A DNA stretch of 33,787 nucleotides, taken from assembly GCA_964368775.1 (NCBI GenBank), contig CAYJCX010000001.1, positions 9,216 through 43,002 of the forward strand, read 5' to 3'. A program made the translations under genes and the position numbers. Shown piece by piece: positions 1 through 33,787 of this stretch; the first letter of the stretch is position 1; the number at the start of each line of letters is the position of its first letter. Source of the DNA: an uncultured Candidatus Saccharibacteria bacterium. Its GTDB lineage: Bacteria > Patescibacteriota > Minisyncoccia > Phycocordibacterales > UBA9973. Below the pieces are notes generated by a model, which saw only the letters and a list, made by a program, of their open reading frames with translations, searched no databases and was not told the DNA's origin.

Positions 1-2
1 TT

Positions 3-248
3 ACTCCTGAGAAATTCATGGGAGACGTAACAGGAAACTTGTCATCAAAACGTGGGCTAGTAGAAGGAATGGAAGACCGTGGTATGAACAAAGTTGTTCG
101 CGCTATTGTTCCATTGTCTGAAATGTTCGGATATATTAATTCACTTCGTTCTATGACCGAAGGACGCGCATCATTTACTATGGAATTCTCTCGTTATGAT
201 ATTGTTCCACCAAACGTAGAAAAAGATATTGTTGCAGCTCGCAAATAA
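3..248 (+). CDS. fusA: Elongation factor G, C-terminal fragment (5' end outside window)
   Basis: The translation ...[52 protein letters not shown] matches the conserved EF-G domain V / C-terminus. The ORF is open to the window edge. Confidence 0.9.
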
Positions 249-263
249 TTCAAAAATATTTAC

Positions 264-288
264 AAAAACCCCGCAAAACGGGGTTTTT
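264..288 (+). terminator. Rho-independent terminator after fusA
   Basis: Stem ccccg (269-273) / cgggg (279-283), loop caaaa, flanked by an A-run and followed by ttttt (284-288). Confidence 0.8.
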
Positions 289-305
289 GCTATATGGCTA
301 AAATG

Positions 306-314
306 TGGTAATAT
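306..314 (+). promoter_or_regulatory. Extended -10 box (TGgTAATAT) 8 nt upstream of ATG 323
   Basis: TGnTAATAT read directly. No SD-like purine run at proper spacing. Member of the recurring pattern described in findings. Confidence 0.4.
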
Positions 315-322
315 AACAGGGT

Positions 323-1885
323 ATGAAAGATAAATTGATCTCTTTTTTTGCCCCTAAACTGGACTTTTTAAAGAAAAAATGGAAAATGGTAGCCGTAATT
401 GCGGTTGTCCTAATAATCGCAATCTCCAAGCTAATACCTAATGGTTTTGACCCAAAGACTGAAATAGTAGAAGAAGTAAAAGTTCAAAACTTGCAAAAGA
501 CTGTCAAAGCAACAGGAGACGTTACATCTGTAGTGAATTTAGAATTATCCTTTAATAACCCAGGGCGGGTTAGCAGTGTTAATGTATCTTTGGGACAAAA
601 AGTCTACAAAGGCCAAATATTGGCTAGTCTAAATGCTGGGTCAGAACTTGGCCAATTAAACCAAGCTTATGGCGCATTAAAAGCAGCACAAGCATCACTG
701 GCAAGAACAATAGAAGGCGCTACTACTGAAGAAGTAAAAGTTGCGCAGGTTACGCTGGAAAACGCAAAGCGCTCTTATACTAATACAGAGAAACTGCAAA
801 ATACTTTAGTTAAAAATGCCAAGGCTAATTTGTATTCAAGCGGTCTTGTTGCTGTGTCTAGTCTATCTAGTTCCACAACTTCAGCTCCAACAATTAGCGG
901 TACTTATTCTGGTGAATCTAATGATGAATATACTATAAATGTTTATCCTACTGGTGATGGTATTTACGCATCTTACACATCTACCAGTGGAGATTCTGGC
1001 TCTGTACCTATTATTACTAATGGTCCATTAGCATTAGGTAGTAAGGGTCTTTATGTTCAATTTTTATCTGCTTCGTCTAACTCTAGTGAAACTTGGAAAG
1101 TAAAAATTCCAAATACAGCAAGTTCTACTTATAGTTCTAATCTTAGTAGTTTAAATAGTGCTATGGAAACAAGATCTTTAGCATTAGAAACTGCGCAAGC
1201 TAGCGTAGATAGCGCGCAGGCGAATCTAGATTTAAAAAAGGCCGCAGCTCGTCCATCAGACATTGCGGCTAAAGAAGCTGATGTGTTAATAGCAGAAGGC
1301 CGCGTACAAGCAGCGCAAGGAGTATACGAAGATAAAATAATCCGCGCTCCAATGGCGGGCTATATTACAAAGCTTGATATTAGTGCTGGAGAAAATGTAG
1401 AGTCTAAAAAAATAGCGATAGTTCTGCAAGACAAAGGAGGTCTATTTTTAGAAGCAGATATAAATGAAGCAGATATTGGCTTAATTAAAATTGGCCAAGT
1501 TGTAACTTTTACTGTAGACACACTTGGATCTAGTGATATATTTATGGCAGAAGTTACTCATATTGACGGATCACCTACAAAAGATGGTAATATTGTAAAT
1601 TACAAAATCAAAGCTAAAATAGTTACAGGAATAGACAAGATCAAGAATGGCTCTACTGCAAATCTTTCTATTTTGATTCAAGAAAAAGCAAACGTAGTAG
1701 TTGTTCCAAATAGAACTATTTATATAAACGAAGATGGGAGTAAATATGTAATGAAAGTTGTTAACGAAAAGTCAGCAAAGACTACAAATAATCCTATTAC
1801 TGTTGGCTTTCAAGGTGACGGAGGTTTAACTGAAATTTTGACTGGCCTATCTGGCACTGAAAAAGTTTTGTTTAAAACAAAATAA
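323..1885 (+). CDS. HlyD/MacA-type periplasmic adaptor (membrane fusion protein) of an ABC exporter, with a Ser/Thr-rich insert
   Basis: N-terminal TM anchor, biotinyl-lipoyl-like motifs (GDVTS..ELSF..GRV..V.V..GQKV.KGQILA and IRAPMAGYITKLD...GE), and coiled-coil segments. It is followed by FtsX-type permease and ABC ATPase genes. Confidence 0.8.
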   Translation: MKDKLISFFAPKLDFLKKKWKMVAVIAVVLIIAISKLIPNGFDPKTEIVEEVKVQNLQKTVKATGDVTSVVNLELSFNNPGRVSSVNVSLGQKVYKGQILASLNAGSELGQLNQAYGALKAAQASLARTIEGATTEEVKVAQVTLENAKRSYTNTEKLQNTLVKNAKANLYSSGLVAVSSLSSSTTSAPTISGTYSGESNDEYTINVYPTGDGIYASYTSTSGDSGSVPIITNGPLALGSKGLYVQFLSASSNSSETWKVKIPNTASSTYSSNLSSLNSAMETRSLALETAQASVDSAQANLDLKKAAARPSDIAAKEADVLIAEGRVQAAQGVYEDKIIRAPMAGYITKLDISAGENVESKKIAIVLQDKGGLFLEADINEADIGLIKIGQVVTFTVDTLGSSDIFMAEVTHIDGSPTKDGNIVNYKIKAKIVTGIDKIKNGSTANLSILIQEKANVVVVPNRTIYINEDGSKYVMKVVNEKSAKTTNNPITVGFQGDGGLTEILTGLSGTEKVLFKTK

Positions 1886-1902
1886 AAGAAATAAAAGATC
1901 GG

Positions 1903-3180
1903 ATGGACAAAACACAAAAATCATATTTTATAAAAAACGATATGCGCGTTGGCTGGTTTTTAGCCAAGCGTGATGTTAAGCGCGCAAACAAATGGACTAC
2001 AATTTTAATTGTGTTTGTGATGATTTTTACGTTTTTAAATTTGGTTGTTGTATCAGGGATTCTTGTTGGTCTTATTCAGGGATCTGTCGATGCCAATAAA
2101 AAAAGAAACACAGGCGATATTTTTATTAGTTCATTTCTAAATCGTGACTATATCGACCAGAGTATTGAAGTAGAAAAAGTAGTACAAAATACTCCAGGGT
2201 TAAAAGAATACAGCGCCAGGGTTACTGGTTCTGGCAAGGTAACTGCAGAATTTAGAAAGACTTTATTAAAAGATGAACTACCTAACGCGGTTGGTGCAGG
2301 ACTTGTAGGTATAATTCCAGAAGAAGAAGACCAAGTTACTAAACTTTCTACAGCTATTACAAAAGGTACGTATTTATCTTCAAACGATCCAGACGGTGTC
2401 TTAGTAGGAGAGAGTTTGCTTTATGATGAAGAAACACCTATTGAATTTCCAGGGTTTACTGCCATCAAGCGTCTTAAAATTGGAGACACTGTTGCTATAA
2501 AAGTTGGGGATAGTGAAAAAGAATTTATTGTACGCGGATTTTTAAAATCTAAAGTTAACGAAGTAGATGCTCGTGTATTTATGAATCAGTCTGAATTACG
2601 AAAAATGATTGGTTCATCTCTTCTTACTTATAACGAAATTGCGATTACTTTAAATGATGGGGTTAATGAAGATTTAGCTAAAAATGCTTTAGTGTCTTCT
2701 GGTATTGGGGAATATGCTCGTATCCAAACATCAGTAGAAGCGCAGCCAAAATTTCTGAAAGATATTCAACAAACTTTTGCGATACTGGGTAATGCAATAT
2801 CGTCTATTGGTCTTATTGTGGCATCTATTACAATATTTATTGTTATTTTTGTTAACGCTATAACACGCCGTAGATTTATTGGTATTTTAAAAGGAATAGG
2901 TATTACAAGAAGAGCAATAATTTTTTCTTACATGTACCAATCTGTTTTCTACGCTGCACTGGGTTCTCTTGTTGGAGTAATACTTGTCTTTGGTTTTATA
3001 AAACCAGGTTTTGCTGCAAACCCAATAGATTTCCCATTCTCTGACGGTATTCTTGTTGCAACAGTGCCAGGTACAATGAAGCGTGTATTATTATTGATGA
3101 TAACTACAATTATTGCTGGGTATATTCCTGCGCGTATTGTTGCCAAGCAAAATACACTAGGAGCAATTCTAGGAAGATAA
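1903..3180 (+). CDS. ABC transporter permease, FtsX/MacB-type
   Basis: One N-terminal TM, a large extracytoplasmic domain, then three C-terminal TMs (the FtsX-like arrangement). Sits between the adaptor and ATPase genes. Confidence 0.8.
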   Translation: MDKTQKSYFIKNDMRVGWFLAKRDVKRANKWTTILIVFVMIFTFLNLVVVSGILVGLIQGSVDANKKRNTGDIFISSFLNRDYIDQSIEVEKVVQNTPGLKEYSARVTGSGKVTAEFRKTLLKDELPNAVGAGLVGIIPEEEDQVTKLSTAITKGTYLSSNDPDGVLVGESLLYDEETPIEFPGFTAIKRLKIGDTVAIKVGDSEKEFIVRGFLKSKVNEVDARVFMNQSELRKMIGSSLLTYNEIAITLNDGVNEDLAKNALVSSGIGEYARIQTSVEAQPKFLKDIQQTFAILGNAISSIGLIVASITIFIVIFVNAITRRRFIGILKGIGITRRAIIFSYMYQSVFYAALGSLVGVILVFGFIKPGFAANPIDFPFSDGILVATVPGTMKRVLLLMITTIIAGYIPARIVAKQNTLGAILGR

Positions 3181-3187
3181 CAAATAT

Positions 3188-3868
3188 ATGATAGAAATAA
3201 AGAATTTATATAAAATATTTGAAAACGGAGATTCTCCTATAACAGCATTAAAAGATGTATCTTTTACTATTCCTGACGGGCAGTTCCTAACTATTTCAGG
3301 AAAATCTGGGTCTGGTAAATCAACATTACTTTACCAGCTAGGGTTACTAGATGATCCAACACGCGGCGAAATAATAATAAATGGAGTTGATTCTCATACT
3401 CTCGACGAAAAACAAAAAGGGAATATGCGCCTAAAGACTTTGGGGTATATTTTCCAAGACTATGCAATTTTGCCGTCTCTATCAGCGCTTGAAAACGTAA
3501 TGGTCCCATTACTAATGCTCGGTTACGATTACAAGCCCGCAACAGAAAAAGCTATGCAGGCATTAGAAAAAGTAGGGCTCTCAGATAGAATGCATAATCT
3601 ACCTTCACAATTATCTGGTGGTCAACAACAACGTGTTTCTATTGCTCGCGCCATTGCGCATACTCCTAGTATTCTTTTTGCTGATGAGCCAACAGCCAAC
3701 CTGGATTCTGAGACATCTGACCAGATCATCAAGGTATTTTTAGACTTAAATAAAGAAGGTCAAACTATTGTTATGGTTACCCACGAGCCAGAATACGCAA
3801 AATTAGCGGATCGGACCATTTTCTTGACGGATGGCAAGATTACTTCTGATATAGATAACCGGGTTTAG
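3188..3868 (+). CDS. ABC transporter ATP-binding protein (MacB/LolD-like)
   Basis: Walker A GKSGSGKST, ABC signature LSGGQQQR, Walker B ILFADEPT, H-loop VTHE. Confidence 0.95.
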   Translation: MIEIKNLYKIFENGDSPITALKDVSFTIPDGQFLTISGKSGSGKSTLLYQLGLLDDPTRGEIIINGVDSHTLDEKQKGNMRLKTLGYIFQDYAILPSLSALENVMVPLLMLGYDYKPATEKAMQALEKVGLSDRMHNLPSQLSGGQQQRVSIARAIAHTPSILFADEPTANLDSETSDQIIKVFLDLNKEGQTIVMVTHEPEYAKLADRTIFLTDGKITSDIDNRV

Positions 3869-3911
3869 GCCTGTGTTATAATAGAAACATAAAAGGTAAT
3901 TATACAGATTT

Positions 3912-4697
3912 ATGTTTAATATGTTCGAAAATAAAAAATTAGCTCAAGGTTTAGTCATTGCGACAGTAGTTTGTCTTTGTCTATTCTTTTTAGCTGGTGC
4001 AAAAAAGGGTTTAGATACTAATTATAAAAATGAGATGCCAGCTACTATTACAGTATCTGGGACAGGAGAATTTTTTGCAGTGCCTGATACTGCAACATTT
4101 TCTTTCTCAGTAGAGCGTGATGGTAAGACTCAAAAAGAGGCATCTGACTCAGGCGCTACAGTTATCAATACAATAATCGATGCTTTGAAGAAAGATTATG
4201 GTATGAGTGATACAAAAGATTTGAAAACTACAAATCTTTCTATTTCTCCAAAATACGAATACGCAGCTCCATGTTATGGCTACAAATGTCCTGTTTCAAA
4301 TCCAAAGATTTCGGGATATACATTTAGTCAAAGTGTAACTGTAAAAGTTAAAGATCTAGATAATGCAGGAGAGATTACAGCAAAGCTTGCAGAATGGGGA
4401 GCTAGTAATGTATATGGTCCAGACTTTACATTAGCTGACGAAGACGAAGCAAATGGTAAAGCTCGCCAAGACGCAATTGTAGATGCCAAAGTAAAAGCAG
4501 CAACACTTGCAAAACAACTAGGAGTTCGTCTTGGTGATATCCAAAGCTTCTCTGAAAATGGTGGAGCTTACCCAATGATGTACCGTACTGAATCAACTAT
4601 GAAAGCAGGCATGGCAATGGACTCTGTTGCGCCACAAATGCCAACAGGGGAGAACAAATACAGTTCTAACGTAACTATTGTTTACGAAATCCGCTAA
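3912..4697 (+). CDS. SIMPL (DUF541) domain-containing secreted/membrane-anchored protein
   Basis: N-terminal hydrophobic anchor, then ITVSGTGEFFAVPDTATFSFSVE..., typical of the SIMPL / 26-kDa periplasmic immunogenic protein family. An extended -10 TGtTATAAT lies at 3874-3882. Confidence 0.7.
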   Translation: MFNMFENKKLAQGLVIATVVCLCLFFLAGAKKGLDTNYKNEMPATITVSGTGEFFAVPDTATFSFSVERDGKTQKEASDSGATVINTIIDALKKDYGMSDTKDLKTTNLSISPKYEYAAPCYGYKCPVSNPKISGYTFSQSVTVKVKDLDNAGEITAKLAEWGASNVYGPDFTLADEDEANGKARQDAIVDAKVKAATLAKQLGVRLGDIQSFSENGGAYPMMYRTESTMKAGMAMDSVAPQMPTGENKYSSNVTIVYEIR

Positions 4698-4714
4698 ATT
4701 CTAAAGTAACTAAA

Positions 4715-4747
4715 GCAAGAGCACCTTTAAAGGTGCTCTTGCTTTTT
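4715..4747 (+). terminator. Rho-independent terminator
   Basis: 11-bp stem gcaagagcacc / ggtgctcttgc, loop tttaaa, followed by ttttt. Confidence 0.9.
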
Positions 4748-4789
4748 GTATGTAATCTGGCATAATCACTTTAATAAATTTATACAAAT

Positions 4790-5377
4790 ATGAGTGATAT
4801 TCAAACCCTAACAGAAGCTTATAATGGGCTAAGTCCTGAAGAAAAAGCACAATTTAACAAAGACAATGGTCTTGTTCTTGCATCAGTATATGGATTATTT
4901 ATTCGCACAGATGTAGTGGTTACTACTCCAATATTGAATGGAGACCTTACAGTAAAAGAACTCTATAATCTATTGGCTGAACACTTTGAGCCTGCTGATT
5001 TACACATAGATACCGGTTTAAAATTCGATAATATTAAAAAGGGTAATAATCTTGTTTCTGTAACTGGATATCTCGATAAGTTTAATAATGAGCTAACTCA
5101 CGCCAAGGTTATCAGTGAAGGTAAAATGTGGCAAAATTATCTACAAGTTGATTATCTACAAGGGATATTATTAGCTATTGAGCTGGTAAAAGCCAGGGTT
5201 ATCGTGAATGAAAACAAGGGAGTGTATATATATTTGAACGAAACAATTTCTCACATGCCTTGTTTCGTTCATGTTTTGTGTAGTTTTGGGAATAAACCAA
5301 GTTTATATATATGCACTTTTGATCCAAAATCTGAGCGTCCTCTCCCTGCCGGAAATGGTGTACTCTCTAGTATATAA
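4790..5377 (+). CDS. Hypothetical protein (195 aa), stand-alone transcription unit
   Basis: Long ORF with its own extended -10 (TGgCATAAT, 4758-4766), bracketed by terminators. No recognisable motif. Confidence 0.55.
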   Translation: MSDIQTLTEAYNGLSPEEKAQFNKDNGLVLASVYGLFIRTDVVVTTPILNGDLTVKELYNLLAEHFEPADLHIDTGLKFDNIKKGNNLVSVTGYLDKFNNELTHAKVISEGKMWQNYLQVDYLQGILLAIELVKARVIVNENKGVYIYLNETISHMPCFVHVLCSFGNKPSLYICTFDPKSERPLPAGNGVLSSI

Positions 5378-5390
5378 ATATAATATTTTA

Positions 5391-5420
5391 AGTCCTGAAT
5401 TTAAAAATCAGGGCTTTTTA
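5391..5420 (+). terminator. Rho-independent terminator
   Basis: Stem cctga / tcagg with an A/T-rich loop, followed by gcttttt. Confidence 0.6.
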
Positions 5421-5449
5421 TTGGTCTAAATTTAGAGATTTAGACCGGT

Positions 5450-5478
5450 TTGACTTTTGGGGCTAAACAGGGTAGTAT
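5450..5478 (+). promoter_or_regulatory. Sigma-70-type promoter for secE-nusG (TTGACT-17 nt-TAGTAT)
   Basis: -35 TTGACT at 5450-5455, exact 17-nt spacer, -10 TAGTAT at 5473-5478. Read directly. Confidence 0.55.
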
Positions 5479-5545
5479 ATTGTTTATAAGGCCCCCAGGG
5501 GCTTTTAAAATTGCCCATTATTCTTAAATGAATTTTTAGACATTT

Positions 5546-5731
5546 ATGCAGAAAATAACCAATTATCTAAAGGAAACTAAAGTCGAACTACAAAATGTTG
5601 TTTGGCCAAAGTGGCCATTAACATTTACCCATACCGCAATTGTTATAGTTGTGGCTGTTCTTATTGGGTATATCTCTGGGGTCTTCGATTCTCTTTTTAA
5701 ATACGGTTTAGCTCAGGCTTTAGGAATTTAA
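5546..5731 (+). CDS. secE: Preprotein translocase subunit SecE
   Basis: 61-aa single-TM protein with an ...ETKVELQNVVWPKW... motif, immediately upstream of nusG (the conserved secE-nusG pair). Confidence 0.85.
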   Translation: MQKITNYLKETKVELQNVVWPKWPLTFTHTAIVIVVAVLIGYISGVFDSLFKYGLAQALGI

Positions 5732-5753
5732 TAGTTAAATTACACTTACATAT

Positions 5754-6299
5754 ATGGCAAAACAAGGTGAAGGAAATCGTAACTGGTATGCAGTACATAC
5801 ATACGCAGGATACGAAAATGCAGTTCTTCGTAATTTAAAACAGCGTATTGATTCTCTGGGAATGCAGGAAAAAATATTTAACGTTGTTGTTCCTACAGAA
5901 AAGAAGATAAAAATCAAAGGAAGTAAGCGCGTAGAAGTAGAAGAAAAAACTTATCCAGGATATGTTCTTGTAGACATGATTGTAACAGATGATTCTTGGT
6001 ATGTAGTTCGTAACACTCCTCGCGTTACTGGTTTCGTAGGGGCAGGGGTTAACCCAGTGCCGCTGCGACAAGACGAAGTAGACGCACTATTTAAAACTAT
6101 AAATAAAGACACTGTTGCTGAATATACTTCTATGTACAGTGTAGATGAACCAGTTCGTATTAATGATGGTCCATTTAAAGATTTAGAAGGTATTATTTCC
6201 GAAGTAGACACAGTACACGGTAAAGTAAAAGTCTTGGTCTCACTGTTTGGTCGCGAGACTCCAGTAGAACTAGATTTCTTACAAATAAAGAAGATATAA
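5754..6299 (+). CDS. nusG: Transcription termination/antitermination factor NusG
   Basis: NGN domain (WYAVHTYAGYENAV...) and a C-terminal KOW (VRINDGPFKDLEGIISEVD...GKVKVLVSLFGRETPVEL). Confidence 0.95.
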   Translation: MAKQGEGNRNWYAVHTYAGYENAVLRNLKQRIDSLGMQEKIFNVVVPTEKKIKIKGSKRVEVEEKTYPGYVLVDMIVTDDSWYVVRNTPRVTGFVGAGVNPVPLRQDEVDALFKTINKDTVAEYTSMYSVDEPVRINDGPFKDLEGIISEVDTVHGKVKVLVSLFGRETPVELDFLQIKKI

Positions 6300-6312
6300 T
6301 AGATTAACAGAC

Positions 6313-6365
6313 CAGCTTCCGGGGCTCGAAATATATGTCGCGAGCACGCTTCTCCCGGGGCGACA
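6313..6365 (+). promoter_or_regulatory. GC-rich structured element in the nusG-rplK spacer (candidate r-protein leader)
   Basis: Nested helices: ccggg (6319-6323) / cccgg (6354-6358) enclose gctcg (6324-6328) / cgagc (6341-6345). Locally GC-rich in an AT-rich genome, with no trailing T-tract. Confidence 0.4.
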
Positions 6366-6383
6366 AAATAATTAATAAATTTT

Positions 6384-6818
6384 ATGGCAGCACAAGGAAA
6401 AAAAATAATAAAGAATGTAAAATTCTTAGCTCCAGCAGGTAAAGCTACACCTGCGCCGCCTCTTGGTCCAGTACTTGGTCAAGCTGGTGTAAATATCGCT
6501 GAATTTTGTCAAAAATTCAATGCAGCATCTACAGAATATGCAGGAGAAACAGTTGGTGTAAAACTAACAGTTTATGAGGATCGTACTTACGAATTCGTAA
6601 TCAAGACTCCTCCTACTACAGGTATGATCCTAAAAGCAGCCGGACTTGAAAAAGGTGCTGGTAAAACAGGAACAAGTAAAGCAGGTAAGATAACTCGCGC
6701 ACAAGCAGAAGAAATTGCAAAGAGAAAGATGCAAGATCTAAACGCTAAAGACCTAGAAGGTGCAGTTAAAATCATTGCTGGTTCAGCTCGCTCTATGGGA
6801 ATCCAAATAGTTGACTAA
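6384..6818 (+). CDS. rplK: 50S ribosomal protein L11
   Basis: ...KFLAPAGKATPAPPLGPVLGQAGVNIAEFCQKFNA... is the canonical L11 N-terminal domain. Confidence 0.97.
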   Translation: MAAQGKKIIKNVKFLAPAGKATPAPPLGPVLGQAGVNIAEFCQKFNAASTEYAGETVGVKLTVYEDRTYEFVIKTPPTTGMILKAAGLEKGAGKTGTSKAGKITRAQAEEIAKRKMQDLNAKDLEGAVKIIAGSARSMGIQIVD

Positions 6819-6823
6819 ACAAT

Positions 6824-6850
6824 AACCCCCTTGTGGGGTTTTATTGTTTT
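6824..6850 (+). terminator. Rho-independent terminator after rplK
   Basis: Stem aacccc / ggggtt, loop cttgt, followed by a T-rich tract. Confidence 0.8.
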
Positions 6851-6859
6851 TTATTAGCA

Positions 6860-6868
6860 TGTTATAAT
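6860..6868 (+). promoter_or_regulatory. Extended -10 box (TGtTATAAT) 7 nt upstream of ATG 6876
   Basis: Read directly. Implies a leaderless transcript starting at or near the ATG. Confidence 0.5.
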
Positions 6869-6875
6869 TGTGTAT

Positions 6876-7661
6876 ATGGAAAATAATATTAATTTAGACT
6901 CAAAAGAAATTTTTTCTTTTGCTTTTGCTAGTACTAAAAAGTACTTTGCAAAGTTTTTTGTAGTGGTGCTTGCTCTTGGTATTCTATCAGCTATTTCGCC
7001 TGAAGATACCAATGGTCCAATCTCATCACTTTTATCTCTTATTAGTATCGTTGGGACTTTTTATGTAACTATTGCAATGTATGGAGCAATATTTAAGATT
7101 TTATCCGGACAAGATGTTTCAATAGGTGACATGTTTACTTGGCCTAAGAACGGTCTAAAAATGCTATGGGCAAATATTTTAGCTGGTCTAGCTATTGCAC
7201 CATTTTTAATAACAGCTATTATTCTTGGCGTAGGTTCATTCTTTTCTACTCTTGGTGGTGGGGGCTCAGCGACGATTGTACTAAGTTTGATAACTCTATC
7301 GCTTGCTTTGCTAGCTGTATATTTTAGTATTAGACTCATGTTTGCTAAATATTATGCTTTAGATACTGGTGCTGGGGCAGTAGAAAGTGTTAAATATTCT
7401 TGGGGTCTAACAAAAGGTAAATTTTTAAGTTTATTCTGGTTAAGTATTTTAATGGGGTGCATAGTTATATTGGGTATTATAGCTTTAATTATTGGACTAT
7501 TTTGGGCTATTCCAACTGTGCTTATTGCTCAGGTCTTAATATACAAAAAGTTAAGTGGGTCTAACAATGTCCCAGCCGAAATAGTAGGGGGCTCTATTTT
7601 GCCAGAAGCCCAACCTCTTGAATTAGAAGCTCAACCTTCAGTAACAGACACACAACAATAA
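6876..7661 (+). CDS. Hypothetical multi-pass membrane protein
   Basis: About six hydrophobic segments. Start moved from the GTG at 6870 to the ATG at 6876 because of the -10 spacing. Confidence 0.6.
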   Translation: MENNINLDSKEIFSFAFASTKKYFAKFFVVVLALGILSAISPEDTNGPISSLLSLISIVGTFYVTIAMYGAIFKILSGQDVSIGDMFTWPKNGLKMLWANILAGLAIAPFLITAIILGVGSFFSTLGGGGSATIVLSLITLSLALLAVYFSIRLMFAKYYALDTGAGAVESVKYSWGLTKGKFLSLFWLSILMGCIVILGIIALIIGLFWAIPTVLIAQVLIYKKLSGSNNVPAEIVGGSILPEAQPLELEAQPSVTDTQQ

Positions 7662-7662
7662 T

Positions 7663-7818
7663 ATGTTTTTTTCAAAAGTCCTACTTACAATTCAAAGCAT
7701 CGGTTACATATACTTTTTACTAATTATTGTGGCTGATATTATACTTTGGAAGATACACCCTGTGCTAGGTGTGCTAGGTGTGCTCTTCACATTTGCATTT
7801 CTCTTGGGTTGGTTCTAA
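7663..7818 (+). CDS. Possible small membrane protein (51 aa), below the ORF-track cutoff
   Basis: The ATG lies 1 nt after the preceding stop. Hand translation: MFFSKVLLTIQSIGYIYFLLIIVADIILWKIHPVLGVLGVLFTFAFLLGWF*, two hydrophobic helices. A terminator follows at 7870-7895. Confidence 0.35.
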   Translation: MFFSKVLLTIQSIGYIYFLLIIVADIILWKIHPVLGVLGVLFTFAFLLGWF

Positions 7819-7869
7819 ATTTTTCAGATTTTGTTTTCTTAATCTAGAATTTATAAAAAATATCTCTCT

Positions 7870-7895
7870 AAAATGCTTTCCACGGAAAGCATTTT
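7870..7895 (+). terminator. Hairpin terminator (A/T-flanked, potentially bidirectional)
   Basis: 11-bp stem aaaatgctttc / gaaagcatttt with loop cacg. Confidence 0.7.
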
Positions 7896-8051
7896 AGCTT
7901 GGCATATTGACGCGCAGCCAGACTGGTTTTAAAAGCTCTAAATAGTCTAAATTTTTGGTTATCCACTGTTCTTTTTAGGGTCAAATTTTGGTATTATGAT
8001 AGTCCAAGCGGATAAGTCCGTATTAGTCGTTAATATAATTTTACAAGTCCT

Positions 8052-10589
8052 ATGTCGATCAATATAACCCATCGTGACGGTACAAAAGAACCGTTCAATG
8101 CTGACCATATTAACCGCTCTATTGAAAGAGCAGCTAGTGGTCTTACTGATATTACTTCAAAAGTAATGCAAATAGCTTCTGAAACAGAGCTGACTCTATA
8201 CGATGGTATTACGACAGACGAACTTGATATTGCTACAATTAACGCTGCTCTCCAAAATGCCCAAGAAGACATAGAATTCGACAAAATTGCGACACGACTT
8301 CTATTAAAGGTGATCTATAAAAGAGTTTTAGGGACATACGACGAAGAACACTTTGCAGATTTACACAGTGAAGGTTTTAAAAAGTTTATTTTAGAAGGTG
8401 TAGAAGCTGGGATGCTTCATACAGATCTTGCATCCAAGTTTGATCTAGATAGATTATCAAAAGTTTTGGATACATCATTTGATGAATTGTATTATTATTC
8501 AGGTCTTTCTTCTATGCAAAATCGTTATCTTACAAAAGGTAAAGATGGTCATGCAGTTGAGACTCCTCAATATTTCTGGATGCGTATCGCGATGGCTATG
8601 GCTGTAGTAGAAAAAGATCCAAACACTTGGGCAGAAAAGTTTTATGCAAAGATGTCTAAATTGGAATATCTTTCTGCTGGGTCTACAAACATCGGCGCGG
8701 GTACAAATAAATCTAGTTTGTCCAACTGTTATCTAATGGAAGTTCATGACGACATGGAACACATTGGTAAAACAGTTTCTGACGTTTTACTTCTTTCTAA
8801 AGCAACAGGTGGTATTGGTCTGTCTGTCACAAAACTTCGTGCAGAAGGTAGTCTTTTGTCATCTAACAACACTGCTTCAAGTGGTCCAATTCCATTTTTA
8901 CATATCATAGATTCTGCAGTTCGTGCCGTACAACGCGGAGGAAAGAAAAAGGGGGCACTATGTTTCTACATGGAAAACTGGCATCTTAATTTCCAAGACT
9001 TTTTAGATCTAAAGCAAAATGCTGGGGATGACTACCGTCGCGCTCGTACTGCCAACACTGCTGTATTTATATCTGACGAATTTATGCGTCGTGTTAATGC
9101 CGGACAAGACTGGTATCTTTTTGACCCTAAAGATGTAAAAGATTTAAACGAACTTTATGGTGATGCTTTTTCAAAGCGCTATAATGAATACTGCGCTATG
9201 GCAGAAGCAGGTGAGATCAAGCTATGGCAGAAAATGCCAGCATCTCAACAATACAAAAATATTATTGTAATGCTTGAGACTACTTCACACCCATGGCTAA
9301 CATGGAAAGATACTATTAATGCTCGCGCTCTAAACAATAATACTGGTACAATCCACTGTTCTAATCTTTGTACTGAAATTACATTGCCGACTGACCGTGA
9401 TAATGTAGCAGTTTGTAATTTAATCTCAATCAATCTATCAAAACATCTTAACGGCAAAGAAATAAATTGGCCATTGCTAGAAGAATCTACTCGTCTTGCT
9501 ACACGTCAGCTAGATAATCTTATAGACGTAAACAAGCCGCCGATAGAAGAAGCTAAGCGTGCAGACAGTGAGAACCGTGCTGTAGGTCTGGGTCTTATGG
9601 GATTCACTGACACAATCGAGCGTATGGGATTTTCTTACGAAGATCAAGAAGCTTATGATGTTGCTGACAAAGTTTTTGAATTTATTTCATACTGCGCAAT
9701 TGATGAATCTGCAAACTTGGCAGCGGAACGCGGAGCTTATAAAAATTTCCCTGGTTCAGGATGGTCACGCGGTATGGTACCAGTAGACACATTAGCTGTT
9801 CTTGAATACGAACGCGGAGAAGAATTAACTGTTCCAAAAGTCGCAGCGCTTGTTAATCCAATTGTTGACTGGGATAAATTGCGCGCTAAAGTAAAAAATG
9901 GAGTTCGTAACGCTACAGTTATGGCAATAGCGCCAAATGCTAACATTGGTCTTGTTGCTGGAACTTCTCCTGGTATAGACCCACGTTTTGCTCAAATGTT
10001 TTCTAGAAATAAAATCTCTGGAAAATATTTAGAAGTAAACCCAAACCTGGTTCATGATTTAAAGAAAGAAAATCTTTGGGATAAAGTATGCTCGAAAATC
10101 TTAGCCAACCAAGGAGACATTAGTGAAATTTCTGAAATTCCTGACCACATCAAGCACATTTACAAAACATCTTTCTCTGTATCACCGTATGCTTTTATCG
10201 AAGTAGCTGCTCGCGCCCAAAAATGGGTAGACCAAGCAATCTCTCGAAACATGTATCTTGAAACTCGCGATATTGATGAAGTTACAAAAATTTACAATGT
10301 AGCATGGCAAAAAGGTCTTAAGACGACATACTATCTACATATGAAACCTCGTCATACTGCAGAGCAAAGTACTGTGTCTGTAAACAAATCTCAAAGTATG
10401 GGTAAAATTGGTTTCGGAGCTCTAAAAATGAAATCTTTGCCAGTACAAAATATTGAATCTGTTGACCCTATTATTACTACTGATGCTCAATCTGATGTAG
10501 TAATACCGGCTCATAACGACCAGCCTGTAGTCAAAGTTCATGCACCTGTTGACCCACAAGAAGCTTTGATTTGTGACGGTTGTCAATAA
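8052..10589 (+). CDS. nrdA: Ribonucleoside-diphosphate reductase alpha subunit (class I) with N-terminal ATP-cone
   Basis: ATP-cone (ITHRDGTKEPFNADHINRSIERA), active-site NLCTEI, C-terminal redox pair CDGC, and an adjacent nrdB. Confidence 0.95.
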   Translation: MSINITHRDGTKEPFNADHINRSIERAASGLTDITSKVMQIASETELTLYDGITTDELDIATINAALQNAQEDIEFDKIATRLLLKVIYKRVLGTYDEEHFADLHSEGFKKFILEGVEAGMLHTDLASKFDLDRLSKVLDTSFDELYYYSGLSSMQNRYLTKGKDGHAVETPQYFWMRIAMAMAVVEKDPNTWAEKFYAKMSKLEYLSAGSTNIGAGTNKSSLSNCYLMEVHDDMEHIGKTVSDVLLLSKATGGIGLSVTKLRAEGSLLSSNNTASSGPIPFLHIIDSAVRAVQRGGKKKGALCFYMENWHLNFQDFLDLKQNAGDDYRRARTANTAVFISDEFMRRVNAGQDWYLFDPKDVKDLNELYGDAFSKRYNEYCAMAEAGEIKLWQKMPASQQYKNIIVMLETTSHPWLTWKDTINARALNNNTGTIHCSNLCTEITLPTDRDNVAVCNLISINLSKHLNGKEINWPLLEESTRLATRQLDNLIDVNKPPIEEAKRADSENRAVGLGLMGFTDTIERMGFSYEDQEAYDVADKVFEFISYCAIDESANLAAERGAYKNFPGSGWSRGMVPVDTLAVLEYERGEELTVPKVAALVNPIVDWDKLRAKVKNGVRNATVMAIAPNANIGLVAGTSPGIDPRFAQMFSRNKISGKYLEVNPNLVHDLKKENLWDKVCSKILANQGDISEISEIPDHIKHIYKTSFSVSPYAFIEVAARAQKWVDQAISRNMYLETRDIDEVTKIYNVAWQKGLKTTYYLHMKPRHTAEQSTVSVNKSQSMGKIGFGALKMKSLPVQNIESVDPIITTDAQSDVVIPAHNDQPVVKVHAPVDPQEALICDGCQ

Positions 10590-10618
10590 AATAAATATAT
10601 AAATTTATTAATAAAATA

Positions 10619-10637
10619 ATTCACGGATTCCGTGAAT
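10619..10637. repeat. Inverted repeat ATTCACGGA-T-TCCGTGAAT between nrdA and nrdB
   Basis: Perfect 9-bp arms around one central base. Overlaps the candidate GTG start of nrdB (10632). Confidence 0.9.
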
Positions 10638-11660
10638 GGATTAAATATGCTTTTAGGAAAGCCAGCCCCAGCCGATACAACCCTGCACCCAATGCAACAC
10701 AAATGGGCATACGATTTGTATCAACAAGCAGTTCGTAATACTTGGTTCCCACACGAAATCGCTCTTGGTGAAGATCTTGCTGATTGGAAAAAAATGACAG
10801 ACGACGAAAAGCACGCTTTGTCTTTTCTAATGGCATTCTTTAATCCAGCAGAGCTTATTGTAAACCGCTCACTAGCACTGGGAGTATATCCATATGTCAA
10901 AGCTCCAGCTGCACATCTTTATTTAGCAAAACAAATGTGGGAAGAAGCAAACCACTGTGTTGCTTTTGAATACGTGCTAGAAACATTTCCACTAAACCGT
11001 GAAGAAGTCTACAAGGTTCATTTGGAAACTGAAAGTATGAAAGCAAAAGAAGCTTTCATTGAAAAATATCTAGTTCGCATGACTGAGACAAATCTAGATA
11101 TTGAAACAGTTGCTGGTAAAAAAGATTTCATTCGTAATCTTGTAGCTACAAATATAGTTATGGAAGGAGTCTGGTTTTATACTGGATTTATGGTTGCGCT
11201 TTCTTTCCGTCAGCGTAATTTATTACGTAACTTGGGTTCTATGATTAACTGGGTTGTACGTGATGAATCTCTTCATTTGAAGTTTGGAATTGGTCTTATT
11301 ATGAATGGTTTGGAAGAAAACCCAGAATTATTGACTGAAGAATTTGCAGAAGAAATCCGCGGTATTGTCATAGAAGGAGTAGATTTAGAATGTAACTATA
11401 ATAAAGATTTATTCCCACGCGGAATTCTTGGACTTAATGCCGACTATGTAAACCAGTACGTGCAATTTATTGCAGACCGACGTCTTGAAGAATTAGGATT
11501 GCCACCACACTATAATGTATCTAATCCTGCAAAATGGATGTCTACAGCAAATGATGTGTATGAATTGGTTAATTTCTTTGAAGCACAAAATACTTCATAC
11601 GAAGTTGATGCATCAGGTCACAATAATACTAAAAAAGAAGACGAAAAGCCTGCGGAGTAG
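10632..11660 (+). CDS. nrdB: Ribonucleotide reductase beta subunit (R2), class Ic-like
   Basis: Di-metal ligand motifs EEANH, VMEGVWFY and RDESLH, with Phe at the radical-Tyr position. Start uncertain: GTG 10632 or ATG 10647. Confidence 0.9.
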   Translation: MNGLNMLLGKPAPADTTLHPMQHKWAYDLYQQAVRNTWFPHEIALGEDLADWKKMTDDEKHALSFLMAFFNPAELIVNRSLALGVYPYVKAPAAHLYLAKQMWEEANHCVAFEYVLETFPLNREEVYKVHLETESMKAKEAFIEKYLVRMTETNLDIETVAGKKDFIRNLVATNIVMEGVWFYTGFMVALSFRQRNLLRNLGSMINWVVRDESLHLKFGIGLIMNGLEENPELLTEEFAEEIRGIVIEGVDLECNYNKDLFPRGILGLNADYVNQYVQFIADRRLEELGLPPHYNVSNPAKWMSTANDVYELVNFFEAQNTSYEVDASGHNNTKKEDEKPAE

Positions 11661-11665
11661 CTCAA

Positions 11666-11696
11666 GAAAAAGCCTTTTTATAAGGGCTTTTTTATT
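11666..11696 (+). terminator. Weak rho-independent terminator after nrdB
   Basis: aaaaagcc...gggctttttt imperfect hairpin followed by a T-run. Confidence 0.5.
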
Positions 11697-11710
11697 TGTT
11701 CGAATCGCGC

Positions 11711-11716
11711 TATATT
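11711..11716 (+). promoter_or_regulatory. -10 box TATATT 6 nt upstream of ATG 11723
   Basis: Read directly. It lies just after the nrdB terminator. Confidence 0.4.
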
Positions 11717-11722
11717 GGGTGT

Positions 11723-12475
11723 ATGAAACTAGCTGATATTCTAATTCACGAAGACGAATCCATAATGGTTATAAACAAACCAGCGGGTCTTACTGTACAC
11801 CCAGACGGCAAAGCCGATTTCGACACATTGTCAGAAATGCTTTTAAAAGAGCGCCCAGAAATCAAAAATGTTGGTGAACCAATAACTTTGGATGATGGGG
11901 CTATAATTATGCGCCCAGGAATAGTGCATAGACTAGACCGTGATACCAGTGGGGTAATTATTGTTGCCAAAACTGATGAAGCCTATAAGCATTTAAAACA
12001 GCAATTCCATGACCACACTGTAAAAAAACACTACCGCGCCCTAGTTATTGGGACATTTAGGTCTCCCCGGGGTGTTGTAAAAGAGCCTATTGGAAGATCT
12101 AACCAAGATATTCGTAAATGGGCAGCAGGGGTGCATGCACGCGGCGAAAAGAAAGAAGCTGTAACGCGCTATATGGTCCGAAGCAGTGCCAAAGTGATAA
12201 GTTCTGAAGGAGAACACACTAGCGTCTCTGATGTTGATGTATACCCAGAAACAGGCCGTACGCACCAAATCCGTGTACACCTGCAGTACATTCAGCACCC
12301 AATATTAGGGGATGTTTTGTATGCTGCATATTTGCCAGAATTACTAAATATGAAAAGACAAGCCTTGCATGCTGAAGACATTACTTTTGTCCACCCAACT
12401 ACAAACAAAAGCGTGCGTTTTATTGCTCCATTGCCAGCTGACTATTTAAACGCCCTAGAATTAATGAAGAACTAG
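11723..12475 (+). CDS. RluA-family pseudouridine synthase (no S4 domain)
   Basis: Motifs VINKPAGLTVHP and the catalytic HRLDRDTSG, plus GRTHQIRVHL. ATG 11723 is preferred over the TTG at 11696. Confidence 0.9.
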   Translation: MKLADILIHEDESIMVINKPAGLTVHPDGKADFDTLSEMLLKERPEIKNVGEPITLDDGAIIMRPGIVHRLDRDTSGVIIVAKTDEAYKHLKQQFHDHTVKKHYRALVIGTFRSPRGVVKEPIGRSNQDIRKWAAGVHARGEKKEAVTRYMVRSSAKVISSEGEHTSVSDVDVYPETGRTHQIRVHLQYIQHPILGDVLYAAYLPELLNMKRQALHAEDITFVHPTTNKSVRFIAPLPADYLNALELMKN

Positions 12476-12476
12476 T

Positions 12477-12914
12477 ATGAAGGAAATGATGAGTTTTTCT
12501 AAAATTGAGAAGAAAAGTCCTGCTCAGTTAGAATTAGAACAACAGGCATATTATAAAGATCTTGTTCAGGATGTTTATAATGAGTTTTCTACTTTTGAAA
12601 GACTTATTGATTTCAAGGGAATGAGCGATGAAATATTTTTTGAAAAGATTCAAAGTTACAACCTAAAAACTTTCGAAGAATATAATAATTCAAGGAATAA
12701 AAATTTTGATGAGAGTCTGGTTAACAAATATTATCCCGGGTTTATTAAAAACTTTGATAATATCGTTGAAAAAATTAAATCTAATCAATTGGGCCGTAGT
12801 GAAATAAAACCTTTGATTGAGCATTTGTATAATCTAACAAATAAGCCACTTCCAAATATTAAAGAAATAGAGAGAGAATTATTAAAAGAAAATAAGGAAT
12901 CTATCGCCGCATAA
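12477..12914 (+). CDS. Hypothetical protein (145 aa, Lys/Glu/Asn-rich)
   Basis: ORF abuts the rluA stop (TAGTATG) and ends 4 nt before tmk, so it appears operonic. No recognisable motif. Confidence 0.5.
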   Translation: MKEMMSFSKIEKKSPAQLELEQQAYYKDLVQDVYNEFSTFERLIDFKGMSDEIFFEKIQSYNLKTFEEYNNSRNKNFDESLVNKYYPGFIKNFDNIVEKIKSNQLGRSEIKPLIEHLYNLTNKPLPNIKEIERELLKENKESIAA

Positions 12915-12918
12915 TTTT

Positions 12919-13617
12919 ATGAGAAAAGGAAAACTAATTGTTATTGACGGTACAGATGGGTCAGGTAAGGCAACTCAGGTTGAATTACTGCGCGCTCGTT
13001 TAGTTAAAGAAGGTTACAAAGTTAAGACTGTAGATTTTCCTGAATATTATAAAAATTTCTTTGGTGAATTTATCGGGCATTGTTTGGCGGAACAGTATTA
13101 TAATTGGGTTAATATACATCCCAAAATTGCATCAGTAATTTACGCAGCGGATCGATTTGAATCAAAAGAACAAATAGATAAATGGCTAAAACAGGGTAAT
13201 GTAGTTTTAGCGAATCGTTATGTTTCATCTAATCAAATCCATCAAGGTGGTAAAATTACAGATAGTAAGAAACGCAAAGACTTTTTAAAATGGCTAGATA
13301 AAATGGAATTCGAAGTTTTTAAAATTCCACGCCCCGACGTAGTATTTTATTTAGAAGTCCCAATAAAGGTAACACAACATTTGGTTGAGATTAGAAATAA
13401 GACAGAGAAAGCCCGTGCTTATCTCAAGGGTAAGAAAGATCTAGTAGAGAATGACTTGGTTTATTTAGAAAAATCTCGTAAGTCTGCTCTGAAACTAATC
13501 AAAGAATTGAATAACTTTATAAAAATATCTTGCGTCAAAGGCATGAACATGCGCGAGCGCGGGGACATTCACGAAGACGTTTATAAAGAAGCTAAGAAAG
13601 TAATAGGTAAAAAATAG
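12919..13617 (+). CDS. tmk: Thymidylate (dTMP) kinase
   Basis: P-loop IVIDGTDGSGKATQ, then DFPEY...AADRFE and a lid region, the typical Tmk layout. Confidence 0.85.
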   Translation: MRKGKLIVIDGTDGSGKATQVELLRARLVKEGYKVKTVDFPEYYKNFFGEFIGHCLAEQYYNWVNIHPKIASVIYAADRFESKEQIDKWLKQGNVVLANRYVSSNQIHQGGKITDSKKRKDFLKWLDKMEFEVFKIPRPDVVFYLEVPIKVTQHLVEIRNKTEKARAYLKGKKDLVENDLVYLEKSRKSALKLIKELNNFIKISCVKGMNMRERGDIHEDVYKEAKKVIGKK

Positions 13618-13618
13618 T

Positions 13619-14176
13619 ATGGAAAAACACAAATTAGTTATTATTCATGGGGCAATAGGGATAGGTAAGCTTACTACAGCTATGGCCTTGCAAAAAAAGA
13701 CGGGCTATAAATTACTTCATAATCACATGGTGATTAATCTTGCAGAAGAAATTCTTCCAAGAGGTGAATTTAATAGATCTGACTTAATCCTAAAAATCTT
13801 TAAAGATTGTCTAGAATCTGCTAGTAAGTATAAAAAGAATATTATTATAACTCATGCATATTCTAGTACTTTTGCTTATAAGACTGGGGTTACTGATAAA
13901 TTTTTTATAAAACAATTAGCTAAAGCCTATGAAAAATATGACGGGGAAGTTTGTCCTGTATTTTTGTCTTGTGATTTAAAAGTTGTACTTGAGAGATCTG
14001 TTTCTCCTGATAGAAAAAAACATAATAAAATGACGAATAAAAAAGAGCTCAAAGCAATTTTAGATAAAGATGATTTCGTAACCCCTGGACCATTTAAAAA
14101 TAATTTTGTAATAGATAATGAAAAACTATCTGCACAAAAGGTTGCTGATCAAATAATAAAACACTTTAATTTGTAA
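13619..14176 (+). CDS. P-loop NTPase / small-molecule kinase-like protein (substrate unknown)
   Basis: Walker A-like HGAIGIGKLT at the N-terminus and a size of about 185 aa, typical of nucleotide/shikimate-type kinases. Starts 1 nt after the tmk stop. Confidence 0.55.
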   Translation: MEKHKLVIIHGAIGIGKLTTAMALQKKTGYKLLHNHMVINLAEEILPRGEFNRSDLILKIFKDCLESASKYKKNIIITHAYSSTFAYKTGVTDKFFIKQLAKAYEKYDGEVCPVFLSCDLKVVLERSVSPDRKKHNKMTNKKELKAILDKDDFVTPGPFKNNFVIDNEKLSAQKVADQIIKHFNL

Positions 14177-14179
14177 TAT

Positions 14180-14210
14180 AAAAACCGTCCCGCAATGCGG
14201 GACGGTTTTT
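14180..14210. terminator. Bidirectional rho-independent terminator between convergent genes
   Basis: 9-bp GC-rich stem ccgtcccgc / gcgggacgg, loop aat, with aaaaa upstream and ttttt downstream. Confidence 0.9.
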
Positions 14211-14213
14211 ATA

Positions 14214-14735
14214 TTAGTTTATTAAATTAGAATAAATAAAATTTACTATTGGGTCTATTTCTGGTCCATAGACAATACTTGCTCCCAGGGCTCCGGTTAT
14301 TGTAACTGCAACTATTCCAGCCAAAGCCAGCAATACCATTAATGGTCGCATGAATAAGATCTTTTCTGCGAGCATTATTTTAAATCTCCAAATCTTACCC
14401 AGTGCGCTTTCAAGGGGTAATTTTATAATATCGCTTTTGTGTAGCCAAACTATTAAATACACTACTGCAATAATTCCAAAGATTACATTTGTTGCTCCAG
14501 CCCAAAAGCTATGAACTTCAATTAAATTATGAAATTGTGGAAAAAGATCTTCTATTGCTTCGCCGCTACTAGCTGCAATTAGGCCACCAGTAAACCCAGC
14601 AATAACTAAAACTGCTTTTGTATAAAATATCCAAAATATAGAACGTACTCTTTTAAAAGAAATTATTTCTAAAAAGGCGTATAAAACTAAGAACGCAATA
14701 GGAAAATGTACTAGCAAAGGGTGAATATTACTCAT
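14214..14735 (-). CDS. DUF2231-like integral membrane protein
   Basis: N-terminal HPLLVHFPIAFL motif and four to five TM segments. Confidence 0.6.
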   Translation of the reverse strand: MSNIHPLLVHFPIAFLVLYAFLEIISFKRVRSIFWIFYTKAVLVIAGFTGGLIAASSGEAIEDLFPQFHNLIEVHSFWAGATNVIFGIIAVVYLIVWLHKSDIIKLPLESALGKIWRFKIMLAEKILFMRPLMVLLALAGIVAVTITGALGASIVYGPEIDPIVNFIYSNLIN

Positions 14736-14741
14736 ACTTTA

Positions 14742-14747
14742 ATAATA
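14742..14747 (-). promoter_or_regulatory. -10 box TATTAT (minus strand) 6 nt upstream of ATG at 14735
   Basis: Reverse complement of ataata at 14742-14747, spacer taaagt. Confidence 0.35.
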
Positions 14748-14776
14748 CGCTTGTTTAATATAGAATACAATTATAT

Positions 14777-15199
14777 ATGCAAATCAAGATAAAAAGACTA
14801 AAAGAAGATGCAAAGCTTCCAACCTATGCTCACCCAGGGGACGTAGGTATGGATATGTATGCCATGGAAACCGCAGTAATAAAACCAATGGAACATTATA
14901 GATTTTTCCATGGCTTTGCTTTGGAATTTCCAGTTGGTTTTGCGGCAATAGTAAAAGATAAAAGTAGTATTTCTAAAGCCGGTCTTCATACTATGGGCGG
15001 CGTATATGACGCAGGTTATCGCGGAGAATATAATACACATTTAGTAAATTTATCTGGGAAAGACTATACAGTAGAAAAAGGAGACAAAGTTTCGCAGCTT
15101 ATAATATATCCCGTCACAATTGGCGAATTGGTAGAAGTAGGCGAGCTTGAAGATTCGGATCGTGGCACGGGCGCATTTGGTTCTACTGGTAAAAAATAA
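14777..15199 (+). CDS. dut: dUTP diphosphatase
   Basis: LPTYAHPGDVGMDMYA, GVYDAGYRGE, the motif-5-like C-terminus RGTGAFGSTG, and a 140-aa size. Confidence 0.93.
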   Translation: MQIKIKRLKEDAKLPTYAHPGDVGMDMYAMETAVIKPMEHYRFFHGFALEFPVGFAAIVKDKSSISKAGLHTMGGVYDAGYRGEYNTHLVNLSGKDYTVEKGDKVSQLIIYPVTIGELVEVGELEDSDRGTGAFGSTGKK

Positions 15200-15214
15200 A
15201 ACAAAAACAGCAGG

Positions 15215-15466
15215 CTATATGCCTACTGGTCCTTGTTTCTTTTTTAGATCATTTCCGTTTTTTCTTTTAGGGTCTTTTTTTGTGCCTGATTCTTCTTGTT
15301 CTTCTATGTCAGTGTCTTCTTCTATTTCGTCTGGTTCCACTGGTATTACAACTGGCTCAGGTTCTGGTTTAGGTTGGGGAATTGGTTCTGGCTGTTCTTT
15401 ACCTTTGCCTCCATCGGCTACTATTTCTGTATCTGGTTTCTTTATCGTAAATAATCTTTCTATCAT
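15215..15466 (-). CDS. Hypothetical Pro/Glu-rich low-complexity protein (83 aa)
   Basis: Fits the dut-ileS gap exactly. The competing plus-strand ORF overlaps dut. Low-complexity sequence, so coding status is uncertain. Confidence 0.35.
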   Translation of the reverse strand: MIERLFTIKKPDTEIVADGGKGKEQPEPIPQPKPEPEPVVIPVEPDEIEEDTDIEEQEESGTKKDPKRKNGNDLKKKQGPVGI

Positions 15467-15486
15467 AGATGTGATTATAGGGCTTA

Positions 15487-15515
15487 TTTACATACCCTGT
15501 CAAATAGGGTAATAT
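15487..15515 (+). promoter_or_regulatory. Sigma-70-type promoter of the ileS leader (TTTACA-17 nt-TAATAT)
   Basis: -35 at 15487-15492, 17-nt spacer, -10 at 15510-15515. Positioned just upstream of the T-box leader. Confidence 0.5.
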
Positions 15516-15523
15516 ATGAATAT

Positions 15524-15699
15524 AAGCGTTATTAGGGGCTATCAACCTCAAGCTTTGGGAAGAACGCTTGCATTGCAAGCTATTAGAACCCAATAAACGA
15601 GTCCTGAATTATTTCAGGAAAACCAAGGTGGTACCACGGGCTCAAAACTCGTCCTTGCATTATAACTTTTGTTGTAGTGTGGGGACGAGTTTTTATTTT
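15524..15699 (+). promoter_or_regulatory. T-box riboswitch leader (Ile) controlling ileS
   Basis: T-box sequence CAAGGTGGTACCACGGG at 15624-15640. The antiterminator has A1 caagg/ccttg, a 7-nt bulge TGGTACC and A2 acggg/ctcgt. A competing terminator is present. Stem III hairpin tcctgaa/ttcagga at 15602-15619. Candidate specifier ATC-A at 15541-15544. Confidence 0.85.
15647..15699 (+). terminator. T-box terminator hairpin
   Basis: actcgtcc (15647-15654) pairs with ggacgagt (15683-15690), followed by ttttatttt. The 5' arm is shared with the antiterminator. Confidence 0.8.
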
Positions 15700-15711
15700 A
15701 ATTAATTATTT

Positions 15712-18700
15712 ATGGAAGAAGAAAAAAACATACCAAAAACATCTAACGAGCGTGAATTAGACATCATAGCTTTTTGGAAGAAAAATAAAATCTTTGAAGA
15801 ATCACTGGAGAAAAAATCTGACCGTGGTGAATTCATATTTTATGATGGGCCGCCTACTGCTAACGGTCGCCCTGGTATTCACCATTTGGAAGCTCGCGCT
15901 TTTAAAGATGCAATTCCAAGATATAAAACCATGCAGGGATTCCATGTTCGCCGCAAAGGCGGCTGGGATACACACGGTCTACCAGTGGAGCTTGAAGTTG
16001 AAAAACAACTTGGACTAACAGATAAAAAACAAATTGAAGAATACGGAATAGATAAATTTAACCAAAAATGTAAAGAAAGCGTTTGGACTTATATAGATGA
16101 ATGGGAAAAATTTACCAATCGTAGCGCGTACTGGGTAGACAGTAAAAACCCATATGTTACTTATGATTCATCTTATATTGAATCTCTTTGGAGCATCGTA
16201 AAAACAGTTGAAGATAAAAAATTACTTTATAAGGATTACCGTATTGTGCCATGGTGTGCACGTTGCGGAACGGCACTGTCGTCTCACGAATTAGCGCAAG
16301 GTTATAAAGATGTAAAAGATTTATCTGTAACTGCAAAATTTAAAGTAGTAGGGCAGGAGAATACTTTTCTTTTAGCTTGGACTACAACTCCGTGGACATT
16401 GCCCGGCAACGTGGCTCTAGCTGTAAATGAAAAATTAGAATATGTAAAAATTCTAGTAGGCAATGAATATTATATTTTAGGCAAAGAAAGGCTTTCTATA
16501 ATAGAAGGTGAGTATGGAATAATCGAAGAATTTACCGGAGAAAAATTGTTAGGTCTAGAATATCTTCCGCTATATTCATATTTCGGGAATCTAATTAATG
16601 GAGAACAAAAAAATAATTTAGAAAAGGCTTACAAAGTATATTCAGCAGATTTTGTAACAGCAAATGATGGTACAGGTATCGTCCATACTGCCGTAATGTA
16701 TGGGCAAGATGACTTTGAATTAGGTACAAAACTTGGTCTACCTAAATTCCATTTAGTTAGTGACAACGGGCATTTTATAGATGGTATGGAATTCTTGTCA
16801 GGCCGCTTTGTAAAAGATGAGCAGGTTGCAATAGACATAATTAAAGATTTAGCAAACAGAGACGGTGGTAGTTTGTTGTTTAAAAAAGAAAAATTTGAAC
16901 ACAGTTACCCACATTGTTGGCGTTGTTCTACGCCGCTGGTTTATTACGCGCGTGATTCTTGGTATATCCGCATGAGTTCTCTTCGTGATAGTCTTGTATC
17001 AAGTAATGATTTTATAAATTGGAATCCAACGCACATTGGTCAGGGTAGATTTGGCGAATGGCTAAGAGAAGTAAAAGATTGGGCAATTTCCCGCGAGAGA
17101 TACTGGGGGACGCCTCTACCTGTATGGGAAGATAGTGTTGGAACCAGACATATTTTTACAAATCGCGATGAACTAAAAAATGCAACAAAAAGATCTGGTA
17201 ATAAATATGTAATGATGCGCCATGGTCAAGCTGAAAGTAATTTGACCGGAATTTGTTCTTATGCAACCGGGGATGTTACTCCACTAACAGAATTAGGACG
17301 TAATCAAGTTAAAGCGGCAGCAGAAGAATTGCGGACTAAGAAAATTGATCTTATTTATATTTCACCATTTTTGCGTACGAGACAAAGTGCGGAAATAGTT
17401 GCTGATGTTCTTGGCTTGCCACATGTAAATATTATTGAAGACAAAAGACTAATAGACTTGAATGTGGGTATTTTTGAAGGTAAGACTTGGAAAGAATATT
17501 TTGAATTTTTTGAAAATAAAAATCGTTTTACCGAGCCAGCTCCTGGCGGCGAAACTGTTACCGATGTAAAACGTCGAGTAGGAGAAGCCCTGTACGAAAT
17601 GGATGAAAATCTAAAAGACAAGAATATTTTAATTCTTGGACATGGAATTACTCTTTGGATGCTAGAGTCTGTTGCCCAGGGTGCAAATAATAAAGAGACA
17701 TTAGTAATTCGCGAAGAACTAAATCATCATCCACACCAAGATTCACTACCTAACGCGTCTTGGAGAGATTTAGACTTTACTCCATTACCCCACAATATTG
17801 ATTTTGAACTAGATTTACATCGCCCGTATATTGATGAATATCCAGTGTTTGACGAGCAGGGTGAAAAATTAAATCGAGTAAAAGAAGTTATGGATGTTTG
17901 GTTTGATTCCGGAGCCATGCCTTTTGCGCAAGATGGCTATCCAAGATTAACCGACAAAATTCATTTCCCAGCAGACTATATTTGTGAAGCAGTAGACCAA
18001 ACACGTGGTTGGTTTTATACATTACATGCAGTAGGAGCTTTAACTGGTATGGGGGCGGCATATAAAAATGTTATTTGTTTGGGTCATATCTTAGACAAAA
18101 ATGGACTAAAGATGAGTAAATCCAAAGGCAACGTAGTAAACCCGTGGGATATGTTTGAAAAATATGGTGCGGATGCACTGCGATTTTGGATGTATTCTGT
18201 AAACCAGCCAGGGGATTCTAAAAATTTTGATGAAAAAACTGTAGACGAAATAGTTAAAAAAGTTTTTAATCTTACACGCAATGTTTTAGCGTTTTATGAT
18301 TTACATCGAAATCGTGAGGACGAATTAAACTATAGTTTAGAAAACAAAGCAGAGAATCCTTTAGATATTTGGATTTTGGTAAAATTAAATAAACTTATTT
18401 CCAATAATACAATCGCGATGGATAATTATGATCTATTTTCTGCATCACGTAATATTCGTGAATTTGTTGATGAATTATCTACTTGGTATTTGAGACGCTC
18501 TAGAGAATCTTTACGCGAAGGCAATGCTAGCGCAATACAAACATTATATGTTGTCTTAAAAAATTTAGCATTACTAATGGCACCATTGGCTCCTTTTACT
18601 GCCGAAGATTTATGGATGAATTTGCGTACCAGTAATGATACTACCAGTGTACATCTTGCAGATTGGCCAAAATCTATAGAAATTCCAGAAGCAGATTTTG

Positions 18701-19161
18701 TCTTAGAATCTATGGAAAAAGTACGCAGTATTGTTAGCGGTGGTCATGCAATGCGTAAAGATCTAAATATTCCTGTACGTCAACCTTTAGCTAAATTATA
18801 TGTTACTGAAAAAATAGAAGATGACTATATTCCAATAATTTGTGACGAACTAAATGTTAAAGCTGTAATCATTGGTAAGAAATTTGAGTTAGATTCTGAA
18901 ATCACTTCAGATCTAAAATCTGAAGGAATGTATAGAGAATTCTTGCGTTATATTCAAGACTTGCGCAAAACTTCAGGATTAATGCCGGGTCAATTAGTTT
19001 CTCTGCATTTAGGGACTAATAATTCCGGTAAAGATTTTATTGGTCTTTGGCAAGATTCATTAATGGCCGAAGCTTCTATCTCCGAAATAATTTTTGAAGA
19101 AACAGTAGCGGGTCCAAATGTTGTAATCGACGAATTAGAATTTGTTGGTAAATTTGTATGA
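15712..19161 (+). CDS. ileS: Isoleucine--tRNA ligase (type 2-like) carrying an inserted histidine-phosphatase domain
   Basis: GPPTANGRPGIHH, the editing-domain TTTPWTLPGN, WGTPLPVW, DVWFDSGAMPF, KMSKSKGN, and the upstream T-box. At 1149 aa it includes an extra module of about 190 aa. Confidence 0.95.
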   Translation: MEEEKNIPKTSNERELDIIAFWKKNKIFEESLEKKSDRGEFIFYDGPPTANGRPGIHHLEARAFKDAIPRYKTMQGFHVRRKGGWDTHGLPVELEVEKQLGLTDKKQIEEYGIDKFNQKCKESVWTYIDEWEKFTNRSAYWVDSKNPYVTYDSSYIESLWSIVKTVEDKKLLYKDYRIVPWCARCGTALSSHELAQGYKDVKDLSVTAKFKVVGQENTFLLAWTTTPWTLPGNVALAVNEKLEYVKILVGNEYYILGKERLSIIEGEYGIIEEFTGEKLLGLEYLPLYSYFGNLINGEQKNNLEKAYKVYSADFVTANDGTGIVHTAVMYGQDDFELGTKLGLPKFHLVSDNGHFIDGMEFLSGRFVKDEQVAIDIIKDLANRDGGSLLFKKEKFEHSYPHCWRCSTPLVYYARDSWYIRMSSLRDSLVSSNDFINWNPTHIGQGRFGEWLREVKDWAISRERYWGTPLPVWEDSVGTRHIFTNRDELKNATKRSGNKYVMMRHGQAESNLTGICSYATGDVTPLTELGRNQVKAAAEELRTKKIDLIYISPFLRTRQSAEIVADVLGLPHVNIIEDKRLIDLNVGIFEGKTWKEYFEFFENKNRFTEPAPGGETVTDVKRRVGEALYEMDENLKDKNILILGHGITLWMLESVAQGANNKETLVIREELNHHPHQDSLPNASWRDLDFTPLPHNIDFELDLHRPYIDEYPVFDEQGEKLNRVKEVMDVWFDSGAMPFAQDGYPRLTDKIHFPADYICEAVDQTRGWFYTLHAVGALTGMGAAYKNVICLGHILDKNGLKMSKSKGNVVNPWDMFEKYGADALRFWMYSVNQPGDSKNFDEKTVDEIVKKVFNLTRNVLAFYDLHRNREDELNYSLENKAENPLDIWILVKLNKLISNNTIAMDNYDLFSASRNIREFVDELSTWYLRRSRESLREGNASAIQTLYVVLKNLALLMAPLAPFTAEDLWMNLRTSNDTTSVHLADWPKSIEIPEADFVLESMEKVRSIVSGGHAMRKDLNIPVRQPLAKLYVTEKIEDDYIPIICDELNVKAVIIGKKFELDSEITSDLKSEGMYREFLRYIQDLRKTSGLMPGQLVSLHLGTNNSGKDFIGLWQDSLMAEASISEIIFEETVAGPNVVIDELEFVGKFV
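17200..17775 (+). other. In-frame histidine phosphatase superfamily (PGM/CobC-like, branch 1) domain inserted in IleRS
   Basis: YVMMRHGQAESN (RHG at 17218-17226), LTELGRNQ, IYISPFLRTRQSAE, PGGETVTDVKRRV, ILILGHGITLW (His codon at 17641-17643). Boundaries are approximate. Confidence 0.8.
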
Positions 19162-19598
19162 CATCACTGTTCTTAACCATTGCTCGACTGTTACGTGTGT
19201 TTAAACGCAGTATAAAAGATTCTGAATTCCGAAAGCTATTTTTGATTGTTTTTGCACTGCTTGTTTCAGGGTCTTTGTTCTACCATTTAGTAGAAGGCTG
19301 GAGATACATAGATGCGCTTTATTTTAGCGTTACTACGTTAACGACTGTTGGTTCTCCAATTATTCCATATCATGACGTTAGCAAGGTTTTCACTATTGTA
19401 TATTTACTTGTAGGTATTGGGGTAATGCTTTCATTTTTAGCACGTGTTGCAGAACAAGCAAAGAAAGAATCTTCTGTTGCAAAAGCTATGGCTATTGAAT
19501 CTTACGAAACAACAAAACAAGTTTTAAATTATTTCGGGTCAATTTTTGAAGACAAGAAAGATCTTATCAAAGATAAAAAGAAAGATTTAAACTCTTAA
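19158..19598 (+). CDS. Two-TM potassium-channel-like protein (Ion_trans_2-like) with a non-canonical filter
   Basis: The EGWRYIDALYFSVTTLTTVGSPIIP pore-helix/filter region lies between two TM helices. The start overlaps the ileS stop (ATGA). Confidence 0.7.
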   Translation: MTSLFLTIARLLRVFKRSIKDSEFRKLFLIVFALLVSGSLFYHLVEGWRYIDALYFSVTTLTTVGSPIIPYHDVSKVFTIVYLLVGIGVMLSFLARVAEQAKKESSVAKAMAIESYETTKQVLNYFGSIFEDKKDLIKDKKKDLNS

Positions 19599-19603
19599 AT
19601 AAT

Positions 19604-20155
19604 ATGGCATATGATGTTTATACATTGTCTGGTTTTATTTTAGAGGTCAAAGACGTTGGCGAATTTGATAAGAGAATAACTTTATTCTCTAAAGAAAGAG
19701 GCATAATAGAAGCTAAAGCAATTAGTTCTGGCAAACCAGGTTCTAAACTGCGCGGATTTTTAGTACGTTTCTGTTTTGTCTATATTGATGTAGTTCATGG
19801 GCGAACAGGGTATAGATTAATTCGGGCCCGCAGCGGTGATCAAGGTTTTTTAATCCACAAAAAAGAAGCTTATTTTGTTTTAGCCCGATTTTCTAAATTA
19901 ATTGGGTCTATACTGCCAGAAGAAGTCCTGCACGAAGGCACATTCCAAACTTTTTTTAATTTAATGGAATTTTTAGAAAAAAATATAATTACAGATAATA
20001 AAATAAATACTACCTATTACTATTATGCATTAAGACTTTTTAAAGAGCTTGGTTATGTAGACAAAGGTAAAAACATCGAAAACATTCCAGATTCTATTAT
20101 GCAAAAAGAATACGAATATGTTTTAAATGAAAATGGAATAACTTATATGATATAA
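19604..20155 (+). CDS. recO: RecO-like DNA repair protein (short form)
   Basis: The N-terminal OB-fold pattern (GFILEVKDVGEFDKRITLFSKERGIIEAKA..G..SKLRG) resembles RecO. There is no clear zinc motif and the protein is shorter than typical. Confidence 0.5.
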   Translation: MAYDVYTLSGFILEVKDVGEFDKRITLFSKERGIIEAKAISSGKPGSKLRGFLVRFCFVYIDVVHGRTGYRLIRARSGDQGFLIHKKEAYFVLARFSKLIGSILPEEVLHEGTFQTFFNLMEFLEKNIITDNKINTTYYYYALRLFKELGYVDKGKNIENIPDSIMQKEYEYVLNENGITYMI

Positions 20156-20156
20156 T
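20148..20156 (+). promoter_or_regulatory. Extended -10 box (TGaTATAAT) 8 nt upstream of ATG 20165
   Basis: Read directly. Overlaps the recO stop codon. Confidence 0.35.
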
Positions 20157-20164
20157 AAATCTAT

Positions 20165-22051
20165 ATGAGTGATGACCGCCAAGGTGAACCAGATTTTATA
20201 GATAAAAGAGAAACAGATCTCTATAGTACAGGGCGTCCATCGCCAACAGTACAAAATCATCCTTTAAAAGGGACTTCTTTTAAATTACGAACTCCAATAT
20301 CACGAAACCCTGTAATTGGCGATTCTAGATCCAGAACTTCTTTTGCTAAAAAGTTTTTTTTAGTATCTATTTTAATTCTAATTATTGCAGCTTTTTATAC
20401 TGCGTACAGGTTATTTTTTTCTGAATCAAGGGAAGATTTTGTAGCTCGTCATATAGATATTGCAATTGTCACTGCACCTTTTACCAAAGGTGGTGAAGAA
20501 CTACCTGTAGCTATAAATATTATTAATCGCAACAATGTAACTCTGAAAGCCGTCCATGCGGAAATAGAATATCCCCGTGGTAGTGAAGCCGTTACTAGAG
20601 ACGATTTCGAAAGGCAGACTTTGGATTTGGGTGATATTCCTAGCGGAGGAGAAGCCAGTAGAAATATCAATGTTGTTCTTTATGGTGAACAAGGTACTAC
20701 TAAAAATATAAAAGTCATATTAGATTATTCTCTGCCGGATTCTTCTTTAACTTATAATAAATCCGGCTCTAGTTCTTTAACTATTAGTTCTTCTCCTGTA
20801 ATCGTAGAAATAGATGCTCCCAAAGATATTTCACCGGGACAGCTTTATACTTTGCGTGCTCGTATTACTCAAAATACAAAGACCTTGCCAGTAGGTGCAC
20901 TGTTAAACGTTTCTTACCCACGTGACTTTACACCAGAATCAGTGTCTCGGGTTGTAACTTATGGTGTTAGTACTTGGGCATTAAAAACAACTAAACAGGG
21001 AGACTACGAAGATTTAGTTATTAATGGTCGTTTTTCTTCACAAGAAGGAGATGAAAGATCATTCCGTTTTACTATTGGGATACCTTTGGAAAATGATGCT
21101 ACTTCTATTAAAACTAGCTATGTTTCCAAAACCCATGTAGTTTCGTTATCAAAGCCACTACTGGATGCTTATATCTTGCTTGGTAATGAAAAAGCCAAGA
21201 CTATCGCTGTAAATCCAGACAGTTACATTAACGGTACATTGGTTTATCGTAATCGTTACAATACTGCAGTTATAGACCCTGTGTTTAAAATAAATATTAC
21301 AGGTTCAGCGCTAGATGAATCTTCTATTTCTCCGGTAGATGGATTTTATAATTCAACAAAAAAAGAAATCTTTTGGGATAAAAATACCAACGAAAGATTA
21401 GTTAGCATACCGGCTGGCGGCGAAGGCAAGTTAAGCTTTACATTTCGTGTATTGCCTAGAAGTATCGATGGTCCAGTTGTGGTTCGTGATCCATCGGTTA
21501 GTTTATCTTTATCTTTTTCTGGTATGCGAGATGATGGTAGCAGTGTTGTCCAGTCTTTAGAGAATGTAGAATTAGCATCTGTACGTGTTACTACTGAGCC
21601 TAAGATTAGTATAACTAATATTTTTGCTTCAGGGGCACTGCCACCAAAAGTAAATACTGAAACAAAATACCAAGTTATGATGTCTGTTGAAAATACTCAT
21701 AATGAAATCACTGGTGCAAAATTAGTAGCTAAGATACCATTTTATGTGGAATGGGTTGGTAAAGTTACAAAGAACGAAAAAGTTTCTTATAACCCAGACA
21801 CAAGAGAGGTGGTTTGGACATTGGGTAATGTTGCCGCTGGTGCAGGGAATACCACAGCTCTCCGTAGCGCTGAAATTCAACTTTCTATAACACCATCTCT
21901 TTCTCAAATAGAATCATCTCCCGAAATTTTGCAAAATATCCGTTTTACTGGTACTGACTTGTTTTCAAATAAAGATGTAAAAGCTGTGCGTCCTAATATC
22001 ACTACCAAAATTACAGATGGCTCTTCCAAGGATGGCATCGTAGTTCAGTAA
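20165..22051 (+). CDS. Hypothetical membrane-anchored protein (628 aa) with repeated beta-rich modules
   Basis: Basic cytoplasmic N-terminus, one TM (FFLVSILILIIAAFYTAY), and a long Ser/Thr/Asn/Val-rich ectodomain with about four similarly patterned modules. Confidence 0.7.
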   Translation: MSDDRQGEPDFIDKRETDLYSTGRPSPTVQNHPLKGTSFKLRTPISRNPVIGDSRSRTSFAKKFFLVSILILIIAAFYTAYRLFFSESREDFVARHIDIAIVTAPFTKGGEELPVAINIINRNNVTLKAVHAEIEYPRGSEAVTRDDFERQTLDLGDIPSGGEASRNINVVLYGEQGTTKNIKVILDYSLPDSSLTYNKSGSSSLTISSSPVIVEIDAPKDISPGQLYTLRARITQNTKTLPVGALLNVSYPRDFTPESVSRVVTYGVSTWALKTTKQGDYEDLVINGRFSSQEGDERSFRFTIGIPLENDATSIKTSYVSKTHVVSLSKPLLDAYILLGNEKAKTIAVNPDSYINGTLVYRNRYNTAVIDPVFKINITGSALDESSISPVDGFYNSTKKEIFWDKNTNERLVSIPAGGEGKLSFTFRVLPRSIDGPVVVRDPSVSLSLSFSGMRDDGSSVVQSLENVELASVRVTTEPKISITNIFASGALPPKVNTETKYQVMMSVENTHNEITGAKLVAKIPFYVEWVGKVTKNEKVSYNPDTREVVWTLGNVAAGAGNTTALRSAEIQLSITPSLSQIESSPEILQNIRFTGTDLFSNKDVKAVRPNITTKITDGSSKDGIVVQ

Positions 22052-22083
22052 CCTTATTTAGAAGTGCTGGGCTAAAATATCTA

Positions 22084-22092
22084 TGCTACAAT
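22084..22092 (+). promoter_or_regulatory. Extended -10 box (TGcTACAAT) 7 nt upstream of ATG 22100
   Basis: Read directly. Confidence 0.5.
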
Positions 22093-22099
22093 AGCTAAT

Positions 22100-23482
22100 A
22101 TGGATTCCCAGAATGATATATTCGAAAAGGTTGTTAACTTAACCAAAAGACGTGGTTTTATTTACCCATCTTCTGAAATTTACGGAGGTTTTGGGGGTGT
22201 TTATGACTACGGCCCAATGGGTGTACTGCTCGCAAATAACATAAAGAATCAGTGGTGGAAAACCATGGTTCAAAAAAGACCTGATATTGTAGGACTCGAC
22301 AGTGGTATATTTATGTCGCCCAAAATTTGGGTAGCATCTGGTCATGTGTCTGGTTTCTCTGACCCATTGATAGAAAATAAAAAAACTCACGAGCGTGTTC
22401 GTGCTGACCATATCTTAGAAGATATCGGTATACTTGCTGATGAAAAAATGAGTATTGAAGAAATAAATAACCTTCTTCAAGATAATAAAGAAGCCTTGAA
22501 AAAGAATGGCTACAATATAAATGATTTTACACCAGCCAAACGTTTTAATTTACTTGTAGAATCAAATCTTGGAGATTTTACCGGCACAGGTGAAAATAAA
22601 TCTTATCTTCGCGGAGAGACTTGTCAGGGGATATACGTAAACTATAAAAATGTATTAGATACTACCAGTGTAAAATTACCTTTTGGGATAGCTCAAATTG
22701 GTAAAGCTTTTCGTAATGAAATTGCTGCACGACAATTTGTATTTCGTACTCGTGAATTCGAGCAAATGGAAATGCAATATTTTATAACACCCGGTGATGA
22801 AATGGCCGAATACGAAGCCTTGAAAGAATACCGCTGGAAATCTCTTTTAGCTCTTGGTTTAAAAGAAGAGAATTTAAAATGGCACAAACATGAAAATTTA
22901 GTTTTTTATGCTAAAGAAGCTTACGACATAGAATTTAAATATCCTTTTGGTTTTAAGGAACTTGAAGGTATTCATGCTCGTGGTAATTATGATTTAACTC
23001 AGCATAGTGCCCACAGTGGCCAAAAGTTAGAATATTTTGATGAAGAAAAGAAAGAGCATTTTATTCCACACATTATAGAATCCAGTGTGGGGGTAGGCCG
23101 TCTTGTTTTAGCAATACTATGTCAAAGCTATGATGAAGAAGTCGTAGGGGATGATACTCGCATAGTAATGCGTATACCAAAGAAGATTGCGCCTATTCAG
23201 GTAGCAATATTGCCATTGTCTAAAAAAGAAGAATTGTCTTTGCCAGCAAGCGCATTGTTTGAAGAGTTATCTGAGAATTTTATGTGCCAGTATGATGAGA
23301 CTCAGTCTATTGGTAAACGTTATCGTAGACAAGACGAAATTGGTACCCCGTACTGTATTACTTATGACTTTGATTCTATAAATGATAATGCTGTAACAGT
23401 ACGCGACCGTGACACTATGGCCCAAGAGCGTATCTCAATATCCGAGCTTGTGGTATATTTAGAAGCAAAGCTTAAAGAATAA
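22100..23482 (+). CDS. glyQS: Glycine--tRNA ligase (alpha2 dimeric type)
   Basis: KRRGFIYPSSEIYGG..GVYDYGPMG, FRNEIAARQFVFRTREFEQME, a C-terminal anticodon-binding domain, and a 460-aa size. Confidence 0.95.
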   Translation: MDSQNDIFEKVVNLTKRRGFIYPSSEIYGGFGGVYDYGPMGVLLANNIKNQWWKTMVQKRPDIVGLDSGIFMSPKIWVASGHVSGFSDPLIENKKTHERVRADHILEDIGILADEKMSIEEINNLLQDNKEALKKNGYNINDFTPAKRFNLLVESNLGDFTGTGENKSYLRGETCQGIYVNYKNVLDTTSVKLPFGIAQIGKAFRNEIAARQFVFRTREFEQMEMQYFITPGDEMAEYEALKEYRWKSLLALGLKEENLKWHKHENLVFYAKEAYDIEFKYPFGFKELEGIHARGNYDLTQHSAHSGQKLEYFDEEKKEHFIPHIIESSVGVGRLVLAILCQSYDEEVVGDDTRIVMRIPKKIAPIQVAILPLSKKEELSLPASALFEELSENFMCQYDETQSIGKRYRRQDEIGTPYCITYDFDSINDNAVTVRDRDTMAQERISISELVVYLEAKLKE

Positions 23483-23486
23483 TATT

Positions 23487-23699
23487 ATGTTAGAAGGCCA
23501 ACCAAAAAATCAAGAACAAGAAAAGCCTGATGACAATTTTGACAGGCAAAAGTACATTGATCTTTATCATGAAAGAGTAAAGTTATATTCCGAAGGACCA
23601 CAATTATCTTACAATGACGATGATAGTGGAACCAAATTGAAGACTAGTGATGATTTAGATCACCATAATCATGAAATAGATTTAGATAAAGATTTCTAA
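23487..23699 (+). CDS. Hypothetical acidic protein (70 aa)
   Basis: The ORF starts 4 nt after glyQS and ends just before a strong terminator. No motif recognised. Confidence 0.35.
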   Translation: MLEGQPKNQEQEKPDDNFDRQKYIDLYHERVKLYSEGPQLSYNDDDSGTKLKTSDDLDHHNHEIDLDKDF

Positions 23700-23701
23700 A
23701 G

Positions 23702-23740
23702 AAAAAATTCCGGGTATTAAACCCCGGAATTTTTATTTTT
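23702..23740. terminator. Bidirectional terminator (overlaps the 3' end of the minus-strand GT2 gene)
   Basis: Stem aattccggg / cccggaatt extended by A/T pairs, 8-nt loop, T-run downstream and A-run upstream. Confidence 0.85.
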
Positions 23741-24442
23741 AAAATATTCTATTATTTTATTATTGTCGTGAGATTGTTTGTGTTCTATATCCATTCTCGC
23801 TTCCATAGATGATTTTTCTTTGGGCATTTGTGTAAATACAACAGCATTCCAAATTATTTCCAATTTACCAATTTGTTGCAACGCTTGAGATATATAAAAA
23901 TCTTCTGCCCACAAGTATAAACCCATTTGATTGTGTAAATGTATTATTGGTTCTATTCCGCCTACTTTTTCGTAGTCAGATTTTCTTACTGCAAAATTAG
24001 CCCCAGACGCGAATTGGGAAATTTTATGACTTGTATATTTTCTCCAAAAAAATTGTAAAAGCATTGAGATTTTCCAAAGAATATTGTTTGTCATTACTAC
24101 TCGTCCACCAACAATAGAAATATCTGCATCTTTATACAGTGGGGTAGTAATACGCTCTAGCCAGTGTTTGTCGGCATAGGCGTCTGCATCTATACACGCA
24201 ATAACGTCTCCAGAGACTTCGTTGAATCCAACTATCCGGGCATAGGGTTGGCCTTCTTCGCCGTTGTATTCTACTATTTTTACAAAAGGGAATTTAGCTG
24301 CTATTTCCATGGTTCTATCAGTGCAGTTATGAGCCACCAAGACTATCTCATCCGGCTTCTTATTTTGCTGCAGGACGCTTTCCAAGCATTTGGCTATGTA
24401 TTTTTCTTCATTATGGGCGATGATTAAAACCGAAATTTTCAT
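23717..24442 (-). CDS. Family 2 glycosyltransferase (paralogue A)
   Basis: MKISVLIIAHNEEKYI...DEIVLVAHNCTD and the DxD-type motif IDADA, the GT-A fold N-terminal half. Confidence 0.85.
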   Translation of the reverse strand: MKISVLIIAHNEEKYIAKCLESVLQQNKKPDEIVLVAHNCTDRTMEIAAKFPFVKIVEYNGEEGQPYARIVGFNEVSGDVIACIDADAYADKHWLERITTPLYKDADISIVGGRVVMTNNILWKISMLLQFFWRKYTSHKISQFASGANFAVRKSDYEKVGGIEPIIHLHNQMGLYLWAEDFYISQALQQIGKLEIIWNAVVFTQMPKEKSSMEARMDIEHKQSHDNNKIIEYFKNKNSGV

Positions 24443-24460
24443 GTTCTTATTATAGCATTT
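24394..24460. repeat. 67-bp perfect direct repeat, copy 1 (5' end plus promoter of GT2 paralogue A)
   Basis: ctatgtatttttcttcattatgggcgatgattaaaaccgaaattttcatgttcttattatagcattt is identical to 25366-25432. Confidence 0.95.
24449..24457 (-). promoter_or_regulatory. Extended -10 box (TGcTATAAT, minus strand) 6 nt upstream of ATG at 24442
   Basis: Reverse complement of attatagca. Lies inside the 67-bp repeat. Confidence 0.5.
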
Positions 24461-24466
24461 TATACG

Positions 24467-24475
24467 TGCTACAAT
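24467..24475 (+). promoter_or_regulatory. Extended -10 box (TGcTACAAT) 7 nt upstream of ATG 24483
   Basis: Read directly. Back-to-back with the minus-strand box. Confidence 0.5.
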
Positions 24476-24482
24476 TACCTAT

Positions 24483-24716
24483 ATGGATTTTATAAAAACA
24501 ATTGGTTGGTTTGGGACGGCCATATTAATGGTTACATATCTATTAAATATAATGGGTGTTATTACTGCACAGTCATTATCTTATTTAATTTTAAATTTAG
24601 TAGCTGCAATATTTTTAGGTTTACGAGTTTATAAAGATAGAAATTTCTCTAATGTATTTTTAGAAATATTTTGGGCTCTTGTTGCTATTGTGGGTATAGT
24701 TCGCTATTTCTTGTAA
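24483..24716 (+). CDS. Small three-TM membrane protein (77 aa)
   Basis: Three hydrophobic helices. Its 3' end overlaps the convergent GT2 paralogue B by 13 nt. Confidence 0.55.
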   Translation: MDFIKTIGWFGTAILMVTYLLNIMGVITAQSLSYLILNLVAAIFLGLRVYKDRNFSNVFLEIFWALVAIVGIVRYFL

Positions 24717-25414
24717 TTTACCAATTTAAAATAGGCCTCCATTTTGTTTCCATTTTTAATATTTTCTTTACTACGAGAAATCATTTTTTTACTAGAAGAT
24801 TCTTTTGTATTTACGGTTACGCAAGTTTTGTTTGTGATTTTTAAATTGCCGTAATTTTTTAAAAATAATGCAAGCCAGTAGTCTTCTGGGTTGCGAGTAA
24901 GTTCAAGCTCTTTTGATAAGACGATACTCTTTTTTAGTATATCTTTAATTAAACTTTCATCTTTTTTCCAATATGCCATACTTGGACCCCAAATCCATCT
25001 TTCTGGGTTTTTATTATGTGTACAATAATATTTATTAAAGATGTTTGAAAACCAACCAAACGTTGTACCTTTAAATTTAACCCAAGAACCAGCAGCAACA
25101 TTATTAGAGATGGCTCTGGTCATTTCTTTTACCCAATTTTTATCTGCCCAAGCGTCACCATCAATACAGCAAATTATATCTCCATTAGATTCTTCAAAAC
25201 CTTTTATTCTTGCATAAGGTATACCTTCTGGGCCACTGTACTCAACTAATTTTATGCTTGGGAAATTTTTAGCTATTTCTGCGGTATTATCACTACAATT
25301 GTGAGCGACCAAGACTATCTCATCTGGTTTGGTTTCTTGGTTCAAGATACTTTTAATGCAGCGCCCTATGTATTTTTCTTCATTATGGGCGATGATTAAA
25401 ACCGAAATTTTCAT
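24704..25414 (-). CDS. Family 2 glycosyltransferase (paralogue B)
   Basis: MKISVLIIAHNEEKYI...DEIVLVAHNCSD and IDGDA. The N-terminal half is similar to paralogue A and the C-terminal half has diverged. Confidence 0.85.
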   Translation of the reverse strand: MKISVLIIAHNEEKYIGRCIKSILNQETKPDEIVLVAHNCSDNTAEIAKNFPSIKLVEYSGPEGIPYARIKGFEESNGDIICCIDGDAWADKNWVKEMTRAISNNVAAGSWVKFKGTTFGWFSNIFNKYYCTHNKNPERWIWGPSMAYWKKDESLIKDILKKSIVLSKELELTRNPEDYWLALFLKNYGNLKITNKTCVTVNTKESSSKKMISRSKENIKNGNKMEAYFKLVNYKK

Positions 25415-25432
25415 GTTCTTATTATAGCATTT
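25366..25432. repeat. 67-bp perfect direct repeat, copy 2 (5' end plus promoter of GT2 paralogue B)
   Basis: Identical to 24394-24460. Confidence 0.95.
25421..25429 (-). promoter_or_regulatory. Extended -10 box (TGcTATAAT, minus strand) 6 nt upstream of ATG at 25414
   Basis: Same sequence as copy 1, inside the repeat. Confidence 0.5.
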
Positions 25433-25440
25433 CTAAAGTA

Positions 25441-25449
25441 TGCTATACT
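25441..25449 (+). promoter_or_regulatory. Extended -10 box (TGcTATACT) 7 nt upstream of ATG 25457
   Basis: Read directly. Confidence 0.5.
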
Positions 25450-25456
25450 CATTTTT

Positions 25457-26719
25457 ATGAAATATAGCCTAAAAACTCTTAAAAATGGTTTACGTATTAT
25501 AACCGTCCCAATGAAGGATAATCCTACTGTTACAGTGCTAACTCTTGTGGGTACAGGTAGCGACTATGAGACAAAAGATTTGGGCGGCATATCTCATTTT
25601 TTGGAACATATGTGTTTCAAGGGGACTATAAAGCGCCCAACATCTAGCATAATTTCTCACGAGCTAGATTCTTTGGGCTGCGAATACAATGCATTTACCG
25701 ACCACGAAATGACCGGCTACTATGCCAAAGGTGACAGTAAACATTTTAAAAAATTATTGGATGTTGTTGGGGATATTTATTTAAATTCTACTTTTCCAGA
25801 GCCTGACATAGAAAAAGAAAAAGGTGTAATAGTCGAAGAAATAAACATGTACGAAGACATGCCGCAGCGCCATGTTTATGATTTATTTGATGAGCTTGTT
25901 TATGGTGATACGGCGGCAGGCCGCAATATTGCTGGTACACACGCTACTGTTCGCAGTATGGCAAAGCCAGATTTTATTAAATACAAAACAGCTCAATATA
26001 CTGCGCCCAATACTATTGTGGTTATTGCTGGCAATATTGATTCTAAGATCGCAAATAAAGAAGTAGAAAAAATGTTTGCGAATTTAACCAATAAAAATCC
26101 AAACAAAAAAGAAAAATCTATAATTCAAAATGGTCCTAACTTTAAAATAAAAAATAAAAAGACAGACCAAGTGCATCTTATGCTTGGGCTAAAATCTTAC
26201 GACCGTAAGAACCCGAAAAATAAAACTTTGCGTATGTTATCCAGCGTCTTGGGCGGTGGTATGTCGTCCCGTCTTTTTAATAAACTGCGCGAAGAAATGG
26301 GTGTGTGTTATTACGTTGGTTCCCATATTTCTACTCGCAGTGATTCCGGAATGTTTTCTATTAATGCTGGAGTTACGACTGACCGCACAGAAGAAGTTAT
26401 AAAAGTACTGCTTACTGAATTAAAGAAATTTACTACAGAGTTAGTAACAGATAAAGAACTTAAAAAAGTTCAGAATTTTCTTATTGGTAATATGAAATTA
26501 GGACTAGAAAGCAGCGACGACATTGCCAGTTTTTATGGTACCCAAATTTTACTAAAAGGGGAGATTAAGACTATGAAAGATAAAGAAAAAGAAATCCTGT
26601 CCGTTACTGCCAAAGACATAATGAAAATAGCCAAAGAAATCGTAAAAACAGAATCCCTGCGTATGGCTATCGTGGGGCCAGAGAGCCTAAAAATAGACCC
26701 TAAAATCCTGAAATTCTAG
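25457..26719 (+). CDS. M16 family (pitrilysin/insulinase-like) zinc peptidase
   Basis: Inverted zinc motif HFLEH followed by MCFKGT, a 420-aa size, and a two-lobed M16 layout. Confidence 0.9.
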   Translation: MKYSLKTLKNGLRIITVPMKDNPTVTVLTLVGTGSDYETKDLGGISHFLEHMCFKGTIKRPTSSIISHELDSLGCEYNAFTDHEMTGYYAKGDSKHFKKLLDVVGDIYLNSTFPEPDIEKEKGVIVEEINMYEDMPQRHVYDLFDELVYGDTAAGRNIAGTHATVRSMAKPDFIKYKTAQYTAPNTIVVIAGNIDSKIANKEVEKMFANLTNKNPNKKEKSIIQNGPNFKIKNKKTDQVHLMLGLKSYDRKNPKNKTLRMLSSVLGGGMSSRLFNKLREEMGVCYYVGSHISTRSDSGMFSINAGVTTDRTEEVIKVLLTELKKFTTELVTDKELKKVQNFLIGNMKLGLESSDDIASFYGTQILLKGEIKTMKDKEKEILSVTAKDIMKIAKEIVKTESLRMAIVGPESLKIDPKILKF

Positions 26720-26741
26720 TTTTTAGGTTTTATATATTTTG

Positions 26742-26750
26742 TGGTATAGT
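26742..26750 (+). promoter_or_regulatory. Extended -10 box (TGgTATAGT) 6 nt upstream of ATG 26757
   Basis: Read directly. Confidence 0.5.
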
Positions 26751-26756
26751 ATCTTT

Positions 26757-27839
26757 ATGAGTTTCGACCATAAAACTATCCACGTAAATATTACAACTGG
26801 GGCAATTATTCGTATAATTCTTTTTATACTACTTGGGATTTTGCTGTATAAAATACGCAATCTACTATTTCTACTATTAGTTTCTATTGTTATTGCGACA
26901 TTTGTAGATGCTATTGCTAGACGTTTAAAACGCTATCGTTTTCCTAGAACTCTTAGTGTGGTTTTGGTTTTCTTAATAATGTTAATTGGTTTTGCTGCAA
27001 TGGTCTACGCAATTGTGCCAACACTTTTTACAGAAATTTCTCATGCTCTTACTGCACTTTCTAAATACGTACCCCAAGACAAACTAAAGGCAATCATTGA
27101 CCCAAATGCAATTAAAAGTATTGATAATTTTATAAATACTATTGGCCAGCAAGTTCCAGCACAGCAAGTAGCTTCTACAACCAAAGCTTTGATTAACAAT
27201 GTTACGGGCGCATTCTATGGAACAATTCAAACATTGTTCGGTAGTGTAGCTAACTTAATGCTGGTCTTTGTTTTGTCTTTTTATCTGTCTATTCAAGAAA
27301 AAGGTATCGAAGGTTTTCTTAAACTAATAATGCCAATAAAATACGAACAATATGTTGTAGATTTATGGAACAGATCAGCGCGTAAAATCGCACTATGGAT
27401 TCGCGGTCAAATGCTATTGGCTGTAATTATTGCGACTATTACTTTTTTCGTACTTTACTTCTTAGGTGTGCCTTATGCTTTGATCTTGGCTATTCTTACT
27501 ATGGTTTGTGAATTAATTCCTTTTGGAATGATATTTGCAACTATTCCTGCTGTGCTGGCTGGTTTCTCTGCTGGGGGGATGGAACTGGGTTTGATAGTTC
27601 TATTATTTTATTTCCTATTACAGCAACTAGAAGGCTACGTATTAGTACCATTAATGAACCGTAGAACAACAGGTATATCACCATTGATGGTTATACTGGC
27701 TTTGCTTATTGGGGCGCAATTAGCTGGGTTCTGGGGTCTAGTATTGGCTATGCCAGTATCACTATTACTGCTTGAATTAATGAACGATTTTGAAACAAAA
27801 AAAGAAACTCTTCGCCAACTAACTAATAACGATAACTAG
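26757..27839 (+). CDS. AI-2E family transporter (PerM/UPF0118-like)
   Basis: About eight TMs and the characteristic central loop ...YLSIQEKGIEGFL...W.RGQMLLAVII. ATG 26757 is preferred over the TTG at 26739. Confidence 0.75.
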   Translation: MSFDHKTIHVNITTGAIIRIILFILLGILLYKIRNLLFLLLVSIVIATFVDAIARRLKRYRFPRTLSVVLVFLIMLIGFAAMVYAIVPTLFTEISHALTALSKYVPQDKLKAIIDPNAIKSIDNFINTIGQQVPAQQVASTTKALINNVTGAFYGTIQTLFGSVANLMLVFVLSFYLSIQEKGIEGFLKLIMPIKYEQYVVDLWNRSARKIALWIRGQMLLAVIIATITFFVLYFLGVPYALILAILTMVCELIPFGMIFATIPAVLAGFSAGGMELGLIVLLFYFLLQQLEGYVLVPLMNRRTTGISPLMVILALLIGAQLAGFWGLVLAMPVSLLLLELMNDFETKKETLRQLTNNDN

Positions 27840-27843
27840 ATCT

Positions 27844-29295
27844 ATGAATAAGACTTTCTATATTACGACAACATTGCCGTATGTAAATGCACCATTACAT
27901 ATGGGGCATGCTTTAGAATTTGTCCGTGCTGATAGTATTGCTCGTTATAAAAAACTAATGGGCTACGACGTGTTCTTTAACACAGGTACAGACGAGCACG
28001 GTATGAAAATCTACGAAAAGGCGGCCGAAAATGGTATGGACGCAAAAACTTTTGTAGATCAAAACTTTTTAGTTTTTAAAGAACAACTAAACATTTTTGG
28101 GATTAGTAATGATGTACATTTTATTCGTACCACTGATCAGCACCACGAATCTTCTGCTCAGGAATTTTGGAAGCGCGTACAAGATAATGGCTATATTTAT
28201 AAAAAAGATTACGAAGCAAAATACTGTGTTGGCTGTGAATCTGAAAAAACTGACAGTGAACTGGGGGACGACGGTACCTGCCCACTGCATCCGGGGATAG
28301 CATTGCAGGTAATAAAAGAAGAAAACTATTTCTTCAAATATTCTGCCTTTCAAGAAAAACTTTTAGCTTTTTATGAAGCAAATCCAAATTTTATAATTCC
28401 AGAATTTAGATTTAATGAAATAAAAAATTTCGTATCTGCTGGGCTGCAAGATTTTTCTATCTCTCGCAAAAAAGAAAAAATGCCGTGGGGTATCCCAGTA
28501 CCAGGGGACGACGAACAAGTAATGTATGTTTGGTTTGATGCACTAACAAACTATATTAATACACTTGGCTGGCCAGAAACATCAGGGGATTTTGAGAAAT
28601 ATTGGGTCAATGGCACACCTACTCAATATTGCGGTAAAGACAATACTCGTTTCCAAGGCGCAATGTGGCAAGCAATGCTTATGGCGGCAGATGTGCCAAA
28701 TTCACACCAAATAATAGTAAATGGTTTTATTACAGGAGACGGCGGCATAAGAATGTCTAAGACTTTGGGTAACACTGTAGACCCACGCGACGTTGCCGGC
28801 GAATACGGTGTAGATGCACTGCGTTATTTCTTATTGCGCGAAATCTCTAGCTTTGAAGACAGCCCTTTTACAATAGAGAGATTTAAAGACGCATACAACA
28901 GCGGACTTGCAAACGGAATAGGGAATTTAACTAACCGTATAATTAAAATGTCTGAATCTGCTTTTGGAGAACCACTAGAGATTCCAAATATGATTTTGAC
29001 CGATGATTGGCTACCTGCAGTGCATGCAATGGAGAAATTTAATATTCAGGAAGCGATGCATGTAATATTTAAACATGTTACATCTTTGGATGAAATGATT
29101 CAAAAAACAGAACCTTTTAAATTAATCAAAACAGATGAAAATGCTGCAAAAGAAATCATAAAAGATCTAGTTATAAAACTGCGTGACATTGGCCAAATGC
29201 TGACGCCGGTAATGCCAGAAACCAGTAGTAGAATTTTGGAAATAGTAAAACAAAACAAAAAGCCCGAAAATCCACTGTTTTTACGTAAAGACTAA
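27844..29295 (+). CDS. metG: Methionine--tRNA ligase (short form, no C-terminal Trbp111 domain)
   Basis: TTTLPYVNAPLHMGHA (HIGH-type), knuckle CVGCESE...CPLH, and RMSKTLGN (KMSKS-type). Confidence 0.95.
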   Translation: MNKTFYITTTLPYVNAPLHMGHALEFVRADSIARYKKLMGYDVFFNTGTDEHGMKIYEKAAENGMDAKTFVDQNFLVFKEQLNIFGISNDVHFIRTTDQHHESSAQEFWKRVQDNGYIYKKDYEAKYCVGCESEKTDSELGDDGTCPLHPGIALQVIKEENYFFKYSAFQEKLLAFYEANPNFIIPEFRFNEIKNFVSAGLQDFSISRKKEKMPWGIPVPGDDEQVMYVWFDALTNYINTLGWPETSGDFEKYWVNGTPTQYCGKDNTRFQGAMWQAMLMAADVPNSHQIIVNGFITGDGGIRMSKTLGNTVDPRDVAGEYGVDALRYFLLREISSFEDSPFTIERFKDAYNSGLANGIGNLTNRIIKMSESAFGEPLEIPNMILTDDWLPAVHAMEKFNIQEAMHVIFKHVTSLDEMIQKTEPFKLIKTDENAAKEIIKDLVIKLRDIGQMLTPVMPETSSRILEIVKQNKKPENPLFLRKD

Positions 29296-29296
29296 G

Positions 29297-30109
29297 ATGA
29301 AACTAAACTATTTTGATACGCATTCTCATTTAAACCTTTCACCCTTGTATGAAAACAGGGACGAAATTTTGTCGACTATGCGAGAAAAGAATATTGGAAC
29401 TATTACTGTTGGGGTAGATTATCATACTTCTAAGATTGCTTTAGATTTAGCAAATCAGAATCCTGAAATGCTTTGGGCTACAATTGGCCAACACCCTAAT
29501 GACAACCCAGAAGAGGAATTCGTTTATCAAAATTTCTTGGATTTAGCTCAAGACCCCAAAGTCGTTGCAATAGGCGAATGCGGGCTGGACTATTATCGTC
29601 TCAAAGGAAGTCACGAAGAAAAAGAAATAGAAATAGAAAGACAAAAGAATTTGTTTATCGAGCACATAAAATTATCTGAAGAAACTGGCAAGCCACTCAT
29701 GATACATGCTCGGCCACATGTAGACAGTATGGACGCTTATACTGATGTATTAAATATATTAGAAAGGGAAAATTTTTTAGGGTCTGCTAACTTTCATTTC
29801 TTTGTGGGTGATATGCAAACAGCCGAAAGAATAGTAGAGCATAATTGGACTGTGTCATATGACGGGCCAATTACTTTTACTGATGACTATACTGACGTCA
29901 TAAAATGGCTACCGCTGGAGAATATTATGGCCGAGACTGATGCACCTTTTGCAGCCCCAATGCCACATCGCGGGCAAACTAACTACCCTCAATATGTAGA
30001 ATTTGTTTACAAAAAAATAGCCGAAATCAAAGATATCGACCCAGAAATAGCTCGCATTATAATGCTGGAAAACGCTAAAAGGGTCTACAAAGTCTCTTTT
30101 GACATATAG
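29297..30109 (+). CDS. tatD: TatD-family metal-dependent hydrolase
   Basis: YFDTHSHLN, AIGECGLDYYR, MIHAR, and ETDAPF. Confidence 0.9.
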   Translation: MKLNYFDTHSHLNLSPLYENRDEILSTMREKNIGTITVGVDYHTSKIALDLANQNPEMLWATIGQHPNDNPEEEFVYQNFLDLAQDPKVVAIGECGLDYYRLKGSHEEKEIEIERQKNLFIEHIKLSEETGKPLMIHARPHVDSMDAYTDVLNILERENFLGSANFHFFVGDMQTAERIVEHNWTVSYDGPITFTDDYTDVIKWLPLENIMAETDAPFAAPMPHRGQTNYPQYVEFVYKKIAEIKDIDPEIARIIMLENAKRVYKVSFDI

Positions 30110-30118
30110 CAATTTATT

Positions 30119-30127
30119 TGCTATAGT
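30119..30127 (+). promoter_or_regulatory. Extended -10 box (TGcTATAGT) 6 nt upstream of ATG 30134
   Basis: Read directly. Confidence 0.5.
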
Positions 30128-30133
30128 AGCGGC

Positions 30134-30658
30134 ATGAGTATTAATAAAGAAGACGTATTAGTCAAGGTCTACGAGCTTGGCTACCACTTGATTCCGACAT
30201 TGGCGGAAGAAGAGGTTCCACAATATGTCAATAAAATCAAAGACGCTCTCGACTCGTACGGGGCAGTAGTTATTAGTGAAGAGTCTCCAAAGAAAATGGA
30301 TTTGGCTTACACAATGTATCCAAGTGTTTCTAACAAGAAGCAAAAATATACAAAAGGATATTTTGGATGGATCAAATTTGAAGTAGATGCAGAATCTGCA
30401 GATAAATTCAAAAAAGACATCGAAGGTATGGACGAAGTATTTCGCTCACTATTAATTGTTACAGTTCGCGAAAATACAATGGCTCCAAAGAAATTATTCA
30501 GTGCTCCAAAGAAACGTACATCTCGCCATGGCGAAGAAGAAAAAATGGACGTAGCAGTTGTAGACAAAGAAATCGATGCACTAATCGAAGACCCAGCAGC
30601 TGAAGAAATTGCAGCAGTTGAGACTGAAACAGAAGCAGTAGTAGAAACAGAACTTTAA
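30134..30658 (+). CDS. rpsF: 30S ribosomal protein S6 with acidic C-terminal extension
   Basis: YELGYHLIP...G.VISEESPKKMDLAY, the conserved rpsF-ssb-rpsR order, and an Glu/Ala-rich tail. Confidence 0.85.
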   Translation: MSINKEDVLVKVYELGYHLIPTLAEEEVPQYVNKIKDALDSYGAVVISEESPKKMDLAYTMYPSVSNKKQKYTKGYFGWIKFEVDAESADKFKKDIEGMDEVFRSLLIVTVRENTMAPKKLFSAPKKRTSRHGEEEKMDVAVVDKEIDALIEDPAAEEIAAVETETEAVVETEL

Positions 30659-30691
30659 TAAAACAATTAATAGTAACTAATATAAAACTAT

Positions 30692-31156
30692 ATGTACTAT
30701 AACCAAGCTCTTATTATCGGTAACTTGACTCGTGACCCAGAACTAAAGGTATTGCCAAGTGGTATCAAAGTTGCAACATTTACAATTGCAACAAACCGTA
30801 CTTGGAAAAACCCACAAGGCCAAAAAGAAACAGCAACTGACTACCACAATGTAGTAGCGTTCGGTAACCAAGGCGAAACAATCGCTAAATACATGAAAAA
30901 GGGTAATATCATGATGATCAATGGTCGCATGCAAACTCGTTCATGGGATGGTCCAGACGGAACAAAGCGTTATCGTACAGAAATCGTTACAGACGGTTTC
31001 CAATTTGGTCCTAAAACAAGTAATGGTAGCGAAATGGGAATAGCAGGTCCATCTGCATTCAAAGGCGATGATTCATCTCAAGATGGTTCAGCTGATGATT
31101 TTGGTCCAATAGACTACCCACAAGAAGATAATAATTTGGAAGACATTCCGTTTTAA
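30692..31156 (+). CDS. ssb: Single-stranded DNA-binding protein
   Basis: OB fold (YNQALIIGNLTRDPELK...VATFTIATNR...), a Gly/Asp-rich tail and the C-terminal DIPF. Confidence 0.95.
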   Translation: MYYNQALIIGNLTRDPELKVLPSGIKVATFTIATNRTWKNPQGQKETATDYHNVVAFGNQGETIAKYMKKGNIMMINGRMQTRSWDGPDGTKRYRTEIVTDGFQFGPKTSNGSEMGIAGPSAFKGDDSSQDGSADDFGPIDYPQEDNNLEDIPF

Positions 31157-31165
31157 GACTAATAT

Positions 31166-31366
31166 ATGAAACAAGATTTTTTCACATCAAACAATTTGAA
31201 GCATGTCGACTATAAAGACATAGAACTACTAAAAAAGTTCTTAGCTCCAAATGCACGTTTGTTATCTCGCCGTAAGACAAATCTTACAGCAAAGAACCAA
31301 CGTAAAATGGAAGAAGCAGTAAAGCGCGCAAGATTCATGGGATTACTTCCATTTATCGCGAAATAA
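31166..31366 (+). CDS. rpsR: 30S ribosomal protein S18
   Basis: VDYKDIELLKKFL...RRKT.LTAKNQRKMEEAVKRARFMGLLPF. Confidence 0.95.
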   Translation: MKQDFFTSNNLKHVDYKDIELLKKFLAPNARLLSRRKTNLTAKNQRKMEEAVKRARFMGLLPFIAK

Positions 31367-31385
31367 GCTAACCTTCTATCTAAAC

Positions 31386-31412
31386 AAAAGCCCCCAACAG
31401 GGGGCTTTTGTT
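31386..31412 (+). terminator. Rho-independent terminator after rpsR
   Basis: Stem gccccc / gggggc, loop aaca, A-run upstream and tttt downstream. Confidence 0.9.
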
Positions 31413-31417
31413 ATGTA

Positions 31418-31446
31418 TTGACTTTTTCGCTAAATTGTGATATAAT
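31418..31446 (+). promoter_or_regulatory. Sigma-70-type promoter (TTGACT-17 nt-TGaTATAAT)
   Basis: -35 at 31418-31423, 17-nt spacer, extended -10 at 31438-31446, and 23 nt to ATG 31470. Confidence 0.6.
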
Positions 31447-31469
31447 GTACTCAATAAATACCTATACAG

Positions 31470-32042
31470 ATGCTCTTACTACAATTAATGTCAGCTCTTT
31501 TACTTTTCTTAAATAAATTCTATGTTCGCAGGAAAAAAGCGATTGGTTGGATCTATGGAATATTAGGTGCAATCGTTATAACAGTTTATTTCTATCTTCA
31601 AATGGTTTTGCAACATAAAGCAAATCTTTGGATCATGGTAATAATGGATATAGCGCTTGTTATACTAATGACCTATGGATACCTGGTAAATCGTTCCGAA
31701 AAAGGTGATAAGTTGAAAGACTTATTAAAAAAATGGAATGTATTGTTTAAAACAATTGTAATTATCGTGACTATTGTGGTTTGTGGATTGTTTCTCATAG
31801 AAGCAATTTCATCAAATTTAGTCATACTACAATTTGTTTTTGCAGTCGGTTCATTATTTGGAACATTGTTGTTGGCTTTCAATAAAAGAGCAACAAATAT
31901 AATTGGTTGGGTTTTGTATGCTATCGCACACATTGTTCTAACTTATGTAATGTTCCAAACTAGCTCACCAATTTTGGCAATTTTTCAAATTCTATCAGCC
32001 TTAATAGCTATAGAAGGAATTTACAAAGAAACTAAAAAGTAA
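31470..32042 (+). CDS. Seven-TM membrane protein with internal 3+1+3 repeat (possible PnuC/SWEET-fold transporter)
   Basis: Internal duplication: LLLFLNKFYVRRKKAIGWIYGILGAIVITVYFY versus LLLAFNKRATNIIGWVLYAIAHIVLTYVMF. The family assignment is tentative. Confidence 0.6.
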   Translation: MLLLQLMSALLLFLNKFYVRRKKAIGWIYGILGAIVITVYFYLQMVLQHKANLWIMVIMDIALVILMTYGYLVNRSEKGDKLKDLLKKWNVLFKTIVIIVTIVVCGLFLIEAISSNLVILQFVFAVGSLFGTLLLAFNKRATNIIGWVLYAIAHIVLTYVMFQTSSPILAIFQILSALIAIEGIYKETKK

Positions 32043-32061
32043 TTGAAGACCAATGTCTTCC

Positions 32062-32098
32062 AGTGGCCGTCATGCATAGCATAGATGGCCACTTTTTT
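32062..32098 (+). terminator. Rho-independent terminator
   Basis: agtggcc / ggccact stem with an 18-nt loop, followed by tttttt. A second small hairpin gaagac/gtcttc lies at 32045-32060. Confidence 0.65.
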
Positions 32099-32103
32099 AT
32101 TTG

Positions 32104-32112
32104 TGCTATAGT
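32104..32112 (+). promoter_or_regulatory. Extended -10 box (TGcTATAGT) 6 nt upstream of ATG 32119
   Basis: Read directly. Confidence 0.5.
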
Positions 32113-32118
32113 GAAGTT

Positions 32119-32823
32119 ATGGAAAAAACTGATGCAGTAATGGCAATGAGAAAATGCGCAAAGATGGGGGATGATATATTCACCCAAGTATGTTTGCAGT
32201 TAAAAAAGCACAGTTTAAAGACTGAAAATGAGTTAGCTAATTTTATCAAACAGGAGATTTATAAACATGGAGCCAAGGAATCTTTCCCTGTTATTGTAAC
32301 TAGCGGCGTACGAGCCGGTAACGATATACACCCAACCCCAACGGACTCTATAATGCAGGGTTTTGTAATAATAGACTACGGTATAAAGATGGGTGGATAT
32401 TGCAGTGACATGACCCGCACGGTCTATATTGGCCGGCCAATGAAAGACGAGATAGCCACATATAATGCTGTCCTAAAGGCTCAAAATGACAGCTTAGAGT
32501 ACTTTAAAGTCGGCACCCCGGTATCTGCATCTGACGCATTTGTACGCGGAATTCTTAGTACTTTTACCTATAAAGGCCGTAAATTGGACCAATATTTTAT
32601 TCATACTTTGGGTCATGGTATATCTAAATTAGTCCACGAATCACCTAAGATTTACTACAAATCCAAAGAAGTTTTTAAAGCAGGCAAAGTAGTAACTAAC
32701 GAACCGGGGATATATATACCCAAAACTTTAGGTATCAGAATAGAAGATATGTATCTAATTACTGACGCCTCTCCTGAGCAAATTACGAAAAGTAAGAAAG
32801 ACTTAATAATTTTTCTAAAATAA
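32119..32823 (+). CDS. M24 family metallopeptidase, catalytic (pita-bread) domain only (Xaa-Pro peptidase-like)
   Basis: Metal ligands in the usual order: IDYG...YCSDMTRT, HTLGHGIS..VHESP, NEPGIY, IRIEDM. ATG 32119 is preferred over the TTG at 32101. Confidence 0.8.
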   Translation: MEKTDAVMAMRKCAKMGDDIFTQVCLQLKKHSLKTENELANFIKQEIYKHGAKESFPVIVTSGVRAGNDIHPTPTDSIMQGFVIIDYGIKMGGYCSDMTRTVYIGRPMKDEIATYNAVLKAQNDSLEYFKVGTPVSASDAFVRGILSTFTYKGRKLDQYFIHTLGHGISKLVHESPKIYYKSKEVFKAGKVVTNEPGIYIPKTLGIRIEDMYLITDASPEQITKSKKDLIIFLK

Positions 32824-32826
32824 AAA

Positions 32827-32852
32827 CTGCACGCTAGTTAAATAGCGTGCAG
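32827..32852. terminator. 10-bp hairpin between convergent genes; T-tract only on the minus strand
   Basis: ctgcacgcta / tagcgtgcag, loop gttaaa. Plus-strand context is aaaaa-hairpin-tG9; the minus-strand reading gives hairpin-ttttt. Confidence 0.7.
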
Positions 32853-32853
32853 T

Positions 32854-32862
32854 GGGGGGGGG
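32854..32862. repeat. G9 (C9 on minus strand) homopolymer
   Basis: Nine consecutive G read at 32854-32862, located between the minus-strand stop codon (32868-32870) and the hairpin. Confidence 0.9.
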
Positions 32863-32867
32863 CAAGT

Positions 32868-33302
32868 TTATGAATTTGCAGAAGCCAGACCTCCTGCTCC
32901 TGAAGAAATTGAGTGGTCCTTTTTATTGCGAGGGAGATCTGTGTGCTCATCTTCTTTTATCAGAATCATGTCTTTTGTGATTTCTATTATAAAACTTTCC
33001 CAGGCCATATCATGTTTCAATAATGCTTGATCCAACTCTTGGGTAAATTTGTTCACATTTTCAATGTCGGCAGATACCCAACTAACCCAGTCGATTAAAC
33101 TTTCCTTATGATCAGGACCTGTTTTAATAAAAGGACCATATTGAGATGCATAATATTGATTATATTTGATTGGCCTAAAATGTTTATTTTCTCGCCTAGT
33201 TATAATCATGGGTAACACTAATCCATTTACAACATTTTCGATCACATTAAAAATGTGCACTTTTGGAGCATTTTTGTCTTTAGGAAATTTATTCTTTTTC
33301 AT
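32868..33302 (-). CDS. Hypothetical protein (144 aa)
   Basis: Long ORF bracketed by terminator hairpins. No recognisable motif. Confidence 0.5.
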   Translation of the reverse strand: MKKNKFPKDKNAPKVHIFNVIENVVNGLVLPMIITRRENKHFRPIKYNQYYASQYGPFIKTGPDHKESLIDWVSWVSADIENVNKFTQELDQALLKHDMAWESFIIEITKDMILIKEDEHTDLPRNKKDHSISSGAGGLASANS

Positions 33303-33355
33303 AGGAGATAAGATTTTTCTTAATTATATACCTATTGCAGTAGTTGTCAAAAGAT

Positions 33356-33382
33356 AAAAAGCCTTGATAAACAAGGCTTTTA
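33356..33382 (-). terminator. Rho-independent terminator downstream of efp (symmetrical, potentially bidirectional)
   Basis: aaaagccttg / caaggctttt stem, loop ataaa. An additional AT-rich 11-bp hairpin at 33469-33494 overlaps the efp stop. Confidence 0.8.
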
Positions 33383-33485
33383 AACTATAGGAAACCTAAA
33401 AATAGATATAGGTGAGGGGATTAAATATTGTTTGTGCCTACTTCTCGCTATGCTCGAAGTCTTCGCTCGTATCTTAAATCAAGAT

Positions 33486-33787
33486 TTAAGATACTCGCTC
33501 GACGTATTCTCCAGTTTCGGTATTTATGCGTACGCGGTCACCTTCGTTAATAAACAGGGGAACTTCAGCTTGTGTTCCATTTTCCAATGTCACGCGCTTG
33601 TTACCACCAGTAGCAGAGGCACCTTTGATAGCAGGGGGAGCTTCTTTCACTGTGAATTCTAATTTAACAGGTAGTTTGATACCAATTATTTTTTCTTCGT
33701 CATCAAAATCAAAGATCATAGCTTCTACTTCACTATTTTCTTTCATGTATTTTTTAGAATCTCCAACCAAAGTCTCATCTAGCTTGA
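33486..33787 (-). CDS. efp: Elongation factor P, C-terminal part (5' end outside window)
   Basis: ...TVKEAPPAIKGASATGGNKRVTLENGTQAEVPLFINEGDRVRINTETGEYVERV is the conserved EF-P domain III. The ORF is open to the window edge. Confidence 0.9.
   Translation of the reverse strand, partial: KLDETLVGDSKKYMKENSEVEAMIFDFDDEEKIIGIKLPVKLEFTVKEAPPAIKGASATGGNKRVTLENGTQAEVPLFINEGDRVRINTETGEYVERVS

What the first reader, a model, noticed from the sequence alone, without database searches (positions are those of the whole stretch)
17200..17775. Complete histidine-phosphatase (RHG) domain inserted in frame inside the catalytic core of IleRS
The conserved IleRS blocks WGTPLPVW (17104-17127) and DLHRPYID...VMDVWFDSGAMPF (from 17812) are normally joined by a short connector of a few tens of residues, often a Cys-rich Zn knuckle in type-2 enzymes. 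Here they are separated by about 190 extra residues. That segment carries the full motif set of histidine phosphatase superfamily branch 1 (dPGM/CobC/SixA-like). The motifs are YVMMRHGQAESN (Arg503-His504), LTELGRNQ, IYISPFLRTRQSAE, PGGETVTDVKRRV and ILILGHGITLW (His644), so the catalytic Arg/His/Arg/Glu/His residues all appear intact. The reading frame is continuous, the knuckle cysteines are absent, and the rest of the enzyme (editing domain, KMSKS, anticodon-binding region) looks functional and is under an Ile T-box. I do not know of a described aminoacyl-tRNA synthetase with an internal phosphatase module. Speculatively it could act on a phosphorylated nucleotide or tRNA-end species, or be a moonlighting metabolic domain in a reduced genome.
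Basis: partly seen in the sequence, partly recalled or inferred. Interest (0 to 1): 0.85.

Follow-up and report, generated by a model that had tools for sequence, protein, structure and literature searches.

The report
Phosphatase domain nested inside IleRS
An intact-looking phosphatase enzyme is built into the middle of the enzyme that loads isoleucine onto tRNA in this small-genome bacterium, and the same pairing recurs across its relatives (as an insert at three different sites, or as the gene next door), which points to an undescribed link between the two activities.

Summary
One continuous 1149-aa ORF (15712-19161) encodes a type-2 IleRS, and residues ~481-692 add a complete His_Phos_1 domain (Pfam E=2.5e-32) where relatives have a short Cys4 zinc knuckle.

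It is not an assembly artefact or a one-off. All 120 closest full-length relatives carry it, as do 90 of the top 150 representatives of 50%-identity clusters (named ones are Nomura-, Campbell-, Kaiser-, Colwell-, Sungbacteria). The catalytic Arg/His/Arg/Glu/His set is essentially invariant, dN/dS of the insert (0.10) equals that of the core (0.09), and the insert folds confidently as a PhoE/PspA-like phosphatase.

New here:
- In eight of nine standalone relatives sampled, the phosphatase gene lies directly upstream of an insert-less ileS (usually argS-hp-ileS-x-recO).
- Other lineages carry the domain at two other IleRS sites, or twice.

Repeated independent joining argues for functional coupling between phosphatase and IleRS. 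The substrate is unknown.

No description was found in the literature searched; databases label these proteins generically. Verdict: a real, widespread, apparently undescribed IleRS architecture; a new variant of a known kind. The Ile T-box claim is only partly supported, and the HIGH motif is the known non-canonical GXHH variant.

The parts
15520..15699 (+). T-box-like leader of ileS. It has the T-box core (GGUGGUACCACG), a terminator hairpin at 15645-15692 followed by a U-run, and a short hairpin loop showing AUC-A (15541-15544) as the probable Ile specifier.
   Evidence: RF00230 scores 40.7 bits, E=1.5e-7, below the gathering score of 93. Terminator scan. Fold z=-6.5. The specifier assignment is my reading of the sequence.
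15712..19161 (+). Complete ileS ORF (1149 aa plus stop): a type-2 IleRS with a nested histidine phosphatase domain.
15712..17151 (+). IleRS N-terminal part (aa 1-480): first half of the Rossmann fold, the CP1 editing domain and the start of the second half, ending just after WGTPLPVW. Includes GIHH (aa 55-58, nt 15874-15885), the editing motifs WTTTPWTLPGN (nt 16378-16410) and GTGIVH (nt 16669-16686), and the retained Zn site C182/C185/C402/C405.
17152..17199 (+). N-side linker (aa 481-496). It aligns with the first part of the knuckle loop of insert-less relatives. The CxxC pair is lost here.
17200..17715 (+). His_Phos_1 phosphatase domain (aa 497-668). Catalytic residues: R503-H504 (nt 17218-17223), R555 (17374-17376), E614 (17551-17553), R622 (17575-17577), H644 (17641-17643).
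   Evidence: Pfam E=2.5e-32. pLDDT 91-96 in the full model and 94 when folded alone. TM 0.80-0.82 to PspA and PhoE. Residue conservation. dN/dS 0.10.
17716..17787 (+). C-side linker (aa 669-692), leading back into the remnant of the knuckle. Lower model confidence (~73). The CxC pair that follows DLHRPYIDE in relatives is lost here.
17788..19161 (+). IleRS C-terminal part (aa 693-1149): DLHRPYID, DVWFDSG, KMSKS (aa 800-804, nt 18109-18123), the anticodon-binding domain and the type-2 C-terminal domain (DUF5915).

Best explanation
WHAT IT IS (shown). This is a bifunctional protein. A working type-2 isoleucyl-tRNA synthetase carries, nested in the surface zinc-knuckle loop of the second half of its catalytic fold, a complete and selectively maintained small histidine phosphatase of the PhoE/PspA/CobC kind.

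ORIGIN (inferred from comparative data). In related candidate-phyla bacteria the same phosphatase is a separate gene directly upstream of an insert-less ileS, usually in the order argS-hp-ileS-x-recO. The phosphatase has been joined to IleRS repeatedly. Most often it sits inside the Cys4 knuckle, whose cysteines were later lost in the window's sub-lineage. It also occurs at two other sites on either side of the KMSKS loop, and sometimes twice in one protein.

HOW IT WORKS (inferred, not shown). The IleRS part charges tRNA-Ile as usual, under T-box control. The phosphatase part uses the standard His504 phospho-enzyme mechanism, with R503, R555 and H644 forming the phosphate pocket and E614 as the acid, to remove a phosphomonoester. 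Because the two have been linked so persistently and so often, I commit to functional coupling. On this view the phosphatase is held at IleRS so that it acts on a phosphate-bearing species of the aminoacylation system. Candidates are a blocking 2'/3'-phosphate on the tRNA 3' end, an inhibitory phospho-serine on the synthetase (for example in the KMSKS loop), or an adenine nucleotide product.

MY ESTIMATES. The domain is an active phosphatase: about 0.9. It is functionally coupled to IleRS rather than merely co-expressed: about 0.55. Any one named substrate: at most 0.2.
For: - Domain identity and integrity.
- Functional IleRS scaffold: TIGR00392 above its cut-off, editing and KMSKS motifs invariant, model TM 0.78 to 8c8w.
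- Lineage-wide presence: 120 of 120 closest relatives and 90 of the top 150 representatives of 50% clusters, down to 35% identity.
- Catalytic residues R503, H504, R555 and H644 kept in 120/120, R622 in 119/120, E614 in 113/120, and in at least 90 of 91 domain copies among the diverse representatives.
- dN/dS: insert 0.101, core 0.089.
- Gene adjacency: 8 of 9 standalone relatives sampled lie 0-5 nt upstream of an insert-less ileS.
- Alternative sites and double copies confirmed by BLAST and Pfam: P0268, P0360, P0323, P0390. They lie on 261-268 kb contigs or in multi-member clusters. Their phosphatase copies are not each other's closest relatives.
- The knuckle is kept around the insert in 44 of 120 relatives and lost in 68.
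Against: - No biochemical or structural evidence for any substrate.
- The domain is near neutral in charge, like unlinked relatives, so it shows no sign of an RNA-binding surface.
- The closest insert-less IleRS (P0244, 61% identical) has neither the insert nor an adjacent phosphatase gene. The phosphatase is therefore dispensable for IleRS function in some lineages.
- Conserved neighbours of ileS without any known functional link exist in other bacteria (ileS-lspA; my own knowledge). Adjacency alone is therefore weak evidence, and it also supplies repeated opportunity for fusion.
- No member of this superfamily is known to act on RNA ends (my own knowledge).
Confidence: 0.6

Rival explanations
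1. Independent housekeeping phosphatase. The domain is an active PhoE/PspA-like small-molecule phosphatase (sugar phosphate, phosphoserine, nucleotide) whose chemistry has nothing to do with aminoacylation. It travels with ileS only because the two genes are old neighbours in a compact operon. Fusion gives fixed 1:1 expression and saves regulatory sequence in a reduced genome. Once nested in an essential enzyme it is hard to lose.
For: Family assignment is to broad-specificity small phosphatases. The charge is unremarkable. The close relative P0244 lacks the phosphatase at this locus altogether. Adjacency provides the opportunity for repeated fusion.
Against: No simple end-to-end N-terminal fusion was seen among the 90 insert-bearing representatives, although read-through from the upstream gene would be the easiest route. 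All fusions are internal, at three loops in the KMSKS-bearing half of the enzyme. Independent captures of different phosphatase copies, and double copies, also occur. The gene pair is kept down to 37% phosphatase identity.
Confidence: 0.3
2. Non-catalytic structural module. The phosphatase fold merely replaced or buttresses the zinc knuckle and serves as a scaffold or tRNA/protein-binding surface. Its enzymatic activity is irrelevant or lost.
For: The window's sub-lineage lost all four knuckle cysteines after gaining the insert, so the insert may have taken over a structural role.
Against: The catalytic residues are essentially invariant although the domain has diverged to about 43% identity, or 35-40% for distant copies. 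44 of 120 relatives keep both the knuckle and the insert. Standalone orthologues next to ileS keep the same catalytic set.
Confidence: 0.06
3. Moonlighting glycolytic cofactor-dependent phosphoglycerate mutase embedded in IleRS. This was one of the first reader's suggestions.
For: It belongs to the same superfamily, and weak NCBIfam hits to dPGM models exist.
Against: All dPGM models score far below their cut-offs: pgm_1 23 against 81.7, dPGM_arch 74-75 against 225. The domain is about 172 aa against about 230-250 aa for mutases. The best sequence and fold matches are phosphatases: PspA, PhoE, CobC.
Confidence: 0.03
4. Artefact: a chimeric assembly or a frameshifted pair of genes read as one ORF.
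For: None found. Some database relatives are visibly frameshifted or fragmented (P0052, the P0394 locus), which shows that such errors do occur in this gene.
Against: The ORF is continuous. 120 full-length relatives from independent samples and sources share the architecture. Purifying selection acts across both junctions (linkers dN/dS 0.078). The single-chain model is confident.
Confidence: 0.01

Closest known systems
Type-2 isoleucyl-tRNA synthetase (IleRS2), e.g. Priestia megaterium IleRS2 (PDB 8c8u/8c8v/8c8w; Brkic et al. 2023, PMC10485003)
   Same: Overall fold (TM 0.78 normalised to the target). Best sequence match in the PDB. Type-2 C-terminal domain (DUF5915). The window also carries the non-canonical GXHH signature motif (GIHH) that the paper links to mupirocin hyper-resistance.
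   Different: PmIleRS2 has a connector of about 14 residues between the knuckle's Cys pairs. The window has about 212 residues containing a whole enzyme domain and no knuckle cysteines.
Small branch-1 histidine phosphatases: PhoE (1ebb/1h2e), PspA phosphoserine phosphatase (4ij5/4ij6), CobC alpha-ribazole phosphatase (6nru)
   Same: Fold (TM 0.78-0.82, rmsd 2.2-2.4 A). Profile E-values 1.7e-23 to 4.5e-20. Full catalytic Arg/His/Arg/Glu/His set. Size about 170-200 aa.
   Different: Those enzymes are free-standing. The window's domain scores below every NCBIfam equivalog cut-off (CobC 80-85 against 162.9, PspA 58-63 against 350), so no substrate can be transferred. Here the domain is nested in another enzyme.
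NCBIfam NF040702 'isoleucine--tRNA ligase, N-acetyltransferase domain-containing' (ileS_w_GNAT)
   Same: It is a catalogued precedent for an IleRS that carries an extra enzyme domain (the model is listed).
   Different: The extra domain is of a different kind (GNAT, not a histidine phosphatase). The window scores 310.9 against a cut-off of 1999, so it is not a member. I did not examine where the GNAT domain sits.
Bifunctional RNase H/acid phosphatase (NCBIfam PRK07238; M. tuberculosis Rv2228c type)
   Same: A CobC-like histidine phosphatase domain is fused to an enzyme that works on nucleic acid. The window's insert hits the phosphatase half (73.8-77.7 bits).
   Different: That is an end-to-end fusion rather than a nested insertion, with a different partner. 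The score is far below the cut-off of 326. The biological reason for that fusion is also unclear (my own knowledge).
CP1 editing domain and other connective-peptide insertions of class Ia synthetases
   Same: The principle is the same: a whole catalytic domain nested in a loop of the Rossmann fold. The IleRS literature divides the inserts into CP core, CP1, CP2 and CP3.
   Different: CP1 is universal in IleRS, ValRS and LeuRS and acts on the aminoacylation product. The phosphatase is lineage-restricted, comes from an unrelated superfamily and has no known link to the reaction. Calling the knuckle 'CP3' is my own assignment and was not tested.

Membership tests
Histidine phosphatase superfamily, branch 1 (Pfam PF00300 His_Phos_1) | Profile match above the curated cut-off | tested here: met
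   112.6 bits in the whole protein and 117.4 bits for the insert alone, against a cut-off of 21.7.
Histidine phosphatase superfamily, branch 1 (Pfam PF00300 His_Phos_1) | Catalytic core: RHG nucleophile His, two Arg, second His, acidic proton donor | tested here: met
   R503, H504, R555, H644 and E614 (plus R622) are present. They are invariant or nearly so in 120 relatives and in 91 diverse domain copies.
Histidine phosphatase superfamily, branch 1 (Pfam PF00300 His_Phos_1) | Alpha/beta fold of the superfamily | tested here: met
   Model pLDDT 94. TM 0.80-0.82 and rmsd 2.2-2.4 A to 4ij5 and 1h2e.
Histidine phosphatase superfamily, branch 1 (Pfam PF00300 His_Phos_1) | Phosphatase activity through a phospho-histidine intermediate | not testable with these tools
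   Needs an enzyme assay.
Cofactor-dependent phosphoglycerate mutase (dPGM) | Match to dPGM family models above the cut-off | tested here: not met
   TIGR01258 scores 23 against 81.7. NF038349 scores 74-75 against 225. The other gpm models are far below their cut-offs.
CobC alpha-ribazole phosphatase / PspA phosphoserine phosphatase / SixA | Match to the equivalog model above the cut-off | tested here: not met
   TIGR03162 scores 80-85 against 162.9. NF045917 scores 58-63 against 350. TIGR00249 scores 35.9 against 74.5.
Isoleucyl-tRNA synthetase (TIGR00392 ileS) | Equivalog model above the cut-off | tested here: met
   843.9 bits against 621.4, in two stretches.
Isoleucyl-tRNA synthetase (TIGR00392 ileS) | Class I signature motifs HIGH and KMSKS | tested here: met
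   KMSKS at aa 800-804. HIGH is replaced by GIHH at aa 55-58. This matches the GXHH variant shown to be functional in IleRS2 (PMC10485003).
Isoleucyl-tRNA synthetase (TIGR00392 ileS) | CP1 editing domain with its conserved motifs | tested here: met
   WTTTPWTLPGN (aa 223-233) and GTGIVH (aa 320-325) are present and invariant in the 62-sequence alignment. Solved isolated editing domains match aa 197-401 (1wk8).
Type-2 IleRS (IleRS2) | Type-2 C-terminal domain instead of the C-terminal zinc-binding domain of IleRS1; closest to IleRS2 structures | tested here: met
   DUF5915 at aa 1060-1141. IleRS2 and T. thermophilus entries score 729-786 bits, against 250-324 bits for IleRS1 entries. Foldseek ranks IleRS2 first.
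Plasmid-type mupirocin-resistance IleRS MupA / MupB | Exception-model score above the cut-off | tested here: not met
   771 and 745 bits against a cut-off of 1900.
T-box leader (Rfam RF00230) | Covariance-model score above the gathering threshold | tested here: not met
   40.7 bits against 93 (E=1.5e-7). There was no hit in gathering mode.
T-box leader (Rfam RF00230) | T-box core sequence, competing terminator, and a specifier codon matching the regulated synthetase | tested here: inconclusive
   The core AAGGUGGUACCACG aligns to the model. A terminator lies at 15645-15692 with a U-run. AUC-A sits in a short hairpin loop at 15541-15544 (my reading). Stem I is drastically shortened (78 model positions replaced by 9 nt).

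The most novel reading that the evidence does not exclude
The IleRS-tethered phosphatase is a built-in 'de-blocking' enzyme of the translation apparatus. It would remove an inhibitory phosphate either from the 3' end of damaged tRNA-Ile, or from a serine of the synthetase's own active-site loop after attack by a toxin kinase. This would keep isoleucine charging running in bacteria that live under constant chemical attack from hosts and neighbours. The same lineage also carries the mupirocin-hyper-resistance GXHH motif, and rare relatives add an HD phosphohydrolase or a possible P-loop kinase-like domain to the same IleRS. Together these would make IleRS a hub for self-repair or defence domains.
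Probability: 0.2. Interest if true: 0.9.

Novelty: new variant of a known kind. Interest (0 to 1): 0.72.

Why it matters
**A possible new function.** Aminoacyl-tRNA synthetases are among the best studied enzymes, and extra catalytic domains nested in their active-site fold are rare outside the universal editing domain. Here a second, unrelated enzyme has been joined to IleRS again and again across a very large and poorly understood part of the bacterial tree. It appears as a neighbouring gene, at three insertion sites, and in double dose. That pattern suggests an unknown phosphate-dependent step connected with isoleucine charging, tRNA-Ile or IleRS regulation. The proteins are easy to express, which makes the question directly testable.

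**An annotation problem.** Databases label many of these proteins only 'class I tRNA ligase family protein', or label fragments 'histidine phosphatase family protein'. As a result IleRS can look missing, or a phosphatase can look free-standing, in metabolic reconstructions of candidate-phyla genomes.

**A case study in protein evolution.** The series from intact Cys4 knuckle, to knuckle plus insert, to insert with the cysteines lost is a clean natural example of domain insertion into a metal-binding loop.

Tried and rejected
1. Rfam in gathering mode found nothing in the window. Only the permissive mode showed the reduced T-box.
2. The window's IleRS is not on record in the contig look-up, so the source sample could not be identified.
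3. The search for related loci with the 17-sequence insert alignment failed because no stretch was conserved enough. The single-protein scan of genome contigs returned only 4 loci, so it gave no taxonomic survey. Three of those records are labelled 'uncultured Candidatus Saccharibacteria'. This conflicts with the Nomurabacteria/Paceibacterota names of similar proteins, so I treat it as a generic label.
4. In one search all hits were 546 aa or shorter, which first looked like split genes. I concluded it was a length limit of the search, because the full-length query returned proteins of 1129-1297 aa.
5. Model coordinates are not exposed. The planned measurement of distance and orientation between the phosphatase pocket, the KMSKS loop, the tRNA path and the three insertion sites could not be made.
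6. A neighbour-joining tree of phosphatase domains had very short internal branches. It could not tell whether the standalone genes are ancestral to the inserts or derived from them.
7. Net charge and pI of the domains did not separate IleRS-linked copies from unlinked ones.
8. Seven literature searches, plus targeted reading of the two most relevant IleRS evolution papers, found no description of this architecture. One further search failed on syntax.
9. Rejected outright: misassembly or frameshift, and the glycolytic mutase reading. Considered unlikely: a non-catalytic scaffold. See the rival explanations.
Full report
**1. The observation**

The window holds one uninterrupted ORF, 15712..19161 on the + strand, of 1149 aa.

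Pfam finds His_Phos_1 at aa 500-661 (E=2.5e-32, 112.6 bits, cut-off 21.7). The class I synthetase match is split in two around it. NCBIfam calls the protein ileS (TIGR00392, 843.9 bits against a cut-off of 621.4, two stretches).

Against the closest solved structure, Priestia megaterium type-2 IleRS, query 4-480 aligns to chain 3-464 and query 693-1053 to chain 479-848. A connector of about 14 residues there is about 212 residues here.

The four cysteines that flank this position in relatives are absent. The other zinc site (C182, C185, C402, C405) is kept.

**2. Not an artefact and not a one-off**

A search with the full protein returned 120 best hits of 1129-1297 aa and 55-100% identity. All of them carry PF00133 plus PF00300, and they come from NCBI, JGI, ENA and Logan assemblies.

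A search of representatives of 50%-identity clusters showed the insert in 90 of the top 150, down to 35% identity. It occurs in IleRS with either the GXHH or the canonical HXGH motif.

Names attached by sources include Candidatus Nomurabacteria, Paceibacterota/Pacebacteria, Colwellbacteria, Sungbacteria, Parcubacteria, Campbellbacteria and Kaiserbacteria. The architecture is therefore lineage-wide in the Parcubacteria-type part of the candidate phyla radiation.

**3. The insert is a maintained, folded, catalytically complete phosphatase**

- Conservation: across 120 full-length relatives the insert has diverged more than the core (43% against 63% mean identity to the window). Even so, R503, H504, R555 and H644 are kept in 120/120, R622 in 119 and E614 in 113.
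- Wider set: among 91 domain copies in the diverse representatives, the set is kept in at least 90.
- Selection: between the window and its 86-87% identical relative (L017), dN/dS is 0.101 for the insert, 0.078 for the two linkers and 0.089 for the IleRS core.
- Full-chain model: AlphaFold2 gives mean pLDDT 85.2 and pTM 0.74, with pLDDT 91-96 across the insert. The model superposes on IleRS2 structures (TM 0.78 normalised to the target).
- Insert alone: it folds with pLDDT 94 and matches PspA phosphoserine phosphatase and PhoE best (TM 0.80-0.82, rmsd 2.2-2.4 A). The sequence profile ranks the same proteins first.
- Substrate class: all NCBIfam equivalog models (CobC, PspA, SixA, the dPGM families) score far below their cut-offs. 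The domain is a small phosphatase-type member of unknown substrate, not a mutase.

**4. Anatomy of the insertion site**

In relatives the phosphatase is bracketed by C-x2-C just after WGxPLPVW and by C-x-C-G just after DLHRPYIDE. It therefore sits inside the loop of the Cys4 knuckle.

Of 120 relatives, 44 keep both Cys pairs and 68, including the window, have lost both. Insert-less relatives have the plain knuckle. For example, L001 reads CDKC...VFASALELEKAS...DLHKDVVDEVTFECSCGG, and its loop aligns with the window's linker IFTNRDELKNAT.

The likely order of events is knuckle, then knuckle plus insert, then loss of the cysteines. I think this knuckle corresponds to the element called CP3 in IleRS structure papers, which list CP core, CP1, CP2 and CP3. 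That assignment is mine and was not tested.

**5. New comparative evidence: the gene next door**

The closest free-standing relatives of the insert are proteins of 180-207 aa, 37-45% identical to it. That is about as similar as inserts of other lineages are to the window's.

I looked at the genomic context of nine of them.

- Eight (P0051, P0053, P0058, P0068, P0397, P0399, P0404, P0408) lie 0-5 nt upstream of an IleRS gene on the same strand. Where that IleRS gene is complete (945-1011 aa) it lacks the insert.
- The usual order is argS-hp-ileS-x-recO. The window itself has ileS, then a K+ channel gene, then recO.
- The ninth, more distant one (P0418, 33% identical, different context) is not linked.
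- A tenth candidate, P0394, turned out to be an insert-bearing IleRS with fragmented gene calls.
- The closest insert-less IleRS (P0244, 61% identical, GIHH) sits in argS-ileS-recO with no phosphatase gene. The association is therefore common but not obligatory.

**6. New comparative evidence: other insertion sites and double copies**

BLAST against the window's protein, followed by Pfam, shows the following.

- P0268 (1273 aa): an unsplit catalytic domain and a normal knuckle, with His_Phos_1 at 733-899. This lies between the catalytic body and the anticodon-binding domain (window coordinates ~867-880).
- P0360 (1230 aa, annotated Candidatus Peregrinibacteria): His_Phos_1 at 562-731, inserted at window coordinate ~744, between DVWFDSGAMPFAQ and FPADY.
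- P0323: a knuckle copy plus a second copy at the ~867-880 site.
- P0390: two copies in tandem in the knuckle.

All of these copies keep the catalytic set. They lie on 261-268 kb contigs or recur in several contigs. They are 35-40% identical to any other copy, and the two copies within one protein are not each other's best matches. This indicates separate captures rather than recent duplication.

None of the 90 insert-bearing representatives has the domain simply fused to the N-terminus, although read-through from the upstream gene would produce exactly that. All three sites lie in the half of the enzyme that carries the KMSKS loop (aa 800-804).

Two rarities add further domains. P0224 has an HD phosphohydrolase domain at 1102-1196. 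P0335 has a weak P-loop kinase-like match (AAA_18, 28.9 bits against a cut-off of 29.4) at window coordinate ~740.

**7. How it most likely works**

*Shown.* The protein combines a complete IleRS2 with a complete phosphatase domain that is under purifying selection. The pairing is ancient and recurrent.

*Inferred.* The phosphatase is active and uses the standard His504 phospho-enzyme mechanism. The repeated joining reflects selection for keeping it at IleRS. I commit to functional coupling, meaning that it acts on a phosphate-bearing species of the aminoacylation system.

Candidate substrates:
- a 2'/3'-phosphate that blocks the tRNA 3' end;
- a phospho-serine on the synthetase's active-site loop;
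- an adenine nucleotide product.

My probability for coupling is about 0.55, and at most 0.2 for any single substrate.

*Main rival (about 0.3).* An unrelated housekeeping small-molecule phosphatase is tied to ileS only by old gene neighbourhood and by genome economy.

*Points against coupling.* There are no activity data. The domain shows no RNA-binding charge signature. P0244-type lineages manage without it. Conserved but functionally unexplained neighbours of ileS exist elsewhere, such as ileS-lspA (my own knowledge).

*Other rivals.* A non-catalytic scaffold, a glycolytic mutase and an assembly artefact are each unlikely, for the reasons given under the rival explanations.

**8. Comparison with what is known**

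- The scaffold is a member of IleRS2. It shares with some IleRS2 the GXHH motif that Brkic et al. tie to mupirocin hyper-resistance (PMC10485003).
- The insert is a member of His_Phos_1 but of no characterised subfamily.
- NCBIfam does catalogue an IleRS with a GNAT domain (NF040702), and an RNase H/acid phosphatase fusion whose phosphatase half resembles this insert (PRK07238). It has no model for IleRS with a histidine phosphatase.
- Seven full-text searches, plus reading of the two most relevant IleRS evolution papers, found no mention of this architecture.
- Database names are generic: 'class I tRNA ligase family protein', 'histidine phosphatase family protein, partial'.

**9. The T-box claim**

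Rfam finds nothing at gathering level. In permissive mode it finds RF00230 at 15520-15659 with 40.7 bits (gathering score 93), E=1.5e-7, and Stem I cut from 78 model positions to 9 nt.

The T-box core sequence is present. So is a 20-pair terminator at 15645-15692 followed by a U-run. The leader folds with z=-6.5. A small hairpin loop shows AUC-A at 15541-15544, which would fit an Ile specifier (my reading).

This is a plausible reduced Ile T-box, but it does not meet the family threshold.

**10. Verdict**

The finding is real and its description was accurate. It is not unique to this genome. It is the commonest form of a widespread and apparently undescribed association between a PhoE-like phosphatase and IleRS in candidate-phyla bacteria.

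I rate it a new variant of a known kind (a synthetase with an accreted domain), with interest 0.72. It is surprising to a specialist, backed by strong comparative evidence, and directly testable, but it has no established function.

Noticed in passing
window 15874-15885 (aa 55-58 of IleRS): The class I HIGH signature reads GIHH. This is the non-canonical GXHH variant that Brkic et al. 2023 (PMC10485003) showed to give IleRS2 hyper-resistance to mupirocin. P54, H57 and H58 are invariant and G55 nearly invariant in the 62-sequence alignment of insert-bearing relatives. The insert-less IleRS genes next to standalone phosphatases have the canonical HYGH.
   Followed up: partly
P0224 (aa 1102-1196) and P0335 (aa 746-869), relatives of the window's IleRS: Two insert-bearing IleRS relatives carry further domains: an HD phosphohydrolase inside the C-terminal domain, and a weak P-loop kinase-like AAA_18/AAA_33 match at window coordinate ~740. 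Each is a single 90%-identity cluster.
   Followed up: partly
window 15215-15503, minus strand: An 83-aa minus-strand ORF (15466..15215) rich in Pro, Glu and Lys has a perfect 12/12 sigma-70-type promoter match (15503-15474) and a terminator-like hairpin (15228-15208). It overlaps a 121-aa plus-strand ORF (15147..15512) of low complexity. It may be a real small gene lying between the dUTPase gene and the ileS leader.
   Followed up: no
window 19158-19598: A small two-TM-type ion channel gene (Ion_trans_2, 146 aa) starts 4 nt before the ileS stop codon (ATGA overlap). It sits between ileS and recO, where relatives have an unannotated gene of about 290-310 aa.
   Followed up: no
window 27844-29295 and 19604-20155: The MetRS is only 483 aa: catalytic domain matches only, with no anticodon-domain hit at E<=1e-5. 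The RecO is only 183 aa, with the N-terminal domain only. These may be minimal versions typical of reduced genomes.
   Followed up: no
window 20165-22051: A 628-aa ORF with an N-terminal hydrophobic segment has no Pfam match at E<=1e-5.
   Followed up: no
L012 1254-4115 (locus of standalone phosphatase P0399): Between argS and the hp-ileS pair this locus has gained a Pif1-type helicase, a PemK/MazF-type toxin and a HAD hydrolase. This looks like a mobile or defence insertion into the otherwise conserved argS-hp-ileS array.
   Followed up: no
L017-L019 (genome contigs records CAZWBZ010000011.1, CAZXFC010000009.1, CAZALP010000006.1): These records are titled 'uncultured Candidatus Saccharibacteria bacterium'. 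Their IleRS-phosphatase proteins, however, group with sequences named Nomurabacteria, Paceibacterota and similar, so the label may be a generic placeholder for Patescibacteria.
   Followed up: no
P0052 (KatS3mg100_049, 207 kb contig) and L010 (P0394 locus): Some database copies of this gene are frameshifted or split into several gene calls, so that the phosphatase appears as a separate ORF. Such cases could be mistaken for free-standing phosphatases or for a missing IleRS.
   Followed up: partly
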